Virus record (IMG/VR): IMGVR_UViG_3300011335_000775
Coordinates: 32,001-96,000 of that record
From: a virus
Strand: one strand, 5' to 3'
Length of the DNA: 64,000 nucleotides
In this document: piece after piece, positions 1 to 64,000 of the stretch
How the letters are laid out: each line of letters opens with the position of its first letter
How positions within the stretch are numbered: position 1 is the stretch's first letter
Translations under genes and position numbers: made by a program
Notes under the pieces: generated by a model
Told to the model about the DNA's origin: nothing
Databases searched by the model: none
Seen by the model: the letters and a program-made list of their open reading frames with translations, nothing else

Positions 1-131
1 AAGATGTGAACGACAGTGTAGTTCGTTACGGACGCCTGGCAACTCTGCTAACTATATTTGAAAATCGTGAAACCAGTAGAATTAAAATAGAACTAAGGAA
101 GAAAAATCTTGTTAAAAGACTACGGAATTGA
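1..131 (+). CDS. DNA primase, C-terminal end (partial)
   Basis: Frame from nt 3 reads DVNDSVVRYGRLATLLTIFE...KRLRN*; (K)DVND is typical of the end of a Toprim primase; overlaps the helicase start. Confidence 0.65.
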   Translation, partial: DVNDSVVRYGRLATLLTIFENRETSRIKIELRKKNLVKRLRN

Positions 132-1536
132 AGTACAAAAGTTATTTCTAGAAATGATGTTGGAGGATGCACAGGGCTATGTGCGTGTACAGAACATTTA
201 TAATCCAGAGAACTTTGATAGAAGTTTGAGACCAGCTGCTGAGTTTCTTAAAGAGCATGGAGACAAATACAAAACACTTCCTGATCGAGCACAGATATCG
301 GCTACCACAGGAGTAAAACTACAATCAGTGCCCGAACTTAACGAAGGGCACTTCGAATGGTTTATGACAGAGTTTGAAGCATTTACTCGACGTCAAGAAT
401 TAGAACGTGCAATTCTCAAAGCAGCAGACTTGTTGGAAAAGGGTGACTACGACCCAGTGGAAAAGCTGATCAAAGATGCTGTACAGATCAGTCTAACCAA
501 GGACATGGGCACAGATTACTTTGCTGATCCCAAAGGACGAATTGAAAAGTATTTCAACAGTGGTGGACAAGTCAGCACAGGCTGGCCACAGATGGATCGA
601 TTGTTGTACGGTGGATTCAGTCGCGGTGAACTAAACATCTTTGCAGGTGGTTCGGGCTCGGGCAAGAGTCTTGTGATGATGAATATAGCATTGAATTGGG
701 TTCAAGCCGGACTAAGCGGAGTATACATTACGCTGGAGTTGAGTGAAGAACTCACAAGTTTAAGAACTGATGCCATGCTTACCAACATGAGCACCAAGGA
801 CATTCGCAAAGACATTGACACAGCAGAACTCAAAGTCAAACTGGTAGCCAAAAAGAGCGGCAACTATCAAGTGAAAGGATTGCCGGCACAAAGCAATATC
901 AATGACATTCGTGCGTATTTGAAAGAATATCAAATACAAACCGGCAAGCGAGTGGACTTTGTGATGATTGACTATTTGGATTTGTTGATGCCTGTGAGTG
1001 CAAAAGTAAGCCCAAATGATTTGTTTGTGAAAGACAAGTATGTGAGTGAAGAACTACGTAACTTGGCCAAAGAGCTAGGTGTGCTTATGGTAACTGCAAG
1101 TCAATTGAACCGATCAGCGGTAGAAGAAGTAGAGTTTGATCACAGTCACATTTCAGGTGGTATCTCAAAGATCAATACAGCAGACAATGTGTTTGGTATT
1201 TTTACCAGTAGACAAATGAAAGAGCGTGGCAAGTATCAAATTCAGTGCATGAAGTCACGTAGTTCGACAGGTGTAGGCCAGAAGATTGATCTTGAATACA
1301 ACATTGACACCATGCGTATCACCGATGCTGGTGGAGACGATAATGAAAACTCATTCCGCAAACCCAGCTTGATGGATTCTATCAAAGCAAAAGCATCAGT
1401 TACTCCGTCTGAATCTACCGGCGGGTGGGAACGACCACAACCCAAAGATGGGCACGACCCATTGGATCCAAAGATTTCTGTAGATGTGCAAAGTACCAAG
1501 CTCAAGCAGTTGTTAGGAAAGATCAAAACAACTTAA
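109..1536 (+). CDS. Replicative DnaB/T4 gp41-like helicase
   Basis: Walker A GGSGSGKS, MIDYLDL Walker B, TASQLNR motif. Confidence 0.92.
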   Translation: MLKDYGIEVQKLFLEMMLEDAQGYVRVQNIYNPENFDRSLRPAAEFLKEHGDKYKTLPDRAQISATTGVKLQSVPELNEGHFEWFMTEFEAFTRRQELERAILKAADLLEKGDYDPVEKLIKDAVQISLTKDMGTDYFADPKGRIEKYFNSGGQVSTGWPQMDRLLYGGFSRGELNIFAGGSGSGKSLVMMNIALNWVQAGLSGVYITLELSEELTSLRTDAMLTNMSTKDIRKDIDTAELKVKLVAKKSGNYQVKGLPAQSNINDIRAYLKEYQIQTGKRVDFVMIDYLDLLMPVSAKVSPNDLFVKDKYVSEELRNLAKELGVLMVTASQLNRSAVEEVEFDHSHISGGISKINTADNVFGIFTSRQMKERGKYQIQCMKSRSSTGVGQKIDLEYNIDTMRITDAGGDDNENSFRKPSLMDSIKAKASVTPSESTGGWERPQPKDGHDPLDPKISVDVQSTKLKQLLGKIKTT

Positions 1537-1542
1537 AACCAA

Positions 1543-1548
1543 TAAATA
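1543..1548 (+). promoter_or_regulatory. T4-late-type promoter core TAAATA (representative; also 3796, 4322, 4736, 5425, 7761, 10347, 17488, 23488, 29405, 32397, 32928, 40027, 41146, 41371 on +; 16291, 34093, 53009, 55459 on -)
   Basis: TAAATA recurs just upstream of gene starts; resembles the T4 gp55 late promoter TATAAATA. Confidence 0.7.
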
Positions 1549-1567
1549 AGTCAAAGGCCTTCTCCAC

Positions 1568-1813
1568 ATGCAAAAGCGTACTCGTAGTATTTTAGACGAA
1601 CTGGACTCAATGTATATCGAGCGTGAACGTGATCTAGTGATAGAAAGCCGCGCCGTAAACATCATTGCCGGCGCGATTAACTTGCTGGAACAGATTGACG
1701 CTTCTTACACTCCAGCCCAAGCAGACAATTTAACACGCAAATTACTCAATGCTATCCGTACTCGTGATACAGGAAAATTTGCCAGAACAGTGAGGCGCAG
1801 CAATGCAAATTAA
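1568..1813 (+). CDS. Hypothetical phage protein
   Basis: ORF after late promoter, overlaps the next gene. Confidence 0.7.
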   Translation: MQKRTRSILDELDSMYIERERDLVIESRAVNIIAGAINLLEQIDASYTPAQADNLTRKLLNAIRTRDTGKFARTVRRSNAN

Positions 1814-3779
1814 AAAGCTACTTGAAGGTGGCAACGTATTTAAAAACAAATCTGGGGAATCTCTTACCCAACGCATTGATCAACGTGATATACCTGCCAC
1901 AGTTGACTGGTTAGAACAAGTAACAGGCTTGGATTTTACTTCTGATGTAGGTGATGATGGCATCCCTTTGCGTTGGTTGGGATCAACTGGTAAGAAACCC
2001 ACGTCGGGTGATCTAGACCTTGCTGTGGATCTTAGCGAAATAAGCAAAGAACAATTGGCCGGGATCCTTACACAATTTGTGCAAAGTCAAGCACTAGACC
2101 CTAGAGAATGGGTCAAAAAGTCCGGTGAGGTCCATTTCAGAACTCCTATTGCCGGTGATGCTAATCGTGGATTTGTACAAACTGACTTTATGTTCTTTCC
2201 TAATTTAGATTGGGGGCAGTTTTATTATGGTGGCGGCACAGAATCAGCTTTCAAGGGCATGAATCGCAATGTGCTCATGTCAAGCATAGCCAAACAACAA
2301 GGACTCAAAGTAGGGGCCAATGGCATGTTTTCACGAGCCACAAATCAGCTGGTCAACGGCGGCATGGATCCTGACTATGTAGCCACAGTGTTGCTTGGTC
2401 AAGGCGCCACACGTGAGAATTTAAAAAATGTAGAATCTATATATTCTGCATTGGCGCAAGATCCTGATCGCGACACCAAACTCAAAGATTTTCGTGAATA
2501 TCTAGCTGGTGAAGGTCTGCAAGAACCTGATATGACCATGAAGGAAAGTGACACTAACTTTTTAGCTCGCCTGCGTGATAGAATTGTAAATCAAGGTATG
2601 ATGCCGTTGATTGAAACTAAAAAAACATATGAGCTGTATGAACAAGAACCTGCGGCTGTGGGTGGCAAAGCCAAGGGCATCGAGCACCTGGAAGATTATA
2701 TTTTCCGTAGTGGCAGTGCCGGAGTAGACAAAGCATTGGCCATAGCCGATGCTTTTTATGCCAATTCCAAAACAGGCTCAGTAAAATGGGATGGAGTTCC
2801 TGCATTGGTATTTGGGCGTAAACCCGACACTGGTGAGTTTGTGCTCACAGATGACGCAGGATTCACTGCCGCAGGATATGATGGGTTGTTTACCAGCCCT
2901 GATGCTATCGCCGACGATATGGCTCGTCGAGATGCCAATGCCACTGCTAAAGGCAACAAAGCTACTAGAGTCCAGACTTTATTGCCTACTTACGAAACTG
3001 TATGGCCGTATCTTGAAGCAGCCACACCTACCAACTTCCGTGGGTATGTCAAAGGTGATCTGTTGTATACCGCAACACCCACAGTGGAAGCAGGCAATCT
3101 GGTATTCCAACCCAACACTGTGCAGTATCGTATTCCTGCCAATAGCAAACTTGGACAACAAATTGCTAACAGTGATGTGGGGGTGGCAGTACATACCATG
3201 TATGCAGACGTAGATGCTCCCAAACAACCACTCAGCAGAGTTAAATTTAATCCTGTGGAAGGATTGCTGCTGATAGAACCCATCTATGCCAAACCTGTGC
3301 CCAAGAATGATGCAATAGTCAAGCAGATTAAATTGTTGTTGCGTCAAAATCGAGCAGCACTGGATACTTTGTTTAATCCTGCAGAATTGCGGGCCATGAA
3401 GATAACCGATTTGGCCAAGTTAGCAATTGATTACATCAACAAGCGTGTGGATCCTAATCATGCTGCATATACTGGAAATTTTAGTGATCTAGTTCCAGGA
3501 TTCATGTCTTGGCTACAACAAACACAAACATCACAAAAAGTCAACAATATAGCACAATATCTGCGCAGTCCTACTAGCAACGAGCAAGCACTGGCTGCTG
3601 CGTTCTTGTTGTTTGAATTGTTGCACGATTTGAAGTTAGATTTGCTAGGGCAGTTGGATACACAAGGGCCCGGCAATGAAGGATGGGTGTTTGCCACCCC
3701 TGCAGGCTATGGCAAAGCAGTGAATAGATTTGATTTCACTGCCAGAAACAAAGCACGAAACAACCCGCCAACTCGATGA
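1803..3779 (+). CDS. Two-domain protein: pol-beta-type nucleotidyltransferase plus ligase-like (KWDG; DUF6267-like) domain
   Basis: LGSTGKKPTSGDLDLAVD (GS..DxD); HLEDYIF...SVKWDGVPALVFG. Confidence 0.55.
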   Translation: MQIKKLLEGGNVFKNKSGESLTQRIDQRDIPATVDWLEQVTGLDFTSDVGDDGIPLRWLGSTGKKPTSGDLDLAVDLSEISKEQLAGILTQFVQSQALDPREWVKKSGEVHFRTPIAGDANRGFVQTDFMFFPNLDWGQFYYGGGTESAFKGMNRNVLMSSIAKQQGLKVGANGMFSRATNQLVNGGMDPDYVATVLLGQGATRENLKNVESIYSALAQDPDRDTKLKDFREYLAGEGLQEPDMTMKESDTNFLARLRDRIVNQGMMPLIETKKTYELYEQEPAAVGGKAKGIEHLEDYIFRSGSAGVDKALAIADAFYANSKTGSVKWDGVPALVFGRKPDTGEFVLTDDAGFTAAGYDGLFTSPDAIADDMARRDANATAKGNKATRVQTLLPTYETVWPYLEAATPTNFRGYVKGDLLYTATPTVEAGNLVFQPNTVQYRIPANSKLGQQIANSDVGVAVHTMYADVDAPKQPLSRVKFNPVEGLLLIEPIYAKPVPKNDAIVKQIKLLLRQNRAALDTLFNPAELRAMKITDLAKLAIDYINKRVDPNHAAYTGNFSDLVPGFMSWLQQTQTSQKVNNIAQYLRSPTSNEQALAAAFLLFELLHDLKLDLLGQLDTQGPGNEGWVFATPAGYGKAVNRFDFTARNKARNNPPTR

Positions 3780-3839
3780 TTTTTTGCCAGATTCATAAAT
3801 AAGTGTAGGGCAGAAACCCACTTTTTAGGAGATATTAAA

Positions 3840-4265
3840 ATGGCAGGATTTACAAAAACAAACGGAACTACCCAACCGGTATTCCACATGGACACTGCGA
3901 ACGGTAACGTTCAAGGTACATCAAACATCGCCGCAGGCGGTTCAGTTAACTTCCAAGGTCCCAAGCTAGACTTTTTCAGCTTGGTAGCTAATGGTTCTTT
4001 GACCACATCTGGTAACGTGAATGGTTACATCAACAACTTGATGCAAGCTATTCAGACCAAAGCCACCGTGGCCATGTATCAAGTTAGCCCAGCAGCACCA
4101 ACGATATTGAACTTGGCACTGTATCCAACAGGTGCTTACGATGCTGCGTCATTGCTGGCCACTGCTAATACCAGTGCTACAGTGGCTTCGGGTGGTCAGA
4201 ACATACAGTTAAGCAGCTCGGCTGGTAACGCTGTGTTTACAACTAGCCCTAACGTCAACGTCTAA
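3840..4265 (+). CDS. Probable virion structural protein
   Basis: Late promoter at 3796, AGGAGA RBS, rich in G/A/S/T/N, followed by a terminator. Confidence 0.55.
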   Translation: MAGFTKTNGTTQPVFHMDTANGNVQGTSNIAAGGSVNFQGPKLDFFSLVANGSLTTSGNVNGYINNLMQAIQTKATVAMYQVSPAAPTILNLALYPTGAYDAASLLATANTSATVASGGQNIQLSSSAGNAVFTTSPNVNV

Positions 4266-4283
4266 TCTACCAGGTAGAAAATC

Positions 4284-4316
4284 AAAGCCTTGGATTAATT
4301 TCCAAGGCTTTTTTTT
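4284..4316 (+). terminator. Intrinsic terminator
   Basis: AAAGCCTTGGA-loop-TCCAAGGCTTT followed by a T run. Confidence 0.85.
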
Positions 4317-4331
4317 GGCCGTAAATACCGT

Positions 4332-4742
4332 ATGACAATGAGTATACAAATAACCACAGACTTTGATTGCAGACCTACTGGAGTCACTGGACACTATCGA
4401 GAAAATCTACTGCCGTTTACTGACCAGCTGGGGCAATCAGTTACTGATATGTCTACCTGGGTCCGCAGTCGCAATCAACAACGCAATTGGGAAACTATCA
4501 TGCAATTGATAAGTCTTTACACACAACCAGTTCGTGTTTCTCAAGTGCGTGCCAAGGATCAACGTTGGCAATTTGAGTTTGACACAGATTTTGATGATGT
4601 GTTTGCTATCAACGATGACCCTGTGGGGAGACTACTGCAAGCATGTGATGGTGTGCCGGTAATCAATTATGTTGAACAACAATTAACTACATTATTACAT
4701 CCCGGAGTGAACATATGGTTCAACGCATTGAACCATAAATAA
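4332..4742 (+). CDS. Hypothetical protein
   Basis: 136-aa ORF with TAAATA 4 nt upstream. Confidence 0.7.
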   Translation: MTMSIQITTDFDCRPTGVTGHYRENLLPFTDQLGQSVTDMSTWVRSRNQQRNWETIMQLISLYTQPVRVSQVRAKDQRWQFEFDTDFDDVFAINDDPVGRLLQACDGVPVINYVEQQLTTLLHPGVNIWFNALNHK

Positions 4743-4745
4743 CTC

Positions 4746-5015
4746 ATGATAGACACTTATACCACCGATGTTGAAAAAAAGAGCCTTGAGGCACATGTAG
4801 AGCTTTGTGCCGAACGCTATCGACATTTAGAATTCCAACTGGAAGCAGCCAACTCCAGCATAGGTAGTTTAAAATCCATGGTAGTAGAAGTGCATGAAAT
4901 GGTGCATGCAATGGCAGCTAAACGCAATGACCAATTGATAAACTGGGGCATAGGACTAATTGGATTCCTTGTGGCCACAGTGGGCTGGATGGTAACTCGC
5001 TACGTATTAATATGA
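4746..5015 (+). CDS. Small coiled-coil protein with C-terminal TM helix
   Basis: WGIGLIGFLVATVGWMV hydrophobic tail. Confidence 0.65.
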   Translation: MIDTYTTDVEKKSLEAHVELCAERYRHLEFQLEAANSSIGSLKSMVVEVHEMVHAMAAKRNDQLINWGIGLIGFLVATVGWMVTRYVLI

Positions 5016-5503
5016 AAGCCAGTCAGAAACTGGCTGAATTGGCCGCACAAGAATTACCAAAACTCTTGGATAAAGTAATCATAGAGGATGGAAAAAAGTA
5101 CCGTGTGTTTGGCAAATATACCATACATCCTGCAACCGACGGATTTGAAGTTTTTCAAAGAGATGACAATATTGGTACATTTTCCAATACCAAATCTGCA
5201 TTGGCTTGGTGCATAGCCGACAATCAAAATCGTCTTAATCTAGCTAGACAAATACATGAACTTGATCAATCCGTAGTAAGAATGCGTAATGACATATACA
5301 TACGCCGCGGTATTGCTGATCGTGCGTCGGGTCAAAACTGGGAAAATTTAATTAACAAAACAAATGCTAGGCAAGAGCAGAACTTGATCCTAGAAAAAGA
5401 ACTAGCGAAATGTATAAATTTGGCTAAATACTGGCAACTACGAGGAAACTCAGATGAAACTAAACGAACTGGCCGTAACACGCCCCACCCGACAAATCGC
5501 TAA
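5012..5503 (+). CDS. Hypothetical protein
   Basis: ATGA overlap with the previous gene. Confidence 0.7.
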   Translation: MKASQKLAELAAQELPKLLDKVIIEDGKKYRVFGKYTIHPATDGFEVFQRDDNIGTFSNTKSALAWCIADNQNRLNLARQIHELDQSVVRMRNDIYIRRGIADRASGQNWENLINKTNARQEQNLILEKELAKCINLAKYWQLRGNSDETKRTGRNTPHPTNR

Positions 5504-6341
5504 AGTATTCGAAAGTCATTTTGACCAACGTGTACAATTTGATTCGCTGAATCGCAAACAACTGCACAACATGTATCGCCAAGTGCGCGGCATGCTGGGC
5601 GAAGTACGCAGCGGCCCTGCTCGCCACACTAGCCAAAAGAATCCTGCATATCTCAAGCTGATGATGATGGAACAAGCACTTGCTGAAAAGATCTATGAAG
5701 ATGAAACGGCTCAACAGAATCCTCAAACTGGAACATCGGGCAGTCCGGGAATAAATCCTCAACAAACCGCTGCCATGATGGCTCAACAAAAACAAGCCAA
5801 GATTAAACAAATGGAAACTGAACTTCAGACCAAGAAAGATGAAGTTACAGATCTACAGAACCAACTCAACAAAGAAAAGACTACGGTCACCGCTATGGAA
5901 TGGCGTCAACGTGCTCAAGCCGGTGGTTATTATCTTAGCGAAGGTGAAGTACAACAAGCTCAAGTGGTGTTGGCTGCACAAGACATGGTTGACAAAATGC
6001 AAGACATGATTGAAGACAGCACCGAAATGCAATTCAAAGAATTGCCAGCCCTGGTTGATTCAATCAAGAATCAAATTGGTCCAGACCAAGCAGCACAATT
6101 CAACAATGATGCACAAGCAGCACTCAGTGGCCTGGTACAGAACTTGCAAGCCAGCAAACAACAGCTAGAGCAAGCTCTTGGTGTAGTTACTGGACAAGCA
6201 CCTACACCTGGTGCTGACATGGGTATGACTCCCCCGGGCGGAGATCAGGGACTAGCAGGGCCTCCTCCGGGTGCTGAACTTCCTCCGGAAGAACCAGCAA
6301 TTGGTGGACCGGCAGCAGCTCTAGGCCGTGAGCGTAGATAA
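5454..6341 (+). CDS. Q-rich coiled-coil late protein (possible head core/scaffold)
   Basis: Late promoter at 5425, helical body, Pro/Gly-rich tail; the function is a guess. Confidence 0.5.
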   Translation: MKLNELAVTRPTRQIAKVFESHFDQRVQFDSLNRKQLHNMYRQVRGMLGEVRSGPARHTSQKNPAYLKLMMMEQALAEKIYEDETAQQNPQTGTSGSPGINPQQTAAMMAQQKQAKIKQMETELQTKKDEVTDLQNQLNKEKTTVTAMEWRQRAQAGGYYLSEGEVQQAQVVLAAQDMVDKMQDMIEDSTEMQFKELPALVDSIKNQIGPDQAAQFNNDAQAALSGLVQNLQASKQQLEQALGVVTGQAPTPGADMGMTPPGGDQGLAGPPPGAELPPEEPAIGGPAAALGRERR

Positions 6342-6688
6342 TGAGAATCAATGAAGTAGAAGCAGACGCTACCGCAGACAAACTCATGGCCTTGGCCAAG
6401 TTTGCTGTGGGTAGAGCACAGGATACTTCTGCCAAAATGCAAATGCCAGTACAGGCATTTATCAATCGAGCACAAAGTATGGGTATAGACATTACTCCAG
6501 ACACTTTGCAAACTCTAGTTGGGCAACCACCACTTAGTGGCTTGATTGAACCTATGAATCCCAACGCCACAAAATTAACATTCAAAGGTGGCGACAAGCC
6601 CGGACCAGTCACAATGCCAGTTAATCAAGCCCAGGACATTGTGGCAGCAGCAGCACAATCCGCTTTGAACAAAGATCGCGGAGTTTAA
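6341..6688 (+). CDS. Hypothetical late protein
   Basis: TAATG stop/start overlap. Confidence 0.65.
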   Translation: MRINEVEADATADKLMALAKFAVGRAQDTSAKMQMPVQAFINRAQSMGIDITPDTLQTLVGQPPLSGLIEPMNPNATKLTFKGGDKPGPVTMPVNQAQDIVAAAAQSALNKDRGV

Positions 6689-7750
6689 TTGAAAAAAAAA
6701 TTAATAATTTTTTGTGAGCGTGAGTATTGTGAAATGTTTTTTGATCTCAACAATGACGATTATGAGTTTGTTAACAATCGAGATCATCCTGCAATAGATA
6801 TATATATATTAATAGATAGCATGGCAACAAATCCAGATATATCTGCTAAGATATATTTGAATCTTGATTTATTTCACAGTTATGAAAATCAAATTAACAA
6901 GCCGTTTTTGCCTAAAAATTGGTATCAGATTATTACTGGAATAAACAACAAATCTTATCTCAGTAAACAAGTTATAGGTGTAGATTTTATATTCAATAGA
7001 ACAAAAGCATATTATCAACATTATCCATTTAAACCCGGAACCAAAAAATGGTATTACTTAACACCAGATGCATATCCTGTGTTAGATTTGCCTAAATCTA
7101 GTGCAAAGATTTTTATTTTTTTAGCACCTAATAAAACATATGGCGGCAGACGATATTATCGTACTCGTTTAGTGAATTTTTTAAAACAAAATTTTGGTGA
7201 GTGGGCACGTGGATATGGATTTATAGGAAATTGTGACGATGACCATGACAGGAAATTGTATGGGCACTTGCATTTTAAAGAAGTTCCTAATGATTCACAT
7301 GATTTATTTTTATTAAAAGATGGCCCTGCCCCTAGCGGTTATCTGCCAATGCATAATTCTTATTACTATCATACTTTTATCAGCATCTATGCAGAAACAA
7401 TTGAATACGGTGATACTATTGTGGTGACAGAAAAAACTTATGATCCGTTGATTCGCGGGCATTTTATTTTGCCGTTTAGCACCGAAGGTTTCATACAACA
7501 TGTCAAGTCTCTTGGATTTCTTTTTCCAGAATTTATTGATTATTCGTACGACACTATATCAGATCCAGATTTAAGATATCAAGCATATGAAAATGAAATT
7601 CAACGGTTGATGAATTTTGACATACAGACTTGGCGCAACCATTGGGATCAAAATTTAGATTTGTTGTATCACAATAAAAAAGTGTTTGTAGAGCGCCCAT
7701 ATGATCGAATTGATTTTGATCAGTTAATTCATCAGGCCCAGAGTGGTTGA
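6689..7750 (+). CDS. GT10/fucosyltransferase-like glycosyltransferase paralog 1
   Basis: SIYAET...VTEKTYDPLIRGHF...DYSYD; AT-rich. Confidence 0.5.
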   Translation: MKKKLIIFCEREYCEMFFDLNNDDYEFVNNRDHPAIDIYILIDSMATNPDISAKIYLNLDLFHSYENQINKPFLPKNWYQIITGINNKSYLSKQVIGVDFIFNRTKAYYQHYPFKPGTKKWYYLTPDAYPVLDLPKSSAKIFIFLAPNKTYGGRRYYRTRLVNFLKQNFGEWARGYGFIGNCDDDHDRKLYGHLHFKEVPNDSHDLFLLKDGPAPSGYLPMHNSYYYHTFISIYAETIEYGDTIVVTEKTYDPLIRGHFILPFSTEGFIQHVKSLGFLFPEFIDYSYDTISDPDLRYQAYENEIQRLMNFDIQTWRNHWDQNLDLLYHNKKVFVERPYDRIDFDQLIHQAQSG

Positions 7751-7792
7751 CAAGTTGGAGTAAATACCTTACAATATAGTAAGGAACATATT

Positions 7793-8179
7793 ATGGCATA
7801 TTCAACTCAAGTAATCGATCATTATGAAAATCCCCGCAATGTGGGGTCGTTTGCCAAGGACGACACAGACATTGGAACAGGTATGGTGGGAGCACCTGCC
7901 TGCGGAGATGTGATGAAATTACAAATCAAAGTACAAGATGGAATCATCACCGACGCAAGATTTAAAACTTATGGATGCGGCAGTGCTATTGCTTCAAGTA
8001 GTTTGGTAACTGAATGGGTAAAGGGTAAAACCCTAGATCAAGCAGCAGCTCTTAAGAATTCTGAAATTGCCGAACATCTGGCATTGCCTCCTGTGAAGAT
8101 ACATTGTAGCATATTAGCCGAGGATGCCATAAAGGCAGCGGTAATTGATTACAAAAACAAACATGATCTTGTTAACTGA
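7793..8179 (+). CDS. iscU: Fe-S cluster scaffold IscU
   Basis: DHYENPRNVG, GAPACGDVMKLQI, GCGSAIASSS, LPPVKIHCS. Confidence 0.95.
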   Translation: MAYSTQVIDHYENPRNVGSFAKDDTDIGTGMVGAPACGDVMKLQIKVQDGIITDARFKTYGCGSAIASSSLVTEWVKGKTLDQAAALKNSEIAEHLALPPVKIHCSILAEDAIKAAVIDYKNKHDLVN

Positions 8180-8483
8180 AACTGCTGCTCGAAAAATAAC
8201 ACAGACCATTCAACGTCGCGGGCATGGCATTGGTATTCGTGTAGGAGTCAAAACAACCGGTTGCTCTGGGCTTGCTTATGTGTTAGAATACGTAGATGCT
8301 GAACAACCGGAAGATATCTGTATCGATTGCAACAACTGTAAATTGTTTGTTGATCCCAAAAGCCGTGCATATCTACAAGGACTCGAAGTAGACTACACCA
8401 GACAAGGGCTTAACGAAGGATTCCAGTTCAACAATCCTAATGAACGTGACCGATGTGGGTGCGGAGAAAGTTTTAGAGTTTAA
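8163..8483 (+). CDS. iscA: Fe-S carrier IscA (HesB family)
   Basis: GCSGLAY and CGCGESF motifs. Confidence 0.95.
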   Translation: MILLTETAARKITQTIQRRGHGIGIRVGVKTTGCSGLAYVLEYVDAEQPEDICIDCNNCKLFVDPKSRAYLQGLEVDYTRQGLNEGFQFNNPNERDRCGCGESFRV

Positions 8484-8484
8484 G

Positions 8485-9567
8485 ATGATTTCAATCTTTT
8501 CACCTTACTATGCAGGAATTGTTCATATATTTAATCAATTTCCACATAAACAATTTTATGATGATTTTGATGAGTTTAAAAAAAGCACAGCATCAATCAA
8601 AATCGCATTCATAAACAAAACAGATCCAACACCTGACTACAGTTATGTTGCACAATTTGTAAATCACTGTGACATAGTGTTAGTCCGTGATGGAGAATTT
8701 CATGAATGGCATCTTTTAAACTCTAATTTATATGCTTGGAAAAATGTTTATTGGATTGGTCCAGGTTATACAAAAAAAAATAATGAGTTCATCATATCTC
8801 GCCAACACTGGCTTGATCACATACAAAAACTCTATTGTATACCCAGTTTAAGAATTCAGCTTAATCGATTAACCCCATATCAATCAAAACCAATGATTTT
8901 TGATGCGTTATTAGGAAGTCGCAGGCCGCCAAGACTTTTCATAATGGATCAAATAAAAACCCACAATCTTGAATCAAAAATAATAAGCAACATTTTTTCT
9001 CAGGACACATATTCTCACTACCCAATGGATCAACTGCCGGGATTTGTATGGGAAGATGATTATCATTATGCCAACAGTCTGAATAAGAATATAAATCATG
9101 TTGGGTGCCTGATAAATTATCATGGGGAAATCACTAGTCTTGGAAATATAATCCCCATCTCTACTTACAATCGAGCTGCATTTAGCATTCTGTCAGAAAC
9201 CGAACATAACAATTCTGTGTACATGTTTACAGAAAAAACAGCCAAGGTCGCATTAGGACGTAGAGTATTTGTGGCATTTGCTGGCCGGGGGTTTTTGCAA
9301 CTGATGCGAGATGCCGGGTTCCAGACATTTGATGGTATAATTGATGAAAGCTATGATCTAATAGAAAACGATCAAGATCGATGGCAAGCAGCATTTGATC
9401 AAGTGATAAGATTGTGCGAAGCAGATCAGGAAACTGTGCTATCTCAAGCAAAACCGATATTAGAACATAATTTCAATTTGATAATGTACCATCCCTGGCA
9501 ACTCGATGCAGATCTTGCGATTATGTCAAAACTATCTGAACTGATTGAAAAACTCAATCAACCGTGA
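8485..9567 (+). CDS. GT10-like glycosyltransferase paralog 2
   Basis: SILSET...FTEKTAK...GFQTFDGIIDESYD. Confidence 0.5.
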   Translation: MISIFSPYYAGIVHIFNQFPHKQFYDDFDEFKKSTASIKIAFINKTDPTPDYSYVAQFVNHCDIVLVRDGEFHEWHLLNSNLYAWKNVYWIGPGYTKKNNEFIISRQHWLDHIQKLYCIPSLRIQLNRLTPYQSKPMIFDALLGSRRPPRLFIMDQIKTHNLESKIISNIFSQDTYSHYPMDQLPGFVWEDDYHYANSLNKNINHVGCLINYHGEITSLGNIIPISTYNRAAFSILSETEHNNSVYMFTEKTAKVALGRRVFVAFAGRGFLQLMRDAGFQTFDGIIDESYDLIENDQDRWQAAFDQVIRLCEADQETVLSQAKPILEHNFNLIMYHPWQLDADLAIMSKLSELIEKLNQP

Positions 9568-9610
9568 TAACATATTGCTTTTTACCGCACAATATGTTAT
9601 AGTTGTGGTT

Positions 9611-10327
9611 ATGTATAACCCAAAATTTGATTACCAACCCATTCCTCGAGTCACTGTAGAAGGCAAACGATTCTATTCCACACCGGACGGCAACAACTTA
9701 CCATCTGTAACCACCATACTTGATAAGACCAAAAGTGAAGAAAGCAAAGCGGCACTGCATAATTGGCGACGTGCAGTGGGAGCAGAAAAAGCACAGCAAA
9801 TAACCACCGAAGCTGCCAATCGCGGCACACGTATGCACACATATCTTGAAGACTATGTGAAAAAAGGCTCCATCAAAGAACGTGGTACAAATCCGTTTAG
9901 TTGGAGCAGTCACGAAATGGCCAAAACTGTTATACGTGATGGATTGAAGCATGTGAATGAGTTCTGGGGCATAGAGGTTCCGCTGTACTTTCCTAAGATC
10001 TATGCAGGCACAACTGATGGTGCTGGATTACATCTAAATCAAGAAGCCATACTAGATTACAAACAATCCAACAAGCCTAAAAAGCGTGAGTGGATTGATG
10101 ATTATTTTGTACAGCTATGCGCCTATGCAGAAGCACATAACGAATTGCACGGTACAAAAATACGCAAAGGTGTAATTCTAATGTGTGTCAAACCTGATCT
10201 TGATGCTGATCATAATATTATTACCCCACCACAATATCAAGAATTTATACTTGAAGGTACTGAATATGATCATTATTGTGATCTGTGGTGGCGCAAAGTA
10301 GAAGAATACTACACCAAGTACATTTAG
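9611..10327 (+). CDS. PD-(D/E)XK exonuclease
   Basis: PSVTTIL, RGTRMH, YAGTTD...DYKQS, QLCAYA. Confidence 0.85.
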   Translation: MYNPKFDYQPIPRVTVEGKRFYSTPDGNNLPSVTTILDKTKSEESKAALHNWRRAVGAEKAQQITTEAANRGTRMHTYLEDYVKKGSIKERGTNPFSWSSHEMAKTVIRDGLKHVNEFWGIEVPLYFPKIYAGTTDGAGLHLNQEAILDYKQSNKPKKREWIDDYFVQLCAYAEAHNELHGTKIRKGVILMCVKPDLDADHNIITPPQYQEFILEGTEYDHYCDLWWRKVEEYYTKYI

Positions 10328-10373
10328 TTGCCTGATGGATTCTGGATAAATACAGCACAGAATTAGGATTCAT

Positions 10374-10907
10374 ATGGCAATTGTACAAGTTAGTCGCATC
10401 ACAAATCGCAAAGGTCTAGCAGAAAACCTACCGCAATTGGCCGGCGCCGAATTAGGCTGGGCAATTGATGAACGTCGATTGTACATCGGTAATGGTACCT
10501 TGCAAGATGGCGCACCGGTAATAGGCAATACAGAAATTCTCACTGAGTTTTCTACCATCACCCTGCAACAAGGTACTTTTGTACGTGAAAACGGTGTACA
10601 ACGCACATTATTGGATAACACAGCTAGCCAGGTTATTTCAACTTTTGATGCTGCTGTGATCAGAGCAGTGCAGATCAATTATACCATAACCAGAGGAGTC
10701 AACACCAGAACTGGTTTATATACCATTGTTGCTGGTACAGATTCTTCAGGCACTGGGTTGACCGGAAATGATACTGGTTATCAAAACGCATCAACTGGTG
10801 TGACGTTCAGTCAGTCTGAAACATCAAACATTGTGAGTTGGCTAGCGTCGACCACTAGCACCGGCACAAATGCCACTATAAGTTATTCAATAACAAGACT
10901 TGATTGA
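10374..10907 (+). CDS. Virion protein with Mtd-N/tail-fibre-like N-terminus
   Basis: LAGAELGWAIDERRLYIGNG; late promoter at 10347. Confidence 0.55.
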   Translation: MAIVQVSRITNRKGLAENLPQLAGAELGWAIDERRLYIGNGTLQDGAPVIGNTEILTEFSTITLQQGTFVRENGVQRTLLDNTASQVISTFDAAVIRAVQINYTITRGVNTRTGLYTIVAGTDSSGTGLTGNDTGYQNASTGVTFSQSETSNIVSWLASTTSTGTNATISYSITRLD

Positions 10908-11326
10908 TGTGGTGTTCAACCTTTGAACAACGCCTTGCGGCGTGGAACTCATTGCGTGATCGTGTTCGCAACCAGCCCAAATACGATGCCTTGGCAGAGA
11001 TCAACGCCTGGTGGCAACAAACTCCTTGGCGTGCTTATCATTTACACTGGGATGATCGATCAGATTGGCCAGACCCATGGCAACTTCTGAGCGACAACAT
11101 CTATTGTGATCTTGCTCGCGGGCTGGGAATCCTGTATACTGTCACTGTGTTAGATCGCGATGATCTTCAGGATGCTGTGTTGGTAGACTCAGATCAGGGC
11201 AATTTAGTCCTGGTAGAGGATGGAAAATATATATTGAATTGGGATCAGTCTATAAGGTTAAATATCAACCTACAGCAGAACAAACATCAAATCGCACAAC
11301 GCGATGTAAAACAACAACTATATTAA
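10907..11326 (+). CDS. Hypothetical protein
   Basis: ORF coupled to the previous gene. Confidence 0.65.
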   Translation: MWCSTFEQRLAAWNSLRDRVRNQPKYDALAEINAWWQQTPWRAYHLHWDDRSDWPDPWQLLSDNIYCDLARGLGILYTVTVLDRDDLQDAVLVDSDQGNLVLVEDGKYILNWDQSIRLNINLQQNKHQIAQRDVKQQLY

Positions 11327-11330
11327 GTAT

Positions 11331-13652
11331 ATGACACAAATCACAGTTATTAAACGTAACGGAAGAAAAGAACAATTAAGCCTAGAAAAGTGGCAAACCC
11401 AAATTGCCAAAGTATGTTCAGGCATAGCAGATGTAAGTCAAAGCATGGTGGAGATCAAAGCCCAGATGCACTTTTATGATGGCATCACTACCAAAGAGAT
11501 CGACGGCGTTACACTCCGAGCCATAGTAGATCTAATTGACATTGAACACAATCCAGATGTTGGACATACCAACTATCAATATGTGGCAGGCAAGCAACGT
11601 CTTAGCATGTTGCGCAAAGACGTATATGGATCTTATGAAGTTCCCCACCTGTATGAGATTGTGAAGAAAAACGTATCCACAGGCTTGTACACCCCGGAAC
11701 TGTTGGAATGGTACGACGAAGCTGACTGGAATCGCATGCAGGACATGATAGATCATTCCAAGGACGAGCAATACGGTTATGCTGCAATTGAACAATTGAT
11801 TGAAAAATATCTAGTAAAGAATCGTGCCACAAAGGAAACTTATGAAACTCCCCAAGTTCGTTACATGGTTGCAGCAGCCACAGTTTTTCATTCGGAAGAA
11901 CCCAACACGGCTCGTATGCGATACATCAAAGAATACTACAATGCTGCTAGTGATGGTCTTTTTACTCTTGCTACTCCTGTGTTGGCTGGTCTGGGCACTC
12001 CTACTAAACAATTTAGCAGTTGCGTTCTTATTCGGAGTGATGACGACCTTGATAGTATCTTTGCAAGTGGTGAAATGATGGCCAAGTATGCCAGCAAACG
12101 TGCTGGCATTGGACTGGAGATTGGACGACTGCGACCATTGGGTAGTCCCATTCGAGGTGGAGAAATCATGCACACTGGCATGATACCATTTTTGAAGAAA
12201 TGGTTTGGCGACTTGCGTAGTTGTTCACAAGGGGGAATCCGTAATGCTAGTGCTACTGTATTTTATCCTATTTGGCATCATCAGTTTGATGACCTTATTG
12301 TTCTTAAGAACAACCAAGGAACAGAAGAAACCCGTGTTAGACACATGGACTATGGTGTGGTTCTATCCGCATTTTTCTGGCGCAGATTCAAGAACAAAGA
12401 GAACATAACATTCTTTGACCCCAACGAAGTCCCAGACTTGTATGAAGCTTTCTACAAGAATACAGAACTATTTGAAGAACTGTATGTGAAGTATGAAAAA
12501 CAAAAAGGTCTACGCAAAAAGACCATGAGTGCAGAAGAAGTATTCAAGTCGGGCATACTAAAAGAACGCACAGATACAGGACGTATCTATCTAGTGTTCA
12601 TTGACAACGTGATGAAACAAGGACCATTTGATCCCGAATATCATACCATTTACCAGAGTAACTTATGCTGTGAAATTTTATTACCTACTCGCTCTTTTAA
12701 ACGCCTGGATGATAGTAATGGGCGTATCGCTTTATGCACGTTGGGATCGCTCAACTGGGGAGCCTTCCGTAATCCAGAAGATATCAGGCGTGCTGCCCGT
12801 ATTTTGCATCGCAGTCTTAACAATATTCTTGATTATCAGGACTTTTTATCTATACAGTCTAAACTAAGCAATGATGAAATTAGACCACTGGGTATCGGCA
12901 TCACTAACCTGGCATACTGGCATGCAAAAAGAGGTCTCAAATACGGTGAAAAAGATTCCCTAGCTGAAGTCAAAACTTGGATGGAACACATGGCATTCTA
13001 TCTCACCGAAGCCAGTGTTGAGCTAGCACAAGAGCGTGGCGCTTGTTTGGGCAGTGAACACACACGGTATGGCAACGGTGTATTTCCGTGGGAACTCCGT
13101 GCAACAGGTGTGAACGAACTTACAGACTTTGTGCCTGAGTTGGATTGGGAAACCCTGCGTACTAATATGAAAGCACATGGAGTTCGAAATGCCACACAAA
13201 TGGCAGTTGCTCCTGTTGAATCAAGCAGTGTTGTTATTAACAGCACCAACGGTATTGAAATGCCCATGAGTTTGATCAGTGTGAAAGAAAGCAAAGCAGG
13301 ATCATTTGTACAGGTTGTTCCTGAATATCATAAACTTAAAAATAAATATCAACTGATGTGGGAACAGAAAGATTGTGAGAGTTATCTCAAAACCGCTGCG
13401 GTCATTGCAGCGTATGTTGATCAATCCATCAGCACCAATACTTTTTACAATCCTGCACACTGGGAAGATCGTAAAGTTCCTACCACATTGATAGCAAAGA
13501 ACTTAATGCAATCACATGCGTGGGGGTTGAAGACCTTTTACTACAGTCTTATTAACAAACAAGGTAGTAAAGCAACAGCAGAAGATGCTCCCACAATGTT
13601 GGAACCAATCAACTTTGATAATGAAGAAGATTGTGAATCGTGTAAACTTTAA
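11331..13652 (+). CDS. nrdA: Class Ia ribonucleotide reductase alpha subunit
   Basis: ATP cone, FSSCVL, SNLCCEI, C-terminal CESCKL. Confidence 0.97.
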   Translation: MTQITVIKRNGRKEQLSLEKWQTQIAKVCSGIADVSQSMVEIKAQMHFYDGITTKEIDGVTLRAIVDLIDIEHNPDVGHTNYQYVAGKQRLSMLRKDVYGSYEVPHLYEIVKKNVSTGLYTPELLEWYDEADWNRMQDMIDHSKDEQYGYAAIEQLIEKYLVKNRATKETYETPQVRYMVAAATVFHSEEPNTARMRYIKEYYNAASDGLFTLATPVLAGLGTPTKQFSSCVLIRSDDDLDSIFASGEMMAKYASKRAGIGLEIGRLRPLGSPIRGGEIMHTGMIPFLKKWFGDLRSCSQGGIRNASATVFYPIWHHQFDDLIVLKNNQGTEETRVRHMDYGVVLSAFFWRRFKNKENITFFDPNEVPDLYEAFYKNTELFEELYVKYEKQKGLRKKTMSAEEVFKSGILKERTDTGRIYLVFIDNVMKQGPFDPEYHTIYQSNLCCEILLPTRSFKRLDDSNGRIALCTLGSLNWGAFRNPEDIRRAARILHRSLNNILDYQDFLSIQSKLSNDEIRPLGIGITNLAYWHAKRGLKYGEKDSLAEVKTWMEHMAFYLTEASVELAQERGACLGSEHTRYGNGVFPWELRATGVNELTDFVPELDWETLRTNMKAHGVRNATQMAVAPVESSSVVINSTNGIEMPMSLISVKESKAGSFVQVVPEYHKLKNKYQLMWEQKDCESYLKTAAVIAAYVDQSISTNTFYNPAHWEDRKVPTTLIAKNLMQSHAWGLKTFYYSLINKQGSKATAEDAPTMLEPINFDNEEDCESCKL

Positions 13653-13665
13653 AGGAAAAAAACAC

Positions 13666-14577
13666 ATGAAAAAATTATTAGTTATATTAAGCGTATTGGT
13701 ATTGGCGGCGTGTAATAAAGCACCTGCTCCTACTGCAACATCAAACACATTTACTCCTACTTTTGTAGTAGACTACAACAAGTGTGGAACTGATCCGGTC
13801 ATCTCTGGAAACTCGGTAACATTTGGTGAAGGAACAAACTGTGCAGCAGGTAGACTTGTATCCGAACAAGGATATGTAAACATCACACAGATCAAAGCAA
13901 CAGTTGATTTGTCAAAACTTGCACAGAACTATGTTAATGCCAGTTTGTATATGATATCAAATCCAGTTCAGCCTGGTGTTCAACCCAAGGGCACCAACTA
14001 CTGTGATGCAGGTGGAAATAATAATCAATGGAATTGCCAAGAGATTGATATCATAGAAACAAATGGTAACAAGATTACACAATCTACTGTGCATCTAGGT
14101 ACAGGTGGGTCCAGTGCTCCACAACGGTTTGAGTATTCATTTGCAGAAACTGCCAACAACAGTTGCTTTAACTATTCGTCAATGACCAGCTCAACCACTG
14201 CGACCAATGGGTTACATAACATGGTTGGTGTCATCGATATGACCAAGCCATTTGATATGGTAACTGATTTTACATACGGAACAACTCCTACCATGACAGT
14301 GACATATTCACAGGATGGCAAGAGCGTGGTAGTATATAATAGTTTGATTGGTTCAGGTGCAGAAGGTAGTGGTACTGTGGATATGACTTTGTTGACAACT
14401 AGCATGAAGAATGGTTACTGGTTGAATCTAGCATTTTGGCAAGGTTACAGCCCAACAGGTCCTGGTTCAGCACCATGGTGGAACAACAGTTGTTCATGGG
14501 GTGCATTATGCAACAGCACAGGATCATACTGGAGCATAAGCAACATTCAAGTAACTGCGGATAGTGTAATAAAATGA
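13666..14577 (+). CDS. Lipoprotein with GH7/GH16 (clan GH-B) glycoside hydrolase motifs
   Basis: Lipobox LAAC; YCDA...CQEIDIIETN (ExDxxE); IDMTKPFDMVTDF. Confidence 0.7.
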   Translation: MKKLLVILSVLVLAACNKAPAPTATSNTFTPTFVVDYNKCGTDPVISGNSVTFGEGTNCAAGRLVSEQGYVNITQIKATVDLSKLAQNYVNASLYMISNPVQPGVQPKGTNYCDAGGNNNQWNCQEIDIIETNGNKITQSTVHLGTGGSSAPQRFEYSFAETANNSCFNYSSMTSSTTATNGLHNMVGVIDMTKPFDMVTDFTYGTTPTMTVTYSQDGKSVVVYNSLIGSGAEGSGTVDMTLLTTSMKNGYWLNLAFWQGYSPTGPGSAPWWNNSCSWGALCNSTGSYWSISNIQVTADSVIK

Positions 14578-15677
14578 GCCACGCTCAATACGATCTAACT
14601 ACCAAGACAGATTATTTAACTCGCAAGATGTTTCTGGATCCAGCGGGTCCAGTCACTATTCAACGCTTTGAAGAAGTCAAATATCCCAAAATTGCCAAAC
14701 TTGAAGAAACAGCCCGCGGATTCTTTTGGCAACCAGAAGAAATTAGTCTCAGCAAAGATGCCAACGATTTCAAAGATGCATCAGACGCAGTGAAGCATAT
14801 CTTTACCAGCAATCTGTTACGTCAGACTGCCCTGGACAGTTTACAAGGACGTGGACCCACACAAGTATTCACTCCGGTATGCAGTTTACCAGAAGTAGAG
14901 GCATTGATGTATAACTGGGGATTCTTTGAAACAAATATTCACTCAAAGAGTTACAGTCATATCATTCGTAACATCTATAACGTGCCTAAAGATGTTTTCA
15001 ATACAATTCATGACATAACTGAAATTGTAGGCATGGCGTCAAGTGTAGGCCTATATTATGACAAACTCCACGAACTCAATTGCTTCAGAGAGATCAATCC
15101 AAAAACAGTCAATGAGAAACAACATATCAAGGCAATCTGGATGGCATTGCATGCCAGCTATGCACTAGAAGCATTCCGGTTCATGGTTTCATTTGCCACC
15201 AGTTTGGCCATGGTTGAAAATAAAATCTTCATTGGCAATGGCAACATCATTGGGTTGATTCTTCAAGACGAGTTGTTGCACAAAGGGTGGACTGCATATC
15301 TTATCAATCAAGTTATCAAAGAAGACAGCCGTTTTGCTGACATTAAAGTAGAGTGTGAACAGGAAGTATATGCCTTGTATATAGATGTGATTCGTGAAGA
15401 AAAAGCCTGGGCTGATTATTTGTTCAAGATGGGGCCAGTGATTGGACTCAATGCCAACATTCTCAAAGACTTTGTGGATTACACCGCAGTTGGTGCGCTC
15501 AAAGATATTGGCATCAAGTATCAAGCAGCGGCACCGCGTAGCACACCTATTCCTTGGTTTAACAAGCATTCAGACACGTCGAAGAAACAGTCGGCCTTAC
15601 AGGAAACAGAAAGCACAAACTATGTGATTGGAGTTATGTCAGAGTCGTTAGACTATGATCAGTTACCTGACCTTTGA
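14574..15677 (+). CDS. nrdB: Ribonucleotide reductase beta subunit
   Basis: [41 protein letters not shown]. Confidence 0.96.
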
Positions 15678-16228
15678 GGGCAATTATTAAAATGATATCG
15701 ATGCATTGCATTTGATCCTCCAGATTTATTACAATGCGGACAAGTTATTTGTTCTTGTGGGCTAATGGTTTTACCTTTCATTGGACTCGGTAATCCTTTG
15801 TTCCAGGCAGGAAGTTTATTTTTAATACCAAGGCGCCCTTTTCCTGCTGCTGCTGCATGCTCGAGAGATTTTGATTTGCCTTTATACAGTAAACTGAGAT
15901 TGCGTTTAAATTCTATACTTCTGACAGATCCTACTGCTCCATAACCTCCGTTAGCTCGATTATGAAGAATTCCATTATCAAGATCTTTCCGACCATACCA
16001 TTTAATCATGCGACGTTCGATAGCAAACGCCCCGATCTCGTTGAGATTAGATTCAAGAATAATAATTCTATCAGCGTCTTTTGGAGTATGAACTCCGCTG
16101 GTTTTTCCTCTGTGTTGCACCCAGGCACGAGGGCCATGCCCTTTGCCGATATAATAAGGTGTGCCATCTTTTCTTAGATAGGCATACACATAAAACCCTT
16201 TGGGATGAGAATTTTTGTTTAAATACAT
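15659..16228 (-). mobile_element. Free-standing GIY-YIG homing endonuclease, antisense between nrdB and glutaredoxin
   Basis: [19 protein letters not shown]...R; PAWNKG repeat-like tail; CPHC zinc ribbon. Confidence 0.8.
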
Positions 16229-16296
16229 TTGCTGATGCTCCTTCAAAGCGTTAGAGTAGTTGGGAATTCCACTTCCGCGAACTACACCTATATTTA
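16229..16296 (-). promoter_or_regulatory. Late promoter and two-hairpin leader of the endonuclease
   Basis: TAAATA, GTAGTT..AACTAC hairpin, then GCT-TTGAAGG-AGC enclosing the RBS. Confidence 0.55.
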
Positions 16297-16313
16297 TGAA
16301 AGGACATTAAATT

Positions 16314-16562
16314 ATGACAAAAGCCATCGTCTGGTCAAAAGACAATTGCACATTCTGCGATCAAGCCAAAGCATTGTTGCAGCAGAGAAACATTGCATAT
16401 GAAGAACGGAAAATTGGATACGGATACAGTCGAGAAGACTTGTTGGAGTCTGTGCCCACAGCAAGAACATTACCACAAATTTTTGTGAACAACAACCACA
16501 TCGGCGGGTTCACAGAACTAAGAAAATACATCGAAGAAACCGCCGGCGGCTACGGGGATTGA
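16314..16562 (+). CDS. Glutaredoxin
   Basis: CTFC, TLPQIF, IGGFTEL. Confidence 0.92.
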   Translation: MTKAIVWSKDNCTFCDQAKALLQQRNIAYEERKIGYGYSREDLLESVPTARTLPQIFVNNNHIGGFTELRKYIEETAGGYGD

Positions 16563-17180
16563 ATGGCTGAATACACTTCAGATTGGTTCAGCTATGCTAT
16601 TGAGAACTTTAAACTTATCAAAAATTCTGCAATGGGCAATCATCATCCGCAGCCGGGCTTTGTTAATACAATATTAGAAATTGGCAGTCACGAAGGGCGT
16701 AGTGCATGTTGGATGTTGGAAAACTTGTTGTCGGACACAGGAACACTCACATGTGTTGATCCGTTTGCTAACAGTCCCATCACTCCGTTTAAAGATGAAA
16801 CTTACATGGTTGATAGAGAAGTATTTGCTCGATTCCAGACCAATGTGACCGAAGCAAAAAAACCTCAACAAACTGTAGACATCATGAGAGGTCTAAGTTA
16901 CTATGCATTGGCTGATCTCATTGCTCAGCGAAAGACCTTTGATTTTATATATGTAGATGGCAGTCATCAAGCAGACGCTACATTGACAGATGCATGCATG
17001 TGCTTTGGATTGCTTAACCCCACTGGGTTTATGTTGTTTGACGACTACTTGTGGAATCATGTACCCAATGTGTTGGATAGGGGAAAAATGTCAATTGATG
17101 CATTTGTGAACATGTTTTTACCCAACATCGACATAGTCAATATAAATTATCAATTCCTGATACAAAAAAAGAAAGTGTAA
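16563..17180 (+). CDS. Class I SAM methyltransferase (Methyltransf_24-like)
   Basis: LEIGSHEGRS, FDFIYVDGSH, FDDYLW. Confidence 0.85.
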   Translation: MAEYTSDWFSYAIENFKLIKNSAMGNHHPQPGFVNTILEIGSHEGRSACWMLENLLSDTGTLTCVDPFANSPITPFKDETYMVDREVFARFQTNVTEAKKPQQTVDIMRGLSYYALADLIAQRKTFDFIYVDGSHQADATLTDACMCFGLLNPTGFMLFDDYLWNHVPNVLDRGKMSIDAFVNMFLPNIDIVNINYQFLIQKKKV

Positions 17181-17184
17181 AATT

Positions 17185-17475
17185 ATGTTAATAGACAAAG
17201 GCGTTAGCGCAGGTGAAGTGGTCACACTCAAACTCACATCTGGTGAGGAATTGGTAGCAAGACTCAATGAGGAAACTGCCACACATTACAAACTATCAAA
17301 ACCCATGGTGATTGCTATGGGGGCTAAAGGTCCTGGACTCATGCCATACTTGTTTACAGTGGCACCAGACAAGGATATTTCATTGAACAAAAGCACAGTG
17401 ACCGTGGCAGTGGCCAGCGACAAAACGTTTGCTGACCAATACATGCAAAGCACAACCAACATACAATTGATCTGA
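17185..17475 (+). CDS. Conserved phage protein (Sm-like fold possible)
   Basis: VTLKLTSGEELVARL. Confidence 0.6.
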   Translation: MLIDKGVSAGEVVTLKLTSGEELVARLNEETATHYKLSKPMVIAMGAKGPGLMPYLFTVAPDKDISLNKSTVTVAVASDKTFADQYMQSTTNIQLI

Positions 17476-17497
17476 TTTTTGCTCCCATAAATACATT

Positions 17498-17713
17498 ATG
17501 GGACATAGATTTGTAATCATGCGGCATGATGAGATTGAAGTATATGATTGCTATGACGATATCCCCGATGACCTAGACCATGTGATAGAATTTGTTCCAG
17601 AAATACCTCCGGAGCCGCATACTAAACAGCAGCACCAAGAAATAGATGCTTGGCTAGGTCTCTTTAATAGACTCATGGAGAAAGCATATGCGACCAGTGG
17701 CAAGATTGGGTGA
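17498..17713 (+). CDS. Hypothetical protein
   Basis: Late promoter 4 nt upstream. Confidence 0.65.
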   Translation: MGHRFVIMRHDEIEVYDCYDDIPDDLDHVIEFVPEIPPEPHTKQQHQEIDAWLGLFNRLMEKAYATSGKIG

Positions 17714-17975
17714 TCAAGGAGTTCCTCATTGCAGTGGATTTACCATTGCACAGGGCAGTGCTACGGTATTTGTCAATTCAAAACCGGCAGCCAGAGTTGG
17801 GGATCAGAGCACTCCTCATCTTAGACCTGGCAACCCGTGCCCTGCACATGTCGCTCCTATTTCTAGTGGAAGTTCTAGTGTGTTTGTTGATGGCATTGCG
17901 TTGGCAAGAGTGGGTGATGGACTGGCTGGTTGTACCGCAGTGGCCACCGGCAGTTCAGATGTATTTGCAGGATAA
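17688..17975 (+). CDS. PAAR-repeat tail spike tip protein
   Basis: PVARLGD, PAARVGD, ARVGD repeats with His/Cys metal ligands. Confidence 0.9.
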   Translation: MRPVARLGDQGVPHCSGFTIAQGSATVFVNSKPAARVGDQSTPHLRPGNPCPAHVAPISSGSSSVFVDGIALARVGDGLAGCTAVATGSSDVFAG

Positions 17976-17978
17976 CAC

Positions 17979-19901
17979 ATGGCCACTGGTATATTAACTC
18001 CTTTACAAATGATTGCCGGTGCTGCACTGAGCAGCAATAGCGGTGTTGAGATTGCCAACACATGGACTGCCGCGGTCAATTCATATACTGGTACAACATT
18101 ACTCACACCATTCTTTGCTGCTGTGGCCAACTCATCAGCAGCCAATATCAGTGCTAATACATTGACCAGTATGTTTACATTTTGTGCCAGTACTGTGCCG
18201 GCATTGGCTGACAATACTCCTGCGGCATACAGCGGACTTGGAACCAATATCTCTGCTGGATTTACTGGAATAGTAACTACTCAAGGCAACAGTTATCTTG
18301 GCAATGGCAACAACACTGTATTTGCACAAGTATTCCCAGCAGCACAGGGATATGTGGTTGCCACAAATAGTTATATCAACAGCAGCATTAACAGTCAAAC
18401 TTATTTGGGATCAACATTCACCAGCATGAATAGTTTGATCACTGGCAATCTCAGTGATGCCACGTTGGCCATGCGATCATTTGGTACTGATCTAACTGCA
18501 TTGGGACAAATGATTGATCTTGACAATCTTGGTAACTTTGGATCACCTGCTGCACTGCTACGTCGATTGGCCACACTGACCAATATCACTCCGGGAGTAA
18601 GCAATGCATTAACGCAAGCTGGAATCAACCAGGCCAATATCAACAACATAGTAGATCCAAATGTCAACGTTGATGACAATGTACAACGACTGGCATACCT
18701 GGGCATGGTAAATGTCACAGGTACAGACCTGGAGCAAGTGTTGGCAGTATTTGGTGTAAAAACGCCTAACATAAACACCATGGCTGATTTGTTAAATCCT
18801 GTCAAGATTTTCCCCAACAGTTATCCCAGTCTCACAGTGAGAACTTACAGTCAAGATACATCAAGTGTATTGCGGGCAATCTACGATAACAATCAAGGTA
18901 CTGTAAATTCAAAACTGTTGATTTATTTGCCACAATATATTTTGGTTACCGGCAGCAGCGATATGATCACATATCACCGACTGAGTTTGATTGTACCACC
19001 AGACCAAGCATTAGCGTCCAAGGCTATTCAAGTCAGCTTGCAACAGATCAAGAACATTAATAATATGAGTTTGACACAGTTGGCCGCAGCGTTCACCAAC
19101 ATGCAGACCACTCGAGATCTTGATCTCATCAGTTCGTTGCCGGAGGCAGTACCTCCATCTGTGGCAGCATTTTATTCCAGTACATACGCAACTGGATCAG
19201 GTCCAAATGGAACATTGGTCATAACAGATCTGTTGGGAGCAGCAGTAGGAGTACCATTTACCAGTGACCTTACCAATGTTACCACCACAATCAACAGCAT
19301 GACTTTGGATGGAATATTGACCACATTAACCGGCACTTATGTGAGAATGGAAAACACAGTGAACGGTGTTTACAATGTAGGTAATGTTGTGATTATTCCA
19401 CCCGGACCGGGTGCAGGCACTTATGGCAATGCAGATGCTGCATTGAATGCATTGATCAGCAACGCAGCAGTGGAAGTGGCCAGTATTGAAAGTTCTTATC
19501 CCACACAGTCCGGCGTGCTAAACAGCAATTTCATTGCCATGGCTGCTAATCTCAGTTCAGAACTTACCAATCTATCATTGGCCAGCATAGACATAGCCAA
19601 TTTGTCAACAACCGGTCGTGGCCCTATCATGAGCTTTGTACAGAGCCTGCCTGATTATGGAATCAACACTGAACAAAACGGTCCAACTCAATTTCTTGAA
19701 TCAGTAGCCGATCTCAACACACAAGGTGGGCAAGCCATAGTGGCCTGTTTGAGAGAAGGTAAAAATGTATCGGCGTTAGATGCTGCCGGTGCCGGACAAG
19801 ACACAGTGATTCCCAGCACACCCAGTTCGGTTCCTCCACGTGCAAACTTGATTCCGAGCACATACACCGACGCAGAAGCAGCCAATTTAGTTGTAAAATA
19901 G
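17979..19901 (+). CDS. Probable baseplate/tail structural protein
   Basis: 640 aa, rich in T/N/S/A, follows PAAR. Confidence 0.55.
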   Translation: MATGILTPLQMIAGAALSSNSGVEIANTWTAAVNSYTGTTLLTPFFAAVANSSAANISANTLTSMFTFCASTVPALADNTPAAYSGLGTNISAGFTGIVTTQGNSYLGNGNNTVFAQVFPAAQGYVVATNSYINSSINSQTYLGSTFTSMNSLITGNLSDATLAMRSFGTDLTALGQMIDLDNLGNFGSPAALLRRLATLTNITPGVSNALTQAGINQANINNIVDPNVNVDDNVQRLAYLGMVNVTGTDLEQVLAVFGVKTPNINTMADLLNPVKIFPNSYPSLTVRTYSQDTSSVLRAIYDNNQGTVNSKLLIYLPQYILVTGSSDMITYHRLSLIVPPDQALASKAIQVSLQQIKNINNMSLTQLAAAFTNMQTTRDLDLISSLPEAVPPSVAAFYSSTYATGSGPNGTLVITDLLGAAVGVPFTSDLTNVTTTINSMTLDGILTTLTGTYVRMENTVNGVYNVGNVVIIPPGPGAGTYGNADAALNALISNAAVEVASIESSYPTQSGVLNSNFIAMAANLSSELTNLSLASIDIANLSTTGRGPIMSFVQSLPDYGINTEQNGPTQFLESVADLNTQGGQAIVACLREGKNVSALDAAGAGQDTVIPSTPSSVPPRANLIPSTYTDAEAANLVVK

Positions 19902-19977
19902 CAATTATAGTGCTATACTAGCTAAGTAAGAATGTGCCTTTTGGTACATAACAACAATTTTTTAAAAGGAAAACTTC

Positions 19978-20877
19978 ATGAAGAAATATGCTTTACTACT
20001 GGCCCTGGCATTGGCCGCAGGTTTTGCTCAGGCACAACCCATCCCTCAAGTCAGCGTCTATGGCAAAGTGCGTGAGTATCAAGAATCGTACACCTTGGGC
20101 ACCGCTAGTGCATTGACACGTTTGACCAACGATTCCAGTCGCCTGGGCGTCAAAGCCACAGCCAATGTTGGCAACGGTATCACTGCTAGTGCTGTGATTG
20201 AAACTGGTGTTGCTGTGGACGCACCCAGTGCCACCACACTTGGTGATCGCATTTCTGTGTTCAGCTTGAGCAACAGCATGGGATCCGTGGGCGTGGGACG
20301 CGACAAGCACTCAGTAACTCGTGTGTTGGATAACTTTGATGTGATGGAAAATGCGTATGGTACTACCGTATCTGCTATCCACAGCGCACAAGGTAGCCGT
20401 TTGCAAAACGCAGTGTTCTTGAGCACCGCAACTGTGGCCGGATTCAAAGGCAACTATGTAATGGCCAACAGCGAAACCGCTGGTGTGACCAATGTACAAA
20501 CTGCCAGTATTGATTATGCAGCAGGTCCTTTTGCTGCTACCGTGGCACGTTACGACAGCAGCACAAACAGCACAAGCACCATCCTTGGTGCCAAGTACAC
20601 CGTGGCTGCTACAGGTACCACAGTGTTTGGTATCTACAGCGATGACACAGTGTCTGGTGCAAGCACCACAGGTAAGAGCGTGGGTGTTCGTCAACCCGTT
20701 AACTCACAACTTGCAGTATTGGGCGGCTACGGTGAAACCAATACTGGTGTAACTGCCAAGGCTGTTGGTGTGGCTTATGCCATGAGCAAGGCACTGACTG
20801 TGCATGGTCGTTGGAGTTTCACTGACGCTGCAACAGATGTCACACAATATGGCGTTGGCGTAGAATACAACTTCTAA
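19978..20877 (+). CDS. Gram-negative general porin
   Basis: Signal peptide AQA, VSVYGKV, SRLG, amphipathic strands, C-terminal GVGVEYNF. Confidence 0.88.
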   Translation: MKKYALLLALALAAGFAQAQPIPQVSVYGKVREYQESYTLGTASALTRLTNDSSRLGVKATANVGNGITASAVIETGVAVDAPSATTLGDRISVFSLSNSMGSVGVGRDKHSVTRVLDNFDVMENAYGTTVSAIHSAQGSRLQNAVFLSTATVAGFKGNYVMANSETAGVTNVQTASIDYAAGPFAATVARYDSSTNSTSTILGAKYTVAATGTTVFGIYSDDTVSGASTTGKSVGVRQPVNSQLAVLGGYGETNTGVTAKAVGVAYAMSKALTVHGRWSFTDAATDVTQYGVGVEYNF

Positions 20878-20920
20878 ATTGCCAATTGTAATTTGCGACA
20901 AAATGTCGCAAAATAATCAC

Positions 20921-20948
20921 AAAAACCCTGCCCTGTGCAGGGTTTTTT
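20921..20948. terminator. Bidirectional intrinsic terminator (near-copy at 58821-58847)
   Basis: AAAAACCCTGC-loop-GCAGGGTTTTT. Confidence 0.85.
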
Positions 20949-20975
20949 GTTGTAAAAAACCCACAATTATTGTGG

Positions 20976-21004
20976 TTGACCAGAATTGGCAGATCGGGTA
21001 TAAT
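20976..21004 (+). promoter_or_regulatory. Early sigma70 promoter repeat 1
   Basis: TTGACC-17-TATAAT. Confidence 0.9.
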
Positions 21005-21030
21005 ACATACATTGCAACAAGGAGTAGACT

Positions 21031-21198
21031 ATGAAAGTCAAGACAGCAGTTAAACGAGTTGAAGAAGCGATCAACGTCGGGGAGTTCAAGATGGCCAACC
21101 ACCTGCTGAACAAGTATCGCCGTCGCTTTGGCAACCGGCACTTCACCTACTGGTTGCGTCTGCACATTGCCAACGGACTGTATTTTACTGCTGAATAA
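21031..21198 (+). CDS. 55-aa early protein (not in the ORF track)
   Basis: AAGGAG RBS; MKVKTAVKRVEEAI...YFTAE*. Confidence 0.7.
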   Translation: MKVKTAVKRVEEAINVGEFKMANHLLNKYRRRFGNRHFTYWLRLHIANGLYFTAE

Positions 21199-21201
21199 AG
21201 G

Positions 21202-21230
21202 TTGACCGGAATTGCAAAATCGGTTATAAT
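21202..21230 (+). promoter_or_regulatory. Early sigma70 promoter repeat 2
   Basis: TTGACC-17-TATAAT-ACATACATCGCAACAAGGAG. Confidence 0.9.
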
Positions 21231-21255
21231 ACATACATCGCAACAAGGAGTTTTT

Positions 21256-21891
21256 ATGTTCGCTACCCAAACTCGTAAAACTGTGCAACTGAATTCAGTA
21301 CAACAAACTCAGATAGAAGCACTGAGTTCTGTGTTAGGTAAACTGAGCAACAGCGATGGCAACTTTGCTTCCAGTTTGATCCAGAACTTTTATCGTTATG
21401 GTAGCTTGTCTCCCAAACAGCTGACCTGGGTTGATACTTTGACCCAACGTGCCACACAGCCCGCACCGGTTGCGCAGATTCAAGTGAACTTTCAAAAGAT
21501 CCAAGATCTGTTTGATTTGGCTGCTAAGAAACTGCGCCGTGTCAAAGTCAAATTACAAACCGCACAAGGACAGCCAGTGGCGTTTGTCCGTGCAGGTGCT
21601 AACAGCAAATATGCGGGTCAGATCCTGATCACTGACGGTGGCCCATTTGGCAACAACAAGTTCTTTGGACGTGTGGATGTTACTGGTGAGTTCTTTGCTA
21701 CTCGCAGTGCCACACAAGAAGTGTGCGACCTGGTTAAAGAGTTTGCAGATGACCCATCTGCCACCGCAGGACGTTATGGACGCCTCACTGGTGGTTGCAG
21801 TTTTTGCAATCACGGGCTGAAAGATAACCGTTCTGTGCAAGTTGGATACGGTCCGGTATGCGCTCGCAACTTTGGTCTAGTATGGGGTTGA
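21256..21891 (+). CDS. Early protein with C-terminal DUF6011-like Zn finger
   Basis: CSFCNHGLKDNRSVQVGYGPVCA. Confidence 0.7.
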   Translation: MFATQTRKTVQLNSVQQTQIEALSSVLGKLSNSDGNFASSLIQNFYRYGSLSPKQLTWVDTLTQRATQPAPVAQIQVNFQKIQDLFDLAAKKLRRVKVKLQTAQGQPVAFVRAGANSKYAGQILITDGGPFGNNKFFGRVDVTGEFFATRSATQEVCDLVKEFADDPSATAGRYGRLTGGCSFCNHGLKDNRSVQVGYGPVCARNFGLVWG

Positions 21892-21916
21892 CCAGAATTG
21901 GCAGATCGGTTATAAT
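21888..21916 (+). promoter_or_regulatory. Early sigma70 promoter repeat 3
   Basis: TTGACC-17-TATAAT; the -35 contains the upstream TGA stop. Confidence 0.9.
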
Positions 21917-21945
21917 ATACACATAAACAGCAAAAGAGGTTCAAA

Positions 21946-22170
21946 ATGAAAGTGTATTCGTTATTGGGATTTGTATCGTATGAAGGTTCGGATCTGATAG
22001 GTGTGTTTGGATCCGTAGAGGATGTGATGAAGTGTGTGCGTGAAGGTAGGTGGTTCTGTGATGAGTTGGGATACGTAGAGTCCGAACTGGGTGTGAAGAT
22101 AGAAGATGTGTTGGGTGATGTGGTGTACGTGTCCTTTGTACGCTACAACGGCAAGGTGGTAGAAGTTTAG
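21946..22170 (+). CDS. Hypothetical early protein
   Basis: GAGG RBS after the promoter. Confidence 0.7.
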   Translation: MKVYSLLGFVSYEGSDLIGVFGSVEDVMKCVREGRWFCDELGYVESELGVKIEDVLGDVVYVSFVRYNGKVVEV

Positions 22171-22171
22171 G

Positions 22172-22200
22172 TTGACCAGAATTGGCAGATCGGTTATAAT
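22172..22200 (+). promoter_or_regulatory. Early sigma70 promoter repeat 4
   Basis: TTGACCAGAATTGGCAGATCGGTTATAAT, identical to repeat 3. Confidence 0.9.
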
Positions 22201-22226
22201 ACATACATCGCAACAAGGAACACATT

Positions 22227-22556
22227 ATGCAAGCACTACTCAACATTGAAAACATTCATAACACCGCAACAGCCGCAGCCCGCAAGACCACTGAAGACTT
22301 TCTGGTCAAGCACGGCGATCGCGATGCTTGCGGCTTTGCTTGGGTTACAGTCTACGAAAAAGGCTCTACCAAGTTGGGTCGCGCATTGAAGTCAGTGGGA
22401 TTTAAACCAGCATACGGCGGTGGCCTCCAACTGTGGAACCCATCAGGCAGCTGGACCCAATGCATCACTGCCAAGGAAGAAGGCGCCCGCGCCTATGCTG
22501 AAGTGCTACGCAAATTTGGCATTGAGCAGGCATATGCAGGAAGCCGGGTAGACTAA
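22227..22556 (+). CDS. Conserved phage early protein
   Basis: CGFAWV motif. Confidence 0.7.
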   Translation: MQALLNIENIHNTATAAARKTTEDFLVKHGDRDACGFAWVTVYEKGSTKLGRALKSVGFKPAYGGGLQLWNPSGSWTQCITAKEEGARAYAEVLRKFGIEQAYAGSRVD

Positions 22557-22563
22557 GCATTGG

Positions 22564-22592
22564 TTGACTGATATTGAGTTTTCGGTTATAAT
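22564..22592 (+). promoter_or_regulatory. Early sigma70 promoter repeat 5
   Basis: TTGACT-17-TATAAT. Confidence 0.85.
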
Positions 22593-22620
22593 ACATTTTT
22601 AATTTAACTTAGGAGTTTTT

Positions 22621-23040
22621 ATGTCTTACACTTTCGCTGGTACTTCTGTTCTCAAAGGTGTTCTCAAAGTTCGTTTTGCCAACTCTGAGGCTCGTGCCAA
22701 ACAACTGGCCAAACTGGGTGACACCGATGTGAATATTGTGCCGCTGCCGTCTACCATGGACAAGGCAGGCGCTGTGGCTTATCTGTTGGGGCTAGCAGGG
22801 TTTGCTGACACTGATGCTGTGCGTGAAGCACTGCAAGCAGAAGTGGCTGTGAAGACTCGTCCGGCTAAGGCTGCAAAGACTGTAAAAAAGAAAGTTTCCA
22901 AGACTGTAACAGTCAAGGCCCGTCCTACTATGGATTCCATACGTGCCAAAGCAGCCCGGGCTCGTGCCGCAGCAGCCGAAGTGACGGTAACCGAAGCCGA
23001 AGTTGACAGCCTGATGATGGCTGTGTTCGGTACCAAATAA
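22621..23040 (+). CDS. Early protein with K/A-rich basic tail
   Basis: AGGAG RBS; KAAKTVKKK segment. Confidence 0.7.
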   Translation: MSYTFAGTSVLKGVLKVRFANSEARAKQLAKLGDTDVNIVPLPSTMDKAGAVAYLLGLAGFADTDAVREALQAEVAVKTRPAKAAKTVKKKVSKTVTVKARPTMDSIRAKAARARAAAAEVTVTEAEVDSLMMAVFGTK

Positions 23041-23093
23041 TCAACGTCCACAGGGCAGGTGCAATGCCTGCCCGCCCTCACTTAGGAATAGTC

Positions 23094-23447
23094 ATGGCAG
23101 GCTGGAATACAATCAAACAAATTCGTGACATAGAAGCACGAGCTGATCTTCTTGGAATGAAGTTTACTGCATATAAACATGATGATAGTTTTGGTGCAAA
23201 TATAGCATTGGTTCCCAAGGATAATCACACATTGCCCATCTACGCTCGTGATGCTGTGTTGTTTGCTGGCACATTGGAAATGGCTGACAAGTTTATGCAA
23301 GGTGTTGAGTGGGCACGTGATTATGATCGTATGGTTATTGACCGGAAGATAGATTCAAAGCGTGAACGCAAAGAACAAGATGAACGCAATCGTATTCTAC
23401 TGCGCACACTCAAGGATGGCAAAGTGCCTAACCTAGTACAGACATAA
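23094..23447 (+). CDS. Hypothetical protein
   Basis: AGGA RBS before ATG 23094. Confidence 0.65.
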   Translation: MAGWNTIKQIRDIEARADLLGMKFTAYKHDDSFGANIALVPKDNHTLPIYARDAVLFAGTLEMADKFMQGVEWARDYDRMVIDRKIDSKRERKEQDERNRILLRTLKDGKVPNLVQT

Positions 23448-23511
23448 GTCAAGATAGAAGAAACTCATCCATTCATGTAGGTTGGGATAAATAATATATA
23501 GGAGATATAGT

Positions 23512-24252
23512 ATGATTCCGTATACTTACTTGATTGGGTGGACTGAACAAAACAAATTTTACTATGGAGTTAGGTATGCGTCAAATTGTACCCCATCAGA
23601 GTTAATGATCACTTATTTTACTAGTAGCTCAAGAGTAATAGAAATGATTGGATTATATGGATTGCCAAATATTATACAGGTAAGGAAGACCTTCACAACC
23701 ACAAAAAAAGCAAGACTTTGGGAACATAAAGTCTTACGCAGAATGGCAGTAATCAAGTTGGATAAATGGCTAAACAGAACTGACAATAAATCAATTGAGC
23801 CGCAAGTTGGTCAAAAAAATCACATGTTTGGTAAGTTTGGTAAATTATCGCATAGATATGGAACAACATTGTCTGATAAATCTAAGAATATTATAGGTGA
23901 AAAAAGTAGAATGAAAAAAGGTAATATGTCTGAAGATTTTAGTGAAAAGATGCGTAAACTTGTCACTGGTAGGAAGCAAAAAAACTCCACTAAAGAAAAA
24001 ATAAGTGAGCGATTAACTGGCAAGATATTAACTGACGAACATAAGAAAAATATTTCAGCCAATCATGCCGATACTTCGGGAGAAAATAATCCGTTCTTTG
24101 GTAAGAAACATACAGAAGAACAGAAGAAACTAATGTCAGAGCAAAGGACTGGGACAGTAATGATAAACAAAGATGGAGTCTTAAAACGTATTCACAAGGG
24201 ATCCTTGGAGAGTTATCTACAACATGGTTGGGTTAGAGGTAAGGGAAAATAA
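23512..24252 (+). mobile_element. GIY-YIG-type homing endonuclease with NUMOD3 repeats
   Basis: YTYLIGW...YYGVRY; NPFFGKKHTEEQK; own late promoter; AT-rich. Confidence 0.75.
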
Positions 24253-24253
24253 A

Positions 24254-24619
24254 ATGGGATTAGATCAATACATGTATGTTGCAAGTGGCACTAACTCTAA
24301 TGATTCTGACAGACGAGATTTAGGATATCGACGAAAACACCCCAACCTGCATGGATGGATGCATCGGTTGTGGGAAAGCAAAGGCTGTCCAAACGGTCAT
24401 CCAGAAGATCAGTTCAATGGTACTGAACTAGAACTCACCTGGGAGGATCTTGAGGAACTTGAACGTGCAGTCACACACAAACAATTGCCTGCCACAGGTG
24501 GATTCTTCTTTGGTAACGACAGTGATGATTATTATCGCGAACATGATTTGAAATTTGTGCGTGAAGCCAAGGCTGAAATATTCACTGGCCTAAAAGTGTT
24601 CTACAACAGCTCATGGTAA
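24254..24619 (+). CDS. Conserved phage protein (MGLDQY...RKH..LHGW family)
   Basis: Motif recognition. Confidence 0.65.
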   Translation: MGLDQYMYVASGTNSNDSDRRDLGYRRKHPNLHGWMHRLWESKGCPNGHPEDQFNGTELELTWEDLEELERAVTHKQLPATGGFFFGNDSDDYYREHDLKFVREAKAEIFTGLKVFYNSSW

Positions 24620-25077
24620 AAGCAGTATTTTACGAAAAGGTAGGACGCAAGTATGTCCCTGTGCGTGAGTACGATAGCCTGTTGATGGAATCGTTTCCCG
24701 AAGGAGCTCATCTTGTGATAACATATCCTGGTGGTCGCAGCACACGTTACAATGTTGATCCTGACCATGCTGGATTGATTGCTGCTAGTCGGGTTGCGGA
24801 AGATGCCATGACCACTGCCATGCGTATGGCCAGTGAATTGAAACCAACAACAACTCCTCTCACAGAATCACAACGCAAGGCATGGAAAAAACTGGCCAAA
24901 GAATTTGGTACTGAACTTTGCACACTGCAAGCATCCAGCGCACACGATATCGCACAAGCAGGAATTAATGCTTTACTTTCACAAGCAAATGTGCTATACT
25001 CTAATCCAGCAGTACGTGATGCCTACGAAAAGTTTCTATTCGTGTGTGCATTAACCAAACAGAAGGATAATAAGTAA
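24613..25077 (+). CDS. Hypothetical protein
   Basis: Coupled ORF. Confidence 0.65.
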   Translation: MVKAVFYEKVGRKYVPVREYDSLLMESFPEGAHLVITYPGGRSTRYNVDPDHAGLIAASRVAEDAMTTAMRMASELKPTTTPLTESQRKAWKKLAKEFGTELCTLQASSAHDIAQAGINALLSQANVLYSNPAVRDAYEKFLFVCALTKQKDNK

Positions 25078-26466
25078 ATGTTATATGACCCACTTGCCCC
25101 TTACTCTGTGGATGATGTCCGTTTCACTGGAACTATGTCGTCAGGTTGGATAACTGACCTCAACAGTTCCGACAGTCGCATTCACAAAGAGAAAGTGATT
25201 GAAAAAGCCCTAATGGCTGCAAAATTGGGCAGTGCCGATGCACAGTCTTTTTTGTTCAATTGCTATCAAGCATACAATCCTTTCTATACCTTCCATGTAA
25301 AACAAGTTCCTGAAACGCAAGGTCTTACGGGGCGTGATAATCCTTGGCCATTGTTTTGGGGCTTGCTAGAAAGTCTACGTACTCGAACCAATACTGGACA
25401 TGCAGCTCGTGACTTCATGATTCGTGTGAGTGAAGAATTTGACTCGGAAGAATGGAACACAATCTGTGCTCCTGTGATCCGCAAAGACCTACGCTGTGGT
25501 ATCAGTGAAAAGACACTGAACAAGGTGCTGGGCAAAACACAATATCGCATTCCGGTGTTCTCATGCCAGTTGGCACAAGATTCAACAGATCGTCCAGCCA
25601 AGATGAAAGGTGTCAAACGTCTAGAAGTCAAGCTGGATGGTGTGCGTGTGATTGCTGTGGTCACTGCCAATGGTTGTACCCTGTACAGCCGCAACGGTAA
25701 GCAGTTTGCAAACTTTCCACAGATTGCTGATGCTGTGATGGATGTGCGTCCCATCTTGATAAAGAATAGTACACTCAACGCTAGCTTTATACTTGATGGT
25801 GAGATTGTGGGAGAAAGTTTTCAAAGGCTCATGCGTCAAGCACATCGTAAGAGCAATGTCGAAACGTCCGACACGGTGTATCACATCTTTGACGCCATGC
25901 CCTTGGCTGAATTTATGGAAGGACATTGTAATGCCATGCAAGCTCGGCGCCTTGAATGGTTGGAAGGCAGTCGAGATCGACTGATGAGAACTGACTGTTT
26001 GCGTATTATGTCAGGTGTTAATGTGGATCTAGACACAGCAGAAGGGCATGACGTGATGAATCGTTATGCACAGGATGCAGTAAAGGACGGATTCGAAGGA
26101 ATCATGATCAAAGATCTGTCTGCACCTTACGAGTGCAAGCGATCCAGCTTTTGGATGAAATGGAAACCCACAATCACTGTGGATCTCAATATCGTGGGAT
26201 TCGAACAAGGAACTGGTCGCAATGAGGGCCGGTTGGGTGCTATAGTATGTGAAGGAGTTGATAATGACAGAAACATCAGAGTTAATGTTGGTAGCGGTTT
26301 GTCTGACAGCGATCGTGATGAGTATTGGGCTTCCCGGGATCAGTTACTTGGTCATGTGGTTGAAGTCGAAGCGGACGCAGTCACCCAAAATCAAGACGGA
26401 ACATACAGTCTCCGATTCCCAAGATTCCTAAGATTTCGCAGTTTTGAACCAGGAGATAAACTATGA
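25078..26466 (+). CDS. ATP-dependent DNA ligase
   Basis: EVKLDGVR, EGIMIK, WMKWKP, SLRFPRF. Confidence 0.93.
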   Translation: MLYDPLAPYSVDDVRFTGTMSSGWITDLNSSDSRIHKEKVIEKALMAAKLGSADAQSFLFNCYQAYNPFYTFHVKQVPETQGLTGRDNPWPLFWGLLESLRTRTNTGHAARDFMIRVSEEFDSEEWNTICAPVIRKDLRCGISEKTLNKVLGKTQYRIPVFSCQLAQDSTDRPAKMKGVKRLEVKLDGVRVIAVVTANGCTLYSRNGKQFANFPQIADAVMDVRPILIKNSTLNASFILDGEIVGESFQRLMRQAHRKSNVETSDTVYHIFDAMPLAEFMEGHCNAMQARRLEWLEGSRDRLMRTDCLRIMSGVNVDLDTAEGHDVMNRYAQDAVKDGFEGIMIKDLSAPYECKRSSFWMKWKPTITVDLNIVGFEQGTGRNEGRLGAIVCEGVDNDRNIRVNVGSGLSDSDRDEYWASRDQLLGHVVEVEADAVTQNQDGTYSLRFPRFLRFRSFEPGDKL

Positions 26467-27594
26467 GCAGATATAGAACCGTGACCGCAGAAGTTGAAGT
26501 TGAACTATCGGACTTTGACACCGATGACCTTATCGAAGAGTTAGAGAGTCGTGGCGCAGACTATAACACCAATGGTGTGAATGCTGATGAGATGCGACTG
26601 TTGCTGGAGTCAATTTGGCACAAGCGTCGACTGGGCAATAACGACTACCAAGCAGAACTGGACCGGTTGATATACGGTGTGCTTGGGCATGTAGTGTGAT
26701 CAATCTAAACTTCAGCATTGCTAATCCTTGGCGCCGAGATCTTTGGAACATCCTGTGGAACATCAGCAGGTCGATTACCAAACACAAAGCCGTGGAGTTC
26801 AATGGATATCGCACTGGGCATATGATTGATATAGAATTTGAGTGGAGATTCAATGGCGATCATGCAGGCGCCAGAGTCATGCTGGTGATGCTGGGATATG
26901 GTGTGGAACTGCATTTCTACGATATGCGGCATTGGGATTATGATAGAAACACCTGGGACAAAGTTCTATGAACGCATTGATTGAACGCATGATCAGTGAA
27001 GCCGGACTCAAATACTCTCCTGAACAAGCAGAAGCAGTGGAACGACTGGTGCGGATAACAGCTACTTTCTGTATTGATCAATGCGGCGGCAAAGGTGTAT
27101 GTGTAGGATCCACCCTGGTCAAGAACAAGATTCTCACAGCATTTGAAATGAATCGACCCCCGGAAAGAACTTTATAGTGAGTCGAGATCTATGGACAGAA
27201 ATGGTACAGGAACTGTCACCAAGAATTGACAAAAATGCAGCAGAACTTCTATATCACCGTGCCGCAGCAGCCCGGGGGCATGGTCAAAAACTCGAAGTGC
27301 CCAACGGTATGGGCAAGTGGGTAGACTTGACAAAATTGTTTGAACAGTATACAATGATACAGATTTTAAAAGGAAAAAATGATGGCAACAGCAAAAACAG
27401 TAAACAAACTCAGTGACAAACTGGTCAAAGTGAATGAGAACTTCACCATCAACATGTACGACAATGGCTTCATGGTTGAAGTAGGTGGACGCAACAAAAA
27501 GAGCGATTATGTCAGTGCCAAAATCATATGCAGTACCGTGGATGAGGTGTTAAGTCTTGTACGTGAAGCATGTGAAATGGATCGAGATAGCTAA
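26463..27594 (+). CDS. Run of five short coupled hypothetical genes (26463-26699, 26696-26971, 26968-27177, 27177-27416, 27382-27594)
   Basis: Overlapping stop/start junctions. Confidence 0.6.
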
Positions 27595-28862
27595 TGCAGG
27601 TAATGTGCAATTGCGGCAGAACACTAAACCCCGAAGGCTGGTGTGATGCCAGCCACTCACTGAGTGAAGATCAATATGTTGCGATGTTGGAACGCCAACG
27701 GCAAAAGCAGATAAGATCAAAAATTAGTATTGCTGACAAATCTAATCAGATGGTCGAGTTTGATAACCGGGCTAATTTTAGTACCACAAATTCAAATAGT
27801 GTTGGAATTTATATAAATTACAGTGTTAATCATTTAATAGAAAATCAACTTTCTACAGATTGTGTAATATATCAAGATAATTTTGATATTTTTTTAAAAT
27901 CTAAGCATAGTCAATACATTGCAATTTTGACTATGTTTGGGGGGCATGATGGATGGGCAGATCAAATTGAACCGTTGATTGCTCTCTGCGATCATGTGTT
28001 TATAATCTGTACAGAAGTTGTACCTCCTGTTGTTGATTTTATTCAACAACATGATCATCACAACGTTACTTATTATCTTTGTGGGCATTTGAATTTTGAA
28101 TTAAAGCATAGTGTTGTACATCAATATATGTATTGGTTTAATATCACTACAGATTTTTATCGTAACTGGCTTCCTGAACTGTTGCATAGGCTACATCCAT
28201 TTGACACAAAAGAATCAAATTTTGATATCTTGTTAGGGTCTCAAAAATCACATCGAGACTTTGTATTTGAGCAAGCAACAAAAACCCCTGGATCATACGT
28301 TCTAACATATTTTAAAAATTTATTAAATTGGGACGTGTTACAGCAACCTGAATGGGAACAGCAAGGTGTTAAGATGCATCACATTCCAGGATGGACTGTG
28401 GAGACCGTTGAATACTACGGATATATGCTTAGTTTAAGTCAAATTATTCCATTTAAAATTTATAATCAAACTGCGTACTCTGTGATTACAGAATCTGTTG
28501 CACAAAATCAATTTTCATTTTGTACTGAAAAAATAGTCAAACCGATAATTGCACGTAGATTGTTTGTGATATTTGCTGGAAAGGGATATCTAGCCAATTT
28601 AAAAAAACTAGGATTTCAAACATTTGATAGCATTATTGACGAAAGTTATGATAACATAGATAACGACATTGAGAGATGGCAACATGCATGGAATCAAATT
28701 GAATGGTTAAATTGCCAATCACAAGAACTTATATTAAAAAAAATACTCTCAATTGTGGAACATAATTTTTCAATTATGATGAATACAGATTGGCCTGGAT
28801 TATTTAGACAACAATTAACACAAGAATTTGTTAATGTAATAGACTTCCAAGAACAAAATTAA
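27594..28862 (+). CDS. CDGSH-like Fe-S finger fused to GT10-like paralog 3
   Basis: CNCGRTLNPEGWCDASH; SVITES...CTEKIVKPI...GFQTFDSIIDESYD. Confidence 0.55.
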   Translation: MQVMCNCGRTLNPEGWCDASHSLSEDQYVAMLERQRQKQIRSKISIADKSNQMVEFDNRANFSTTNSNSVGIYINYSVNHLIENQLSTDCVIYQDNFDIFLKSKHSQYIAILTMFGGHDGWADQIEPLIALCDHVFIICTEVVPPVVDFIQQHDHHNVTYYLCGHLNFELKHSVVHQYMYWFNITTDFYRNWLPELLHRLHPFDTKESNFDILLGSQKSHRDFVFEQATKTPGSYVLTYFKNLLNWDVLQQPEWEQQGVKMHHIPGWTVETVEYYGYMLSLSQIIPFKIYNQTAYSVITESVAQNQFSFCTEKIVKPIIARRLFVIFAGKGYLANLKKLGFQTFDSIIDESYDNIDNDIERWQHAWNQIEWLNCQSQELILKKILSIVEHNFSIMMNTDWPGLFRQQLTQEFVNVIDFQEQN

Positions 28863-28864
28863 AC

Positions 28865-28893
28865 TTGACAACATCCAGGATTATTGTTATAAT
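28865..28893 (+). promoter_or_regulatory. Perfect sigma70 promoter
   Basis: TTGACA-17-TATAAT. Confidence 0.9.
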
Positions 28894-28899
28894 TACTTG

Positions 28900-29163
28900 G
28901 CATGGGCAAGGAGGTGGAGCAGCTCAATGGTGTCAGCAGGGTGGATCAATTCCCCGGGCCTGCTAACGCCGTGGCATGTGAGCATAAGTCTTATAGGTTG
29001 CGACCAAGACCTCGATTGAAAAATCAAAACCAGGCTGGTACCCTGGGAGTATGCCAAGAGGAATAATCTGGAAAGGATATGAGAATGTCTGTTGAAATTG
29101 GGATCTCTGCGTCGAGCATGTCCGAGTCACTCAATTTGCTTAAAACAACGCCCTTGCCCATGC
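28900..29163 (+). ncRNA. Candidate structured RNA of unknown class
   Basis: 12-bp terminal stem starting at the predicted +1, multiple nested stems, GNRA loops. Confidence 0.6.
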
Positions 29164-29411
29164 ACCGTATTTGGGTAGAGCTCGATGGCACTGAAAAGTG
29201 GTACAAGATCATTGCCGAAGCCAATCGTGAATTTGGTATTCGTGGATGGCGCGGCCAATCAGGTGCCAAGCGCCGATTAGATCGCACACGTACTTGGCCA
29301 TCCTTGATCAAAACCACCCAACGTGTGTGGTTTGATGTGCCTGACGAAAAGTTTGCAACTTGGATAGCTATAAAGTATGCGGTAACGGTGCTTGCATCAC
29401 CCGGTAAATAA
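29160..29411 (+). CDS. Hypothetical protein (alternative start 29085)
   Basis: MHRIWVELDG...FATWIAIKY. Confidence 0.6.
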   Translation: MHRIWVELDGTEKWYKIIAEANREFGIRGWRGQSGAKRRLDRTRTWPSLIKTTQRVWFDVPDEKFATWIAIKYAVTVLASPGK

Positions 29412-29415
29412 TCTT

Positions 29416-30945
29416 ATGTTTCTCAGTCTTATTACTTTAGCTGTGGCCCTGGGGCTCAGCATCATTGCTGCATATTACAGCATTGCTGGGCTCACAGCCA
29501 TTTTTGCCTCAGCTGTGGTACCCATTATAATCATGGGCTCTATACTAGAGTTAGCCAAAGTTGTAGTCACATTATGGTTACACGAATACTGGGCACGATG
29601 TCGCTGGCTAATGAAGCTGTATCTAGTGCCAGCAGTGATCATGCTGATGTTGATTACCAGTATGGGTATATTTGGATTCTTGTCAAAAGCTCACAGTGAT
29701 CAAAGTTTAGTATCAGGTGATGTCACAGCAAAGATTTCCATATATGATGAAAAAATCAAGACTGAGAAGGAGAACATAGATGTTAGTCGTAAATCCCTTA
29801 AACAAATGGATGAGGCCGTGGACCAAGTTATGGGTCGTAGTTCAGACGAAAAAGGTGCAGACAAGGCTGTGGCTGTACGCCGTGGCCAACAAAAGGAGCG
29901 TCAGCGCCTGCTTGCGGAAATCTCAGAAAGTCAAAAACGTATCACAGCACTTAATGAACAACGTGCTCCTATTGCTGCCGAAGTTCGCAAAGTTGAAGCA
30001 GAAGTAGGACCAATCAAATATATTGCTGCACTGATCTACGGCGATAATCCCGACGTTAATATCCTGGAACGTGCTGTACGTTGGGTGATCATCCTGCTGG
30101 TATGTGTGTTTGACCCCTTGGCCATAATGATGTTGTTGGCTTCCACTGAAAGTTTAAAGTGGGCTAGAACACCACCAAAGAAAGAAGTCCAGGAAGAAAT
30201 TCCTGAAGATGGATACAAAACACCTTGGTCAGAGTCAGTTACTGAATCAGAAGAAAAGGACTTTGACGTAAATGATCATCCATACTTGTTTACAGCACCG
30301 GGCGGTACTAGTCCACCGGGCATAGACCCTGCCCCAATACAGGTATACAACGAGCCCGGCGAAGAAACATTGGAGCCTTGCTATAAGTGTGGCACACCAT
30401 TAATTAATGCGCCTGGTATTGGACCGTTTTGCCCAAACAAAGAATGTGATGTTGTTGATAGTTGGGCTTTACAAGATAATGAACCAGTCAAGATAACATA
30501 TATCTCACCAACTGCACATCTTGATGACGAACGTTATGATGATGACAGTCCCGAGATGAAACAGGCCAAAGCACAATGGAAAGCTGACAACCCAGGCGAC
30601 ACTCTCAAACGACATCGTTACCTGCTTGAAACAGGATCAATCGATCAGTTGCCATGGATGCAATATCTAAACAAATTGCCCGAATCGGGATTTGGTCCTG
30701 TGCTGCCCGAGTACGGTTCCAAGGGTGATACATTTATATCCACTATAGGGATCCCACATCGGCTATATAAACATAATGGTACCGAGTGGATCAACATTGA
30801 CAATACTCAACAACACAGCTATACTTACGATACAGCCTACATTGATCATTTGATCAGTCAAATTGAAAAAGGTCTATACGACCCCGACATGCTGAATGAT
30901 AGCGAACGTGACCAGATTGAACAACGAATAACACAAAATAAATGA
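29416..30945 (+). CDS. Multi-TM membrane protein with coiled coil
   Basis: N-terminal TM helices, heptad region, CYKC..CPNKEC. Confidence 0.7.
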
Positions 30946-32144
30946 CCAAAGAAACATATACCTCTTGCAGCTTTTGTGGCAAGAACAAAGACTCAGTTAA
31001 AAAACTCATAGTTGGTGAATACGCAGGTATTTGTAACGAATGTGTGGAATTTTGTCGAGATCTACTTACAGATGAACCAGTTGTAACTGTCCCTGACCAT
31101 CCATCAGACAAGATGGATCCTATTGCTTTAAAGAACTATTTGGATCAATACGTGATTGGGCAACATGCTGCCAAAATCATGTTGGCCGTGGCCATTGTAA
31201 ATCATTACAAACGCATCAGCAAAACCACAGCGGAGCCCGAACTAGACAAGGCCAATATCTTGATGTTAGGACCCACTGGGTCAGGTAAAACATTGTTGGC
31301 CAAATCAGTGGCACGTTATCTTGACGTTCCGTTTGCCATTGCAGATGCAACATCAATCACAGAAGCAGGCTATGTGGGTGATGATGTGGAAAGCCTTATC
31401 AGCAGACTATACGCAGCATCGGGTAATGATGTGGCCAAAACACAGCAAGGTATTGTGTTTGTGGATGAAATTGACAAGATCTCTCGCAAAGGAGAATCAA
31501 CTTCGATCACACGTGACGTATCCGGTGAAGGTGTACAGCAGGCCTTGTTAAAGATGGTCGAAGGTACAGTATGTCGTGTGAGTGCCGGCGGCGGACGTAA
31601 ACATCCAGGCGGTGAAATGATTGAAATTGATACCAAGAATATCTTGTTCATTGCCGGTGGCGCCTTTGTGGGACTAGACAGTATTGTAAAGAACCGTGTG
31701 CAAGGCACCAGCATTGGATTCAATGCCAGGGTAGAAGCCAACATGGACACAGATCTGGGCATGACCACTCCGGATGATCTAGTAAAGTTTGGAATGATTC
31801 CTGAGTTTGTGGGACGTTTTCCTAACTGGGTCAGCTTGAAAGAACTTTCAAAAGCAGACTTGATCCGTATCCTTACCGAAGTCAAGAACAACTACATTGA
31901 GCAGTATCATTGGCTGTTTAAAGAAGATGGAGTGGAGTTGACATTTACAGCGCCTGCACTGGATCTTATTGCTGAACACACACTGGCCAACAAAACTGGT
32001 GCTCGTGGGCTGCATTCAGAACTGGAACGCACATTGATTCCGCACATGTTTAATCTACGTCGCTATGCCAGCACAGGTATCAAATGTTTGGAAATCGATC
32101 CTGCACAAGTAAACAAACCAACTGCACTAACAGGTACAGACTGA
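30942..32144 (+). CDS. clpX: ClpX AAA+ unfoldase
   Basis: C4 Zn finger, [34 protein letters not shown] loop. Confidence 0.95.
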
Positions 32145-32148
32145 TGCC

Positions 32149-32385
32149 ATGTATATCGCATTTGATCTTGTGAACCAGCAGCACTGGAATGATATTCAGG
32201 ATGCATTAGATGAGTGGCAAAAAAAATACGATATACCTTTCCAAATCAAAACAGTAAAAAATGTCACTCGAGTGGTGTTTGCATCCGACAAACTTTATAG
32301 TTTTTTTGCTATAACATGGAATCCGCCATATGAGTACCTTAAAACATATCGAGTAATTGAGCCAATGAAACTTGACAGCCAATAA
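32149..32385 (+). CDS. Hypothetical protein
   Basis: 78-aa ORF. Confidence 0.55.
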   Translation: MYIAFDLVNQQHWNDIQDALDEWQKKYDIPFQIKTVKNVTRVVFASDKLYSFFAITWNPPYEYLKTYRVIEPMKLDSQ

Positions 32386-32406
32386 TATTTCCTGTATAAA
32401 TACACT

Positions 32407-32470
32407 TGTAGATGCCCATGGTGGGGTCTACATTATTCAGTCATAACTTGCTTACAAAAGGAGAAACAAC
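32407..32470 (+). promoter_or_regulatory. ROSE-like RNA thermometer leader of hsp20
   Basis: 5' hairpin, then CTTGCTT pairing with AAGGAG with a bulged G. Confidence 0.6.
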
Positions 32471-32917
32471 ATGACAAAAACTCTACATCTACGTAGTTTC
32501 GATATCCCCGCACTCAACAAATTTGGAATTGGTTTTGAAAATGTGTTTGACGACCTAATGCGGGTCACACAAAATCAAAGTTCAACCAATTATCCTCCAC
32601 ACAACGTGATCAAGACCGGTGACGACACAGTTACCATCGAAGTCGCAGTGGCCGGATTTTCTGAAGGCGAAATTGATATCAGCTTAGACCAGCGTTTGCT
32701 TACTGTGACAGGTAACAAAAATCGCAATGATACCATTGAGCCTGAGTATCTACATCGTGGTATTAGCAGCAGAGATTTCAAACAGACATTTCCGTTGGCT
32801 GAACATGTAGAAGTCAACGGTGCAACTATCCGGGATGGTATATTGACTGTGCTGTTGGAGCGTAAAGTTCCTGAGTCAGCCAAGCCAAAGAGTATTGCAA
32901 TCACATACAATTTGTAA
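32471..32917 (+). CDS. Small heat-shock protein Hsp20/IbpA family
   Basis: NYPPHNV, EVAVAGF, YLHRGIS, DGILTV. Confidence 0.92.
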   Translation: MTKTLHLRSFDIPALNKFGIGFENVFDDLMRVTQNQSSTNYPPHNVIKTGDDTVTIEVAVAGFSEGEIDISLDQRLLTVTGNKNRNDTIEPEYLHRGISSRDFKQTFPLAEHVEVNGATIRDGILTVLLERKVPESAKPKSIAITYNL

Positions 32918-32972
32918 TATAATTGTGTAAATACAGTGGCAGGAATCAACCTGCCACTTCAAGAGGACCCAT

Positions 32973-33281
32973 ATGTCAAACGCAGAAGCAGCAACCATTA
33001 CTCGAACTAAAAAAGCCGTAAAAGAACCACCTCTTTATCGTGTGATCTACATCAATGATAATACCACCACAATGGAATTTGTAGTTGAAAGTTTAGTGGA
33101 GTTTTTTGATTACACTATCGAAACTGCTACACAATTGACTGTGAGTATACACGAGCACGGTCAAGCTGTTGTGGCTGTATTGCCGTTTGAAATTGCCGAG
33201 CAAAAAGGTTCTGAAGTACAAATCAGCGCACGTGAGCAAGAATATCCCTTGCAAGTCAGGCTAGAACCCGACTCCAAGTAA
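32973..33281 (+). CDS. clpS: ClpS N-degron adaptor
   Basis: PPLYRVIYINDNTTTMEFVV, IHEHGQAVV, EIAEQK, YPL. Confidence 0.9.
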   Translation: MSNAEAATITRTKKAVKEPPLYRVIYINDNTTTMEFVVESLVEFFDYTIETATQLTVSIHEHGQAVVAVLPFEIAEQKGSEVQISAREQEYPLQVRLEPDSK

Positions 33282-33282
33282 T

Positions 33283-34086
33283 TCAAGTTGTTATGTCTAT
33301 ACGTTTAGGAAAATAAGCATCTTGTCGGTACGGTGAGTCACCGCGACCCCGACAGTTGTTTACAAATCTTATTCCGTTGACCATCTGATCCACCCTACCG
33401 TGATAGTGACCAAAACACCAAGTGTTTATCTTACGTTCAGTATCATTGGTATGCACTAGATGCATGAGTCGATTGCCCATGTGATTGAACTGTGTAGTGC
33501 CCGATAAGTTGATATCGTGTTTGATCAAGTTTGCACCGGGAACAGTATGGGTGACAATCACAATCTTTTTCACATCATTGTGTGTTTGCAATCGTTGTAC
33601 ACTGTTGACCAAGTAGGCCACATCACGTCTGGATAGATCGCTAAGTTCTTCAGGATTCATTTCATGTCCGGGCATTTTCTTAGCATACCAATCAATCATG
33701 TGTTGTTTGCAATCATCACGATTGACAGTTTCGTCTAGATCATACCCCCACCAGCCATTGGTGCCAAGAATGGCCACACCATCTATCACAATCACATTGT
33801 CCTGTAGATATGTAACTCTATTCAATCTGTTTATGCTTCGGGCTAGTTCTTGATAGCTTTCGCCTAGTCTATGATAGTTGTAAGTGTGTTCGTCATTGCC
33901 ATCTATGTAGAACACAGCAGCATAACAGTTAGCTAGATGTTTTAAACAGTTTCTTACTATTCTAGGGTCTGAACTTATGTCTCCAGCTACCACACACACC
34001 GGACTAGTGGGTTGTCCAGTCCAGTCAAATTCTCCGGGCCAGGTCTCCAAATGTAGATCTGAAATTAAGTCGAATGCCATGCTCAT
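33283..34086 (-). CDS. Calcineurin-like metallophosphoesterase
   Basis: SDLHLE, AGD, GNDE, THTVP, FGHYH. Confidence 0.85.
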   Translation of the reverse strand: MSMAFDLISDLHLETWPGEFDWTGQPTSPVCVVAGDISSDPRIVRNCLKHLANCYAAVFYIDGNDEHTYNYHRLGESYQELARSINRLNRVTYLQDNVIVIDGVAILGTNGWWGYDLDETVNRDDCKQHMIDWYAKKMPGHEMNPEELSDLSRRDVAYLVNSVQRLQTHNDVKKIVIVTHTVPGANLIKHDINLSGTTQFNHMGNRLMHLVHTNDTERKINTWCFGHYHGRVDQMVNGIRFVNNCRGRGDSPYRQDAYFPKRIDITT

Positions 34087-34110
34087 GATACATATTTAAA
34101 AGGATTACAT

Positions 34111-34470
34111 ATGAACATAATATTTAGAGACTCAATTCCACAGCAGGTTGACGACAAGTATATACTGCTGGAATTGGATACATTTCTCATTGAAGGAAAT
34201 GCCCTATCAAAAGTTGCGTATGCTGTGGTGCATCAAGTGCCATTGACAGAAATGACCACTTTGCATCAGTTTAAAGAGTTGCATAGCAATCTACTGACAG
34301 AGTATCGCAGACAAAATTGGAAATATTGCGAAGATGCCATGGAACATCTACAAGGCAAATGGAATGGTGAGTTAGACACATTTTACAGTGAGTTGACTAG
34401 TCGTATTCAAGAACTAAAAACTCAGTCATTGCCCAGTGATTGGACCGGGGCGATTCTGCGATCTGCTTAG
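34111..34470 (+). CDS. Hypothetical protein resembling the C-terminal tail of class III cyclases
   Basis: YRRQNW...FY..L..RI..L....LPSDWTG. Confidence 0.5.
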   Translation: MNIIFRDSIPQQVDDKYILLELDTFLIEGNALSKVAYAVVHQVPLTEMTTLHQFKELHSNLLTEYRRQNWKYCEDAMEHLQGKWNGELDTFYSELTSRIQELKTQSLPSDWTGAILRSA

Positions 34471-35778
34471 TCTATGTTGACGTAACGCTCTAATAGATCG
34501 GTATGCCCAATTAGACCTTGTTGTAATAGGCCATTGTTTAATAAGTCCAGTACGACGAATGAATTTTCGCCAATACCACGCATTATCACCACGATTCTCA
34601 AGACAAAAATCTAATGCAACCTTGAGATTTTGTGTTAATTCTTGGGACACCTGATCAATGAATTCTGTGCTAAAAAAATGTCGTTGATTGTGTTTTGCAA
34701 TGCATTGTATTTTTTGCCAATCATCTTCTGTTAGATTTTGTATCTGTTTCATTGTGTAAGTTATTTTTTCTAATCTCAATATAGTATCAGGTTCTTGATC
34801 GTAACTTTCATCCCAAAAATCACTGTAAGTTTTAAAACCATAACTTTGAAGATATTTCAATGCACCTGGTCCTGCAGCCAACACAAAAGGATGAGCACAA
34901 GCAATAGGTCGTAGTATTTTTTCGGTTAAGTGTATTTTATTGCTGTCAACTACAGTTTCTAATACCACGCTTACTCTAGTAGATGATATGTGATTCACAT
35001 CATAATCGGCACTAGATGATGAAGGTGAATTATTGTCAGGAATTGTTCTCAATATTTCGCCGATATCAACGTTAAATTTTGAATTTTGTATCTGATAATC
35101 TTTAAGATGCACACCTTGAGTGTTTACATGTTGTGTGCTGATAACACAATCTTCAGTTAACTTTTGTTGTACAATCAATTCTAAAAATTTAAGACGATAT
35201 TCTCGATTTGGAGTCCAATCTCTACAGTAAATTAAAAAATTTTTGTTTGATTTTTGGGGCAGCAACCTAGAATCAAATTGCGCAAATCTATACCAATCTC
35301 TGGCTATTACAGCATGACTCCAGTAATAAACTGGATAAAATCCCACACGAGAAAAACGATCAACATCCTGACTATTCATTTCACTGTGTAACAAAATAGT
35401 CCAATCATGAAGGTGAATGACATTGAACCAGGTAAGTTCAGAGTTTGATTGATGCGGAAAAATAACTGGGTAAGAGTGAGTAACTGTATATTGCTCAATT
35501 AATTCATTTATTTCAAATTGAGTTGATTCACAACATTGATGCTTAATTAAACTAATTAGTCTATCAACATTACCATTGAATTGGTAAAAATCAAAATCCA
35601 ACGGCTCTTGGTCATGACATATGATCATTGGGGTCAATACTGTGGCTTGATCATAATTTTTAAAAGCGTCGAGATCAAAAATATCTTTGCTGCCATGCGG
35701 TCGGAATACATAAAGTATCACAGGATGCTGTGCAAGGCCTTGTATCCAGTGATACAGATTATCTAAAGGAATGTTCAT
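34426..35778 (-). CDS. GT10-like glycosyltransferase paralog 4
   Basis: SVVLET...LTEKILRPIACAHPF...GFKTYSDFWDESYD. Confidence 0.55.
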   Translation of the reverse strand: MNIPLDNLYHWIQGLAQHPVILYVFRPHGSKDIFDLDAFKNYDQATVLTPMIICHDQEPLDFDFYQFNGNVDRLISLIKHQCCESTQFEINELIEQYTVTHSYPVIFPHQSNSELTWFNVIHLHDWTILLHSEMNSQDVDRFSRVGFYPVYYWSHAVIARDWYRFAQFDSRLLPQKSNKNFLIYCRDWTPNREYRLKFLELIVQQKLTEDCVISTQHVNTQGVHLKDYQIQNSKFNVDIGEILRTIPDNNSPSSSSADYDVNHISSTRVSVVLETVVDSNKIHLTEKILRPIACAHPFVLAAGPGALKYLQSYGFKTYSDFWDESYDQEPDTILRLEKITYTMKQIQNLTEDDWQKIQCIAKHNQRHFFSTEFIDQVSQELTQNLKVALDFCLENRGDNAWYWRKFIRRTGLIKQWPITTRSNWAYRSIRALRQHRLSRSQNRPGPITGQ

Positions 35779-37023
35779 ATGAAGAAAATAGGATTTATTG
35801 GCATTGGTAAATTGGGATTGGATTGCGCTGAAGTCATGGCAGAGAAACATGAAGTTAGAGGCTATGATATTTACCCACGAACCAGTGACTCAGTAAAAGT
35901 TTGTGATATTAACGAATTGGTCAATGAAAGCGAATGGATTTTTATTGCTGTACCGACTCCACACGCAGAAGGATACGATGGCTCTGTGCCCAGCAGCCAT
36001 CTGACTCCGCGAGACTTTGGGCATGATGCTGTGATTGATGCCATACACAAAGTTAATCAACATGCTCGCAGTTCAAAGAAAGTGGTGTTGATTAGCACTG
36101 TGCTACCGGGCACCACACGTAAAAACTTTGTGCCATTACTGGATAAAAAGCATCAGTTCTTGTATAACCCATATCTCATTGCCATGGGGTCAGTCAAATG
36201 GGACATGGTCAATCCAGAAATGATCATGATTGGAACTGAAGATGGTGACTGGAATGGCGTTGCTGGTGAACTCAAAGATCTTTATGACACAGTGATGCAG
36301 AACAATCCACGCTACGAAATTGGCACCTGGGACGAATGCGAAGCTGTTAAAATTTTTTACAATACATTTATCTCAGCCAAAGTAGGATTGGTGAATATGG
36401 TGCAAGACTTTGCAATGAAAATTGGCAATATCAACGTGGATGTGGTCACAAACGCATTGGCACGTAGTACCATGCGTATCATGGGTCCAAAATACATGAC
36501 AGCCGGCATGGGAGACGCCGGTGCTTGCCACCCACGTGACAACATTGCACTACGCTGGTTGGCACAAGAATATGAAATCGGCTATGACCTGTTTGACACA
36601 GTGATGCATGCTCGAGAAATTCAAGCAGAAAATCTAGCCAAATTTCTAGTCGGCGAAAGTCAAGTCAATAACAATTTACCTATTGTGATTCATGGCAAAG
36701 CATACAAACCAGATGTGGCATATTGTATCGGTAGCTATTCAACCTTGGTTGGGCATTATGTTGAAAAACACGGACACAAAGTAGTATATGTTGATCCGCT
36801 GGCAGATGATCCAACTGGTGTGGTAGACCACGTTGATGGTGCTGCGGTATTCTTATGGGCACACAATCGTAAAATCACATACGAATACACCGGTGATCAA
36901 GTTGATACACAACCCTATTGTAAAATACACACAGGCAGTGTTATTGTGGATCCCTGGCGTAAACTGTCACAGACCATAGATGGTATCGAAGTGGTCCATT
37001 ATGGCAACACCCGTACAAAATAA
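35779..37023 (+). CDS. UDP-glucose/GDP-mannose dehydrogenase family protein
   Basis: GIGKLG, IAVPTP, STVLPGTT, EAVKIFYN, GACHPRD, KAYKP. Confidence 0.88.
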   Translation: MKKIGFIGIGKLGLDCAEVMAEKHEVRGYDIYPRTSDSVKVCDINELVNESEWIFIAVPTPHAEGYDGSVPSSHLTPRDFGHDAVIDAIHKVNQHARSSKKVVLISTVLPGTTRKNFVPLLDKKHQFLYNPYLIAMGSVKWDMVNPEMIMIGTEDGDWNGVAGELKDLYDTVMQNNPRYEIGTWDECEAVKIFYNTFISAKVGLVNMVQDFAMKIGNINVDVVTNALARSTMRIMGPKYMTAGMGDAGACHPRDNIALRWLAQEYEIGYDLFDTVMHAREIQAENLAKFLVGESQVNNNLPIVIHGKAYKPDVAYCIGSYSTLVGHYVEKHGHKVVYVDPLADDPTGVVDHVDGAAVFLWAHNRKITYEYTGDQVDTQPYCKIHTGSVIVDPWRKLSQTIDGIEVVHYGNTRTK

Positions 37024-37522
37024 CGCCTGGGCGCAAGGACATGTAGATCCTTGGTGGGGTCTACAGCATAGAGATCTAGCCTACATCAATGAACCATTCA
37101 ATGACCGTGTGGCCCTAAATGATTGGCGTGATTTGGGTTATACACAAAGCAGATTCACCGGCAATATGTATGACATGCGAAATGCAGCACCTGACTGGAT
37201 TGATGGATTCTACAAGATATTTCCGTTTGAAAGATTTGCCTGGAGCGTGTATTGTATGCCTCCGGGATCTGTGTTGCCCGCACATAGTGATACCTATGAT
37301 AGATTCAAATTGATACACGGATTAGAAAACACACATTCTGTAGTGCGTACCATTGTGTTCATGGAAGACTGGTCCAGCGGACACTACTTAGAAATGAATG
37401 GTGCCCCTGTTACCAAATGGCATGCAGGAGATTGGGTAAGCTGGCGCGACGACTTTGTGCATTTAGCAGCCAACATGGGACGAACCGATCGATATACATT
37501 GCAACTTACCGGTACTGTATGA
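37001..37522 (+). CDS. 2OG-Fe(II) oxygenase/cupin
   Basis: LPAHSD...VHLAANMG..DRYTLQ (HxD...H...R). Confidence 0.7.
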   Translation: MATPVQNNAWAQGHVDPWWGLQHRDLAYINEPFNDRVALNDWRDLGYTQSRFTGNMYDMRNAAPDWIDGFYKIFPFERFAWSVYCMPPGSVLPAHSDTYDRFKLIHGLENTHSVVRTIVFMEDWSSGHYLEMNGAPVTKWHAGDWVSWRDDFVHLAANMGRTDRYTLQLTGTV

Positions 37523-38436
37523 AAATCCACAGTTTCAATGAATGGGATCCGCTGCGATCCGTGGTAGTAGGGCGTGCTGATCATGCCAATTGGCCGTCAA
37601 AAGATCCTGTGTTTCGTTCTGAAAGTGAACGCACATTGTGGAAAGAAACTCCGTTACCATCGGGCCCAGTGCCTGACTGGATCATTGCAGAAGCCAATCA
37701 AGACCTTGATCAACTGGCCGGTATATTACGATCATTGAATGTAGAAGTATTTCGTCCAAGTGATCTTGATTTTCAAGAACACAATGGCATGTATAACTAT
37801 TGCCCTAGAGATCGATTGTTAGTGTATGGTGATACTGTTGTTAATCCTGCCATGATGTATCCTTGCAGAGATATGGAAATTGAATGCTATCGTGACATAG
37901 CAGATGCTGCCAACAACTATCTATTCATGCCCAGACATGAAGGCATGACCCTGGACGCGGCCAACATAGCACGACTCAATGACAAATGGATCTTTTTAGA
38001 ATCTGCATCGGGCAATCGTGCTGCATATGATTGGTTGTGTAAACACTTCCCCCGAGTTGATATTGAGTTGGTTAATTTTTACGCAGGGGTGCATATTGAC
38101 TCAACCATAGTGCCGTTACGTGAAGGCCTGGTCTTGGTCAACGGCAGTAGAGTCACTACAGAAAACTTACCACGGGTATTGAAAGACTGGGAAGTGATCT
38201 ATTGCAATCATGTGGAAGAACAAGGATTCTACCAGTATCCATATGCATCAAAATGGATAGCATTAAACATGCTGGTTGTAAATCCACACACAGTGATTGT
38301 GGATAAGAATCAACCCATGTTGATTGATTTCCTGGAAAAGAATCAATTCACAGTGGTACCTATGCAACTACGTCATAGTCGAACATTGGGCGGCGGGTTT
38401 CATTGTGTCACACTAGACCTGCATAGAGAGCCATGA
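37519..38436 (+). CDS. Amidinotransferase (AGAT/StrB1 family)
   Basis: NEWDPLRSVVVG, CPRD, DAAN, HIDST, GGGFHCVTLD. Confidence 0.9.
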   Translation: MKIHSFNEWDPLRSVVVGRADHANWPSKDPVFRSESERTLWKETPLPSGPVPDWIIAEANQDLDQLAGILRSLNVEVFRPSDLDFQEHNGMYNYCPRDRLLVYGDTVVNPAMMYPCRDMEIECYRDIADAANNYLFMPRHEGMTLDAANIARLNDKWIFLESASGNRAAYDWLCKHFPRVDIELVNFYAGVHIDSTIVPLREGLVLVNGSRVTTENLPRVLKDWEVIYCNHVEEQGFYQYPYASKWIALNMLVVNPHTVIVDKNQPMLIDFLEKNQFTVVPMQLRHSRTLGGGFHCVTLDLHREP

Positions 38437-38978
38437 ACGTAGCATGGTTATTTGCCGAGAATACCATGCTGCCTCCTACCACACCGGTGCAGGCCATAAA
38501 AAATCTTGCACCCATTTGGGGCAGCTGGCGCACCCAACGAGGCTATAACACCGACAATGTGGTGTGTTGGGATGCAGAGCAAGCCACAAAGTTGGTAGCA
38601 CAAGGATATGCAAAGATATGCAATCTTTATATTCCACAAACAGTTTATGAACAGTTGAAGTCTCCAAAAGGTGTGCGAGCATTTGGCGGCGAGTTTGATT
38701 TTGTTGTGGATTCGGTTGATGACATAATTGCTGCCCATTTGGTAGCAAGTGTAGCTGATGTGATCCTTATGGTAGGATTTGATCTGGAAACCAAACTTAC
38801 CCAACGCAGAACCAACTATGTTGGACTGCTAGCCGAAGCTGTACGCAGCAGCGGTAAACAATGGGTTGTGGTAGATCATCACACTGATCTTGCCGAACCC
38901 ATCCAAAAACTTGCCAATATCACTAGAGATCTATTGCCAAATGTGTTACAATTGTTGGGTAACAACAACGGTGAATAA
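38433..38978 (+). CDS. Hypothetical protein
   Basis: Coupled ORF; ILMVGFDL. Confidence 0.6.
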   Translation: MNVAWLFAENTMLPPTTPVQAIKNLAPIWGSWRTQRGYNTDNVVCWDAEQATKLVAQGYAKICNLYIPQTVYEQLKSPKGVRAFGGEFDFVVDSVDDIIAAHLVASVADVILMVGFDLETKLTQRRTNYVGLLAEAVRSSGKQWVVVDHHTDLAEPIQKLANITRDLLPNVLQLLGNNNGE

Positions 38979-38980
38979 CT

Positions 38981-40003
38981 ATGCATCCTCGATTTGGTTT
39001 CTGCTGCAAATGGCTCAACAATCCTGATGAAACCGGCGGTATGAAAGTCAACGCTGTTGATCGTGATATCAATGGCCGAAGTACCACCATGCGTTGGCTA
39101 CGCGAACACAAAGATCTAGCTGAACAACGTCAGTGGGATATCATGAATCACAATGCTCGTGCAGCATTGATGATGGTAGAACGTGTGGGTGCAATGGCAC
39201 CTGAACGACGTATGGTACGCCTAGGCAGTGAAATGCTACAAGGCTATACTGAACCCAGCTGGATTGCATGGTGGCAACGTCAAGAAATACAAGACCACTG
39301 TGCAAAAATCTTTGCCCCTATTGGTGAAGCTGCACGGCGACTTGGTGTGCGGATCAGTTTCCATCCAGGTCAGTTTTGTGTGTTGGCATCAGAAGCTGAT
39401 GAAATTGTAGAACGCAGTATCTTGGAATTTGAGTATCATGTGGACATGGCTCGTTGGATGGGATACGGCAGCACCTGGCATGATCACGGTTTTAAAATTA
39501 ATATACATTTGTCGGGCAAAGGCGGCCCTGCAAAGTTCCTACGCACTCTGGGTCGACTTACCCCAGAAGCTAGGAATCTAATCGCTATTGAAAATGATGA
39601 AATGACCAATGGGATCGACGTTACTTTACTTGTGGCTGAGCATTGCGCTCTTACGCTGGACATCCACCATCACTGGATCCGAACTGGAGAATACATCACT
39701 CCTACAGATGATCGCTCGCGTCGTGTTCTGGAGTCTTGGCGTGGTACTCGTCCTGCTCTTCACTATAGTGTTAGCCGTGAAGACGTTTTGGTGGATCACG
39801 ATGCCAATACTCGGCCCGACCTTGAGCAACTCCTTGCTGCTGGATACCGCAAGCAGAAACTGCGAGCTCATAGTGACTTCTTGTGGAATACGGCTGTGAC
39901 TGACTGGGCTGTGACCTTTAGTAAAGAATGGGATATGCAAGTTGAAGCCAAAGGCAAAAATCTGGCCACTGACCAATTGCACCAACATTGGCTAAGTCTG
40001 TAA
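38981..40003 (+). CDS. uvsE: UV damage endonuclease
   Basis: RISFHPGQF, INIH, IENDE, LDIHHH, RAHSD, VEAK.KN. Confidence 0.9.
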   Translation: MHPRFGFCCKWLNNPDETGGMKVNAVDRDINGRSTTMRWLREHKDLAEQRQWDIMNHNARAALMMVERVGAMAPERRMVRLGSEMLQGYTEPSWIAWWQRQEIQDHCAKIFAPIGEAARRLGVRISFHPGQFCVLASEADEIVERSILEFEYHVDMARWMGYGSTWHDHGFKINIHLSGKGGPAKFLRTLGRLTPEARNLIAIENDEMTNGIDVTLLVAEHCALTLDIHHHWIRTGEYITPTDDRSRRVLESWRGTRPALHYSVSREDVLVDHDANTRPDLEQLLAAGYRKQKLRAHSDFLWNTAVTDWAVTFSKEWDMQVEAKGKNLATDQLHQHWLSL

Positions 40004-40015
40004 CACAATTGTAAC
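39998..40015 (+). promoter_or_regulatory. Pho box-like repeat upstream of pstS
   Basis: CTGTAAC-ACAA-TTGTAAC, 11-bp period. Confidence 0.7.
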
Positions 40016-40057
40016 AATTTTGTGTTTAAATAACTATATCAACCAAAGGAAACATCA

Positions 40058-41053
40058 ATGAAAAAACTCATCGCCATGCTACTCACAGCAGTTGCATTCT
40101 CAGCAACAGCACAAGAAATTACCGGAGCCGGAGCAACATTTCCGGCTCCCCTATATTCAAAGTGGGCAAGTGATTATAATAAATCTACCAACATCAAGAT
40201 CAACTATCAATCAGTAGGATCAGGTGCAGGTATCAAACAAATTGAAGCCAAGACAGTTACATTCGGTGCCAGCGATATGCCACTGACTGATGAAAAACTA
40301 GCAGCATTGGGCTTGTTCCAATTCCCCACCGTGATTGGCGGAGTGGTACCAGTTATCAATCTCAAAGGTATTGAACCTGGACAAATGAAACTGTCCGGTC
40401 CTGTAATTGCAGACATCTTCTTGGGCAAGATTACCAAGTGGGACGACGCTGCTATCAAGACATTGAACCCCGCATTGGCATTGCCCAGTACAGATATCAC
40501 AGTTGTTCGCCGTGCAGACGGATCAGGTACAACATTTATCTGGACCAACTATCTAAGCAAAGTAAGTCGAGAGTTCAAAGATGTCATTGGTGAAGGCACT
40601 GCTGTGAGTTGGAAAGTAGGAGCAGGCGGCAAAGGCAATGAAGGTGTTGCAGCCATGGTTAGACAACTTCCAGGCACACTAGGATATGTTGAATATGCTT
40701 ATGTAAAACAAGCCAAGATGAATTGGGTCAATGTACAAAATGCAGCAGGTACATGGGTTGCACCCACAGAAGATACTTTCAAGGCAGCGGCTGCTAATGC
40801 AGACTGGAACAAGTCATACTATCAAATTCTTACCAACCAAGCAGGTAAGGAAGCATGGCCCATCACTGGTGCTACATTTATCCTGGTACACACCAAGCCA
40901 GACGATGCTGCTAAATCCAAAACTGCTATGGCTTTCTTTGATTGGGTATTTGCCAATGGTGACAAGGCCGCAGATGATTTAGATTATGTTGCTTTACCCA
41001 CAGCAGTCAAAACAAAGATCCGGGCAGATTGGAAACAGCTGGGATTGAATTAA
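40058..41053 (+). CDS. pstS: Phosphate-binding protein PstS
   Basis: GAGATFPAPLY, GSGAG, FGASD, RADGSGTT, GKGNEGV, WPI. Confidence 0.96.
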   Translation: MKKLIAMLLTAVAFSATAQEITGAGATFPAPLYSKWASDYNKSTNIKINYQSVGSGAGIKQIEAKTVTFGASDMPLTDEKLAALGLFQFPTVIGGVVPVINLKGIEPGQMKLSGPVIADIFLGKITKWDDAAIKTLNPALALPSTDITVVRRADGSGTTFIWTNYLSKVSREFKDVIGEGTAVSWKVGAGGKGNEGVAAMVRQLPGTLGYVEYAYVKQAKMNWVNVQNAAGTWVAPTEDTFKAAAANADWNKSYYQILTNQAGKEAWPITGATFILVHTKPDDAAKSKTAMAFFDWVFANGDKAADDLDYVALPTAVKTKIRADWKQLGLN

Positions 41054-41098
41054 ACCGACCGCAAAATTGGGCGGACGCTGGAACTCGTAACCAGCACT

Positions 41099-41120
41099 AA
41101 GGGCCGAAAGGCTCTTTTTT
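41099..41120 (+). terminator. Intrinsic terminator
   Basis: AGGGCC-GAAA-GGCTCT followed by a T run. Confidence 0.8.
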
Positions 41121-41172
41121 ATTGGCTTTTATTTCAATAACGGTATAAATAGTTTTTGAGGATGGGCATGTT

Positions 41173-41331
41173 ATGAAACAATCAAAATTGATCACAAAAT
41201 TATACCGGGCCTGTGTTGCTCACGATAGCGAAGCAATTGCAAAACTGCGTAAAAAAGAGTTTGAAAAAATATTAAAACACAAAGCCCAGGGCAAACTATT
41301 TACATCCAAGTGGACCTTGGTACAGATTTAA
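41173..41331 (+). CDS. 52-aa basic protein (not in the ORF track)
   Basis: TATAAATA upstream; [14 protein letters not shown]... Confidence 0.55.
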
Positions 41332-41348
41332 TGTAACACAACTGTAAC
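41331..41348 (+). promoter_or_regulatory. Pho box-like repeat upstream of the plcP-like gene
   Basis: ATGTAAC-ACAA-CTGTAAC, 11-bp period; TATGAT at 41357. Confidence 0.7.
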
Positions 41349-41380
41349 ATGATTAGTATGATTTTCTGCGTAAATACCCT

Positions 41381-42145
41381 ATGCAGAAAACATACCGATC
41401 AATCTTTGTATCTGACGTACACCTTGGTACACGAGATAGCCAAGCTGAAAAGTTAAACAATTTTCTCAAACACAACACCTGTGATACTCTCTACCTTGTG
41501 GGAGATATCATTGATGCATGGAGAATTCAACAAAACAAATGGCGCTGGAAACAAAGCCACACCAATGTGGTACGGCGTGTGCTAGGTCATGCCAAACGTG
41601 GTACCCGTGTGGTTTATATTGCAGGCAATCATGACGAATTCCTGCGCCCAATGATACCATATGGGTTCAGCTTTGGACTAGTAGAAATACACAATCAAAT
41701 TGAACATATAGGCGCAAACGGCAAACATTATCTTGTGGTACACGGAGACTTGTTTGACGGTATAACTAGACTAGCACCATGGATAGCATTTTTAGGAGAC
41801 AAGGCATATGATGTCATTTTATCGTTTAATAGCAAATTTAATTGGGTACGTCATCGTTTTGGTTTTGGGTACTTTAGTCTTAGTCAATATCTCAAAACAA
41901 GGGTAAAAAAAGCAGTAGACTTCATATTCCATTTTGAGAAGAATCTTGCTGGCTATTGTAAGAAACGTGGGTTCGATGGAGTAATCTGCGGGCACATACA
42001 TCATGCAGAGATAAAAGAGATAGACGGTGTGATCTACATGAATGACGGCGACTGGGTCGAGTCTTGTACTGCATTAGTAGAACGTCACGACGGCACGTGG
42101 GAAATAGTTACTTGGACCAAGGAGAAAGACGATGAAACTCAGTGA
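41381..42145 (+). CDS. PlcP-like phospholipase C (LpxH-like metallophosphoesterase)
   Basis: SDVHLG, LVGDIIDAW, GNHDEFLR, HGDLFD, LGDKAYD, VICGHIH, NDGDWVESCTA. Confidence 0.8.
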   Translation: MQKTYRSIFVSDVHLGTRDSQAEKLNNFLKHNTCDTLYLVGDIIDAWRIQQNKWRWKQSHTNVVRRVLGHAKRGTRVVYIAGNHDEFLRPMIPYGFSFGLVEIHNQIEHIGANGKHYLVVHGDLFDGITRLAPWIAFLGDKAYDVILSFNSKFNWVRHRFGFGYFSLSQYLKTRVKKAVDFIFHFEKNLAGYCKKRGFDGVICGHIHHAEIKEIDGVIYMNDGDWVESCTALVERHDGTWEIVTWTKEKDDETQ

Positions 42146-42842
42146 TAAAATTACTATTGTAGTACCTTGCAAAAACGAAGAAACGTATATTCATCATCTG
42201 TTGGACACGTTGCGTTCGCAGAACATTGGTGATACCAGAATCATCATCGCTGACTGTTCTACAGACAACACTAGACAAGTTATACAGGATAACAGTTTTG
42301 AATTGAATGTTGAAATAATTCCTGGTGGGACAGTTAGTGTTGCCAAGAACAACGGAGCACGATTGGCCACCACACCATACATCTTGTTCATTGACGCCGA
42401 TGTGCGTTTCTTTAAGTATGATGTGATTCGTGATGCTGTTGATAAAATTGAATCTGGCAATTTAGATCTTGTGGGATTGAACATCAAATGCTATGACCGA
42501 GACTTAAGAGCAAAAGTTGGGTTTGTTGTTTTTAACACAATTAATCACACATTGAAATATTTTTCTCCCTTTGCTGTTGGGGCATTCATGCTGACTCGTC
42601 GAGATAGATTTGAAGAATACGGTGGTTTTCCAGAAAACTTTTCAACATCAGAAGACTACTTTTTATCAAGAAAGTACAGCCCTCAGAAGTTCAAAATTGT
42701 CAGGCATCATCTTGGACAAGATAGTCGACGGTTTAAAAAGATGGGATATTTTGGCATGGCCCGATATCTTGTGACAAATTTCATCAATCGCAATAACAAA
42801 AAGTACTGGGATAAATTGGACTCAAGTAAGTATTGGAATTAA
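42132..42842 (+). CDS. GT2 glycosyltransferase
   Basis: VVPCKNEE, DCSTDNT, KNNGA, FIDAD, GGF, SED, SRR. Confidence 0.88.
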   Translation: MKLSDKITIVVPCKNEETYIHHLLDTLRSQNIGDTRIIIADCSTDNTRQVIQDNSFELNVEIIPGGTVSVAKNNGARLATTPYILFIDADVRFFKYDVIRDAVDKIESGNLDLVGLNIKCYDRDLRAKVGFVVFNTINHTLKYFSPFAVGAFMLTRRDRFEEYGGFPENFSTSEDYFLSRKYSPQKFKIVRHHLGQDSRRFKKMGYFGMARYLVTNFINRNNKKYWDKLDSSKYWN

Positions 42843-43047
42843 AATTGTATATTACGAGACAGTTGCGATACTAAGTATCTGTATGAGTTGGTTTAAACGT
42901 AGACCCCCAAGGCCGCCTCCTCCGCCGGCACATACTGATGTATTTCAACATAATTATTACATTCAATGACGTATTGTTTTTATTAGCGTGTGTTCCGTTG
43001 GCGATGATATTTTGGGTGATGTTCAAAGACTGGATAAAGGATCGGCA

Positions 43048-43650
43048 CTAACCTCCGTTTTTTGCAGCCTCTTCTAATTCCAACTGTCTTTGTTGTTGTT
43101 GCTGTCTCTTAATTTGCTCATATCTCAGTTGCTTGGCTTCGTATGCTTTTTTTTCTTCAGCCATGCCGTAAAACTGAAGACCTAACATAACAATCACCGT
43201 GATAAGAAACCCAAACGCAATAATGTATGTGCCCATCATTCCAAACTGGGCCATTTTTTCTTTGTGAGCTTGTTTGGCTTTTGCAGCTTCTGCTTCACCT
43301 TCGCGTTTTTCTCTTAGTAATCTGGCACGCTCTGCAATCATTTCTTCCCAGATTTGAGGCTTGCCCATTTCCCATATGATCATATCTTTAAGGGCTTTTT
43401 CATCTTCACGCAACTGATTACTGTGCATGGCAAATTCAAGTGCCTGACGACCCAACTGCGCATCCGACTTGCCCATGGCACTGTGCTTGGCTTTGATGCT
43501 GGCCAAATGCACCGTGTCGGCAGCTTCAAAGAACTTGCCCATTTGCCCAATGATGCCGTTGACATCTTTGCCCAAGGCAATGGCTTGTTTGATATAACCT
43601 ACTGCTTGTTGTGCTGCTGTAAAAGCAAGACCAATGGTAATTGGGTCCAT
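43048..43650 (-). CDS. Coiled-coil protein with TM helix
   Basis: MDPITIG start, hydrophobic segment near the C-terminus. Confidence 0.65.
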   Translation of the reverse strand: MDPITIGLAFTAAQQAVGYIKQAIALGKDVNGIIGQMGKFFEAADTVHLASIKAKHSAMGKSDAQLGRQALEFAMHSNQLREDEKALKDMIIWEMGKPQIWEEMIAERARLLREKREGEAEAAKAKQAHKEKMAQFGMMGTYIIAFGFLITVIVMLGLQFYGMAEEKKAYEAKQLRYEQIKRQQQQQRQLELEEAAKNGG

Positions 43651-43653
43651 GAC

Positions 43654-43884
43654 TTAAACACCCCCACGTTTACATATATCTTTGTGTAATCTATTTGAGC
43701 AATCTTGTTTTGCCCATTCCGTACAATTTACTTTACCTTCAGCAGCAGTGCTGGCCCATTGCCACTTTACACAGATCCATACTTGATCTTTTGTTAATGT
43801 GTTGGATTTTTGTTCGCTGGCAACTACCATTATCAGCAATGGAAGTAAAATAACCAACCATCTTACAATGGAAACCATAGCCAA
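43654..43884 (-). CDS. Small secreted Cys-rich protein (start uncertain)
   Basis: Hydrophobic N-terminus, 4 Cys. Confidence 0.45.
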   Translation of the reverse strand: MAMVSIVRWLVILLPLLIMVVASEQKSNTLTKDQVWICVKWQWASTAAEGKVNCTEWAKQDCSNRLHKDICKRGGV

Positions 43885-44390
43885 ATTCCTTGGCTCATTA
43901 ACACAGCACCAACCAAGCCCACACCAATACTGGCATAAAACATACCCATACTCACTGCCAGAATACTAGCACTTAACAACACAATACTGAGTTGTAATGC
44001 TGATCCTGCAAAGGTCAGCCATGGGCTGTGTTTCTTTGCTTGATCACGAGAATTTTCCAGTGACCTGGCACGAGCCATGAGTTCTTTTTTGCCTTCGCCG
44101 GTGACCGGATCACTTTCGTAACGATCAATCCGGGCAGTGAGTTCTGCTACCTTCTTGACATCATGACGTGCTAGTGCATCATCTCGGGCATTTTCTGCAA
44201 TGGTTTGCTTGATGCTTTTGCTTTGATAAAAGTTCCAGGTGTCATTGGCGCGGATGGTGTTGGTCAGCACTTCGCTGCTGAGACCATTGGCAATGTAAGT
44301 ATTCACAGCCAACATGGCTGCTATTACTGTGATTACCCAGCCTGCTCGATCTTTGATGTGTGCTTCGCGTTCACTACGTGATTCTGCCAT
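43863..44390 (-). CDS. DUF4337-like membrane protein
   Basis: ANDTWNFYQSKSIKQ, LQLSIVLLSASIL. Confidence 0.7.
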   Translation of the reverse strand: MAESRSEREAHIKDRAGWVITVIAAMLAVNTYIANGLSSEVLTNTIRANDTWNFYQSKSIKQTIAENARDDALARHDVKKVAELTARIDRYESDPVTGEGKKELMARARSLENSRDQAKKHSPWLTFAGSALQLSIVLLSASILAVSMGMFYASIGVGLVGAVLMSQGIWLWFPL

Positions 44391-44425
44391 GATTGCTCCT
44401 TGTTATTGTTGTTTTTAATCAAAAT

Positions 44426-44509
44426 AAAACCCCACTTGTATTTAAGTGGGGGTTGTGGCAGAAAAAGTTGGTGGTTTACTGCGGCGGCTTTTTGACTCTA
44501 GGCTTGGGT
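44426..44509. repeat. Direct repeat copy 1 (copy 2 at 45402-45485): gene tail plus hairpin/late promoter
   Basis: 47-nt core 44463-44509 vs 45439-45485 with one mismatch; shared CCCACT.GTATTTAAGTGGG hairpin. Confidence 0.9.
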
Positions 44510-45207
44510 ACAACTTTTTTAACTGTCACACGTCGCGGAGTATTACCTTCTTTATGTTTGATAACCATTACTAGTAAAATTAAACTTACATTTATAACAA
44601 TAATCATAGTCCAGGCAGCTGTCATATAAAATAAATATTCTGACTGCAATCTATTCACTACTAGGGTATAAAATTCATCAGTGGTGTTTACAATTTCTTT
44701 CTTGTATTTTTTGTAATCATCTCCAAACATCAACATCTGTGCTTCTGTATAATGATGCATCTGGATTTCAAAATTTAATTCTGGTCGTCCTTTGTCAATC
44801 CAGGCAAACGCTTGGACTTCTAGTTTGGCAAGATTGTTACTTAATTCTTCTGCTTTCAATAATCGATCCAATTCAGACTGCAAGAACGGTACTTCTTTTA
44901 CTCTGTTTTTGAATGATTTTGTAATGTTCTTTTCATCTGGCATTTCACCGTTGCGTATTTTAAGTACATTGTTAAACTCTGTTCTCCATTGTTCGTTTTT
45001 GGTTGTTACAAAAAATCTGGCATAGTTAGTTAAATCGTCAGATGATTTGGCCATGGCACGACTAAGTGAAGCAGCATGGTTAAGTGTGGTCAACTGAGTT
45101 TCTGCACTTTTAAAACAACTAAGCACAGCCAAACTACAGAAGAATATAACCCCAGCAATAACATACGGAGTTTTCTTAAATTCTAAAATTTTATCTAATA
45201 TTTTCAT
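44476..45207 (-). CDS. Two-TM periplasmic sensor domain (MCP/DGC/HK type) with no signalling domain
   Basis: SSDDLTNYARFFVTT...IRNG...SNNLAKLEVQAF...MFGDDY. Confidence 0.65.
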   Translation of the reverse strand: MKILDKILEFKKTPYVIAGVIFFCSLAVLSCFKSAETQLTTLNHAASLSRAMAKSSDDLTNYARFFVTTKNEQWRTEFNNVLKIRNGEMPDEKNITKSFKNRVKEVPFLQSELDRLLKAEELSNNLAKLEVQAFAWIDKGRPELNFEIQMHHYTEAQMLMFGDDYKKYKKEIVNTTDEFYTLVVNRLQSEYLFYMTAAWTMIIVINVSLILLVMVIKHKEGNTPRRVTVKKVVPKPRVKKPPQ

Positions 45208-45371
45208 GTTAATGTTTTCACTATTAATGCTAGTACCTGCTTGACTTCAGCCTGATAATTGGTGAGGATCACCATACCCATCCCCAACATAGCAGTTGGG
45301 AGACTTTTTGATGATGAAGGAGGAGGAGGCGCAACTACTTTTCGTTTAGCAGTGACCTTTTTTGTTACCAT
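45204..45371 (-). CDS. 55-aa protein (not in the ORF track)
   Basis: GGAG RBS, ATGA coupling to 45207. Confidence 0.55.
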   Translation of the reverse strand: MVTKKVTAKRKVVAPPPPSSSKSLPTAMLGMGMVILTNYQAEVKQVLALIVKTLT

Positions 45372-45451
45372 TATGTACTCCGTATTATTTTATGGGCAAA
45401 GAAAAACCCACTCGTATTTAAGTGGGTTTTTATGCTATAAAAGTTGGTGGT

Positions 45452-45766
45452 TTACTGTGGCGGCTTTTTGACTCTAGGCTTGGGTGTGGCTTTGATTGCT
45501 GCGGGGTTCTTTGCTGCTTTTGGTTCTGCTGGCTTCCTGGTAAACGTGCGTTTTTTCTTTTCAACAACTGGTACATTATCTGCAGGATTGCTGTTGGTAA
45601 CAACCAATGGAATTGGTGTTATTGCAACAGGTTCGGGAACTTTGTATGGTGCTGTGGCAGGTGCTTCTACCTTGTATGGTGCTGCGGCAACTGGGGCGGC
45701 AACCGCTGTAATTTCGGGTTCAGCTGGTTTCCGGCCAGTAAAAAAGTCAATAATTTTCTTTAACAT
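45452..45766 (-). CDS. P/A/K-rich low-complexity protein
   Basis: AGGAGA RBS; APYKV repeats; ends PKPRVKKPPQ. Confidence 0.7.
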   Translation of the reverse strand: MLKKIIDFFTGRKPAEPEITAVAAPVAAAPYKVEAPATAPYKVPEPVAITPIPLVVTNSNPADNVPVVEKKKRTFTRKPAEPKAAKNPAAIKATPKPRVKKPPQ

Positions 45767-45876
45767 GTTGTTGTCTCCTATATGTTATTTATAACTGAAT
45801 AGTTTTTGGCAAAAAAATCTGACAGAATATTGCCTAAAAATGCTGCATTGCCGCAATTTGTCATATATAATAGCAC

Positions 45877-45933
45877 ATAGGATGCTGCACGGTGCGGGTC
45901 CTATAGTCTACTTGCTTATCTAAGGAGAAACAT
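45877..45933 (+). promoter_or_regulatory. ROSE-like leader similar to the hsp20 leader
   Basis: TAGGATGC..GGGTCCTA hairpin; CTTGCTT/AAGGAG pairing. Confidence 0.55.
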
Positions 45934-46212
45934 ATGTTTACAGCAGACACCATGATCGACACCATTCAAAATGGTAAAAAACAATTCGTTAAGACTTTTG
46001 TCACCAACGAAACAATGGCCACTTCAATGAATCAATTTGTTGACATCCAAGCCGAATATACCAAGAAAGCTTTCAAAGCATCCACAGATGCAGCCACAGT
46101 GCTCATGCAAGAAGCTATCAAGGTAACTAAAGATGCTTCCAAATTTGACTACGTGAAGTTCGGCGAAGGCATCATGAAAGCCTATCAAACCACGCAGAAA
46201 AAGGGCGCCTAA
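45934..46212 (+). CDS. Phasin-like amphipathic helical protein
   Basis: 92 aa, all-helical, rich in A/T/K; resemblance only. Confidence 0.45.
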   Translation: MFTADTMIDTIQNGKKQFVKTFVTNETMATSMNQFVDIQAEYTKKAFKASTDAATVLMQEAIKVTKDASKFDYVKFGEGIMKAYQTTQKKGA

Positions 46213-46213
46213 T

Positions 46214-46414
46214 ATGAAAAGCCAAGCATCGCCTTGGCCGGGCGAAATACATCGGTCAGTATTGGATATATCCATTAATGATTTGTTAGATTGGATAAAG
46301 GATACCTTTACGCCATCATACCGAAAAGAAGTTGAGTCGTATCTAGCCGATTCTACAGATATATTTGATTTAGAACGCAGAATTCAAATTCTACAACGTA
46401 GAGGAATTGTGTAA
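46214..46414 (+). CDS. DUF3563-like protein
   Basis: ESYLADSTDIFDLERRIQIL. Confidence 0.6.
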   Translation: MKSQASPWPGEIHRSVLDISINDLLDWIKDTFTPSYRKEVESYLADSTDIFDLERRIQILQRRGIV

Positions 46415-46567
46415 TGACCGTATTTAAATCCTTTTATAATTTTTTAGGAAATTATGGACGCTGCTGTGTTGCTGTTCATTTGACTGCACTTGGAGATCAT
46501 GCAGGTGCTCAACGAATTATGATGGAAGATTTCCAGGGCTGGATCTAAAAAAGTCTCAAATTCCTGG

Positions 46568-46596
46568 TTGACCACTAATCCGGTTCGTGCTATAAT
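46568..46596 (+). promoter_or_regulatory. Early sigma70 promoter
   Basis: TTGACC-17-TATAAT. Confidence 0.85.
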
Positions 46597-46630
46597 TACA
46601 GCATAGACCGGATTTTTTACGGAGATTGTG

Positions 46631-46786
46631 ATGAGACCCATGAGTTTTGTGATTGAATTACCTCGACAGCGCCGTCGTGCTGTGGAACTGTACTCACGCG
46701 ACACACCATTCCGTCACCGTGTGGAGCAGAGCAAAACTCAATATCGTCGTCGTGCTAAACATGTGAAAAAAGGGGCTGAAGAATGA
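46631..46786 (+). CDS. 51-aa basic protein, ArfA-like (not in the ORF track)
   Basis: GGAG RBS; PFRHRVEQSKTQYRRRAKH. Confidence 0.5.
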   Translation: MRPMSFVIELPRQRRRAVELYSRDTPFRHRVEQSKTQYRRRAKHVKKGAEE

Positions 46787-48053
46787 ACGAACGAATTGAA
46801 AAACTTGCCGAACAGTGTCGAATTGAAACTTATGGCGTCAATGGCGAACTGTTGACATTTGGGTTTGACGAAGAAAAATTCGCCGAGTTGATTGTGCGAG
46901 AACTTTCTGCTGTTGCTAATCATTTTAGTGATGGACATGAAGTGAGACAATTTGACGATAGCAAAAGGTATCTTTATTTTGTTGATATCGGTCAAGTTAT
47001 TTTAGAACATTTCGGAGTTGAAGAATGAACGAACGAATCTTTGAACTGGCTAAACAGGCTGGCCTTATTCAATGGGACTCGCTTCCTTCAGGTGCTAGAA
47101 CACCCGATCACGAAAGTGTTGTCAAGGCACAAAAGTTCGCCGAGTTGATTGTGGCTGAATGTGCTGAGTCGTTGTGGACAGAAGAATGTTACAATAGTGA
47201 TTTGGCCTTAGAAGAATTTGAAAAGAATAGTAAGAAGATTCGAGAACATTTCGGAGTTGAAGAATGACCACTGAAATCACTACAGAAATGCTGGACCGTA
47301 CTATTGCATGGTGTGAGCAAAACGCATTTTGGGGCAAACCTTCTGCTGTGCCGCGTATGCTGGATTTCTACTTTGAAAAGACTCGAACCAGTGTGAAAGA
47401 AGATTGGCCCGAGACATTCACATTTCAGGATCTAGCCAAGGCCCTGGGCGAGTACCCGGTGCGGTATAGGATTTATTACAGTCAAGATAACCTCACTTTA
47501 CGACTGTTTGTATTCAGACCTCGCTGCACTTGGTCTGAAGAAAAAAAGATGTTAGACTTGGGCTTTGTTGTTGCTCAAGATGGTGATACAGAAAACATCC
47601 CAGACCAACCTGTGAAACAAGTGGTGGAAGAATGAACGAACGAATTAAAGAACTCAGAAAACAGGCAATAGAATTCGCAAATGCCACCGAACGTGATACT
47701 GACTATAGATGGGATGTAGCATGTGATACAAAGTTCGCCGAGTTGATTGTGAAAGAATGTGCCAATGTTGCTGCCGATCATGATGCATTAGACATTTACG
47801 AAGAGATTAGAGAACATTTTGGAGTTGAAGAATGAACGAACGAATCGAATCCCTACTACCTACCCCATTTAGAAAACAGGGGCAGCAGATTGAAGCAGAC
47901 GGTGAAGTAAATGTATTCTGCGATATGTATTGTAAAGAGCAGATGATTGAATTCGCCGAGTTGATTGTGAAAGAATGTGCTAAATTTTTATGGGACAGTA
48001 ATGACATTTTAGATGAGTATCGTATCAAAAAACATTTCGGAGTTGAAGAATGA
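46783..48053 (+). repeat. Tandem array of MNERI...FAELIV...HFGVEE paralogs (46783-47028, 47025-47267, 47632-47835, 47832-48053) with one unrelated gene (47264-47635)
   Basis: Four copies of TTCGCCGAGTTGATTGTG; six GAAGAATGA junctions. Confidence 0.9.
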
Positions 48054-48268
48054 AAAAAATTGAATTGGATGGTGAAATTGCAGACGGCATTGCCCTGGCA
48101 GTGCTCAAAGACCAACGTGCTTATCTCAAAAAAGAACTAGCACAATGGAAAAAGAATCCCCGGTCAGATACCAATCCCACTGGCTATTGGCTACATCCTG
48201 ACGATGTGGTAGGCCATGCTCAACTGATTACTGCCCTGGACACAATCATTGAATATTTTGGAGGTTAA
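48050..48268 (+). CDS. Hypothetical protein
   Basis: Coupled to the array. Confidence 0.65.
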   Translation: MKKIELDGEIADGIALAVLKDQRAYLKKELAQWKKNPRSDTNPTGYWLHPDDVVGHAQLITALDTIIEYFGG

Positions 48269-48269
48269 C

Positions 48270-48425
48270 ATGACCGCAGACACCCGTGAAATTGTTGAAA
48301 TTGAAATTGAACCTGAACTGTTGTATCAGATCATGCTGCTGGCACACGAACAAGATATCACACTGAATCAACTGATTGAACGTGTTCTACGTGAATACAT
48401 TGCAACACATACCAATCTAGTATGA
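48270..48425 (+). CDS. Ribbon-helix-helix (HicB-tail-like) DNA-binding protein
   Basis: GGAGG RBS; IEIEPELLYQIMLLAHEQDITLNQLIERVL. Confidence 0.6.
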   Translation: MTADTREIVEIEIEPELLYQIMLLAHEQDITLNQLIERVLREYIATHTNLV

Positions 48426-48640
48426 AATACCTACTGCTGGTATTGCTGCTAACAGGGTGTGGTCATTTTTCACCCAAGACATCACCACCCGTGGATGTGA
48501 GTCTTATACCCAATGACTGTGCCAATCAACAACGTATAGTTCGCTGGCTGGAAAGCCAATCACAAGGAGAATGGAATGAACATGTCGCGCAAATCAAAGG
48601 CCGTATCTGGAATCTGCGTTACACTTGCAATCCTGTGTAG
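48422..48640 (+). CDS. Lipoprotein
   Basis: Lipobox LTGC. Confidence 0.7.
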   Translation: MKYLLLVLLLTGCGHFSPKTSPPVDVSLIPNDCANQQRIVRWLESQSQGEWNEHVAQIKGRIWNLRYTCNPV

Positions 48641-48923
48641 TGGCTGTGCCACATCCAGGCCGCAAGCAATGAACTTTGTGGATTTGGACTATTTCCAAAT
48701 CAACTGCTCTCAAAGATATGAACAAATGGCTCTATTGCAGAGCATGCGTAGCACCCCGGATGATCGACTGTTTGCAAGAGCCAGCAATGCATTGCAACCC
48801 TGGCGAGCATATACCAATCCTGAACAATACAATAACAATGCTGCTCAGGGATATGGACGCAGTGACTGGGTGATCAACCAAAAACTTATTGAACTAAGAG
48901 ACAACTGTAGGAGCAATCCATGA
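48582..48923 (+). CDS. Lipoprotein
   Basis: Lipobox-like CSGC; related to the previous gene. Confidence 0.6.
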   Translation: MSRKSKAVSGICVTLAILCSGCATSRPQAMNFVDLDYFQINCSQRYEQMALLQSMRSTPDDRLFARASNALQPWRAYTNPEQYNNNAAQGYGRSDWVINQKLIELRDNCRSNP

Positions 48924-49480
48924 AATTGCTAATGTCCATACTAGCCCTGGTTGCTATCACAGCACAAGCTGATTGTGTGTTGCAAGATAAAACTGTAAGC
49001 CAAAGTTCAGCAGTGATTGCAGAACGCAGTCAGATAACTGCCACAGTGGTGCCTGATCCGCAAACAGGCAAACGTTGCTTGGTGACTTTTCGAGCACGAG
49101 TTGGTGCCACTTGGTACACAGCCATGGGTGAGCATGCATGGCCCGGTGATACCCCTAGAGATTCGGCCTGTGCTGTGGCCATGAAACGTGCAGAAGATTC
49201 AGTTCGAGAACAAGTGGCTGCAAGTCGAGTGATTTCAGAAAAGATTCTAGTATGTCGAGATGATCCTACCTTGGATTCTGTACGTCAGACCAATCCAGGC
49301 TCTGTGGCGGAATTGGCGCAGTTCAGACCACATCCGGACTATCCTCGAGAGTTCTGGCACAATGGTACTCGATGCCGTTGGTTTTTGGATTCAGGATTCA
49401 CAGGACGCGACATTCGAACTTGGCAAGGCATCATTTGCCAAATACATGATTCCAAGTGGGTAGTGATTGACAAGTTCTGA
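48920..49480 (+). CDS. Secreted Cys-containing protein
   Basis: Signal peptide ending AQA. Confidence 0.7.
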   Translation: MKLLMSILALVAITAQADCVLQDKTVSQSSAVIAERSQITATVVPDPQTGKRCLVTFRARVGATWYTAMGEHAWPGDTPRDSACAVAMKRAEDSVREQVAASRVISEKILVCRDDPTLDSVRQTNPGSVAELAQFRPHPDYPREFWHNGTRCRWFLDSGFTGRDIRTWQGIICQIHDSKWVVIDKF

Positions 49481-49529
49481 TGTTTGTGTTATTATATATT
49501 TTTCCAACTCGTGATCTAAAAGGACACAT

Positions 49530-49658
49530 ATGAAAACAACTTTTATTTTAGTAACTATCATAGCAGCCGTACTTTCTGCGTGTGGCACACTTGGTGGCGC
49601 AGTCAGTGGTGCAGGCAAGGATCTCAGCAAAGCCGGTGAGTGGATTCAAAACAAATAA
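49530..49658 (+). CDS. Entericidin EcnA/B-like lipoprotein (not in the ORF track)
   Basis: LSACGTLGGAVSGAGKDLSKAGEWI. Confidence 0.7.
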   Translation: MKTTFILVTIIAAVLSACGTLGGAVSGAGKDLSKAGEWIQNK

Positions 49659-49666
49659 GGAACTGT

Positions 49667-50227
49667 ATGAAAAATATCATTGCATTAGCTGTAGTGGCCT
49701 TGTTGGCTGCTTGTGGTAGCACTCCCAAAGAGGAATACGAAAAGCGAGCATATCAAGAGCGTCAACGTCAAGAAAAAACAGTAGAAGCATCCATCAGCAA
49801 TGCACCCAAATGGATGACTGAAACTCCTACCAGCACCAATGCTGTGTTTGCTTCAGGATCGGCCACCAGTTCAGACATGAGCATGTCGGATTGGAAAGCC
49901 AAGATGTTTGCATACGGAAAGATCTGTATTGCAGCAGGTGGTCGTGTGAGCCAACAAGGTAAAATGTTCATGCAGGACAGTGGAGACACCTCAATTGAAT
50001 CTTCTGAATTGGCCATTAAAACCATGTGCCCAACTGTGGATATCACCGGTACAGAAGTACGTGAAATCAAACGTGTGGCTGAAGGCTCACGGTATCGTAC
50101 CTACGTGCTAGTGGCGTTACCTACAGGTGATGCCAACTTGCTGCAAAAACGAAAAGATGCAATTGAAGCAGCACGCCGCGCTCAAGTTCGCAGTGTGGAA
50201 GCATTCAAAGAACTCAACGCACAGTAA
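49667..50227 (+). CDS. LPP20-like lipoprotein
   Basis: LAAC lipobox, APKWM, YRTYVLV. Confidence 0.65.
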   Translation: MKNIIALAVVALLAACGSTPKEEYEKRAYQERQRQEKTVEASISNAPKWMTETPTSTNAVFASGSATSSDMSMSDWKAKMFAYGKICIAAGGRVSQQGKMFMQDSGDTSIESSELAIKTMCPTVDITGTEVREIKRVAEGSRYRTYVLVALPTGDANLLQKRKDAIEAARRAQVRSVEAFKELNAQ

Positions 50228-50235
50228 GTTCACAC

Positions 50236-50805
50236 ATGGCAGAAATAGACACCAGCACTTGGTCCCATGCACAACACCTACAGGCCAATGGTATATTTGT
50301 GCTGATGGGGCCTATTGAAACAGACACAGTCAAGCCAGTGATTGAATGGATCTTGAATGAAAACTTTGTGATCAAACGTCGTCACAAAGAACTAATCTTG
50401 AGTATTTGCAGTGAAGGTGGTGATATGAGTGCAGCCTTTGCACTGATTGATGTAATGCGCAGTTCCACAGTGGCTATCAAAACAGTTGGGATTGGGCAAA
50501 TTGCATCAGCTGGATTGTTGATATTCTTGGCTGGCACACCCGGACGTAGAACCCTAACACCCAACACCAGTATTCTGAGTCATCAGTTCAGTTGGGGCAG
50601 TGATGGCAAAGTACATGAATTATTTGCCACCATACGTGAGTTTGAGCTCACACAACAACGCATGGTTCAACACTACAAAGATTGTACTGGTCTAGATGAT
50701 GATGTGATCAAGGCCAAATTGCTGCCGCCACATGATGTTTGGCTTGATGCCACTGAAGCGTTACAGTTGAATATTTGCGATTCAATATCGCAATTGCAAC
50801 GTTAA
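50236..50805 (+). CDS. ClpP-family protease (divergent)
   Basis: SEGGD, IASAG (Ser), SHQ (His), HDVWL (Asp). Confidence 0.8.
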   Translation: MAEIDTSTWSHAQHLQANGIFVLMGPIETDTVKPVIEWILNENFVIKRRHKELILSICSEGGDMSAAFALIDVMRSSTVAIKTVGIGQIASAGLLIFLAGTPGRRTLTPNTSILSHQFSWGSDGKVHELFATIREFELTQQRMVQHYKDCTGLDDDVIKAKLLPPHDVWLDATEALQLNICDSISQLQR

Positions 50806-50815
50806 TGTTTATGAG

Positions 50816-51457
50816 TTACCAGCCGCCCAACACATAAGGATCATTAAACACTGTTTGCCCGTTGGGTCTCATCATGATGTTGCCGGGGTGCAGATCCCAC
50901 CTGATTTGTGTTTTCTGTTGGGTCTTGTGGATCAACTCCAGCAAAGTATTCAACAACAATGGAATATGATCTTCACCCACTGCTTGACTCACACGTTGAT
51001 ACTCGTCTGGATATTGTTTTGCTAGATTAAAAAAATTGGCTTTACCTTCTTCAAGAGCATAGCCCAATTTAGAAATTGCATATACCAACATCTTTTGTTG
51101 GGAAGTTCTTGGTGATTTCAATAATTCGGTACGAATCTGTAGATACAATTTTCCTTTGTATTCAAAACTGGTCCACCCTGAATACTTGGGCAAGAATGGA
51201 TTGTCTGAATTACGTTGACAAAATTCAGCCCATTTAACAAACATTTGTTGATCTTGGCTGAGGTGTTTCTTGTTGCCTTTTGTACCAAATATTTTCAAAA
51301 CTGTTTGGCCACCTGGCTCAAGATACGCCTCTTGATCTACTCCTGCTTTCAGATACTTGTAGCCTTTCTCTTCCAATTCCTTGCGAATTCCCCGGTCCAT
51401 ATTGCTGAACTCATCTAGCACCTCTTTATTTTCAACTATAACGTCTTGTATTCTCAT
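50816..51457 (-). CDS. Protein kinase-like (T7 gp0.7 type)
   Basis: AGVDQEAY, VLKIF, WDLHPGNIM, FNDP. Confidence 0.7.
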   Translation of the reverse strand: MRIQDVIVENKEVLDEFSNMDRGIRKELEEKGYKYLKAGVDQEAYLEPGGQTVLKIFGTKGNKKHLSQDQQMFVKWAEFCQRNSDNPFLPKYSGWTSFEYKGKLYLQIRTELLKSPRTSQQKMLVYAISKLGYALEEGKANFFNLAKQYPDEYQRVSQAVGEDHIPLLLNTLLELIHKTQQKTQIRWDLHPGNIMMRPNGQTVFNDPYVLGGW

Positions 51458-53004
51458 CAGGTACGTCGCTCTCTACCCAGGGTAGCACGATCCATTCTAG
51501 GTTCGTTCTTGATTCTAGCTGCCTTGGCGCCTGGGCCAGCAAGTCTTGGTGTGCTGGTAACTGCATCTAGATCTTCAGCACCAGTAGCAGCTGGAGCATT
51601 GTCCCAACTGGCTTTTCGGTATTCGGTCAGTTTTTCCAACAGCGGTCCTTTTTCAATGTAAGTGCGAACATAGATACCGCCCTTGGGTTTATTCTCTACT
51701 TTCATCCTGATGGTCAGCAGTTTACTATTAGGGTTACCGCGTTCATGAATGACCACTTCTGGCCAAGTTTTTTTATCAACGTAAGTGGCTTCAAGATCTG
51801 TATTCTTTAATTTTTCAACCAGCTTGTTGAATCTCAAAATCTTGAATCCACCATCGCTGAAGTCCACCAGTTCAACGTTGGGATCGCCTAGTGTGGCAAA
51901 GTGTGTGATACCAGTGGCAATGTCATCAATTATGTTGGCTTCATCTTCAGGGCTGGCGTTTTTCAATTCGTTGTCTAGTTCGGTAGCAGCATATTGATAT
52001 ATTTGTTTGAATGCATCTCTGGTTGCTGTTGGTGAATTGGATTTCATTGCCTTGGTAAATTTGGCCAACGCAGAACTTGCATCAACACCAAAATAATTCC
52101 ATAAGATCTGTTGGGTTTCTGCACTGTCGCCACCCACTTGTCCAAACTGTTTAATACCACCTACCTTGAGACTGGTATTGAGTCTGAGTTTGCGTGGCTG
52201 GCCATTTTCATCAGTGACAAACACCCACACATCGGTCTTTTGTTCTGTTTCACCAGTGACACCGTCAGCCATGATCACGATCTGATCTGACCTGCCATTG
52301 ATGTAGAAATACTTGCTGTATCGTTCAGCGTCCGAACTGTTGACATAAGCAGCGGCACTGGAGAATTCACTGGCCAACAGCGGTCGCTTGGCCAGATCCA
52401 TGAGATCCTGATACGGCCCGGATTTAAGTCTCAGCACAAACGAAATCACATCCGCATGTTCATTATCAAAATCTTCCACTTCCACTTGATATTGGTCTTC
52501 ACCGGTTTGCTTCAAACTGTCAAGCACATTGCCGATATCCTGAGCGGTCACTGTGCCGATATCTTCGTCAGATTCACGTTTGGTGAATTTAGCAAACATA
52601 GCAGCGCCCAGGATACCTTCGGCTGTTTCGCCGCGATTGGCAATTTTTCCAACATCGTCGTCGGCAGTGGCTCCAGTATACACATTGAACGCTGCCCCAA
52701 TGGTACTAGAACTGCCAACAATCAAAACAGATTGCCCAGCATTGTTGGAAAAAATATAACCGTCGCCGCCTTTTCCATAGGTAACTGTGGGGAGATTTAA
52801 AATATCTTTTTCGCCCAATTCTGTGTCGTCTTGCCTGGTCAATGGCGGAGTAGCATCAAATCCTTGTTGCTGCAACAATGTCAGTAACTTTTTTCCAGCT
52901 TCTGACCCTGCGGAAACAGAAAATTGAGTTCCGGGTCCATATTTGGGTTTACTGATGGTCACTTCAGTTATTATGCTGTCAAGTACGTTGATTAAATCTC
53001 TCAT
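51457..53004 (-). CDS. Late protein, possible PD-(D/E)XK-like nuclease domain
   Basis: NRGETAEG, KTDVWV...TSLK; late promoter 4 nt upstream. Confidence 0.5.
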   Translation of the reverse strand: MRDLINVLDSIITEVTISKPKYGPGTQFSVSAGSEAGKKLLTLLQQQGFDATPPLTRQDDTELGEKDILNLPTVTYGKGGDGYIFSNNAGQSVLIVGSSSTIGAAFNVYTGATADDDVGKIANRGETAEGILGAAMFAKFTKRESDEDIGTVTAQDIGNVLDSLKQTGEDQYQVEVEDFDNEHADVISFVLRLKSGPYQDLMDLAKRPLLASEFSSAAAYVNSSDAERYSKYFYINGRSDQIVIMADGVTGETEQKTDVWVFVTDENGQPRKLRLNTSLKVGGIKQFGQVGGDSAETQQILWNYFGVDASSALAKFTKAMKSNSPTATRDAFKQIYQYAATELDNELKNASPEDEANIIDDIATGITHFATLGDPNVELVDFSDGGFKILRFNKLVEKLKNTDLEATYVDKKTWPEVVIHERGNPNSKLLTIRMKVENKPKGGIYVRTYIEKGPLLEKLTEYRKASWDNAPAATGAEDLDAVTSTPRLAGPGAKAARIKNEPRMDRATLGRERRT

Positions 53005-53098
53005 GTGGTATTTAGCGAAGAATAAATTCCTTACCAAAATCACTTGCTATTAAATAAAATACACTGTAAAATAACACAACCAAACAACAAGGAATTTA

Positions 53099-53683
53099 AT
53101 GTCAAATCTAGTACCCATTGTTCTCGAACACACATCCAAAGGTGAACGCAGTTACGATATTTATAGTCGCTTGCTACGTGATCGCGTGGTCATGCTGGAC
53201 GGAGAAGTCAACGGGCATAGCTCAAGTCTAATCTGTGCGCAGTTATTGTTTTTGGAAGCAGACAATCCGGACAAAGACATCAGCTTGTATATCAATTCGC
53301 CGGGTGGAAGTGTAACAGCAGGGATGGCCATTTATGACACCATGCAGTTTATCAAACCCGATGTTGCAACCATTGTGATGGGCCAAGGTGCAAGCATGGG
53401 ATCGTTGTTAGCAGCAGCTGGAGCAGCAGGCAAACGATTTATTCTGCCCAATGCACGTCACATGATTCATCAACCGTTAGGTGGTGCGTCAGGGCAGGCC
53501 ACAGATGTAGAAATCCAAGCCCGTGAATTGTTACGTTGGAAAAAAGTTCTTACAGACATGTATGTCACACATACCGGCCAATCTTATGACAAGTTACGGG
53601 CTGATATGGAACGTGATAACTTTATGACTGCAGAAGAATCAGTCACATACGGACTAGCCGACAAAGTAATCACCAAACGTTAA
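53099..53683 (+). CDS. clpP: ClpP protease
   Basis: [35 protein letters not shown]. Confidence 0.96.
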
Positions 53684-54153
53684 TCCGTAGGCCAGATCCA
53701 TCCCATGGATTCCAGTTGATGTATCCAGGTGAATACTGGTGTACTAAAATTTAACAGCCATCGCCCATTCCATCCCAGACAACTAATGCCTTGCTGTACT
53801 GCTGGGGGAGGCGGTGTTTGTTGACTATGCCAAGGTTCGGGATACTTGGGTTTATATGTAGCAGCCCAATTGAATTTTGGAGAACAAATACCATTCACGG
53901 TAATGTTGCCTATGACAATAAATTTGTCTAATCCTTGATCAAGTACACAATCAGCATCTGATTTGTTTAAAAAGTCTACAAATACTGAATGTGTGCCGGG
54001 CAGCAAGTCATTGTTAAATTTTAATACACAAGATTGATTTAAGACTATTTGATCAATGATTACGTCATCAATGCCATAGGCAATTGTTGGTGGTTCTTGA
54101 TGATATGTGGGAAGGACTTCTAGTTCAATGTGTGTGTGATATTTTGTAGTCAT
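53680..54153 (-). CDS. Hypothetical protein
   Basis: Coupled to the radical SAM gene; LGWNGRW..F..PVFTWIH. Confidence 0.6.
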
Positions 54154-55453
54154 ATTTTTGTAAAAAATCACTCCATTCAGGATAGTGATCTCTGGCGTTC
54201 AGTTTATATGCACTGTCCCAACGACTCAACCACATTACTAATTCTCGCCTGAGATCTTCAGCATTTACAGGCTCGGGTTGTTGTAACATTTGGTAAACTG
54301 AATGTAATTCATTATACAAGTTAACAGCATTTTGTTCAACCATTCTTGACTGTGACATATCCTGATGTGCGTCACCTGTATGGTTTTGTAATTTTTCTAA
54401 CACACGCTGATATTTAGGCAAATACGATTGACGTATATCCCAGGGCAGTACCGAAACTTGCAAGTATGCTGGATCCCAGCACACATTGTTTTCGGTTATG
54501 ATGTTGTTGTCTAAAAAATATTCTATTAGTTCGGGGAAAGTCGAAACTGATAGTAATGACACAACTGGTTTTAAGCAAATAGCAAATGTATCAGTTCGGT
54601 GTTTTAAATACTTGCTAACATTGGCTAAGAATAATTCTTTGTTTAGCCCTTGCCGAATGTAGTAATTATTGTCTGATATACTTTCTATACTGATATCAAT
54701 ATCGGCTCTACGAAATTTCTGCATCTTTTGTACTAGTTCTGGAGAATACAAGGTGCCATTGGTAACAAAACTTATAGCAAAGTCGGTTCGCCCATGCTTG
54801 ATAAAGAAATCAAAAAATTGTTCTAGTCTAGGACTCATAGTGGGTTCGCCACCCATGAAATGCACACTTTGCAAATTTTTTATACTCAAAAGTTCATGAC
54901 AAAATTTATCCCAAGTTGCGTCATTATCAGTCCAGTTTATTCTTGTAGGTGTTTTACGATCTAGCAATCCCCAGATTTTGTATTTGCTGGCAATTTGTGT
55001 ACTCACACCAGGATGACAAAATTTGCAGGCCAAATTACATTCGTTGCCCATGTTAATATGAAAGTCAATGGGCATTAGATGATCTACTTTGCCTTGAAAT
55101 TTTGACAGGTGGGGACTTTGTGCAAAACTTTCGTCAAATGCTTGCCGGGTAAAAATTACACTGCGCCAGTTCTGAGCAAGACGATAACTGGCATTGCCAT
55201 GCTGTTCTTCGGCAGCACACCCAGAGCAAAGATCAATGGGGGTGTCTCCTAACATATTACGACGATATTCATTCATAATGTCGCTGTTGTACCAGTCACT
55301 GATACTGTGAGTATGTATGTTATATCCAGAATCGGATAGTTTTTGGAACCCAGGAACGTTTGATCTTTCTGCGCAACACATTCCGAACTTACCATCCTGA
55401 TATAATTGAAAATTAAACCAGGGCACGTTGCAAAATATATTTTTATTAGCCAT
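54125..55453 (-). CDS. Radical SAM protein with N-terminal twitch/SPASM-like domain
   Basis: CNLACKFC, GGEP; N-terminal C..PW...CC...CSGC. Confidence 0.88.
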   Translation of the reverse strand: MANKNIFCNVPWFNFQLYQDGKFGMCCAERSNVPGFQKLSDSGYNIHTHSISDWYNSDIMNEYRRNMLGDTPIDLCSGCAAEEQHGNASYRLAQNWRSVIFTRQAFDESFAQSPHLSKFQGKVDHLMPIDFHINMGNECNLACKFCHPGVSTQIASKYKIWGLLDRKTPTRINWTDNDATWDKFCHELLSIKNLQSVHFMGGEPTMSPRLEQFFDFFIKHGRTDFAISFVTNGTLYSPELVQKMQKFRRADIDISIESISDNNYYIRQGLNKELFLANVSKYLKHRTDTFAICLKPVVSLLSVSTFPELIEYFLDNNIITENNVCWDPAYLQVSVLPWDIRQSYLPKYQRVLEKLQNHTGDAHQDMSQSRMVEQNAVNLYNELHSVYQMLQQPEPVNAEDLRRELVMWLSRWDSAYKLNARDHYPEWSDFLQKYDYKISHTH

Positions 55454-55588
55454 ATATCTATTTATTAGCATCAATTGTTACTGCAATATTTACTCTGAGT
55501 TGGATGGGCACACGCCGGGAGGAAATGTTGTTCTATCACTTTTCAATCACAACAAGATTTATGTTGTAAAAAAACCACAATTTTCTGG

Positions 55589-55617
55589 TTGACCGGATTT
55601 GTCAAATCCACTATAAT
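55589..55617 (+). promoter_or_regulatory. Early sigma70 promoter
   Basis: TTGACC-17-TATAAT-ACATACATACGCAGCAAC; upstream block matches the one before 20976. Confidence 0.9.
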
Positions 55618-55650
55618 ACATACATACGCAGCAACAAACCGGAGTTAGAT

Positions 55651-56572
55651 ATGAATCTTAATATTAACGACACAGTTTCTTGGTCTTGTGCAGCAGGTAA
55701 TCTTGAAGGTGTTATCACCAACATCTGCTTGAATCTCAATGCTGCTGAACAAACGGTTCCTTGGATTGATATTGCAGTCATTGGTCAGGTCACTGGTCAT
55801 GTTTATTCGGTCCGCCTGTGTGCTACTCATAGCAACCTCAAAATGATGCGTGTTGTTAAAATTGAAACTGAAACTGTTTAAGGAACTATCATGAACATTA
55901 GTCAAATTAATTCAACTATCATTGCTGGCACATTTACCAATGACGAACTCACCAGCATTGTTGATGCTGTGAAGTTTGCTCGGGCACGCCTGACAGAAAA
56001 GAACAAGCGAGCTCTGTGTGTAGGAGAAGCTGTTGAGTTTACCAACAGTCGCACCGGAATGACTGTGAAAGGAAAAGTTCGCAAGATTGCAATCAAGTTT
56101 GTTACCGTGGACACTGGACAAACTCTGTGGAAGGTGCCTGCTAACATGTTGCGGGCTGCTTAATTAATTACAAAGGAAAGTATTATGAAACTCATTATTG
56201 AAGCCGTTGGAGCGTTTGTTGGCCTTATTGCGGTTGCTCTGTTACTGAGCTTTGTGATGGCATGGCCAGTGATGGCTCTGTGGAATGGCTGCTTGGTTGG
56301 TGCCATGGACGGGGTCCGAGAGATTGGTTGGCTACAAGCATGGGGTATACAGTTCTTGTTCAACTGCCTGTTTAAGACTTCTATCTCTACCAAGAAAGAC
56401 TGAAATGATATCACCATTCCGCACTTGGTTAGCTGAGCTGTGGCGCAACAATTGTGAAGAATTAGATGGCTACGGCCAACCGCGCTATACCTTGCAAGAA
56501 TACTTTGCTCGACACAAATGGTGGCTCAAACGTGAATATCAATATCAGCGTGGTGCCCGGCGCCTAAGCTAA
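55651..56572 (+). CDS. Four short early genes (55651-55881, 55891-56163, 56185-56403, 56405-56572)
   Basis: Closely spaced ORFs; the first three have RBS; the third is hydrophobic. Confidence 0.65.
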
Positions 56573-56581
56573 GGAACAACA

Positions 56582-56929
56582 ATGAAATGGTTTTCTGAAA
56601 TCACTGAATGGAAAGGTACTGCACCCAATCATGTGTATCTCATGGATGATTCCAAAAGCAAGATGTTTGCTTATGTTCCAGTGGGAGCTGATCAACCAAC
56701 CATCTTCAAAAAACCCATACGCATTGATGTGCGTGGTCGCAAGTTCAAACTGAATCCTGTGCAGTTCAAGACAGCGATCAAACCCGAACAGCCCGAAGGC
56801 CGTACATGGGAAGTGCAAGGCAGCAAGGGTGATGTTTACAAAGTAAGCGAAGTTCGTGGAGAGTATTCATGTTCATGCAGTGGTTTTAAATTCCGTGGTG
56901 ATTGCAAACATGTGAAAAGTGTAAAATGA
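56582..56929 (+). CDS. SWIM Zn-finger protein
   Basis: GSKG..Y.V...[14 protein letters not shown]. Confidence 0.75.
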
Positions 56930-57146
56930 TCCTGCTGTACATCCTGTTGGGATTGTACGTTTTAGAAATCACTGTTGGATTGTTTATCAGTTGGGCAATA
57001 CAACGTTACGGTACCTTTGGTCCTGAATATGAGCATATAACGATAAAACCACCCCAAAATCGCATCTAAATCCTGCCATTGTGTGCAGCATCTGTAAATA
57101 TATTCAGTACATTATAACAGGTGTGCGTAACAAAGGAGTTTATTTT

Positions 57147-57377
57147 ATGGACAATGTAATGGTAAAGGCCACCGGTCTTTTAAACGGTATCATCGATATC
57201 GGCATCAAGTTAATCGCTGCTGGCGTAATTCTGCAAATCCTATTTGGTGCCGCAGTTCCCTTCTTGGCAATTGACGTCACCTCAAGTGTGATCAAATTCG
57301 TGGGTGCCCTTGGTAGCCAAGGTTTGGTTGGTCTTGCTGCATTAGCAGTGATCTATTGGTCCTTCACCAAGAAGTAA
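57147..57377 (+). CDS. Small membrane protein
   Basis: AAGGAG RBS, two hydrophobic helices. Confidence 0.7.
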   Translation: MDNVMVKATGLLNGIIDIGIKLIAAGVILQILFGAAVPFLAIDVTSSVIKFVGALGSQGLVGLAALAVIYWSFTKK

Positions 57378-57395
57378 ATTCCAGTAGCACAAATT

Positions 57396-57421
57396 AAAAA
57401 GCCCCTTCCGGGGCTTTTTTT
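57396..57421. terminator. Bidirectional terminator
   Basis: AAAAAGCCCC-TTCC-GGGGCTTTTT. Confidence 0.85.
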
Positions 57422-57881
57422 ATGCAGCGTCTACAAACTTTTTGCTTCTCTGAGTCATTGATATTTTCCTTTTGGTCTCCTCAGATTGGACCCTTCCTGG
57501 TTTTCCTTTCTTAGACATGCTCATTTTAAGTCTTGCCTCTTCAGACTGTTTACGACCCTTAAACCCAACCATGTTTTCTTTTATTTTTTGTCTATGGGAA
57601 ATAGATAGTTTTTTACCAATCGGATTTGGTGGTAATCCACCACCTTCGGCAATGTTTAAACCAATGTTGCGTGTTGGACGCAACGATTTTTCTACTTGTT
57701 TACAATAGAGTTTATCACCATAAAGAAAAACATCTACTGTTCTGTTGTCCAGAAAGTTATGTTTTCTTCTGTGTTCTTTAAGTCTGCGAGTTAGATCTTT
57801 AGTAATACCAACATAGCCTTGTGTTTCTATGTTGGTTTCTTGATCACTGTGGATCCAGTAGATTAGATATTCCTGATACAT
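57420..57881 (-). mobile_element. GIY-YIG homing endonuclease with NUMOD3 repeats
   Basis: LIYWI...GYVGIT...RRLKEH; GRKQSEEARLKMS. Confidence 0.75.
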
Positions 57882-57947
57882 ACACCCTCCTATTGGTTAA
57901 TGGAATATAGAAAGTGTGTGTGATGTGTGTGTATTTTATTTATCTAA

Positions 57948-58379
57948 TCACTTATAGATGTAGTTGATGGTGTTGATATTTTCACGCAGTTCCCGAGCAC
58001 CATTCTTGATATGGAAACGACGAGCCATTTCAGTCTTGGGACTCAGCGTTACATAAGTCTGTATACCCGGAAACTCATGTTCGATTGATTTCTGTGCTTC
58101 TTGAATCAAAGTACGCCCTGCACCTGCTGCATAACTCCAGATGGTATAAAATACCGCAGTTGTGGCACTCCCAACCAATGCAGCCATATCTTCCACAGCA
58201 GCAGGTACATTCTCTAAAAACTTCACACAGGTCACAGCAGCAGTTTCATCACCATTTTTCCAAACATAGATTCGACTGTTACTATTCACACGGTCGCTGA
58301 GAGGGATCTCTGGTCTTACAGGATCATCTTTTATCAAAGACAATAGATATTCGTTGGGTTGTGTCAAGGTATGTAACAT
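57948..58379 (-). CDS. GNAT/malonyl-CoA-decarboxylase-like protein
   Basis: TAVFYTIWSY..GAGRTLI...YVTLSP. Confidence 0.45.
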   Translation of the reverse strand: MLHTLTQPNEYLLSLIKDDPVRPEIPLSDRVNSNSRIYVWKNGDETAAVTCVKFLENVPAAVEDMAALVGSATTAVFYTIWSYAAGAGRTLIQEAQKSIEHEFPGIQTYVTLSPKTEMARRFHIKNGARELRENINTINYIYK

Positions 58380-58531
58380 GGGTGCCTCCGGTTACATTGT
58401 TATTTATGTGCGCCGTTTATTTTTTAGATATTCTGGCAAAATTGATTGCCAAAAAGTGTTGCAATCATGTGACAGATCGCTTATACTACAATCATGCTGT
58501 GGCAACAGCAACTTTATAGGAGATTAAAAAC

Positions 58532-58798
58532 ATGCGTATTAGCGAAAACACCAAGACTCACAAACTGTTCACTGCCCTTCAGGCTGGAGAAAAGGTAAGT
58601 CCAAGCCAAGCCGAAAAGCGTTTTGGCATCAAGAACATTTCGGCTGAAGTCAGCCGTATCCGTCAAAGCGGATTTGCAGTGTATGCAAACCGTCGCATGG
58701 CTGCTAACCATGTTGAAGTTACCGAATACCGTATTGGCAAGCCCAGCCGTGCATTGATTGCAGCTGGCTACAAAGCAATGGCACTTGGCCTGGCCTAA
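58532..58798 (+). CDS. Winged-HTH DNA-binding protein
   Basis: RFGIKNISAEVSRIRQSG; promoter TTGCAA-17-TATACT at 58459. Confidence 0.65.
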   Translation: MRISENTKTHKLFTALQAGEKVSPSQAEKRFGIKNISAEVSRIRQSGFAVYANRRMAANHVEVTEYRIGKPSRALIAAGYKAMALGLA

Positions 58799-58820
58799 TC
58801 CGGCCCGGTAGGTGGCACAC

Positions 58821-58877
58821 AAAAACCCTGCCTGGCGCAGGGTTTTTCTTGACCGCAAATTGCAGTTCATGTATAAT
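58821..58877 (+). promoter_or_regulatory. Terminator immediately followed by an early promoter
   Basis: AAAAACCCTGC..GCAGGGTTTTT, then TTGACC-17-TATAAT. Confidence 0.85.
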
Positions 58878-58899
58878 ACAGCAATAAAGGAATTGATCA

Positions 58900-59352
58900 A
58901 TGATTAAGAAAATCTTCCAAAAGCTAGGTCGACATCGCATCATTCGAGATCGCCTAGACGACGAGCCGTATCTGGAACGCTACTATGTTTTTCTCAAAGA
59001 CCGCACCTGGTTTCCATTCAACATCTTTGTGCATAAGTTCTTGAAATCTGATCCAGACGATGTGCATGATCATCCCTGGCCCTTTGCCACTCTGATCCTG
59101 CGTGGTGGTTATTGGGAATGGCGACCACAGTTTGATAGTAAAGGACGCAAGATGGGCGAGATTGCTCGTTGGTGCGGCGCAGGCAGTTTCCGTACAGCCC
59201 GAGCCAATACCTATCACAGGATTGAACTAGATCCTGACATCACTTGCTGGACCTTGTTTATGCCCGGTATCAAACAACGTGATTGGGGTTTCTTGGTCAA
59301 GAACAAGTGGGTACAGTGGGAACAATATTTGAAACAAAGGAAACTAGCATGA
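58900..59352 (+). CDS. Cupin-like phage protein
   Basis: HDHPW...GGYWE...YHRIEL. Confidence 0.7.
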   Translation: MIKKIFQKLGRHRIIRDRLDDEPYLERYYVFLKDRTWFPFNIFVHKFLKSDPDDVHDHPWPFATLILRGGYWEWRPQFDSKGRKMGEIARWCGAGSFRTARANTYHRIELDPDITCWTLFMPGIKQRDWGFLVKNKWVQWEQYLKQRKLA

Positions 59353-60030
59353 AATGGTTTAAACGCATGATCACCCGTTGGGTGCGTGAGGATTGGGATA
59401 CCGTCAACCAGGAACTTAATCGCAAAGAAGCCAATTTGTCGATCCAAACGGCTCGCGGCCTGATTCGCAGCAACAGTGACACCATCGACGGGAATGTAGG
59501 TTTGAACATCACGGTGATGGCAGCTATAGGTGGCAAGATCATCACATTCCGACACTACGATCGCCGAAAGGATGACAATCAATTCCGTCACTATGTTATT
59601 CCGGATGACCTGGACTTTGAACGCGAATTGGGCAAGATGATCACAATGGAATCGCTTCGGCAGGGGTAATTACTGTATGTTAGATTTTTTACTTCCGGTT
59701 GTGATAGGTATCCTTATTGGAGTGGGAATATTTCGATTCATGATCAGGCGAGCAGAGACAATTTCTCCGGAAGCACAAGACACTTTGGCAAAATTGATCA
59801 ATGAAACATTGGTTATTTTGGAGGTGGAACCAGTAAATGAGCAATTTCTGTGTTATAATTACTTTACAAAGGAATTTGTGTGCACCGGAAGAAATATGGA
59901 AGAAATCCGAGATCGATTCTGGCAACGGTATCCTGACAAAGACGCAGCAGTGGCCAAAGGCGATCCTGCTGCACTGCGCATATTGAAACAGCAACTGGAA
60001 GTATTATATGAAAATCGCACTAGCAAGTGA
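59349..60030 (+). CDS. Two hypothetical genes (59349-59669, 59677-60030)
   Basis: Adjacent ORFs; the second has an N-terminal TM. Confidence 0.6.
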
Positions 60031-60901
60031 TGTACATTTGGAATTTGGACCACTAGAACTTCACAACACTGATCAGGCTGATGTATTGATTCTCAGCGGA
60101 GATATCTGTGTGGCACGTGATCTGTCTGATCGTGATGTACCCAATCTCCTGGGTGAACATACCAAGAGCTATAGATACCACATGTTCTTTGAAAACTGTG
60201 CAGCACAGTTCAAAGACGTGATCTATATTGTAGGCAATCATGAGCACTACAATGGTGACTACGGTACCACCGTGAGTCACATTCGTGAAAAACTGGCCTA
60301 CATGAAGAATCTTCATGTGCTGGAAAAACAAAGCATTAAACTAGATGATGTGACCTTTGTGTGCGGCACATTATGGACTGATATGAACCGGGAAGATCCA
60401 AATACCTTGTACAGTATTCGTGGCATGATGAATGACTACCGCTGCATCAAGAACAGTCTCAAAATGGTAACATTCAAAAGTCATCAGCCCAATCCAGAAC
60501 ATCCAGATGATCCCAGCCGAGACATTGTGACATTTCACGAGCGGCCAGCCACGTTTGCTCCTGAAGATTCTGTGGAAGATCACAAAGCCATGCTCACAGT
60601 TATTCGTGCAGCAGTGGCAGCAAATCCTGCAGGTAAGTTTGTGGTAGTAGGACATCATTCTCCCAGCAAACTCAGTACCAAGCCACAGTACCAGGATGAC
60701 GTCATAGTGAATGGTGCTTACAGTTCAGACTTGAGTGAGTTCATGTTGGATTATCCGCAGATCCGGCTGTGGACACATGGGCACACACATCACAACTTTG
60801 ACTACATGATTGGTGAATGTCGTGTGGTATGTAACCCACGTGGTTACCATGGATATGAGCCACAAGCTGACTCTTGGACTTTGCAAACTTTTGAGGTGTA
60901 A
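60008..60901 (+). CDS. Calcineurin-like metallophosphoesterase
   Basis: SDVHLE, SGDI, GNHEHY, GHHSP, HGHTH, NPRGY. Confidence 0.88.
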   Translation: MKIALASDVHLEFGPLELHNTDQADVLILSGDICVARDLSDRDVPNLLGEHTKSYRYHMFFENCAAQFKDVIYIVGNHEHYNGDYGTTVSHIREKLAYMKNLHVLEKQSIKLDDVTFVCGTLWTDMNREDPNTLYSIRGMMNDYRCIKNSLKMVTFKSHQPNPEHPDDPSRDIVTFHERPATFAPEDSVEDHKAMLTVIRAAVAANPAGKFVVVGHHSPSKLSTKPQYQDDVIVNGAYSSDLSEFMLDYPQIRLWTHGHTHHNFDYMIGECRVVCNPRGYHGYEPQADSWTLQTFEV

Positions 60902-61060
60902 CATGAGAGATGAAAAACTAGTAGCATACACAGTGCGGTGGTCACAGCCGTATCCGGTAGACACAACCATCCGTGAACTGCAAGAAACACTAGAGGAGTT
61001 TTTGCTGGAGCACAGTGACTTCAGTGAATCTCAGCAAGTGCTTGATCGTATCCGGAGCAA

Positions 61061-61258
61061 ATGATGACTGAACAAAATAACAAAACATGGCAAGTAACTC
61101 TTGAAGAAGCTGACGACGGAAGCGGTGACCTTGTGTTGCCATTCCCGCAGGACATGTTGGATGAAGTAGGTTGGAATCCAGGTGACAATTTGACATGGGT
61201 GGACCGTGGAGATGGCACTTGGGAAATCCGAAAAGTAGACAACGAAGGTGAAAAATGA
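61061..61258 (+). CDS. AbrB/MazE-like DNA-binding protein
   Basis: GDLVLPFPQDMLDEVGWNPGDNL. Confidence 0.7.
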   Translation: MMTEQNNKTWQVTLEEADDGSGDLVLPFPQDMLDEVGWNPGDNLTWVDRGDGTWEIRKVDNEGEK

Positions 61259-61908
61259 AAGTATATCTATCTGGTTATCGCAACCACTGGCTGAGCCCGT
61301 ATACCATACTAGAGAAGGTGTTCTTCTGGCGTGAGATTGATTACGACGAGCCCGTGATTGAACGTTGGAGTGATCGTCTGAATCCACTGTGTGTGGCTGC
61401 ACAAAAATTTCTGGACTTTGTGCATCCTAAAATTGAGTACGTGAAGATTGATCGTTACGATACCTGGAGCATGGATCATACCCTGGCACATATTGTGTTG
61501 CCCATGCTTCGGCAGTTGATGAGAGACAAGCACGGGGCTCCGTTTGTGGATGATGAAGATGTGCCTGCCGGTATGGGCCTGCGTAGCACAGAAGCAGGGC
61601 CCAAGGAAAACGAGTACGATACTGACGACAACCACTTTAAGCGTTGGGATTGGGTTATGAATGAAATGATCTTTGCATTTGAATCCAAACTGGATGACTC
61701 GTGGGAAGATGCATTCCGTTCAGGCAAGATCGACTGGAAGTCGGTACCAACTGCATGGGATGCCAACGGTAAGCCTACACTTTATAGCATGGAAGATGGC
61801 CCTGACAACACATACAAGTGTGATTATGATGGCATGAAAGTAGTATACGATCGAATTCAAAACGGATTCCGACTGTTCGGTCGATACTATCAAAATCTTT
61901 GGGATTGA
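61255..61908 (+). CDS. Conserved phage protein
   Basis: YDTWSMDHTLA...GFRLFGRYYQNLWD. Confidence 0.7.
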   Translation: MKVYLSGYRNHWLSPYTILEKVFFWREIDYDEPVIERWSDRLNPLCVAAQKFLDFVHPKIEYVKIDRYDTWSMDHTLAHIVLPMLRQLMRDKHGAPFVDDEDVPAGMGLRSTEAGPKENEYDTDDNHFKRWDWVMNEMIFAFESKLDDSWEDAFRSGKIDWKSVPTAWDANGKPTLYSMEDGPDNTYKCDYDGMKVVYDRIQNGFRLFGRYYQNLWD

Positions 61909-61914
61909 GCCCGG

Positions 61915-63740
61915 ATGTTTAAAAATATGGTAGACCAACTGAGTGCTCGTTTTGATGCTAGGGATCTTAAGATTTCACAATCTGACTTTGAACATTGGCA
62001 AAAGCTCTATACCTGGGATGCGTTGAAAGGCATCAAGTATGGTGCAAGTTTTTGCCAGTATTTTGAGATATATGATGCGGTGTTGCAGCTATTTGCTCTC
62101 CATACAGATGACATAGAAAAGTACATACGAGAATCATATGTGGCATGAAATTGTGTTTGAGAATACTGGCTCTGCGGATGGCATAGCAATGTTTCATCAA
62201 TTGCGTAAAGATGGTCTCCAACCAGGAGTGGACTTTGATTGGAAATACATGCCAATGGGATTTATATCAGCTGCTGAATTACCTGCTGATCAGATCAAAG
62301 GAAAAGCTGTAATATTGATGTTTCAAGATCCAGCCCTAGCAACCTTTTATACTCTAAAGTGGCAGCACTAGCAGATAACTGTATATATAATTGCATACAT
62401 GCAAGTTTTAGATCACTATACTGTACGCGACAAGGAAAGTTTTGAATATTCACATGAACTCAAAAAGAAATCAGGCATCCTGGATCATGTGATTGAATGG
62501 TGCAAACAAGAACTGATACATGATTGGCGATGGCACCTGTTGGAGATGAGCAACCATCAGCAACCAGGTAGATATATTTTTTACTTTGACAGCGATAGAG
62601 ATTATTTTGCATTCTTGTTAAAGTGGCAATGAAATGAGTACAGAACAAGACCGAATCAAAAAAAACAAGCGCATTCAAAAAGATGAGAATGCTATAAAAA
62701 AGCAAACCAAGATTGCTAAAACTTTTGGAGTGCCAGTCAAGGAACCTCACAAGTTTGCCAAACATCATGCTTTAGATTGTGGTAATCCCAAATGTTTACT
62801 CTGCTCCAGAGAGAAAATATTTGGCGAACCCACCATGCAACAAAAACGATTTGATCAAGATGTGGATCACACATCAGATCGACGCAGTAACGGTTTAATC
62901 AACAACAAGGAGTAACTCATGGACGTGGAAAAAGCAGCTGGCATTTTTGTAGGAACAATCCTGATTGGATTTACCTGTGTGACTGCGGCAGGGGTAGTGG
63001 TACTGATCAACAACATGTTTGCTCGCTGGTGGAAGCCAGTGCAATTGCTATCTTATCCGTGGACTAACCAAGGCATTTATGCAGAGCCAGTGCAAACACC
63101 TGCTGATCCTATCAAACCCAATTGAGATCCATATGCCAAGATGGCGTTGTAAAGTAGGAACCATGCTGATAAAAATTGACAACCTCACACGGGCACAGTG
63201 CATGATGCTGGATGAAATTTGGAACTGTGTCACACAAGATGAATTTCTTTCCTGGTATGAAAACCTCGATGACCAAGACCAAGTGCAAGCTGACACGTTA
63301 ATGCGTCTCTTAGCATATGAGACCATAGAGCTCAACATCAAGAACTTCAACTCAGCCAAGCAAGTGCTAAAGCAATTTCAATTATGAAACAAGACCAAGA
63401 AGAACCACGCATGCGAGCGTTTGCTGTGATGTGGGATTGCAACGGACTAGAATCCATTGGAGAGATTGTTGACCCCGCCATGAAGTCCTGGGCCATATTA
63501 GGCAACAAGTCTGTGCCCAGAGAAAACTTTAACCTCGAGCACTGGAAGCTACGGGCACGATTCAATACACAACGTCATTATGAAATCTACGCCATTGGTG
63601 TGGATGGTAATATTTCTAAAGAAGACCTTGTGGAAATGTTCACTCAAGATCCACAATACGCAGCTGATTTGATCCGGTCACGGGGAGAAAAAATCTACAG
63701 TGATCGCAGAACTTCTGACGAAAAAATAGCAATTGTATAA
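61915..63740 (+). CDS. Run of short hypothetical genes (61915-62148, 62138-62371, 62399-62632, 62634-62915, 62919-63125, 63163-63387, 63384-63740)
   Basis: Closely packed + strand ORFs. Confidence 0.6.
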
Positions 63741-64000
63741 ATGTTTTCTGAATTGTTTGAAGGCGCAGTTGAGCCTACTAAAGTTTGCGGAATGTGTTTA
63801 AAAAATTTGCCATTGAATAGATTTGGTAAAGATGGTGGTGCAACTTATCTAAGATATGAATGCAAATCCTGTGCAAAAACACAAGCTAGAATAATAGCAA
63901 CCATCAAGAAATCAGCACCGGCTATTCCAAAAGATTATCGATGTCCAATTTGTCTTAGAAATGAACAAGAAGCAAAAGGGCATAATCCAAACAAAAAGGG
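63741..64000 (+). CDS. Endonuclease VII-like Zn-binding protein (partial, runs off the window)
   Basis: CGMC...CKSC...CPIC. Confidence 0.5.
   Translation, partial: MFSELFEGAVEPTKVCGMCLKNLPLNRFGKDGGATYLRYECKSCAKTQARIIATIKKSAPAIPKDYRCPICLRNEQEAKGHNPNKK

Follow-up and report, generated by a model that had tools for sequence, protein, structure and literature searches.

The locus studied here raises the question of what a GH7-like protein, encoded between nrdA and nrdB, is doing in a phage, and whether it belongs with GH7 at all, a family that is, to our knowledge, described as absent from bacteria. The gene lies in a window of 64,000 nucleotides (the whole stretch of DNA analysed) from an IMG/VR virus record of 113.8 kb, for which CheckV gives a completeness of 33%. 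A sequence-only reading had proposed a compact, membrane-anchored GH7-like glucanase, which might act on host or periplasmic glucans, or an evolutionary intermediate between GH16 and GH7. The LAAC lipobox and all of the motifs on which that reading rested are present, in the order it gave, in the 303-residue translation of an intact open reading frame (P0001): the protein opens with MKKLLVILSVLVLAAC, which contains the lipobox L13-A-A-C16 together with a basic n-region and a hydrophobic core, and continues with VDLSKL (residues 80 to 85), NASLYM (91 to 96), NYCDA (111 to 115), CQEIDIIETN (124 to 133), IDMTKPFDMVTDF (190 to 202), YSQDG (214 to 218), MKNGYWLNLAFW (247 to 258) and SNI (292 to 294). 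Its placement of the gene holds as well, since Pfam confirms both neighbors. The features of the locus are collected in Table 1.

Table 1. Features of the GH7-like gene and its operon neighbors; positions are those of the window
Feature	Position	Strand	Evidence
nrdA, upstream operon neighbor	11331..13652	+	Pfam Ribonuc_red_lgC, E 2e-111
AGGA ribosome-binding site, 10 nt 5' of ATG, abutting nrdA stop (13650-13652)	13653..13656	+	Sequence
CDS of compact GH7-like lipoprotein, 303 aa	13666..14577	+	Translation; 161 homologues; dN/dS about 0.1
Predicted type II signal peptide: KK n-region, hydrophobic core, lipobox L-A-A-C	13666..13713	+	Sequence; homologues; pLDDT <50 for residues 1-20
Cys16, predicted lipidation site	13711-13713	+	Lipobox
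Pro/Thr/Ala-rich tether NKAPAPTATS, from lipid anchor to folded domain	13714..13743	+	Sequence; first beta-strand from residue 27 (model)
Beta-jelly-roll catalytic domain (predicted), residues about 27-303, clan GH-B fold, nearest GH7	13744..14574	+	AF2, VIA
Y112-C113-D114, GH7 'YCD' motif	13999..14007	+	51/51 family; 21-22/22 compact Pfam-GH7 proteins
Catalytic motif E126-I-D128-I-I-E131 (predicted nucleophile, helper Asp, acid/base)	14041..14058	+	Invariant; aligned to ELDIWE of 8pof
H143, conserved GH7 active-site histidine	14092..14094	+	Invariant in family, compact GH7 and intermediates
W258 ... W271, aligned with two conserved GH7 tryptophans (SLW / SWLD)	14437..14478	+	Alignment to compact GH7
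nrdB; start overlaps stop of GH7-like gene (ATGA)	14574..15677	+	Pfam Ribonuc_red_sm, E 1e-38
Glutaredoxin; conserved final gene of nrdA / GH7-like / nrdB / grx block	16314..16562	+	Pfam

The true start of the gene is placed at 13666 because its homologues begin with MKKLL and because a longer frame, open from 13585, runs into nrdA and overlaps it. With a ribosome-binding site directly after the nrdA stop and a TGA/ATG overlap with nrdB, the three genes look like one translationally coupled operon. Scans of the window for transcription signals added little around the gene: the window shows no enrichment of the T4 late promoter motif TATAAATA, of which no copy lies near the GH7-like gene, the number of sigma-70 promoter candidates is not above that in shuffled sequence, and terminator candidates do exceed the shuffles (14 against 6.0, sd 2.9), with no + strand site flanking the GH7-like gene. 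The window contains no tRNA genes and hence no hint of the host from that side.

The N terminus satisfies the lipoprotein signal pattern (MKK-LLVILSVLV-LAAC, against a lipobox of [LVI][ASTVI][GAS]C), with lipidation predicted at Cys16; the Pfam model LPAM_1 scores 13 bits on it, below the cut-off of 20. A crude pattern test on 108 near-full-length homologues found a lipobox-like motif in 74 and another hydrophobic N-terminal stretch in 29, that is, a signal-like N terminus in 103, and the remaining 5 probably have mis-called starts. These counts point to export of the whole family, with a lipid anchor that is common and not universal. Six cysteines are conserved in an alignment of 51 sequences (C40, C113, C124, C167, C276, and C282), which fits an oxidizing periplasmic or extracytoplasmic site, and a disulfide between C113 and C124 is predicted. 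In the N-terminal extensions of longer family members no carbohydrate-binding module was found, only weak dockerin or FG-GAP-like matches.

Taken as a single sequence, the protein gives no glycosidase match in Pfam, where LPAM_1 is its sole and weak match, in PHROGs, where the signal peptide (matched over residues 1 to 30) weakly resembles spanin and Cor-type lipoproteins (E 0.015-0.05), or in a phmmer search of the PDB, which returned only azurin (E 0.07). The name 'azurin', which JGI gives to the homologue P0007, was judged spurious. Its 161 metagenome homologues are all without Pfam domains and are 'hypothetical' wherever named. The GH7 model PF00840 is absent for the protein even at E<=10 and for all 51 aligned homologues at E<=1 (cut-off 27 bits), and a Haliea genome that encodes a family member has no match to it. 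A search of 401 Pseudomonadota genomes with the same model also gave no match, a weak result in that no positive control matched either.

The relationship to GH7 emerges from profiles. A profile of the family (alignment A1, 51 homologues, identity down to 46%) recovered a single solved structure from the PDB, 8pof_A, 'Putative glycosyl hydrolase family7' (E 1.5e-8, 179 profile positions), in an alignment that runs from VDxS through YCDA, C-x-E-x-D-x-x-E-x-N, the His, IDxSKPF, and YxQxG to SxW. Searched against 1.84 billion representatives, the profile found 316 proteins at E<=1e-3 in three tiers: the family itself, at >=126 bits; a small intermediate tier at 63-76 bits, which includes protist proteins (Pirum gemmata and Mucochytrium quahogii) and three clusters that are probably bacterial (P0272, P0290, and P0289); and many remote matches at 30-58 bits. 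Thirteen of 20 remote matches scanned with Pfam passed the PF00840 cut-off (up to 129 bits), 2 fell below it, and 5 had no match, while one further remote match is a GH7 domain plus a fungal-type CBM1; every Pfam-matched protein among these 21 is GH7 and none is GH16. Profile against profile, hhalign joined A1 to 13 Pfam-GH7 proteins over 202 columns (prob 99.7%, E 1.2e-25), and in the ESM atlas three viral 'hypothetical' clusters are followed by a GH7 cluster (0.86) and then by GH16 clusters (0.79-0.80). Judged by these alignments, the resemblance to GH7 is far beyond chance. It is also distant, with 20-24% structure-based identity and PF00840 unmatched, so that the family is a GH7 relative by sequence homology and not a strict member by the Pfam model. 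Because PF00840 stays unmatched and the family forms its own clade, we file it as a viral and bacterial sister subfamily of GH7, with which it shares an origin. In our literature searches, no paper on a GH7-like family of phages or bacteria came up.

The predicted structure leads to the same neighborhood. An AlphaFold2 model computed with A1 (pLDDT 91.8, pTM 0.88) shows disorder only in the signal peptide and tether, and a Foldseek search of the PDB with it returned GH7 entries at ranks 1 to 48 (best 1eg1, E 9e-11), the first GH16 entry following at rank 49. When the Foldseek list was realigned with VIA-align, 8pof reached Z 18.1 (rmsd 3.6 Å, 243 aligned residues, 24% identity), about 45 other GH7 entries Z 16-17.4, and the GH16 enzyme VvEG16 Z 15.3 with 184 residues aligned. 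An exhaustive VIA search of 48,161 chains, independent of Foldseek, gave three GH7 representatives at Z 18.1, 17.4 (Cel7B), and 16.1, GH16 enzymes at Z 14.5-11 with 8-14% identity, and lectins and lyases next. Among the viral structures of BFVD only weak GH16-like or jelly-roll matches were found (E 6e-6 or worse, 7-14% identity). The modeled domain is thus a clan GH-B beta-jelly roll nearest to GH7 structures. The best hits are neither an ordinary GH16 subfamily nor a non-GH fold. The core of the sequence-only reading—a compact, exported GH7-like phage protein with an intact ExDxxE—is borne out by the profile match to 8pof, by the GH7 structures that rank best, and by the reach of the profile into Pfam-GH7 proteins.

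Its second suggestion, an intermediate between GH16 and GH7, we reject. Against ten GH16 domains from Pseudomonadales genomes, hhalign gave A1 a probability of 67% (E 5e-5, 69 columns), and the compact GH7 set compared with the same GH16 domains gave 70% (E 4e-5, 66 columns), so that the family is as distant from GH16 as compact GH7 proteins are; by this calibration it sits on the GH7 side of clan GH-B. What it shares with GH16 enzymes (laminarinases, lichenases, xyloglucan endotransglycosylases, and VvEG16) is the beta-jelly roll of the clan and the E-x-D-x-(x)-E strand. Structural matches to GH16 overall reach Z of about 11-15 over about 184-200 residues, the hhalign alignment is confined to the surroundings of the catalytic strand, and no Pfam GH16 match was found, whereas the family and the compact GH7 set have in common the YCD motif, the C113-C124 pair, and the tryptophan motifs near the C terminus.

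A1 has 20 invariant columns, including Y95, Y112-C113-D114, C124, E126, D128, E131, N133, H143, Q216, and W252. With the family, 22 compact GH7 proteins, and six intermediates all aligned to the family HMM, these residues except W252 proved common to the whole family (51/51) and to essentially all 22 compact GH7 proteins. T141, G250, W258, W271, and C282 are nearly as widely shared (W258 in 50/51 family members and 22/22 GH7 proteins, W271 in 46/51 and 19/22), and the six intermediates mostly have the GH7-common residues too. E126, D128, and E131 are invariant in all three sets (51/51, 22/22, and 6/6), with the same residues in 8pof. By homology, E126 would be the nucleophile and E131 the acid/base, with D128 and H143 as helpers; in PDB titles, E212, D214, and E217 appear as active-site residues that were mutated in Cel7A, and E197 as the site of a glycosynthase mutation in Cel7B. 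Two features set the family apart. Gly116 occupies the position of the Gln in the 'YCDAQ' of GH7 and 8pof, which suggests that substrate contacts may differ from those of GH7, and six invariant residues (D36, R63, N135, Q153, Y224, and W252) are without an equivalent in GH7 and may point to a different specificity. Of the marks by which GH7 proteins are recognized, the family thus shows sequence homology, the fold, ExDxxE with the His, and the conserved Y/YCD/W residues with the Cys pair, and lacks the match to the Pfam HMM.

The closest solved relative, RsSymEG1 (8POF), is a 321-residue 'smaller GH7 endoglucanase' from a protist symbiont of the termite Reticulitermes speratus, and is CMC-active at 605 U/mg (PMC4885837). 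Both proteins are compact, with a very short stretch between YCDA and the catalytic C-x-E-x-D-x-x-E-x-N, and both have the ExDxxE, the His, the Q of 'YxQxG', and the SxW tryptophan. RsSymEG1, however, is eukaryotic and passes as GH7, whereas the phage protein is not matched by the Pfam GH7 model and carries a bacterial lipoprotein signal, and where RsSymEG1 has the Gln of YCDAQ the phage protein has Gly and, in addition, its own invariants (W252, Y224, Q153, and N135 among them). The CMCase activity of RsSymEG1 is measured; enzymatic activity of the phage protein is predicted. With canonical GH7 enzymes (Trichoderma EG I 1EG1, Humicola Cel7B, and Cel7A) it shares the fold and the catalytic motif (Foldseek E 9e-11 to 1e-7; Z about 17, 236-250 residues, 17-23% identity). 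Fungal GH7 domains have 370-445 residues, long loops that form cleft walls or a tunnel, and often a CBM1; the phage domain has about 277, and most of these loops are absent. Like other virus-encoded glycoside hydrolases, such as tail depolymerases and auxiliary metabolic GH genes, it is a predicted glycan-cutting enzyme borne by a phage, but it belongs to no tail fiber or spike, bears a signal for lipoprotein export, and is encoded within an operon of nucleotide metabolism.

Most of the family is viral, with a relative encoded on 109 IMG/VR contigs, including contigs of 231, 267, 303, and 524 kb. Among the best 80 viral loci, the order of the window, nrdA-X-nrdB-grx (X being the GH7-like gene), occurs in 31 and nrdA-nrdB-X-grx in 28, which places the gene in an nrd operon in 59; one locus is cut by an edge, and in 20 neither an nrd nor a grx gene lies within 6 kb. 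These nrd-less loci include near tree relatives of the window's protein (L024 and L028, 68-74% identity), and their neighbors encode superoxide dismutase, GNAT, DnaJ/ClpB, radical-SAM, thioredoxin/AhpC, GMP reductase, and a GH19-GNAT fusion. The two gene orders and the nrd-less loci show that the gene has changed place, inside the operon as well as from one genome region to another, and has kept no constant functional partner; no cellulose- or glucan-related gene recurs beside it. Purifying selection on the family is strong, with dN/dS of 0.09-0.12 for pairs with unsaturated dS (0.36-0.76).

Among prokaryotes, a motif-seeded scan of one genome per species (185,579 species), which would miss divergent members, found four relatives only, all in Halioglobus or Haliea assemblies (Halieaceae) and 55-58% identical. 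There the gene is a single chromosomal copy amid housekeeping genes (uvrB and purEK in one assembly, M28 peptidase and SCO1 in another). In a quick maximum-likelihood tree the Halieaceae proteins form one clade (support 100) that falls, at modest support (85-92), inside the viral sequences; because the root of this tree is arbitrary, we claim no direction between eukaryotic and viral forms. None of 50,697 GenBank phage records contains a relative by blastn or tblastn, and cultured relatives of the phage are, by the same tblastn search, without the gene. The nrdA of the window is closest to that of Xanthomonas, Ralstonia, and Stenotrophomonas myoviruses (54-59% identity), and a 517-residue protein (29392-30945) matches Pelagibacter phage Mosig and the 300-440-kb jumbo phages XacN1, Xoo-sp13, CM1/RAS14, RsoM2USA, and SCTP-2. 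From these matches and the LAAC-type lipobox, we infer that the source is a jumbo myovirus of a freshwater proteobacterium.

What, then, would such a phage do with the protein? The best explanation, which we consider probable, is an exported, lipid-anchored miniature enzyme of the GH7 lineage that would serve as a retaining endo-beta-glycanase of the envelope; that it is an active glycoside hydrolase or transglycosylase of GH7 type we regard as highly probable. During infection, the gene would be co-transcribed and translationally coupled with nrdA and nrdB, and the pre-protein would be exported by Sec, cleaved, and lipidated at Cys16, so that the enzyme would be held in the host envelope on its short Pro/Thr tether with its disulfides formed. 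In that position, its open cleft would take up a beta-linked glycan and cleave it by double displacement with retention, as GH7 enzymes do. The residues E126, E131, D128, and H143 would act as set out above, and Y95, Y112, D114, W258, and W271 would bind the sugar, as the Y, YCD, SxW, and W-L-D residues do in Cel7A. An open cleft suited to endo-attack is suggested by the loop-poor domain.

The likeliest substrate would be a beta-1,4-glucan or a polymer like it, for example a cellulose-type exopolysaccharide, glucan on its way through the periplasm, or dissolved beta-glucan. We lean tentatively, at somewhat less than even confidence, toward a beta-1,4-glucan-type substrate because RsSymEG1 is CMC-active and the family has retained the conserved tryptophans along with the Y/YCD residues. 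Cutting exopolysaccharide or transit glucan might ease release, keep progeny from being trapped, or block superinfection; alternatively, the infected cell might be fed from dissolved glucans. Remodeling of the host envelope or exopolysaccharide is a role that we hold possible but rather doubtful, and nutrient scavenging an unlikely one. The gene neighborhood does not discriminate between the two.

Of the alternatives, the one that survives best keeps an active GH7-fold enzyme and gives it a substrate other than beta-1,4-glucan, or mainly transglycosylase activity, and we see in it a real if minor possibility. GH7 and GH16 enzymes together act on many glycans, so the substrate is not fixed by the fold; the related GH16 family alone covers laminarin, lichenan, agar, carrageenan, xyloglucan, and mucin glycans (PDB titles). 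The six invariant residues that GH7 lacks and the Gly in place of Gln favor such a shift, as does the lack of any substrate hint from the neighboring genes. Mixed-linkage or beta-1,3-glucan, xylan or xyloglucan, chitosan, an O-antigen or capsule repeat, periplasmic beta-1,2-glucans, and peptidoglycan would be the candidates, which even as a group we hold to be less likely than the beta-1,4-glucan type. The case for them is weakened by RsSymEG1, the nearest solved structure and an endoglucanase, by one near Pfam-positive relative with a cellulose-binding CBM1, and by the two tryptophans and Y/YCD residues of compact GH7 that the family retains.

An unlikely alternative is an auxiliary metabolic gene, whereby sugars freed from dissolved algal or plant beta-glucans would feed the cell and the nucleotide synthesis of the nrd and grx genes. 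Operon membership with nrdA, nrdB, and grx in 59 of the 80 loci would fit, as would the metabolic and stress genes that surround it elsewhere (SOD, thioredoxin/AhpC, GMP reductase, and radical SAM) and its standing as an ordinary chromosomal lipoprotein gene in Halieaceae. Yet neither the viral nor the Halieaceae contexts show a linked transporter, beta-glucosidase, or downstream sugar-utilization gene, external polymers would be out of reach for a lipoprotein that faces the periplasm, and the nrd linkage, missing from 20 of the 80 loci, may be synteny inherited in one phage lineage. Still further down, and very improbable in our view, is a lipoprotein that binds glycans without catalysis and serves to exclude superinfecting phages or to mask receptors, after the manner of the phage lipoproteins Cor and Llp: a lipoprotein from an early or middle operon of a lytic-type phage whose only PHROG matches are to spanin and Cor-type lipoproteins would suit this role, but those matches are limited to the signal peptide, and the invariance of E126, D128, E131, and H143 in 51/51 sequences down to 46% identity, at dN/dS of about 0.1, is unexpected for a binder. 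That the protein is an ordinary bacterial GH16 enzyme (a laminarinase or lichenase) that merely has ExDxxE in common with GH7 can practically be set aside, for although GH16 has the fold and the motif too, the best (if weak) BFVD matches are viral GH16-like proteins, and GH16 clusters appear in the ESM atlas, the Pfam GH16 model PF00722 is unmatched by all 51 members, the hhalign match to GH16 is far shorter and weaker than that to GH7, alignments with GH16 structures are shorter by about 50 residues and reach lower Z and 8-14% identity, and the remote profile matches with a Pfam domain are all GH7.

The reading of the protein as an envelope glycanase of the GH7 lineage extends that lineage to viruses and prokaryotes, with more than 100 aquatic phage contigs and a few marine gammaproteobacteria. 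New here are an nrd linkage that is tight but not universal and comes in two gene orders, the calibrated distance from GH16, the dN/dS estimate, and the Halieaceae clade nested among viral sequences. At its boldest, and as a speculation that we ourselves think improbable, the viral and bacterial clade would be a deep prokaryotic or phage branch of GH7 near its compact ancestral form rather than a recent pick-up from eukaryotes, aquatic phages would be a reservoir and possibly a vector behind the patchy occurrence of GH7 in eukaryotes, and the enzyme's task would be specific to phages and directed at a glycan of the host envelope outside the known targets of GH7. With this family, the origin of GH7 becomes testable by phylogeny, and its domain of about 277 residues offers a minimal scaffold for studying what the GH7 loops contribute. 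For the phage, the locus would be an example of a lytic-type giant phage that exports a predicted lipid-anchored glycanase into the host envelope from a nucleotide-metabolism operon, possibly for envelope or exopolysaccharide remodeling, release, exclusion, or feeding.

The nrd operon is a hot spot for insertions and rearrangements. Among the best 80 loci encoding relatives of the GH7-like protein, the GH7-like gene lies before nrdB in 31 and after it in 28, and the inserts between the operon's genes differ from one relative to the next: in loci L029-L031 and L034-L041 nrdA and nrdB are 0.2-0.8 kb apart, and in L042-L051 a gap of 0.85-1.6 kb separates the GH7-like gene from nrdB. In two related phage contigs (L008:1-2776 and L009:1620-5986), tblastn recovers nrdA in two pieces, ~1.4 kb and ~2 kb apart, respectively, and this split suggests that nrdA is interrupted there by an intron, an intein, or an endonuclease insertion.

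Next to nrdB in the window lies a putative homing endonuclease ORF, recognized by its PHROG match (see the table) and without a match in the Pfam search. It is convergent with nrdB and shares the final 19 bases of that gene. An otherwise unrelated locus, L074, also carries a fragment 58% identical to this ORF, ~0.9 kb upstream of its GH7-like gene. The nrd region appears to be a site where mobile genes land. Farther downstream, a PAAR-motif gene is directly followed by a 640-aa Ala/Ser/Thr-rich ORF with no match in the PHROG search; the nucleotide-metabolism block probably immediately precedes the start of a tail or baseplate module.

Features downstream of the GH7-like gene in the window
Feature	Position	Strand	Match
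195-aa ORF	15659-16246	-	PHROG 314 'homing endonuclease', E 2.6e-10
PAAR-motif protein	17688-17975	+	Pfam, E 1.5e-17
640-aa ORF	17979-19901		
517-aa protein	29392-30945	+	similarity to jumbo-phage proteins

The JGI name of one homologue of the GH7-like protein, P0007, is "azurin." We reject this identity: the phmmer match of the window's GH7-like protein to azurin (PDB 1nwo; E 0.07, residues 185-254) seems to reflect a chance resemblance between beta-sandwiches, which was then propagated into an annotation. In some family members of 441-455 aa (P0091-P0093 and P0128) the N terminus is extended, and the added segment weakly matches dockerin and FG-GAP-like domains; these members are probably secreted proteins of cellular origin. 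Two small proteins (P0165 and P0171; 270-292 aa) from the protists Pirum gemmata and Mucochytrium quahogii have intermediate scores (63-76 bits), below those of the phage family and above those of Pfam-positive GH7 proteins, and their Pfam GH7 match is sub-threshold at most; compact GH7-like forms may be commoner in eukaryotes than annotation suggests.

As for the phage itself, the 517-aa protein resembles proteins of XacN1-type jumbo phages (300-440 kb) of Xanthomonas, Stenotrophomonas, Ralstonia, and Salicola. It is also similar to a protein of Pelagibacter phage Mosig, with a match region that overlaps a "putative glucosaminidase" annotation, and is a useful marker with which to place the phage lineage.

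Follow-up and report, generated by a model that had tools for sequence, protein, structure and literature searches.

Results

A structured RNA lies at the head of a phage operon

The DNA analyzed here, referred to as the window, is a 64-kb stretch corresponding to positions 32001-96000 of a 113.8-kb IMG/VR virus record, the completeness of which is estimated at 33% by CheckV. Related contigs extend up to 348 and 364 kb, indicating that the source is a giant phage. The region of interest contains a promoter, a structured RNA and a run of genes, all in the same orientation:

28865-28893, plus strand: sigma70-type promoter, with -35 TTGACA at 28865-28870 and -10 TATAAT at 28888-28893 (12/12 consensus)
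28900-29163, plus strand: structured RNA domain of 264 nt, scoring 285.9 bits with covariance model R1; its position 1 is the predicted +1
29085-29411, plus strand: small ORF of 108 aa, with 81 homologues in the protein collection
29392 (or 29417) to 30945, plus strand: membrane/coiled-coil protein of 517 aa, with a weak likeness to DUF4407 (E 0.0014, below the Pfam cut-off)
30942-32144, plus strand: ClpX, assigned by Pfam

Inspection of the promoter bears out the consensus TTGACA-17-TATAAT element of the original prediction: the match is 12/12, the 17-nt spacer ends in TGT and thereby places a TG before the -10 (an extended -10), and no other 12/12 match occurs in the 7 kb scanned. Alignments of homologous loci show that the conserved block runs from the promoter through 29163, and that the distance between promoter and RNA is fixed in nearly all of them, although the genes upstream differ from locus to locus. 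The seventh nucleotide after the -10, G28900, is the predicted +1 and also the first base of the helix that closes the RNA (P1). Judging from this constant spacing, transcription would start at 28900, and we infer from its sequence that the 28865-28893 element is an active promoter.

The upstream gene, a 422-aa ORF at 27594-28862, is AT-rich, with a GC content of 0.24-0.39 as against about 0.45-0.51 in its surroundings, and has no family match in Pfam or PHROGs. The ORF is not conserved at this position, with the 348-kb contig that carries locus L090 retaining only its first 37 residues, and it resembles a cargo gene that is inserted or variable. At loci L154, L157, L159, L165 and L171, a terminator-like GC-rich hairpin with a T-run lies ~50 nt upstream of the RNA, and an extended -10 (TGCTAAAAT or similar) that has no clear -35 comes right after it. 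The presence of a terminator and an extended -10 just upstream in several distant loci suggests that the RNA unit is transcribed on its own; in these phages, it would be insulated from upstream transcription.

Downstream, the start of the 517-aa gene overlaps or abuts the stop codon of the small ORF, an arrangement that suggests translational coupling. In the product of this gene, the N-terminal part carries membrane helices and the C-terminal part is Cys-rich; a coiled-coil stretch is also present. The order of small ORF and DUF4407-like membrane protein is kept in 30/30 matching loci, those lacking the RNA included, and ClpX is third in the operon wherever the flank reaches far enough. This gene context (small protein, membrane protein, ClpX) indicates no ligand or binding protein.

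The promoter and RNA are conserved together in giant freshwater phages

Homologous loci were gathered by searching IMG/VR with the single 108-aa ORF protein (21 loci), IMG/VR with a protein profile (42 loci), lake metagenomes (80 loci) and IMG/VR with a profile of distant proteins (80 loci). Promoter and RNA are conserved together in more than 150 viral and metagenome contigs. Full-length matches to R1, a model of 273 positions and 63 pairs (RNA numbering takes 28900 as 1), were found in 79/80 of the metagenome loci and 70/80 of the distant viral loci, leaving 10/80 of the latter with no R1 match. In both sets, the RNA lies in every case directly 5' of the small ORF and overlaps it, and the co-occurrence of RNA and protein extends to about 31-35% protein identity. 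There is one copy of the RNA in the 113.8-kb record, and exactly one in a complete 364-kb genome.

BLASTN against 50,697 GenBank phage records gave no match, and a protein-profile search of 185,579 prokaryote genomes found the protein encoded in none of them; a literature search likewise found no paper describing the RNA motif. The RNA is confined to uncultured giant freshwater phages, which provide well over 100 natural variants.

Covariation defines a compact, probably pseudoknotted fold

The minimum free energy of the 264-nt stretch is -92 kcal/mol (z = -2.99 versus dinucleotide shuffles), a value that 0/200 shuffles equaled, in agreement with the earlier proposal that this region forms a structured RNA. 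RNAalifold, applied to 16 sequences, revealed compensatory changes in the closing helix, the 5' hairpin, a long-range helix between leader and ORF, and an intra-ORF hairpin. In a MAFFT alignment of 53 sequences, standard pairs are present in 91.8% of cells, compared to 32-43% when partners are slid by 1-3 columns; 42/67 pairs have changes on both sides, and the covariation score is 0.362 versus 0.07-0.11 for the slid controls. When 86 copies are aligned to R1, standard pairs are present in 92.6% of cells (slid controls, 31-41%), 55/63 modeled pairs show double (compensatory) changes, and the covariation score is 0.537 versus at most 0.10; this second alignment is fitted to R1 and is hence biased towards the structure, a bias from which the MAFFT alignment is free. 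Covariation among homologues, the check proposed along with the original prediction, is thus abundant in either alignment.

The many G-U pairs show that the structure belongs to the plus strand. Across the 86 divergent copies, 50/264 positions are at least 93% identical and the helices are 91-99% paired; those of the at least 93%-identical positions that are unpaired cluster in junction strands (AGG.UG, AA, G.GUA.GC and CUU..A..AACG.C). In total, the fold comprises 13 helices, a probable pseudoknot, GNRA loops and conserved junction strands, and when all column pairs were scanned for a conserved alternative conformation, P8, P9 and the pseudoknot came up but no second set of consistent helices. 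Its elements are:

28900-28911/29152-29163, plus strand: P1, 12-bp closing helix; 10/12 pairs with compensatory changes in 86 sequences
28917-28992, plus strand: 5' domain, one long irregular hairpin made up of P2a, P2b, P3 and a variable apical loop (28941-58)
28917-19/28990-92, plus strand: P2a, part of the 5' hairpin
28922-25/28980-83, plus strand: P2b, with double changes in every pair
28927-40/28959-72, plus strand: P3, with double changes in every pair of its inner part
28973-28976, plus strand: 5' strand of the probable pseudoknot, GGCA, in an internal loop of the 5' hairpin; partner, UGCC at 29052-29055
29052-29055, plus strand: 3' strand of the probable pseudoknot, UGCC, inside the conserved G.GUA.GC segment
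29000-29003/29136-29139, plus strand: P5, stacked on P8, its 3' strand inside the ORF; 99.7% paired
29004-29009/29067-29071, plus strand: P8, its 3' strand (UCUGG) immediately 5' of the AAAGGA Shine-Dalgarno (SD) region
29014-17/29022-25, plus strand: P5a, with a GAAA loop
29030-34/29042-46, plus strand: P5b; 5/5 pairs covary
29075-29090, plus strand: P9, hairpin GGAUAU-GAGA-AUGUCU, in which the SD (GGA) pairs with AUG 29085 and codon 2
29091-29135, plus strand: P6, 45-nt hairpin formed by ORF codons 3-17; 91-98% paired, double changes in 12/15 pairs
29136-29163, plus strand: P5 3' strand (29136-39), joining strand and P1 3' strand (29152-63); codons 18-27

Comparison of these elements with the pairings first proposed from the window sequence shows that several are retained. 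The segment GCATGGGCAAGG (28900-28911) is indeed the exact reverse complement of 29152-29163, and P1 covaries from GGGC/GCCC to GACC/GGUC, and to GCAUAGUGUCGG/CCGACGCUAUGC in L062. The 14-bp stem at 28927-28940/28959-28972 is present and covarying among homologues, with 92-99% of cells pairing in P2b and inner P3; the same is true of the GATT-GAAA-AATC and CCAGG/CCTGG hairpins. P5a occurs as GAUU-GAAA-AAUC, GAUC-GAAA-GAUC and GACCUG-GCAA-CAGGUC, and the A-rich linker that connects it to P5b (CAAAAC, 29025-29030) has a central AA that is at least 93% conserved. The proposed GGCAT/ATGCC pairing is real as GGC(A)/(U)GCC, but not as a nested closing stem: because its 5' strand sits within the covarying 5' hairpin, it forms a pseudoknot instead. 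Three pairs of the pseudoknot are 95-100% paired and one covaries (A5: G-C 38, A-U 9, G-U 6), the remaining pairs being nearly invariant; since only one pair varies, we refer to this interaction as probable.

Other proposed pairings did not survive the comparison. The GTCTT/AAGAC hairpin is paired in only 58% of cells among 53 homologues, and its halves pair elsewhere (CUU with GAG 28917-28919, AGA with UCU 29067-29069). The AAATTGGG/CTCAATTT helix, which is 68% paired and has two pairs at 4% and 23%, represents a window-specific register, and the GTTG/CAAC helix shows no compensation among homologues. Two candidates that arose during modeling were also discarded, namely a helix first drawn as P7 (29057-59/29067-69), the 3' strand of which pairs better and covaries more with 29004-29009 (P8), and a pairing of GGAGGU (28910-15) with the CUCU loop of P6, which produces A-C mismatches in many sequences.

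The helices around the ribosome binding site vary extensively in sequence. P5 is found as GCGA/UCGC, GAGA/UCUC, GUGA/UCAC and GUGG/CCGC; P8, with its end 3 nt upstream of the SD, as CCA-AGA/UCUGG, CACUG(U)/(A)CAGUG and CACC../..GGUG, reaching up to 8 bp in a distant clade. P9 changes from GGAU/GUCU to GGUU/GACU in a large group, where Ser2 becomes Thr2 and the pair is kept; it reads GGAU/AUCC in L216, which has no AUG there, and GCAU/AUGU, GCAG/CUGU or GUAU/AUAU in the distant clade. In the thermodynamic ensemble of the window's group, the AUG is paired, with an unpaired probability of 0.02. Within the CUCUGCG segment of P6, C.CU is at least 93% conserved, third codon position included, and the strand that joins the 3' strands of P5 and P1 follows the consensus CUU..A..AACG.C (29139-29152).

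The RNA matches no catalogued family

Searching the 64-kb window with the 4227 models of Rfam 15, which include riboswitches, RNase P, 6S, SRP and tmRNA, gave no match at the gathering threshold, in line with the earlier failure to assign the element to a known RNA; the models for group I/II introns, GOLLD, ROOL, raiA, OLE, HEARO, manA and wcaG were among those unmatched. At E<=10, the 28700-29500 region yields three chance-level matches (20.6, 15.6 and 15.4 bits versus thresholds of 43-80); the element itself contains just one of these, a minus-strand match to a miRNA model. At the 3' end of the small ORF, 29386-29419 weakly resembles the NLPC-P60 RNA model over its first 21 positions (15.6 bits, E 7.4), including a run of 16 identical nt; chance is the most probable cause. 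ARAGORN found no tRNA or tmRNA in the whole window. Likenesses to RNase P, 6S, SRP, Y-RNA and group I introns were considered and proved to have no model match behind them; a group I intron is further disfavored, beyond the lack of an Intron_gpI match in Rfam, by the absence of a 5' exon, given that conservation sets in at the promoter and that different loci have different genes upstream. We conclude that the RNA is a genuine conserved structured RNA outside all catalogued families.

Signals of other kinds were considered and set aside. An upstream small ORF from ATG 28927 is not conserved (8 aa in the L035 group). An apparently conserved upstream ORF in the distant clade has CUG or AUA in place of AUG in many members and a stop codon that varies, and corresponds to the 3' strand of P9. 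A candidate intrinsic terminator after P1 is a U-rich run in the distant clade that encodes Phe/Trp codons of the protein's first strand. No terminator and no conserved 3'-end signal were found 3' of P1.

The last part of the fold is read as codons

In the window's clade, translation appears to start at ATG 29085, as indicated by an AAGGA SD 7 nt upstream, by a frame 0 that is open in 53/53 sequences (stops occur in the +1 frame in 44/53 and in the +2 frame in 53/53) and by indels in multiples of three, the two found downstream of this ATG being -3 and +3 nt, with indels of 1, 2 and 4 nt just upstream. ATG 29160, which the original prediction had noted in the closing stem, is internal in this phage (Met26). 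The idea of a start codon sequestered by the RNA holds instead for ATG 29085, which lies with its SD in the small covarying hairpin P9.

Examination of codon positions shows entropies of 0.48/0.47/0.51 for codons 2-26 and 0.85/0.68/1.26 for codons 27-108. The flat profile of codons 2-26, which have no third-position excess, indicates a constraint at the RNA level and runs counter to conservation from ATG 29085 at the protein level only, an explanation raised at the outset. Residues 23-25 vary (PLP, PQP, PSP, PLV, DA) where the closing helix needs them to, and pairing is kept. AlphaFold2 gives a pLDDT <50 for residues 1-22 and predicts a compact alpha/beta domain for residues 26-108. Residues 1-25 are encoded by the RNA fold and residues 26-108 (from ATG 29160) make up the conserved protein core, so that the protein owes its first 25 residues mainly to the RNA.

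The 108-aa ORF has no Pfam or PHROGs match, and viral hypothetical proteins are its only matches in the ESM Atlas. For the protein core, Foldseek found no match at E<=0.001, and the likenesses seen are to generic ferredoxin-like folds only (VIA Z <=6.9); these fold matches are too weak for the small protein to be called RNA-binding.

The start codon moves within a conserved fold, and some lineages have lost the RNA

In a distant clade (L146-L166), matches over the full R1 model score 30-68 bits and the same fold spans 290-310 nt. P9 often has no AUG here; the first codon of the ORF corresponds to Met12 and falls within the A/U-rich loop at the tip of P6. The N-terminal stretch contains a stop or frameshift, with the fold nonetheless kept. 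The upstream AUG of L216 does not head an open frame; in this locus, the ORF begins at the Met26 counterpart, within the P1 3' strand. The start codon is thus found at three places in one conserved fold: P9, the P6 apical loop and the P1 3' strand.

P1 of the distant clade also carries a conserved symmetric internal loop, UGAA/GGAA (tandem G-A type), where the window has plain Watson-Crick pairs. This loop could be a site of protein or tertiary contacts.

Several lineages have lost the RNA and still possess both protein and operon. In L167/L214, L177, L178/L179 and L186, a consensus promoter is followed by 5-6 nt, an ATG or GTG, 3-5 codons and the conserved LHR (this promoter/start arrangement, of leaderless type, lies at around position 1480-1510 in L167, L177, L178 and L186). 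From their sequences, these mRNAs look leaderless. The 315.8-kb, 91%-complete record that holds L167 has no copy of the RNA anywhere, and RNA-less loci retain recognizable remnants of the P1 3' strand or the J5/1 joining strand. In L142, a close relative of the window, a deletion has removed the promoter, all but a little of the RNA and the greater part of the upstream 422-aa gene (window 27594-28862), whose homologue there is left with its first ~43 codons, joined in frame to ...SESVSMHRVYMEI of the small ORF. The affected segment, L142:1339-1734 (metagenome contig Ga0209597_1006831), constitutes a natural deletion variant.

Discussion

A candidate translational gate

Taken as a whole, the comparative evidence favors, with a probability that we would put at roughly one half, a reading in which the RNA is a cis-acting translational gate for the operon of small protein, membrane protein and ClpX. 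That the RNA is present in single copy and always with the ORF, begins at the predicted +1, encloses the start site and is dispensable where the mRNA seems leaderless argues for a cis-acting element. P9, P6, P5 and P1 all use the ribosome binding site or the first 26 codons, which makes folding and translation mutually exclusive, and a gate on translation would be the simplest reading of this exclusion. Of the two possibilities put forward originally, a large cis-regulatory leader is thus the better one, and an independent ncRNA is weakened by the finding that the RNA never occurs away from the ORF and by the 91%-complete related genome that lacks it.

In such a gate, the first transcribed base would also be the first base of P1, and the 5' end of an early phage mRNA would fold into a compact, pseudoknotted domain of ~264 nt. 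The ribosome binding site of the first gene (AAGGA, AUG 29085) would be held in a four-helix junction, inside P9, with codons 3-27 supplying P6 and the 3' strands of P5 and P1. To initiate, the 30S subunit would have to melt P9 and the base of P6, after which the first ribosome would unzip P6, P5 and P1. The fold would in this manner gate translation of the small protein and probably also that of the coupled membrane-protein gene, and its base-paired 5' end should protect the mRNA as well. Conservation of the junction core suggests a binding partner, its conserved unpaired nucleotides clustering in junction strands as they do in ligand- or protein-binding RNAs; a factor may tune the gate by stabilizing or loosening this core, candidates being a metabolite, an ion, a host or phage protein, or possibly the encoded protein itself.

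Several points weigh against a gate. The column-pair scan brought up no conserved alternative ("on") conformation, and the gene context names no ligand or binding protein. The position of the start codon in the fold is not fixed across clades, and an aptamer that gates a ribosome binding site is expected to keep its geometry, which leaves room for a different reason behind conservation of the fold. With 4-6 bp, P9 may also be too short to form more than a weak barrier.

Relation to known RNAs

The element has the characteristics of a riboswitch on two counts: an aptamer-like fold with covarying helices and conserved junction nucleotides, and a 5' leader with the SD and AUG inside or beside that fold (P8, P9). 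Translational riboswitches in which the ribosome binding site is part of an aptamer helix or pseudoknot include SAM-II/SAM-V and preQ1-II, and in the btuB cobalamin leader the control region extends into the coding sequence. The phage RNA resembles them in its location at an mRNA 5' end, in having helices that covary around highly conserved junction strands, in its probable pseudoknot and in the pairing of SD and start codon inside a conserved fold. It differs from the riboswitches of Rfam in showing no sequence or model similarity and in being much larger (about 264 nt, 13 helices), and from translational riboswitches in that about 80 nt of the fold are coding, the start-codon position is not conserved and no ligand is suggested.

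Autogenous operators that wrap an initiation region, such as the E. coli alpha-operon (S4) mRNA pseudoknot and the T4 gene 32 leader pseudoknot, likewise place the ribosome binding site of an operon's first gene within a pseudoknotted fold. By analogy with such operators, some of which are from phage, the first gene product here, a small basic protein, could be the effector; however, the S4 and gene 32 operators span 40-110 nt, and the fold of the phage protein carries no specific RNA-binding signal.

The large orphan RNAs raiA, ROOL, GOLLD, OLE and HEARO share with the phage element a length of >200 nt, many covarying helices and an unknown function; they too were found largely through comparative metagenome analysis, and GOLLD and ROOL occur in phages. 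Unlike these free-standing genes, the phage RNA overlaps a start codon and 14-26 codons, and it has no Rfam match.

Alternative explanations

The migration of the start codon among three places in an otherwise constant fold is one observation that speaks for an RNA with its own function, a bifunctional molecule (stable ncRNA, scaffold of an RNP with the encoded ferredoxin-like protein, or ribozyme) whose 3' quarter is overlapped by the ORF; untranslated copies would fold and act, and translated copies would yield the protein. We consider this explanation rather unlikely. The replacement of the P9 "AUG" by CUG or AUA with compensation in the distant clade, which makes P9 structural first, is in its favor, as are a size and complexity within the range of large orphan RNAs and ribozymes and the persistence of RNA and protein together down to about 31-35% protein identity. 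Large, elaborately folded, covarying RNAs are rare, and most of those that have been solved proved to be riboswitches, ribozymes or RNP cores. An RNA acting for itself, however, fits poorly with an element that is never apart from the ORF or present in a second copy, that has no terminator or conserved 3'-end signal after P1 and that was lost in several lineages retaining protein and operon, and whose protein has a generic ferredoxin-like core (Z <=6.9) with no specific RNA-binding match. That the RNA is functional in its own right in a wider sense, as a new class of large riboswitch that senses a signal during infection, or as a ribozyme or RNP scaffold acting together with the small protein that it helps to encode, with its last quarter coding and its start codon mobile, is a tentative possibility. 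Were the RNA to act for itself, giant lake phages would carry a new class of large RNA, of raiA/ROOL complexity, with a built-in reading frame.

The pairing of the predicted +1 within P1, which leaves no single-stranded 5' tail, and the embedding of the ribosome binding site would suit a constitutive element that responds to no signal, stabilizing the early mRNA against 5'-end-dependent decay and setting a fixed low level of translation; the RNA-less relatives, for their part, use another unusual start, the leaderless one. A simple 5' hairpin would suffice for this purpose, leaving 13 conserved helices, a pseudoknot and near-invariant junction nucleotides across deep divergence without an explanation, and we regard such a role as improbable.

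A thermometer of the rpoH kind, the melting of which would release translation of a proteostasis operon (ClpX), is very hard to credit. Like the rpoH (sigma-32) thermosensor, a structure of >200 nt comprising the initiation region and internal coding sequence, the phage fold reaches about 80 nt into its ORF and precedes stress/proteostasis functions. Thermometers rely on marginal helices and show little sequence conservation; the phage RNA is strongly conserved in sequence, with tertiary-type features, near-invariant junction nucleotides and stable, mostly perfect helices with GNRA caps. The hosts, moreover, are presumably lake bacteria that experience narrow temperature swings. Both the signal-independent stabilizer and the thermosensor are weaker explanations because neither needs this architecture.

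Finally, although all close relatives have an open frame from ATG 29085, the notion that there is no functional RNA, only a conserved protein N-terminus or a known RNA family, can be dismissed, given the covariation counts, the 185 nt of the element that precede the ATG, the flat codon-position entropy of codons 2-26, the amino acid changes that keep pairs, the predicted disorder of residues 1-22, the retention of the fold in a distant clade with a stop or frameshift, and the negative Rfam and ARAGORN searches.

Returning to the favored reading of a translational gate, the RNA would control, and in any event encloses, the start of an operon leading into a phage ClpX. Its coding part is a double-duty sequence: 25 codons evolve as RNA yet keep an open frame, and the fold stays fixed as the start codon shifts about within it. 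The element is open to direct study: the consensus promoter should work in E. coli, at about 264 nt, the domain is within reach of probing and cryo-EM, and the leaderless relatives and the deletion variant amount to natural "knock-outs" that are ready comparators.

Follow-up and report, generated by a model that had tools for sequence, protein, structure and literature searches.

Known phage phosphorus genes (pstS, phoA and phoH) serve uptake or have unclear roles. Membrane phospholipids hold a sizeable share of cellular phosphorus. In bacteria such as Sinorhizobium/Ensifer meliloti, Phaeobacter MED193, SAR11 HTCC7211, P. aeruginosa (PA3219-PA3218), Methylosinus OB3b and B. cenocepacia, an LpxH-like metallophosphoesterase gene (plcP) is directly followed by a glycosyltransferase gene (agt), with a Pho-box-like repeat upstream, an arrangement shared by the phage locus described here. 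For characterised PlcPs, the reported identities are 46% within one pair and 51% between OB3b PlcP and a characterised enzyme (PMC8528852, PMC9239053). The glycosyltransferase Pgt (GT21) and UgtP-type glycosyltransferases are encoded beside plcP in some bacteria (PMC4796936, types 3 and 5; PMC9239053). Among phages, the cyanophages P-SSM2 and S-PM2d carry pstS/phoA under host PhoBR control at low phosphate (PMC10976474).

The window analysed here is a stretch of 64,000 nt from a 113.8 kb, 33%-complete phage record. Its DNA is present in river and lake metagenomes and probably derives from a freshwater T4-like jumbo phage of ~340 kb with a Gram-negative host. A putative phosphate-stress module of two predicted transcription units, pstS and plcP-GT2 (Table 1), suggests that phages take phosphorus out of host membranes. 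The full model, in which both units are boosted by PhoB, PlcP cleaves phospholipids and the GT2 enzyme backfills with glycolipid, is considered probable, if only just. A preliminary description of the locus had named no characterised phage lipid-remodelling system; in the literature searched, no paper on phage plcP or on membrane stripping by phages was found.

Table 1. Features of the candidate phosphate-stress module, in window coordinates
Feature	Position	Strand	Remarks
pstS unit, then 41381/42132 gene pair	39998-42842	+	within the 64,000-nt window
Pho-box-like direct repeat 1 (box 1), CTGTAAC ACAA TTGTAAC	39998..40015	+	5' of pstS
TAAATA, T4-type late promoter -10 motif	40027..40032	+	11 nt after box 1
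Shine-Dalgarno AAGGAAA of pstS	40047-40053	+	
pstS, periplasmic phosphate-binding protein	40058..41053	+	NF008171, TIGR00975, phrog_5385
Hairpin GCTGGAACTCGTAACCAGC, then intrinsic terminator	41077..41124	+	stem 41099-41116, then T run
Late promoter motif TATAAATA of 52-aa ORF	41144..41151	+	without box
Conserved 52-aa ORF	41173..41331	+	
Pho-box-like direct repeat 2 (box 2), ATGTAAC ACAA CTGTAAC	41331..41348	+	5' of plcP-GT2
TAAATA late promoter motif	41371..41376	+	22 nt after box 2, 4 nt before plcP ATG
plcP-type metallophosphoesterase, LpxH-like fold, candidate phospholipase C	41381..42145	+	
Small GT2 glycosyltransferase, GT-A fold	42132..42842	+	slot held by Agt (GT4) in relatives

Enzymes of the module

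The first unit encodes a genuine PstS, as the preliminary description had it, which carries an N-terminal signal peptide and scores well above the curated equivalog cut-offs (433.6 bits against NCBIfam NF008171, cut-off 339; 398.7 bits against TIGR00975, cut-off 205). Judging from the family and from cyanophage precedent, this protein would enter the periplasm and supply the host PstCAB importer. The unit is closed by an intrinsic terminator after GCTGGAACTCGTAACCAGC, and this hairpin-terminator module is seen again in relatives, adjoining box-regulated genes. Between the two units lies a 52-aa ORF, the last base of whose stop codon is the first base of box 2. Its homologues (56-88% identity) are located directly 5' of plcP in at least 15 related loci, and profile and family searches with it gave no match.

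The protein encoded at 41381 matches PF00149 (E 2e-11) and shares 50-59% of its residues with bacterial PlcP-like proteins encoded beside agt; an Agt-like GT4 is encoded directly 3' in 59 of 80 of those bacterial loci. All of its calcineurin-like metal-binding motifs (DxH, GD, GNH[DE], H, GH and GHxH) are intact, and residues D12, H14, D42, N83, H84, H121, H205 and H207 are invariant in 30 phage and bacterial sequences. By orthology, the enzyme would, as a Mn-dependent phospholipase C, cut phosphate-bearing head groups from membrane phospholipids, leaving diacylglycerol, and the freed phosphorus would serve phage DNA synthesis. More than 598 stretches in IMG/VR match this PlcP, and another 109 match the type found in Pelagibacter phage Mosig.

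The reading frames of plcP and the GT2 gene share 14 nt, and the GT2 appears to be translationally coupled to plcP. The GT2 protein (236 aa) matches PF00535 (E 2e-21, 77 bits), with conserved DxD and ED motifs and a nearly invariant basic RRFKK motif; its structural model (pLDDT 96) contains no transmembrane segments. It is by sequence and fold a generic GT-A enzyme, with TarS, TarP, PcManGT and WrtF as best matches. As a GT2 with a GT-A fold it is not a member of the Agt family, though it may work like Agt. The PlcP-type motifs, the gene overlap and the assignment of the partner to GT2 rather than GT4 had all been correctly read in the preliminary description, and the proposed lipid-remodelling role is favoured by the Agt-like GT4 that occupies the same slot in close relatives.

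Among 80 close relatives, the gene 3' of plcP encodes a GT2 in 65 and an Agt-like GT4 in 12, these GT4 proteins being 39-43% identical to Agt of Pseudomonas and Mesorhizobium. In more distant phage loci, the slot after plcP is filled by an Agt-like GT4 in 46 and by a GT2 in 14, and loci with either partner are intermixed on the PlcP tree. Agt-like GT4 enzymes occur in the exact slot of the GT2, in close and distant relatives, and of all the evidence this speaks most strongly for glycosylation of diacylglycerol by the GT2. As this exchange within the gene slot suggests, the GT2 would turn diacylglycerol into a phosphorus-free glycolipid, and such backfill would keep the membrane whole until lysis.

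Alternatively, PlcP may scavenge phosphorus or remodel the envelope while the GT2 acts on an acceptor other than diacylglycerol, such as polyprenyl phosphate, an LPS or capsule intermediate or a teichoic-acid-like polymer, for example in a cell-surface change that blocks superinfection. The closest solved relatives (TarS, TarP, chondroitin synthase, PcManGT and GtrB-type enzymes) are consistent with this, as are PHROG matches that include GtrB-like O-antigen conversion, a basic RRFKK motif that could suit a lipid-phosphate acceptor, and the finding of no GT2 resembling the 42132 protein near plcP in bacterial plcP loci. It is nevertheless unlikely, given that the GT2 alternates with an Agt-like GT4 in an identical slot with near-identical plcP upstream, is apparently coupled to plcP in translation, and passes the Pfam cut-off for Glyco_transf_21 (PF13506; 32.3 bits, cut-off 21.7), a match weaker than the overlapping one to PF00535. 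GT21 includes the diacylglycerol glycosyltransferase Pgt.

Repeats and predicted late promoters upstream of both units

The two repeats, near-identical and with an 11-bp period, are present exactly as the preliminary description gave them. They are identical at 17 of 18 nt and rank first among the region's direct-repeat families. Allowing up to one mismatch, TGTAAC-N5-TGTAAC matches the window at three sites where 0.45 are expected, and none of 100 shuffles gives as many; the only two exact copies in the entire 113.8 kb record are both at promoters. Genome-wide counts of the bare box show no excess over a reversed control; specificity resides only in box and promoter combined. The combination box-N11-TAAATA (at most one mismatch) occurs at seven sites in 1.6 Mb of phage genomes, against one control match, and these sites belong to plcP, pstS and one coiled-coil gene.

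The element is conserved in relatives. Among 56 distinct plcP upstream contexts, 30 have a proximal TAAATA, and 27 of these 30 also have the box. Every pstS gene found has a TGTMAY-N5-TGTMAY box followed by N11-TAAATA; the box-N11-TAAATA arrangement is found even at a pstS type of only 48-52% identity. The PlcP-GT2 pair is likewise conserved, bearing out the co-occurrence that had been proposed as a check. The box precedes TAAATA by 11 nt at pstS and 22 nt at plcP, and across 35 distinct viral promoters the spacing is 11 (n=24), 21 (n=7) or 22 (n=4) and never 10, 12 or 23, which would place the pair of 7-bp repeats exactly one or two helical turns 5' of TAAATA. These observations support the view that the repeats behave as a specific regulatory element common to pstS and plcP, with Pho-box geometry.

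T4-type late promoters were defined by a -10 motif like TATAAATA, no -35 element and a gp55 homologue in the phage. Of 110 ORFs, 28 have a TAAATA in the 80 nt before them, in many cases 4-5 nt from the ATG. Even with two mismatches allowed, the window has a box at only two of its 42 TAAATA sites. Three complete relatives encode a gp55-like late sigma factor (phrog_234, E about 1e-22), and no such gene was found in the 33%-complete 113.8 kb record. On sequence grounds, the -10 element of the boxed units appears to be a T4-type late promoter, not a sigma-70 type, and TAAATA would drive both pstS and plcP-GT2. Its position 4 nt before the plcP ATG implies a leaderless or near-leaderless mRNA.

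The likeness to a PhoB box held in part. The boxes have the geometry of the proteobacterial Pho box (two 7-bp direct repeats, a period of 11 bp and a 4-bp A/T-rich spacer, on the coding strand ~10 bp 5' of the -10 element), with CTGTAAC-ACAA-TTGTAAC-N11-TAAATA at pstS, and are shared by pstS and plcP. The half-site did not match: all four in the window are TGTAAC and lack the TGTCA core. Bacterial pstS genes (58-67% identical to that of the phage) mostly have TGTCAY-N5-TGTCAY-N10-TAAAGT or TACAGT, and TGTAAC was found in none of 32 bacterial pstS upstream regions. The region upstream of E. coli phoE contains the Pho box of that gene, CTGTAATATATCTTTAAC, with CTGTAAT. Half-sites in relatives comprise TGTAAY, canonical TGTCAY (TGTCAC or TGTCAT) and hybrids such as TGTAAC..TGTCAC, and some relatives have an exact TGTCAC-N5-TGTCAC in the equivalent position. 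No OmpR/PhoB-type DNA-binding domain is encoded in the three complete relatives. Most likely, phosphorylated PhoB of the host would bind the repeats, and both units would be boosted only in phosphate-starved infected cells.

It is unlikely that the enzymes act as described while the repeats bind another factor (an OmpR-family regulator of the host other than PhoB, or a phage protein that escaped recognition) that tunes a few late genes, possibly for reasons other than phosphate. Such a factor would account for the departure of TGTAAC from TGTCAY and its absence from the 32 bacterial regions, for the gp55-type promoters, and for the third box-bearing gene in relatives, whose coiled-coil product is not known to be linked to phosphate. 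On the opposite strand, the half-site reads GTTACA and resembles those of other OmpR-family regulators. A factor of this kind fits less well with the exact TGTCAC and hybrid boxes in equivalent positions, with an orientation, period, spacer and -10 distance that match host Pho promoters, or with the lack of a PhoB/OmpR-type domain in the complete relatives. Moreover, the box is a constant companion of pstS, the archetype of Pho genes, and of plcP, a Pho-regulated gene in bacteria (PMC4796936, PMC8528852). The preferred reading, binding by host PhoB, places a Pho-box-like element at a gp55-type promoter and raises a mechanistic question, namely how promoters of this kind could be activated by a response regulator. 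To our knowledge, PhoB action is known only through sigma-70.

Comparison with known systems

The 41381 protein resembles LpxH in its calcineurin-like metallophosphoesterase fold class and inserted lipid-binding helical cap: its model has an LpxH-like fold with such a cap, and LpxH supplies the nearest solved structure as well as all of the top 25 PDB fold matches. It differs in sequence, with 16-21% identity to LpxH and scores below all LpxH model cut-offs (44.4 bits against NF003743, cut-off 134; 33.8 bits against TIGR01854, cut-off 190). True LpxH (280-333 bits) is encoded in all four bacterial genomes of the plcP-GT4 type that were checked, and a PlcP-like copy was detected in three of them, with an LpxH-model score of 27-54 bits, similar to that of the phage protein (42 bits in the genome search). 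In bacteria that have both, the PlcP-like protein is a paralogue separate from LpxH. In a tree of three LpxH (a fourth was left out), PlcP-like proteins known only from sequence, and phage proteins, a branch with 100% support sets the LpxH apart from all the others. In line with the phylogeny that the preliminary description had proposed as a check, sequence comparison supports placing the 41381 protein with PlcP and not with LpxH. An LpxH-type UDP-2,3-diacylglucosamine hydrolase of lipid A metabolism, the label given to homologues by JGI and in the GenBank records of Mosig and S-SRM01 and one that the nearest solved structure might suggest, is highly improbable in view of scores of 34-44 bits, the separate true LpxH in genomes with a PlcP-like copy, the split in the tree and the location of the bacterial orthologues in plcP-agt operons.

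Compared with the bacterial PlcP-Agt operon, the phage version is located in a lytic-type jumbo phage, behind a predicted T4-type late promoter and a TGTAAC half-site, and its partner is a 236-aa GT2 (GT-A fold), whereas bacterial Agt, a diacylglycerol glucosyl/glucuronosyl transferase, is a GT4 (GT-B fold, with GT4 and Glycos_transf_1 domains). By family classification, the GT2 is inverting and the GT4 Agt retaining. Lipid synthesis genes that use up diacylglycerol (agt, pgt or btaAB) are the expected operon partners of plcP. Pgt and UgtP are precedents for PlcP partners other than Agt, and the phage GT2 scores above the GT21 threshold in Pfam; it is, however, much smaller, lacks transmembrane segments in its model and has generic GT2 enzymes as best matches. 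The exchange of GT4 and GT2 behind near-identical plcP makes the latter a candidate new family of diacylglycerol glycosyltransferases.

Cyanophages resemble this phage in being T4-like and in having Pho-box-like, host-type repeats in front of pstS. Here the box belongs to the proteobacterial CTGTCAT type, while that of cyanophages is the cyanobacterial PyTTAAPyPy(T/A), and the present module, known from sequence alone, adds a lipid-cleaving enzyme and a glycosyltransferase. If real, the phage PlcP-glycosyltransferase pair would represent an internal phosphorus source, the membrane phospholipids, and some of the phosphorus-free glycolipid in phosphorus-limited waters could be made under viral control. 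More broadly, freshwater and marine phages may widely encode lipid remodelling by PlcP with Agt or a small GT2, switched by host PhoB at a sigma-70-independent, gp55-type late promoter and yielding phosphorus for phage DNA in phosphate-starved cells, a generalisation that is tentative and somewhat more doubtful than not.

One cultured T4-like phage, Pelagibacter phage Mosig EXVC030M, encodes a PlcP-type protein of 47% identity, Mosig_00120, whose annotation reads putative UDP-2,3-diacylglucosamine hydrolase. Its gene is divergent from Mosig pstS and has an 11-bp-period repeat, TTAACA-N5-TTAACA, with ATAAATA just before the ATG. Mosig differs in its marine SAR11 host, its half-site sequence and the lack of a glycosyltransferase after Mosig_00120; since the element is also present in this cultured phage-host pair, the idea is directly testable.

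The PlcP-type protein and its glycosyltransferase partner

The protein encoded at 41381, which the preliminary description had taken for a PlcP-like phospholipase C, contains all metallophosphoesterase motifs and is matched only weakly by models of LpxH (UDP-2,3-diacylglucosamine hydrolase; 44 and 34 bits, cut-offs 134 and 190). Its best bacterial relatives (50-59% identity) are from Hyphomonas, Caulobacter, Mesorhizobium, Bradyrhizobium, Labrenzia, Methylotenera, Thiobacillus, Chromobacterium and Pseudomonas, and in 59 of 80 bacterial loci of such relatives the next gene encodes an Agt-type GT4, the diacylglycerol glycosyltransferase that partners bacterial PlcP in an operon characterised in several bacteria (PMC4796936, PMC8528852, PMC9239053, PMC13691135). 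None of these 80 loci has a GT2-like or PstS-like gene within 5 kb of plcP. All four plcP-agt genomes checked also encode a true LpxH (280-333 bits), and the PlcP-like copy found in three of them scores 27-54 bits against LpxH models, like the phage protein. Phylogeny also places the protein apart from LpxH: in a tree comprising PlcP-like proteins other than the experimentally characterised SMc00171, PA3219 and PB7211_983, and read with the Chromobacterium LpxH row left out, a long branch with 100% support parts LpxH from the PlcP-like and phage proteins. Orthology to PlcP rests on the plcP-agt context and on published identity levels; PA3219 and S. meliloti PlcP are 46% identical (PMC8528852) and the OB3b and HTCC7211 enzymes 51% (PMC9239053), so that the phage protein falls inside the family range. 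The predicted fold (pLDDT 80.6) is LpxH-like with a helical cap, and LpxH structures fill the first 25 places among its PDB matches (TM ~0.55); LpxH is also the name under which homologues in deposited phage genomes are annotated. A few bacterial PlcP-like proteins, from Hyphomonas (L087-L089), Methylotenera (L091) and Arcobacteraceae (L148), are placed within the viral clade and have no agt gene beside them; their genes may be prophage-borne or phage-derived by transfer.

The partner gene at 42132, in a 14-nt overlap with plcP, has a Shine-Dalgarno sequence of its own and encodes, as first described, a GT2 and not a GT4 (236 aa; PF00535, E 2e-21). Its model (pLDDT 96.4) has a GT-A core and, C-terminal to it, basic helices. 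The family comprises proteins of ~235 aa (1,391 cluster representatives at E <=1e-10). D88, D90, E174, D175 and an RRFKK motif are conserved. Sequence and fold matches are generic only (TarS, TarP, PcManGT, WrtF and chondroitin synthase), and homology by itself does not identify the acceptor; a predicted complex of PlcP and GT2 scored 0.00, which counts neither for nor against. The closest non-phage GT2 cluster (P0125) had no match in viral contigs and one truncated close match in metagenome contigs.

In the 80 most closely related phage loci (PlcP 86-93% identical), a GT2 of this type follows plcP in 65, an Agt-like GT4 (sharing 39-43% identity with Agt of Pseudomonas and Mesorhizobium) occupies the same slot in 12, and one further locus has an Agt-like GT4 1 kb farther along; among 80 more distant phage loci, GT4 is found in 46 and GT2 in 14. 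GT2- and GT4-partnered loci are intermixed on the PlcP tree. The plcP-agt records of 127-188 kb encode strong homologues of the T4-type late sigma factor gp55, and are thus true T4-like phages. Mainly because of this repeated swap in one slot, we lean slightly towards the view that the GT2 does Agt's job. Two further genes lie nearby: an NDP-sugar dehydrogenase gene 3 kb upstream (UDP-glucose/GDP-mannose dehydrogenase family, phrog_9148), which, speculatively, could supply a donor for a glucuronosyl-diacylglycerol-type lipid if its product makes UDP-glucuronate, and an adjoining gene for a DUF4337 protein, homologues of which often flank plcP in relatives.

Repeat boxes and promoters

The direct repeats reported upstream of pstS (box 1) and plcP (box 2) read exactly as first given, and are the only exact TGTAAC-N5-TGTAAC sites in the whole record; with up to one mismatch, the window contains 3, versus 0.45 expected. 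Downstream of box 1, TAAATA comes after 11 nt, then a 25-nt leader with AAGGAAA and pstS; box 2 is separated by 22 nt from its TAAATA, which stands 4 nt before the plcP ATG. The remaining 40 TAAATA sites of the window are without a box, with up to two mismatches tolerated. A terminator separates the two units. Reading the plcP box as a sigma-70 promoter (GTAACA-18-TATGAT) was dropped, because relatives do not conserve it.

Features of the window and of related phage records
Feature	Position	Strand	Remark
NDP-sugar dehydrogenase gene	35779-37023		phrog_9148
Box 1	39998-40015		CTGTAAC-ACAA-TTGTAAC, upstream of pstS
pstS	40058-41053	+	
Hairpin and terminator	41077-41124		hairpin GCTGGAACTCGTAACCAGC
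Terminator	41099-41124		between pstS and plcP units
52-aa ORF	41173-41331		
Box 2	41331-41348		ATGTAAC-ACAA-CTGTAAC, upstream of plcP
plcP	41381-42145	+	TAAATA 4-5 nt before ATG
GT2 gene	42132-42842	+	
DUF4337 gene	43863-44390	-	
Other genes with TAAATA 4-5 nt before ATG	4332, 4746, 17498, 29416	+	
Same	51457-53043	-	
Sigma-70 promoter	21200-21255		GGTTGACC-N17-TATAATACATACATCGCAACAAGGAG
Sigma-70 promoter	22170-22226		same
Sigma-70 promoter	22565-22620		same
Sigma-70 promoter	55595-55650		same
Sigma-70 promoter	58845-58899		same
Coiled-coil gene	L193:790-1437	-	complete relative
Coiled-coil gene	L194:780-1436	-	complete relative
Coiled-coil gene	L190:1582-2235	+	complete relative
pstS/plcP spacer	L001:4842-4991		Pelagibacter phage Mosig

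The preliminary description had proposed checking related phages for co-occurrence of box, plcP and glycosyltransferase. The 80 related IMG/VR loci yielded 56 distinct plcP upstream sequences, of which 30 have a proximal TAAATA; 27 of these 30 carry TGTMAY-N5-TGTMAY (<=1 mismatch). Another 25 of the 56 have neither box nor TAAATA because plcP there abuts the preceding gene. Box-N11-TAAATA precedes every pstS found in the 80 loci, including a second type that is 48-52% identical. Across 35 distinct viral promoters the box-to-TAAATA distance is 11 (n=24), 21 (n=7) or 22 (n=4), and never 10, 12 or 23, a fixed spacing that keeps the box on one helix face. Half-sites in relatives are TGTAAC, TGTAAT, TGTCAC and TGTCAT, and hybrids also occur (e.g. 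TGTAACATCACTGTCAC), so a single binding protein appears to accept either the A or the C version. Seven sites in five phage records (1.6 Mb), versus one for the reversed control, match box-N11-TAAATA (<=1 mismatch); the seven precede plcP, pstS and a gene for a 215-aa Ala/Val/Glu-rich coiled-coil protein. In complete relatives the box by itself is no more frequent than the reversed control; specificity lies only in box and promoter together.

The coiled-coil gene is a third with a perfect box-N11-TAAATA, encoding 215-218 aa in three complete relatives and directly following plcP-GT2 in two of them; its product is without a family match, and the window yielded no homologue. The GCTGGAACTCGTAACCAGC hairpin with its GC-rich terminator is near-unchanged in six related records (L009, L016, L021, L190, L193 and L194), where it lies 3' of pstS, 3' of the coiled-coil gene or 5' of plcP, as if the terminator module travels together with these cassettes. 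The 52-aa ORF has its own TATAAATA promoter, box 2 starts on the final base of its stop codon, and the ORF is kept directly 5' of plcP in many relatives (56-88% identity).

Other lineages have different repeats of the same 11-bp period before plcP, namely TTAACA-N5-TTAACA in the cultured Pelagibacter phage Mosig and loci L232 and L233, and TTTAAT-N5-CGTAAT followed by TATAAT in loci L289-L300; such lineage dependence fits host-specific sites. pstS adjoins plcP in the window and, in differing arrangements, in several relatives. The two genes are divergent in Mosig. The spacer between them contains several half-sites of the TTAACA type, including a pair spaced 11 bp apart, and ATAAATA precedes the plcP-like ATG by 7 nt; the spacer is a candidate Pho element, testable in the cultured phage.

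The window spans bases 32001-96000 of a 113.8-kb IMG/VR virus record rated 33% complete (CheckV), from which a jumbo phage of some 340 kb follows; the sizes of close relatives go up to 345-524 kb at 99-100% completeness. The window (42.5% G+C) encodes ribonucleotide reductase, ATP-dependent DNA ligase, UvdE and radical-SAM proteins, and the public sequencing runs containing its DNA are river and lake metagenomes. It has two promoter classes. The first is strong sigma-70 (TTGACC-N17-TATAAT). A family of near-identical strong sigma-70 promoters, the five listed in the table, stands before small genes; these are probably early promoters spread by duplication. The second, TAAATA or TATAAATA, lies upstream of 28 of 110 ORFs, and is best read as a T4-type late promoter because three complete relatives each encode a gp55-like factor (phrog_234, E ~1e-22). 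This motif often lies just 4-5 nt 5' of the ATG, and the six genes so listed in the table are without a Shine-Dalgarno sequence; provided that TAAATA acts as a gp55-type -10 element, their mRNAs should be leaderless, as several window genes look to be, which would be unusual in a T4-like phage.

Relation to host Pho promoters and known systems

Phage boxes were compared with the promoters of 12 bacterial pstS genes 58-67% identical to the phage gene, most of which carry TGTCAY-N5-TGTCAY followed after 10 nt by TAAAGT, TACAGT or TAGAGT. Orientation, period and position agree to within 1 bp. The claimed resemblance to the PhoB box holds for geometry but not for the half-site: TGTAAC occurs in none of these 12 or a further 20 bacterial pstS upstream regions (many of the 20 lie behind a porin gene, which places their pstS promoters outside the region compared), and no TGTAAC-type host lineage was found. 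E. coli phoE carries CTGTAATATATCTTTAAC, its Pho box, upstream, so PhoB would tolerate an A there. Three complete relatives have no OmpR/PhoB winged-helix domain (PF00486), making a host factor the likelier reader of the box. For genes of T4-like cyanophages, control by the host PhoBR system has been published (PMC10976474), in keeping with the precedent first invoked; that paper also cautions that Pho boxes predicted in phages are not reliable. PhoB control of the two units is judged more likely than not.

A full-text literature search found papers on bacterial PlcP and on phage pstS and returned nothing on phage plcP or phage lipid remodelling, in agreement with the initial statement that no characterised phage lipid-remodelling system is known. 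The components and their logic are already known from bacteria and cyanophages; what appears new is that the module sits in a phage, has a GT2 as partner and a variant half-site, and is putatively coupled to a late promoter.

Follow-up and report, generated by a model that had tools for sequence, protein, structure and literature searches.

RESULTS

An array of paralogous genes with three constant coding blocks

In the 64-kb stretch of viral DNA analyzed here (the window), we identified four small paralogous genes, m1 to m4, and we consider it probable, with a chance of roughly three in four, that they belong to a promoter-led operon whose three constant coding blocks serve as crossover points for the in-frame exchange of half-genes, whole genes, and cargo. 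The exchange reading is based on metagenome assemblies and on predictions. According to this model, a family gene would consist of a constant start (MNERI; N-block), a constant middle (KFAELIV.EC; middle block), and a constant end (HFGVEE and the stop codon; C-block), together with two variable modules, V1 and V2. With 14 to 30 identical bases available at three in-frame positions, homologous recombination or template switching could cross over there, and exchange might take place between tandem copies as well as between co-infecting phages. A crossover in the middle block would swap half-genes, and crossovers in the C-block and N-block would exchange, add, or delete whole genes.

The operon is encoded on the + strand. 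Its first gene (46631..46786) specifies a 51-residue, arginine-rich protein outside the family, with a weak match to DUF7230 (E = 0.015), and ends in GAAGAATGA. It is followed by m1 (46783..47028; 81 residues), m2 (47025..47267; 80 residues), a non-family cargo gene of 123 residues (47264..47635), m3 (47632..47835; 67 residues), and m4 (47832..48053; 73 residues). Downstream lie a non-family gene of 72 residues whose start codon is the ATG of the m4 C-block (48050..48268) and a 51-residue ribbon-helix-helix-like gene (48270..48425) with weak matches to HicB/CopG/Arc-like proteins (Pfam, E = 0.0013; phrog_582, E = 3e-4). The N-, middle, and C-blocks occupy 46783-46796, 46879-46896, and 47008-47028 in m1; 47025-47038, 47136-47153, and 47247-47267 in m2; 47632-47645, 47734-47751, and 47815-47835 in m3; and 47832-47845, 47952-47969, and 48033-48053 in m4.

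The initial annotation had described six consecutive gene junctions with the same sequence, an identical 18-mer in four genes, dissimilar segments between the constant blocks, and an unrelated gene that uses the same junction, and each of these observations was borne out. GAAGAATGA occurs six times in the window, exclusively at six consecutive junctions (ending at 46786, 47028, 47267, 47635, 47835, and 48053); shuffled sequences contained 0.90 copies on average, and none of 100 shuffles contained at least six. Four of the six junctions lie within CATTTYGGAGTTGAAGAATGA, with which m1 to m4 all close, just as they all open with ATGAACGAACGAAT. The 18-mer TTCGCCGAGTTGATTGTG is present as four exact copies, at 46879, 47136, 47734, and 47952, where 0.05 would be expected, and the window holds no fifth copy even at three mismatches. 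The four proteins are 36 to 43% identical to each other, and this identity is concentrated in the blocks (MNERI..L..Q, FAELIV.E, and HFGVEE). The gene at 47264-47635 is no family member and has the GAAGAATGA joint at both ends. Across the three blocks, all four paralogs use the same codon at 14 of 16 degenerate codons, compared with 2.8 predicted from the codon usage of the window, a level reached in none of 2,000,000 simulations; the exceptions are Ile5 (ATT or ATC) and one Phe (TTT).

Family membership was judged by the presence of the three blocks, in order, in a protein of about 60 to 95 residues. With the family profile, this arrangement was found in m1 to m4 (E = 1e-28 to 1e-34), and these four genes are all the copies of the family in the 113.8-kb record from which the window is taken. 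A search of all window ORFs with a 323-gene profile returned no member beyond m1 to m4. ORF 26968-27177, previously put forward as a distant member, was dropped, as its match to this profile had an E value of 0.66 and covered the first 20 residues only. The gene at 48050-48268 was likewise rejected as a member, giving no match to the profile at E ≤ 10.

A large family of small acidic phage proteins

m1 to m4 belong to a family that is unnamed and very large; its proteins are acidic and about 75 residues long. When 1.84 billion proteins were searched with a profile built from these four genes, 4,907 cluster representatives (50% identity) matched at E ≤ 0.001, and in a second search 7,941 of 8,000 scored candidates reached the same threshold; the 120 matches listed of the second search carried no Pfam domain and only “hypothetical” names. 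We estimate that about 2,300 stretches stored in IMG/VR contain family motifs. The 80 viral loci fetched yielded 272 family matches, and 63 of these loci held 2 to 10 copies, often overlapping by ATGA. The median pI of the proteins is 4.8, and it lies below 5.5 for 87% of 327 genes.

When all ten genes were compared with Pfam and PHROG, no usable match for the family emerged. GenBank phages returned no match by blastn (46000-49000), tblastn (m2), or megablast (36-nt junction), and thus the family was not found in cultured phages by these searches. We found no description of the family in the full-text literature, where HFGVEE and FAELIV were absent from the matches listed. The family is one of the larger uncharacterized small-protein families of freshwater phages and likely constitutes an arms-race repertoire.

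The C-block joint and its cargo genes

The C-block combines GGAG, a 7-nt spacer, and ATGA. Because a ready-made ribosome binding site and a stop/start overlap are thereby provided, any gene joined behind a C-block would remain translationally coupled. We inspected 201 distinct family genes that end in GAAGAATGA and found that the next frame was a family gene in 55 cases, a non-family ORF of at least 40 residues in 124, and a shorter frame in 22, and hence the joint ATG opens an ORF of at least 40 amino acids in 179 of the 201.

The cargo gene at 47264-47635 illustrates how whole genes may be captured at the blocks, as had been proposed for this array. It starts at the ATG of the m2 C-block and ends in GTGGAAGAATGA, which overlaps the start of m3, and it matched neither the family nor any Pfam or PHROG entry. 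Its relatives recur elsewhere behind the same joint: we found 47 of them in viral contigs (49 to 81% identical), and a family gene immediately precedes 21 of the 48 copies, the one in the window included. In most copies the sequence ends in GTTGAAGAATGA, the last twelve bases of the family C-block, a tail that small genes unrelated to the family have acquired as well. One locus (L179) joins the cargo, in frame, to a family member that is complete, and in two others (L188 and L189) the cargo ends in EEHFGIESIE. The structure model of the cargo was poor (pLDDT, 67.2), with a weak best Foldseek match (E = 0.024). The remaining non-family genes of the array also have homologous sequences at other array-bearing loci, namely, 11 for the 51-residue first gene (46631..46786), 7 array loci for the 72-residue gene (48050..48268), and 29 for the ribbon-helix-helix-like gene (48270..48425), for which the similarity was scored as a homologous stretch.

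Silent sites are conserved in the blocks across the family

The nucleotide identity of the blocks, originally noted as a property of this array, was confirmed for m1 to m4; as a distinguishing feature of the array it did not stand, since the identity is family-wide. ATGAACGAACGAATT was present in 142 of 174 genes encoding MNERI, TTCGCCGAGTTGATTGTN / TTCGCCGAGTTGATTGT plus any base in 136 of 197 genes encoding FAELIV, and CATTTYGGAGTTGAAGAATGA in 128 of 137 genes encoding HFGVEE-stop. The patterns used in the locus search were degenerate back-translations of peptides that left out the middle block, so the codons were not selected by the method.

We then surveyed codon choice in 216 distinct genes, drawn from phage contigs that are for the most part unrelated, taking the long ORFs of the same loci as the background. 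CGA was used for Arg4 in 90% (background, 13%), GCC for Ala34 in 86% (22%), TTG for Leu36 in 90% (26%), and GGA for Gly69 in 96% (22%). Glu35, in the middle block, was encoded by GAG in 92% of genes against a background of 26%, while the other conserved Glu sites used GAA in at least 90%. Five consecutive codons of the middle block (TTC, GCC, GAG, TTG, and ATT) thus reached 79 to 96%, compared with 22 to 49% in the background, and the Val codon at the end of the block was free (GTG, 42%; GTT, 36%; GTC, 13%; GTA, 8%). Over all between-locus pairs, the fraction of same-residue codons that differed was 0.14 in the N-block, 0.25 in the middle block, and 0.07 in the C-block, compared with 0.40 in V modules that were still 60 to 80% identical as protein. 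The silent divergence of the blocks is therefore abnormally low, in line with the recombination-handle proposal of the initial annotation. Blocks differed within a locus about as much as between loci (1.34 and 1.43, respectively, for the middle block), indicating that local gene conversion inside an array is not what keeps the blocks alike. The loci have otherwise little in common: of all the pairs that 194 loci can form, only 184 (about 1%) share a 250-nt stretch with at least 90% identity.

One explanation would be that the blocks are constant merely as a protein core and as translation signals, recombination being incidental and without evolutionary weight. Selection for translation signals and the protein core could on its own keep part of the block sequence constant. 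GGAG stands 7 nt before ATGA, and the frame is open behind 179 of 201 joints; in predicted mRNA folds, pairing is lowest in the N- and C-blocks (63% and 52% unpaired, respectively, versus 43% in the variable parts); and at the protein level the residues of the blocks hardly vary among 128 sequences. However, such constraints leave the codon pattern of the middle block unexplained (79 to 96% versus 22 to 49%, with GAG there and GAA elsewhere), and they do not account for gene halves that are fully unlinked by pervasive exchange, as described below. Much of the N- and C-block sequence can be put down to translation and core constraints, but the middle-block codons cannot, and we regard this explanation as unlikely. 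Conserved RNA pairing between blocks was considered and found no support, with 2 to 19% of block bases pairing with another block. If the blocks are crossover points, their silent sites may be kept by heteroduplex repair and by the loss of members that leave the exchange pool, and those of the N- and C-blocks might additionally be held by translation-signal constraints.

Gene halves are unlinked

The postulated exchange of half-genes predicts chimeras, and we found exact, reciprocal ones of the window's own genes among database proteins: P0153 combines V1 of m2 with V2 of m1, and P0220 combines V1 of m1 with V2 of m2. In addition, P0157 joins V1 of m1 to V2 of m3, and six further database proteins carry the m1 V1 with six different second halves. 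The same pattern is seen at the DNA level. m1 resembles a gene of another locus (L085) across the N-block, V1 (89%), and the middle block, and the two are unrelated on either side; m3 resembles genes of two other loci (L112 and L040) over the stretch that reaches from its middle block to its C-block (88% nucleotide and 90% amino acid identity), where the m3-like second half stands behind unrelated first halves.

To quantify linkage, we divided each of 447 distinct genes into two halves at its middle block. The identities of V1 and V2 were uncorrelated: among 1,054 pairs with at least 85% identity in V1, the V2 identity was below 35% in 69% (background, 73%) and at least 70% in just 3%. The halves are thus fully unlinked, showing that exchange is pervasive rather than rare. 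At a 70% threshold we counted 285 V1 types, 305 V2 types, and 416 combinations, in a sample that is enriched for the window's modules, owing to a profile built from its four genes, and that consists partly of clustered representatives, from which whole-gene near-duplicates are removed. The unclustered set, restricted to the loci, gave the same unlinked pattern on only 26 pairs with V1 identity of at least 85%; whole-gene near-duplicates between loci numbered 7 pairs at ≥85% identity among 327 genes. The V1 type of m1 occurred in 53 genes with 47 V2 types, and the V2 type of m2 occurred in 59 genes with 42 V1 types. Together with the breakpoints at block edges and the block-bounded indels reported below, the chimeras, which are numerous across the family, and the unlinked halves support the earlier suggestion that the blocks are recombination handles for half-genes and whole genes.

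We also considered whether the chimeras are artefacts of short-read assemblers that join family genes at their common blocks. The junction of a C-block and an N-block offers about 26 to 32 identical bases, near small k-mer sizes, and Logan contigs do break at every block, with the depth of block bins raised 5- to 25-fold. Yet the middle block, where the halves are joined, provides just about 20 common bases, below the usual final k values, and the m1 V1 type has 47 partners in 53 genes without a dominant one. An artefact is possible for any single case, but it is at odds with this complete absence of a preferred partner. The V modules are under purifying selection, with a pooled dN/dS of 0.16 for both V1 and V2 (dS, 0.80 and 0.53, respectively; 75 nonindependent pairs each), which identifies them as real coding sequence and again argues against misassembly.

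The array stretch or parts of it were present in 20 sequencing runs of 7 studies among the matches listed, from riverine, lake water, and aquatic metagenomes. In the four runs examined, the array was reproduced in exact pieces that end at blocks, the block-holding bins had a depth of 5 to 25 times that of the flanks, and many contigs ran into unlike sequence at block edges. The depth and the contig ends indicate that the blocks are common to many sequences in those communities. Contigs assembled at k = 31, which require real reads over a joint, included an exact, whole m1 from a study other than the likely source (X3 record 17 and X9 record 26), and a contig from an independent run carried an m1-like V1 and diverged after the middle block into another V2 (X9 record 27). 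The k = 31 contigs end at every block, and none bridges the gene order of the window. Taking the evidence together, we consider a purely artefactual origin of the chimeras highly improbable.

Targeted hypermutation in the manner of a diversity-generating retroelement, which would rewrite the variable parts and spare the blocks, appears highly improbable as well. Constant flanks around hypervariable segments do have the general look of such targets. Nevertheless, the 113.8-kb record, itself only an estimated 33% complete, contains no RVT_1 match; V modules differ in length and cannot be aligned between types, so that the variation, unlike that of a retroelement target, is not restricted to substitutions in a constant-length region; silent changes dominate within a type, as expected under purifying selection; and the same module recurs intact in many genes.

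Block-bounded indels and variable content at the array site

The block-crossover model further predicts that genes are gained and lost between blocks, and we compared contigs that are 90 to 99% identical to each other. Contig L156 differs from its counterpart L164 by one additional family gene of 203 bp, which lies between two C-blocks at a position where L164 has a single C-block, with a 24-nt overlap. In a second pair, L193 has 275 bp between two middle blocks, compared with a single hybrid gene in L190, with a 16-nt overlap. Three further indels end in C-block-like repeats or in repeats of the ribosome site and start. The overlaps consist of 14 to 24 nt of plain homology at varying positions.

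No close relative with the same array was found among the viral contigs searched. The flanking gene order recurs in four viral contigs (L195 to L198; 50 to 67% protein identity), none of which has the array at this site. L195 carries a homologue of the 46631..46786 gene that is without the GAAGAATGA tail and, directly behind it, the lipoprotein gene that starts at 48422 in the window. L196 and L198 have different stretches of about 500 nt between the same flanks, that of L196 encoding a 147-residue gene, and L197 has a gap of similar size. The ribbon-helix-helix-like gene (48270..48425) is the last gene absent from the four contigs at this site. In the whole records of these fragments, the family was found once, in one record. 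A fixed array order across relatives, which had been raised as an outcome that would speak against the handle proposal, was not observed, since the four syntenic relatives are without the array. From the contig comparison, we interpret the array as what varies at a hyperplastic site.

A dedicated enzyme, such as a GIY-YIG homing-endonuclease-like protein or another nuclease or recombinase, might recognize the blocks and drive the exchange of cassettes. The most common non-family neighbor of family genes encodes a GIY-YIG-like protein of 168 residues (phrog_5123, E = 5.5e-5), found in 30 of 143 loci; in one of them (L006) it ends in ...FGVK directly before a family gene, and the record of the window itself has a GIY-YIG gene at 57420-57881. 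On the other hand, this gene is present in just those 30 of 143 loci and does not adjoin the array here, and the recent indels overlap by 14 to 24 nt of plain homology, as expected of homologous exchange. We therefore consider an enzyme-driven process decidedly unlikely and favor recombination at the blocks that would be driven by homology rather than by a dedicated enzyme.

Predicted fold of the family proteins

We modeled m2 from a 128-sequence alignment (mean pLDDT, 90.3; pTM, 0.70). The model comprises a helix (residues 3 to 12), a β-hairpin (17 to 19 and 25 to 27), a second helix (29 to 49), a short helix, and a last helix (59 to 76). The first helix begins with the N-block and the second with the middle block, and the last helix ends with the C-block; V1 corresponds to the hairpin, and V2 corresponds to the turn between the two long helices. 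The order of these elements suggests that a constant base may carry a variable tip. Among solved folds, none matched: the best Foldseek match in the PDB had an E value of 0.66, and the best match in the wide VIA-align search had a Z score of 4.8 over 49 residues (rmsd, 2.8), among generic helical hairpins. The model matched only uncharacterized proteins of uncultured phages in BFVD and only viral hypothetical clusters in the ESM Atlas. The proteins may be early-expressed binders that present a variable tip on a constant base and act on targets of the host or of rival phages.

A more far-reaching and tentative proposal, which we regard as possible though doubtful, is that the family forms a combinatorial library at the population level, in which a pool of V1 and V2 modules common to many phage lineages supplies new two-surface binders through crossovers at the joints, and the joints are held constant as DNA, silent sites included, by selection for recombinability or by a machinery that recognizes them. 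If true, such a library would be a viral counterpart of receptor repertoires assembled from segments, directed against host defenses or rival phages, and a clear case of synonymous-site selection for evolvability.

Comparison with known modular systems

The promoter-early stem-loop (PeSL) cassettes of T4-type phages were reportedly described by Comeau and colleagues in 2014. Like PeSLs, the array is headed by a strong predicted sigma-70-type promoter with a stem-loop (46568-46620). According to Arbiol et al. (2010; PMC2839356), PeSL repeats recombine and thereby insert, delete, or replace small non-essential genes in hyperplastic regions; in the array, too, short conserved DNA repeats in such a region would mediate gene shuffling. 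PeSLs are intergenic and regulatory, whereas exchange here would take place at three coding blocks, in frame, and would include half-genes, and the blocks are common to contigs with little or no other DNA similarity.

A second parallel is found in the gp38 tail fiber adhesins of T-even phages, in which glycine-rich motifs separate hypervariable segments, according to Trojet et al. (2011; PMC3157838). In both cases, conserved motifs make up the structural core and stand between variable segments that can be interchanged inside a single gene. Unlike gp38, a single-copy virion adhesin with a known role, the family is multicopy and consists of free-standing proteins of about 75 residues encoded in tandem and translationally coupled. 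We detected no adhesin-related Pfam or PHROG family at E ≤ 1 that would relate the two.

The internal-protein (IP) locus of T-even phages, attributed to Repoila and colleagues in 1994, is said to carry a conserved capsid-targeting leader on polymorphic genes. It resembles the array in its tandem polymorphic small genes with a short conserved 5′ coding block proposed for gene swapping; unlike the family with its three blocks, the IP locus has one conserved block with a known targeting function and no middle or 3′ block. Integrons consist of an integrase and folded attC sites between genes. Integron cassettes and the array have in common a promoter-led series of small, promoterless, exchangeable genes, but the joints described here are coding, occur also in mid-gene, and pair little with each other in predicted folds; the array genes overlap by ATGA, with no intergenic attC-like site.

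What sets the array apart from PeSL and gp38 is that the joints are coding, in frame, three per gene, and conserved at silent sites, in a family of thousands that is spread over dissimilar phages. A few model loci have served to argue that phages exchange modules at short conserved motifs. In this family of thousands of distinct members, that principle would operate inside reading frames, with an unusually clean signature: silent sites are frozen in three blocks, the rest turns over, and the halves are unlinked. An old question thereby becomes directly testable: whether it is the promotion of exchange that maintains short “linker” homologies.

Promoter element and genomic setting

Upstream of the first gene, we identified a sigma-70-type promoter-like site on the + strand (46568..46596), in which TTGACC and TATAAT are separated by 17 nt and a TG precedes the −10 element, matching 11 of 12 consensus positions. 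It is overlapped by a predicted 14-bp hairpin on the same strand (46577..46620) that holds the −10 hexamer in its loop and is followed by six T residues in a terminator-like arrangement (centroid fold, −18.8 kcal/mol; z-score, −2.5). The region from 46000 to 48800 gave no Rfam match at E ≤ 1. The promoter/hairpin element occurs once in the array. The description of the proteins as early is taken solely from this consensus sigma-70-type promoter. The pattern TTGAC-N17-TATAAT is present at nine sites in the window, all on the + strand, where 0.17 would be expected.

The array belongs to a large, uncultured freshwater phage, as the 113.8-kb record has an estimated completeness of 33%. The window also encodes a DnaB-like helicase, ribonucleotide reductase, DNA ligase, PstS, and ClpP-like proteases, and a RecA/UvsX-like gene is present in the record.

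The array site is a hotspot of gene replacement

Comparison with syntenic relatives that lack the array at this position showed that the array site is a hotspot of gene replacement. In one of these relatives (L196), the site is occupied by a 147-residue gene (5051-5494) that is different from the array content, and a second relative (L198) carries a matching ~500-nt stretch between the same flanks. The corresponding gap in L197, known by its size alone, is similar in length to the L196 and L198 stretches. Immediately downstream of the array, a run of overlapping small genes at 48422-49480 (48422-48640, 48576-48923, and 48920-49480) is kept in all four syntenic relatives, and at least the first of them, 48422-48640, starts with a lipoprotein-like signal, MKYLLLVLLLTGC.

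At the position equivalent to the array, the fourth relative (L195) has a single small membrane-protein-like gene bracketed by a promoter-like sequence, TTGACCAGAATTAGCCRATCTGCTATAAT, that occurs twice in nearly identical form (~5040-5075 and 5308-5340).

The cargo gene family is itself modular

The unrelated cargo gene within the array (47264-47635) belongs to a family that is itself modular. When its copies were aligned (alignment A7), the N-terminal 31 residues were missing from 5 of 22, residues 20 to 27 occurred in two unrelated versions (NAFWGKPS-like or KLADAKAA-like), and the acidic tail was variable. On another viral contig (L179, 2495-2971), a full-length member of the array's acidic protein family is joined to the cargo domain as an in-frame fusion, and on a further one (L188, 2477-2791) the cargo bears an EHFGIE tail; these two cases are gene fusion and tail capture at the joint.

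Promoter-like repeats

Nine sites matching the promoter-like consensus TTGAC-N17-TATAAT were found in the window, where 0.17 would be expected, and all nine lie on the + strand. These include 20976-21004, 21888-21916, and 22172-22200, with further sites at 21202, 22564, 28865, 55589, and 58849. Three of the nine, all located within 1.3 kb, are identical copies of a 29-mer, TTGACCAGAATTGGCAGATCGGTTATAAT, and represent a promoter cassette repeated ahead of small genes. The cassette itself could be a recombination repeat of the kind found in the promoter-early stem-loop (PeSL) cassettes of T4-type phages.

Antisense frames and other window genes

Long minus-strand frames run across the acidic family genes (L029, 3334-3666; L109, 3457-3915; window, 46738-46995). 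Their clustering between loci arises solely from backward translation of the conserved blocks (..NQLGELF..), and we rejected them as genes.

Two ClpP/head-maturation-protease-like genes, at 50236-50805 (phrog_94, E = 2.6e-20) and 53099-53683 (phrog_94, E = 9.1e-51), lie 2.3 kb apart. About 9 kb from the array, a GIY-YIG endonuclease-like gene is encoded on the minus strand at 57420-57881 (PF01541, 23.9 bits, above the cut-off); a related kind of GIY-YIG-like gene is the commonest array neighbor in other phages (30 of 143 loci).
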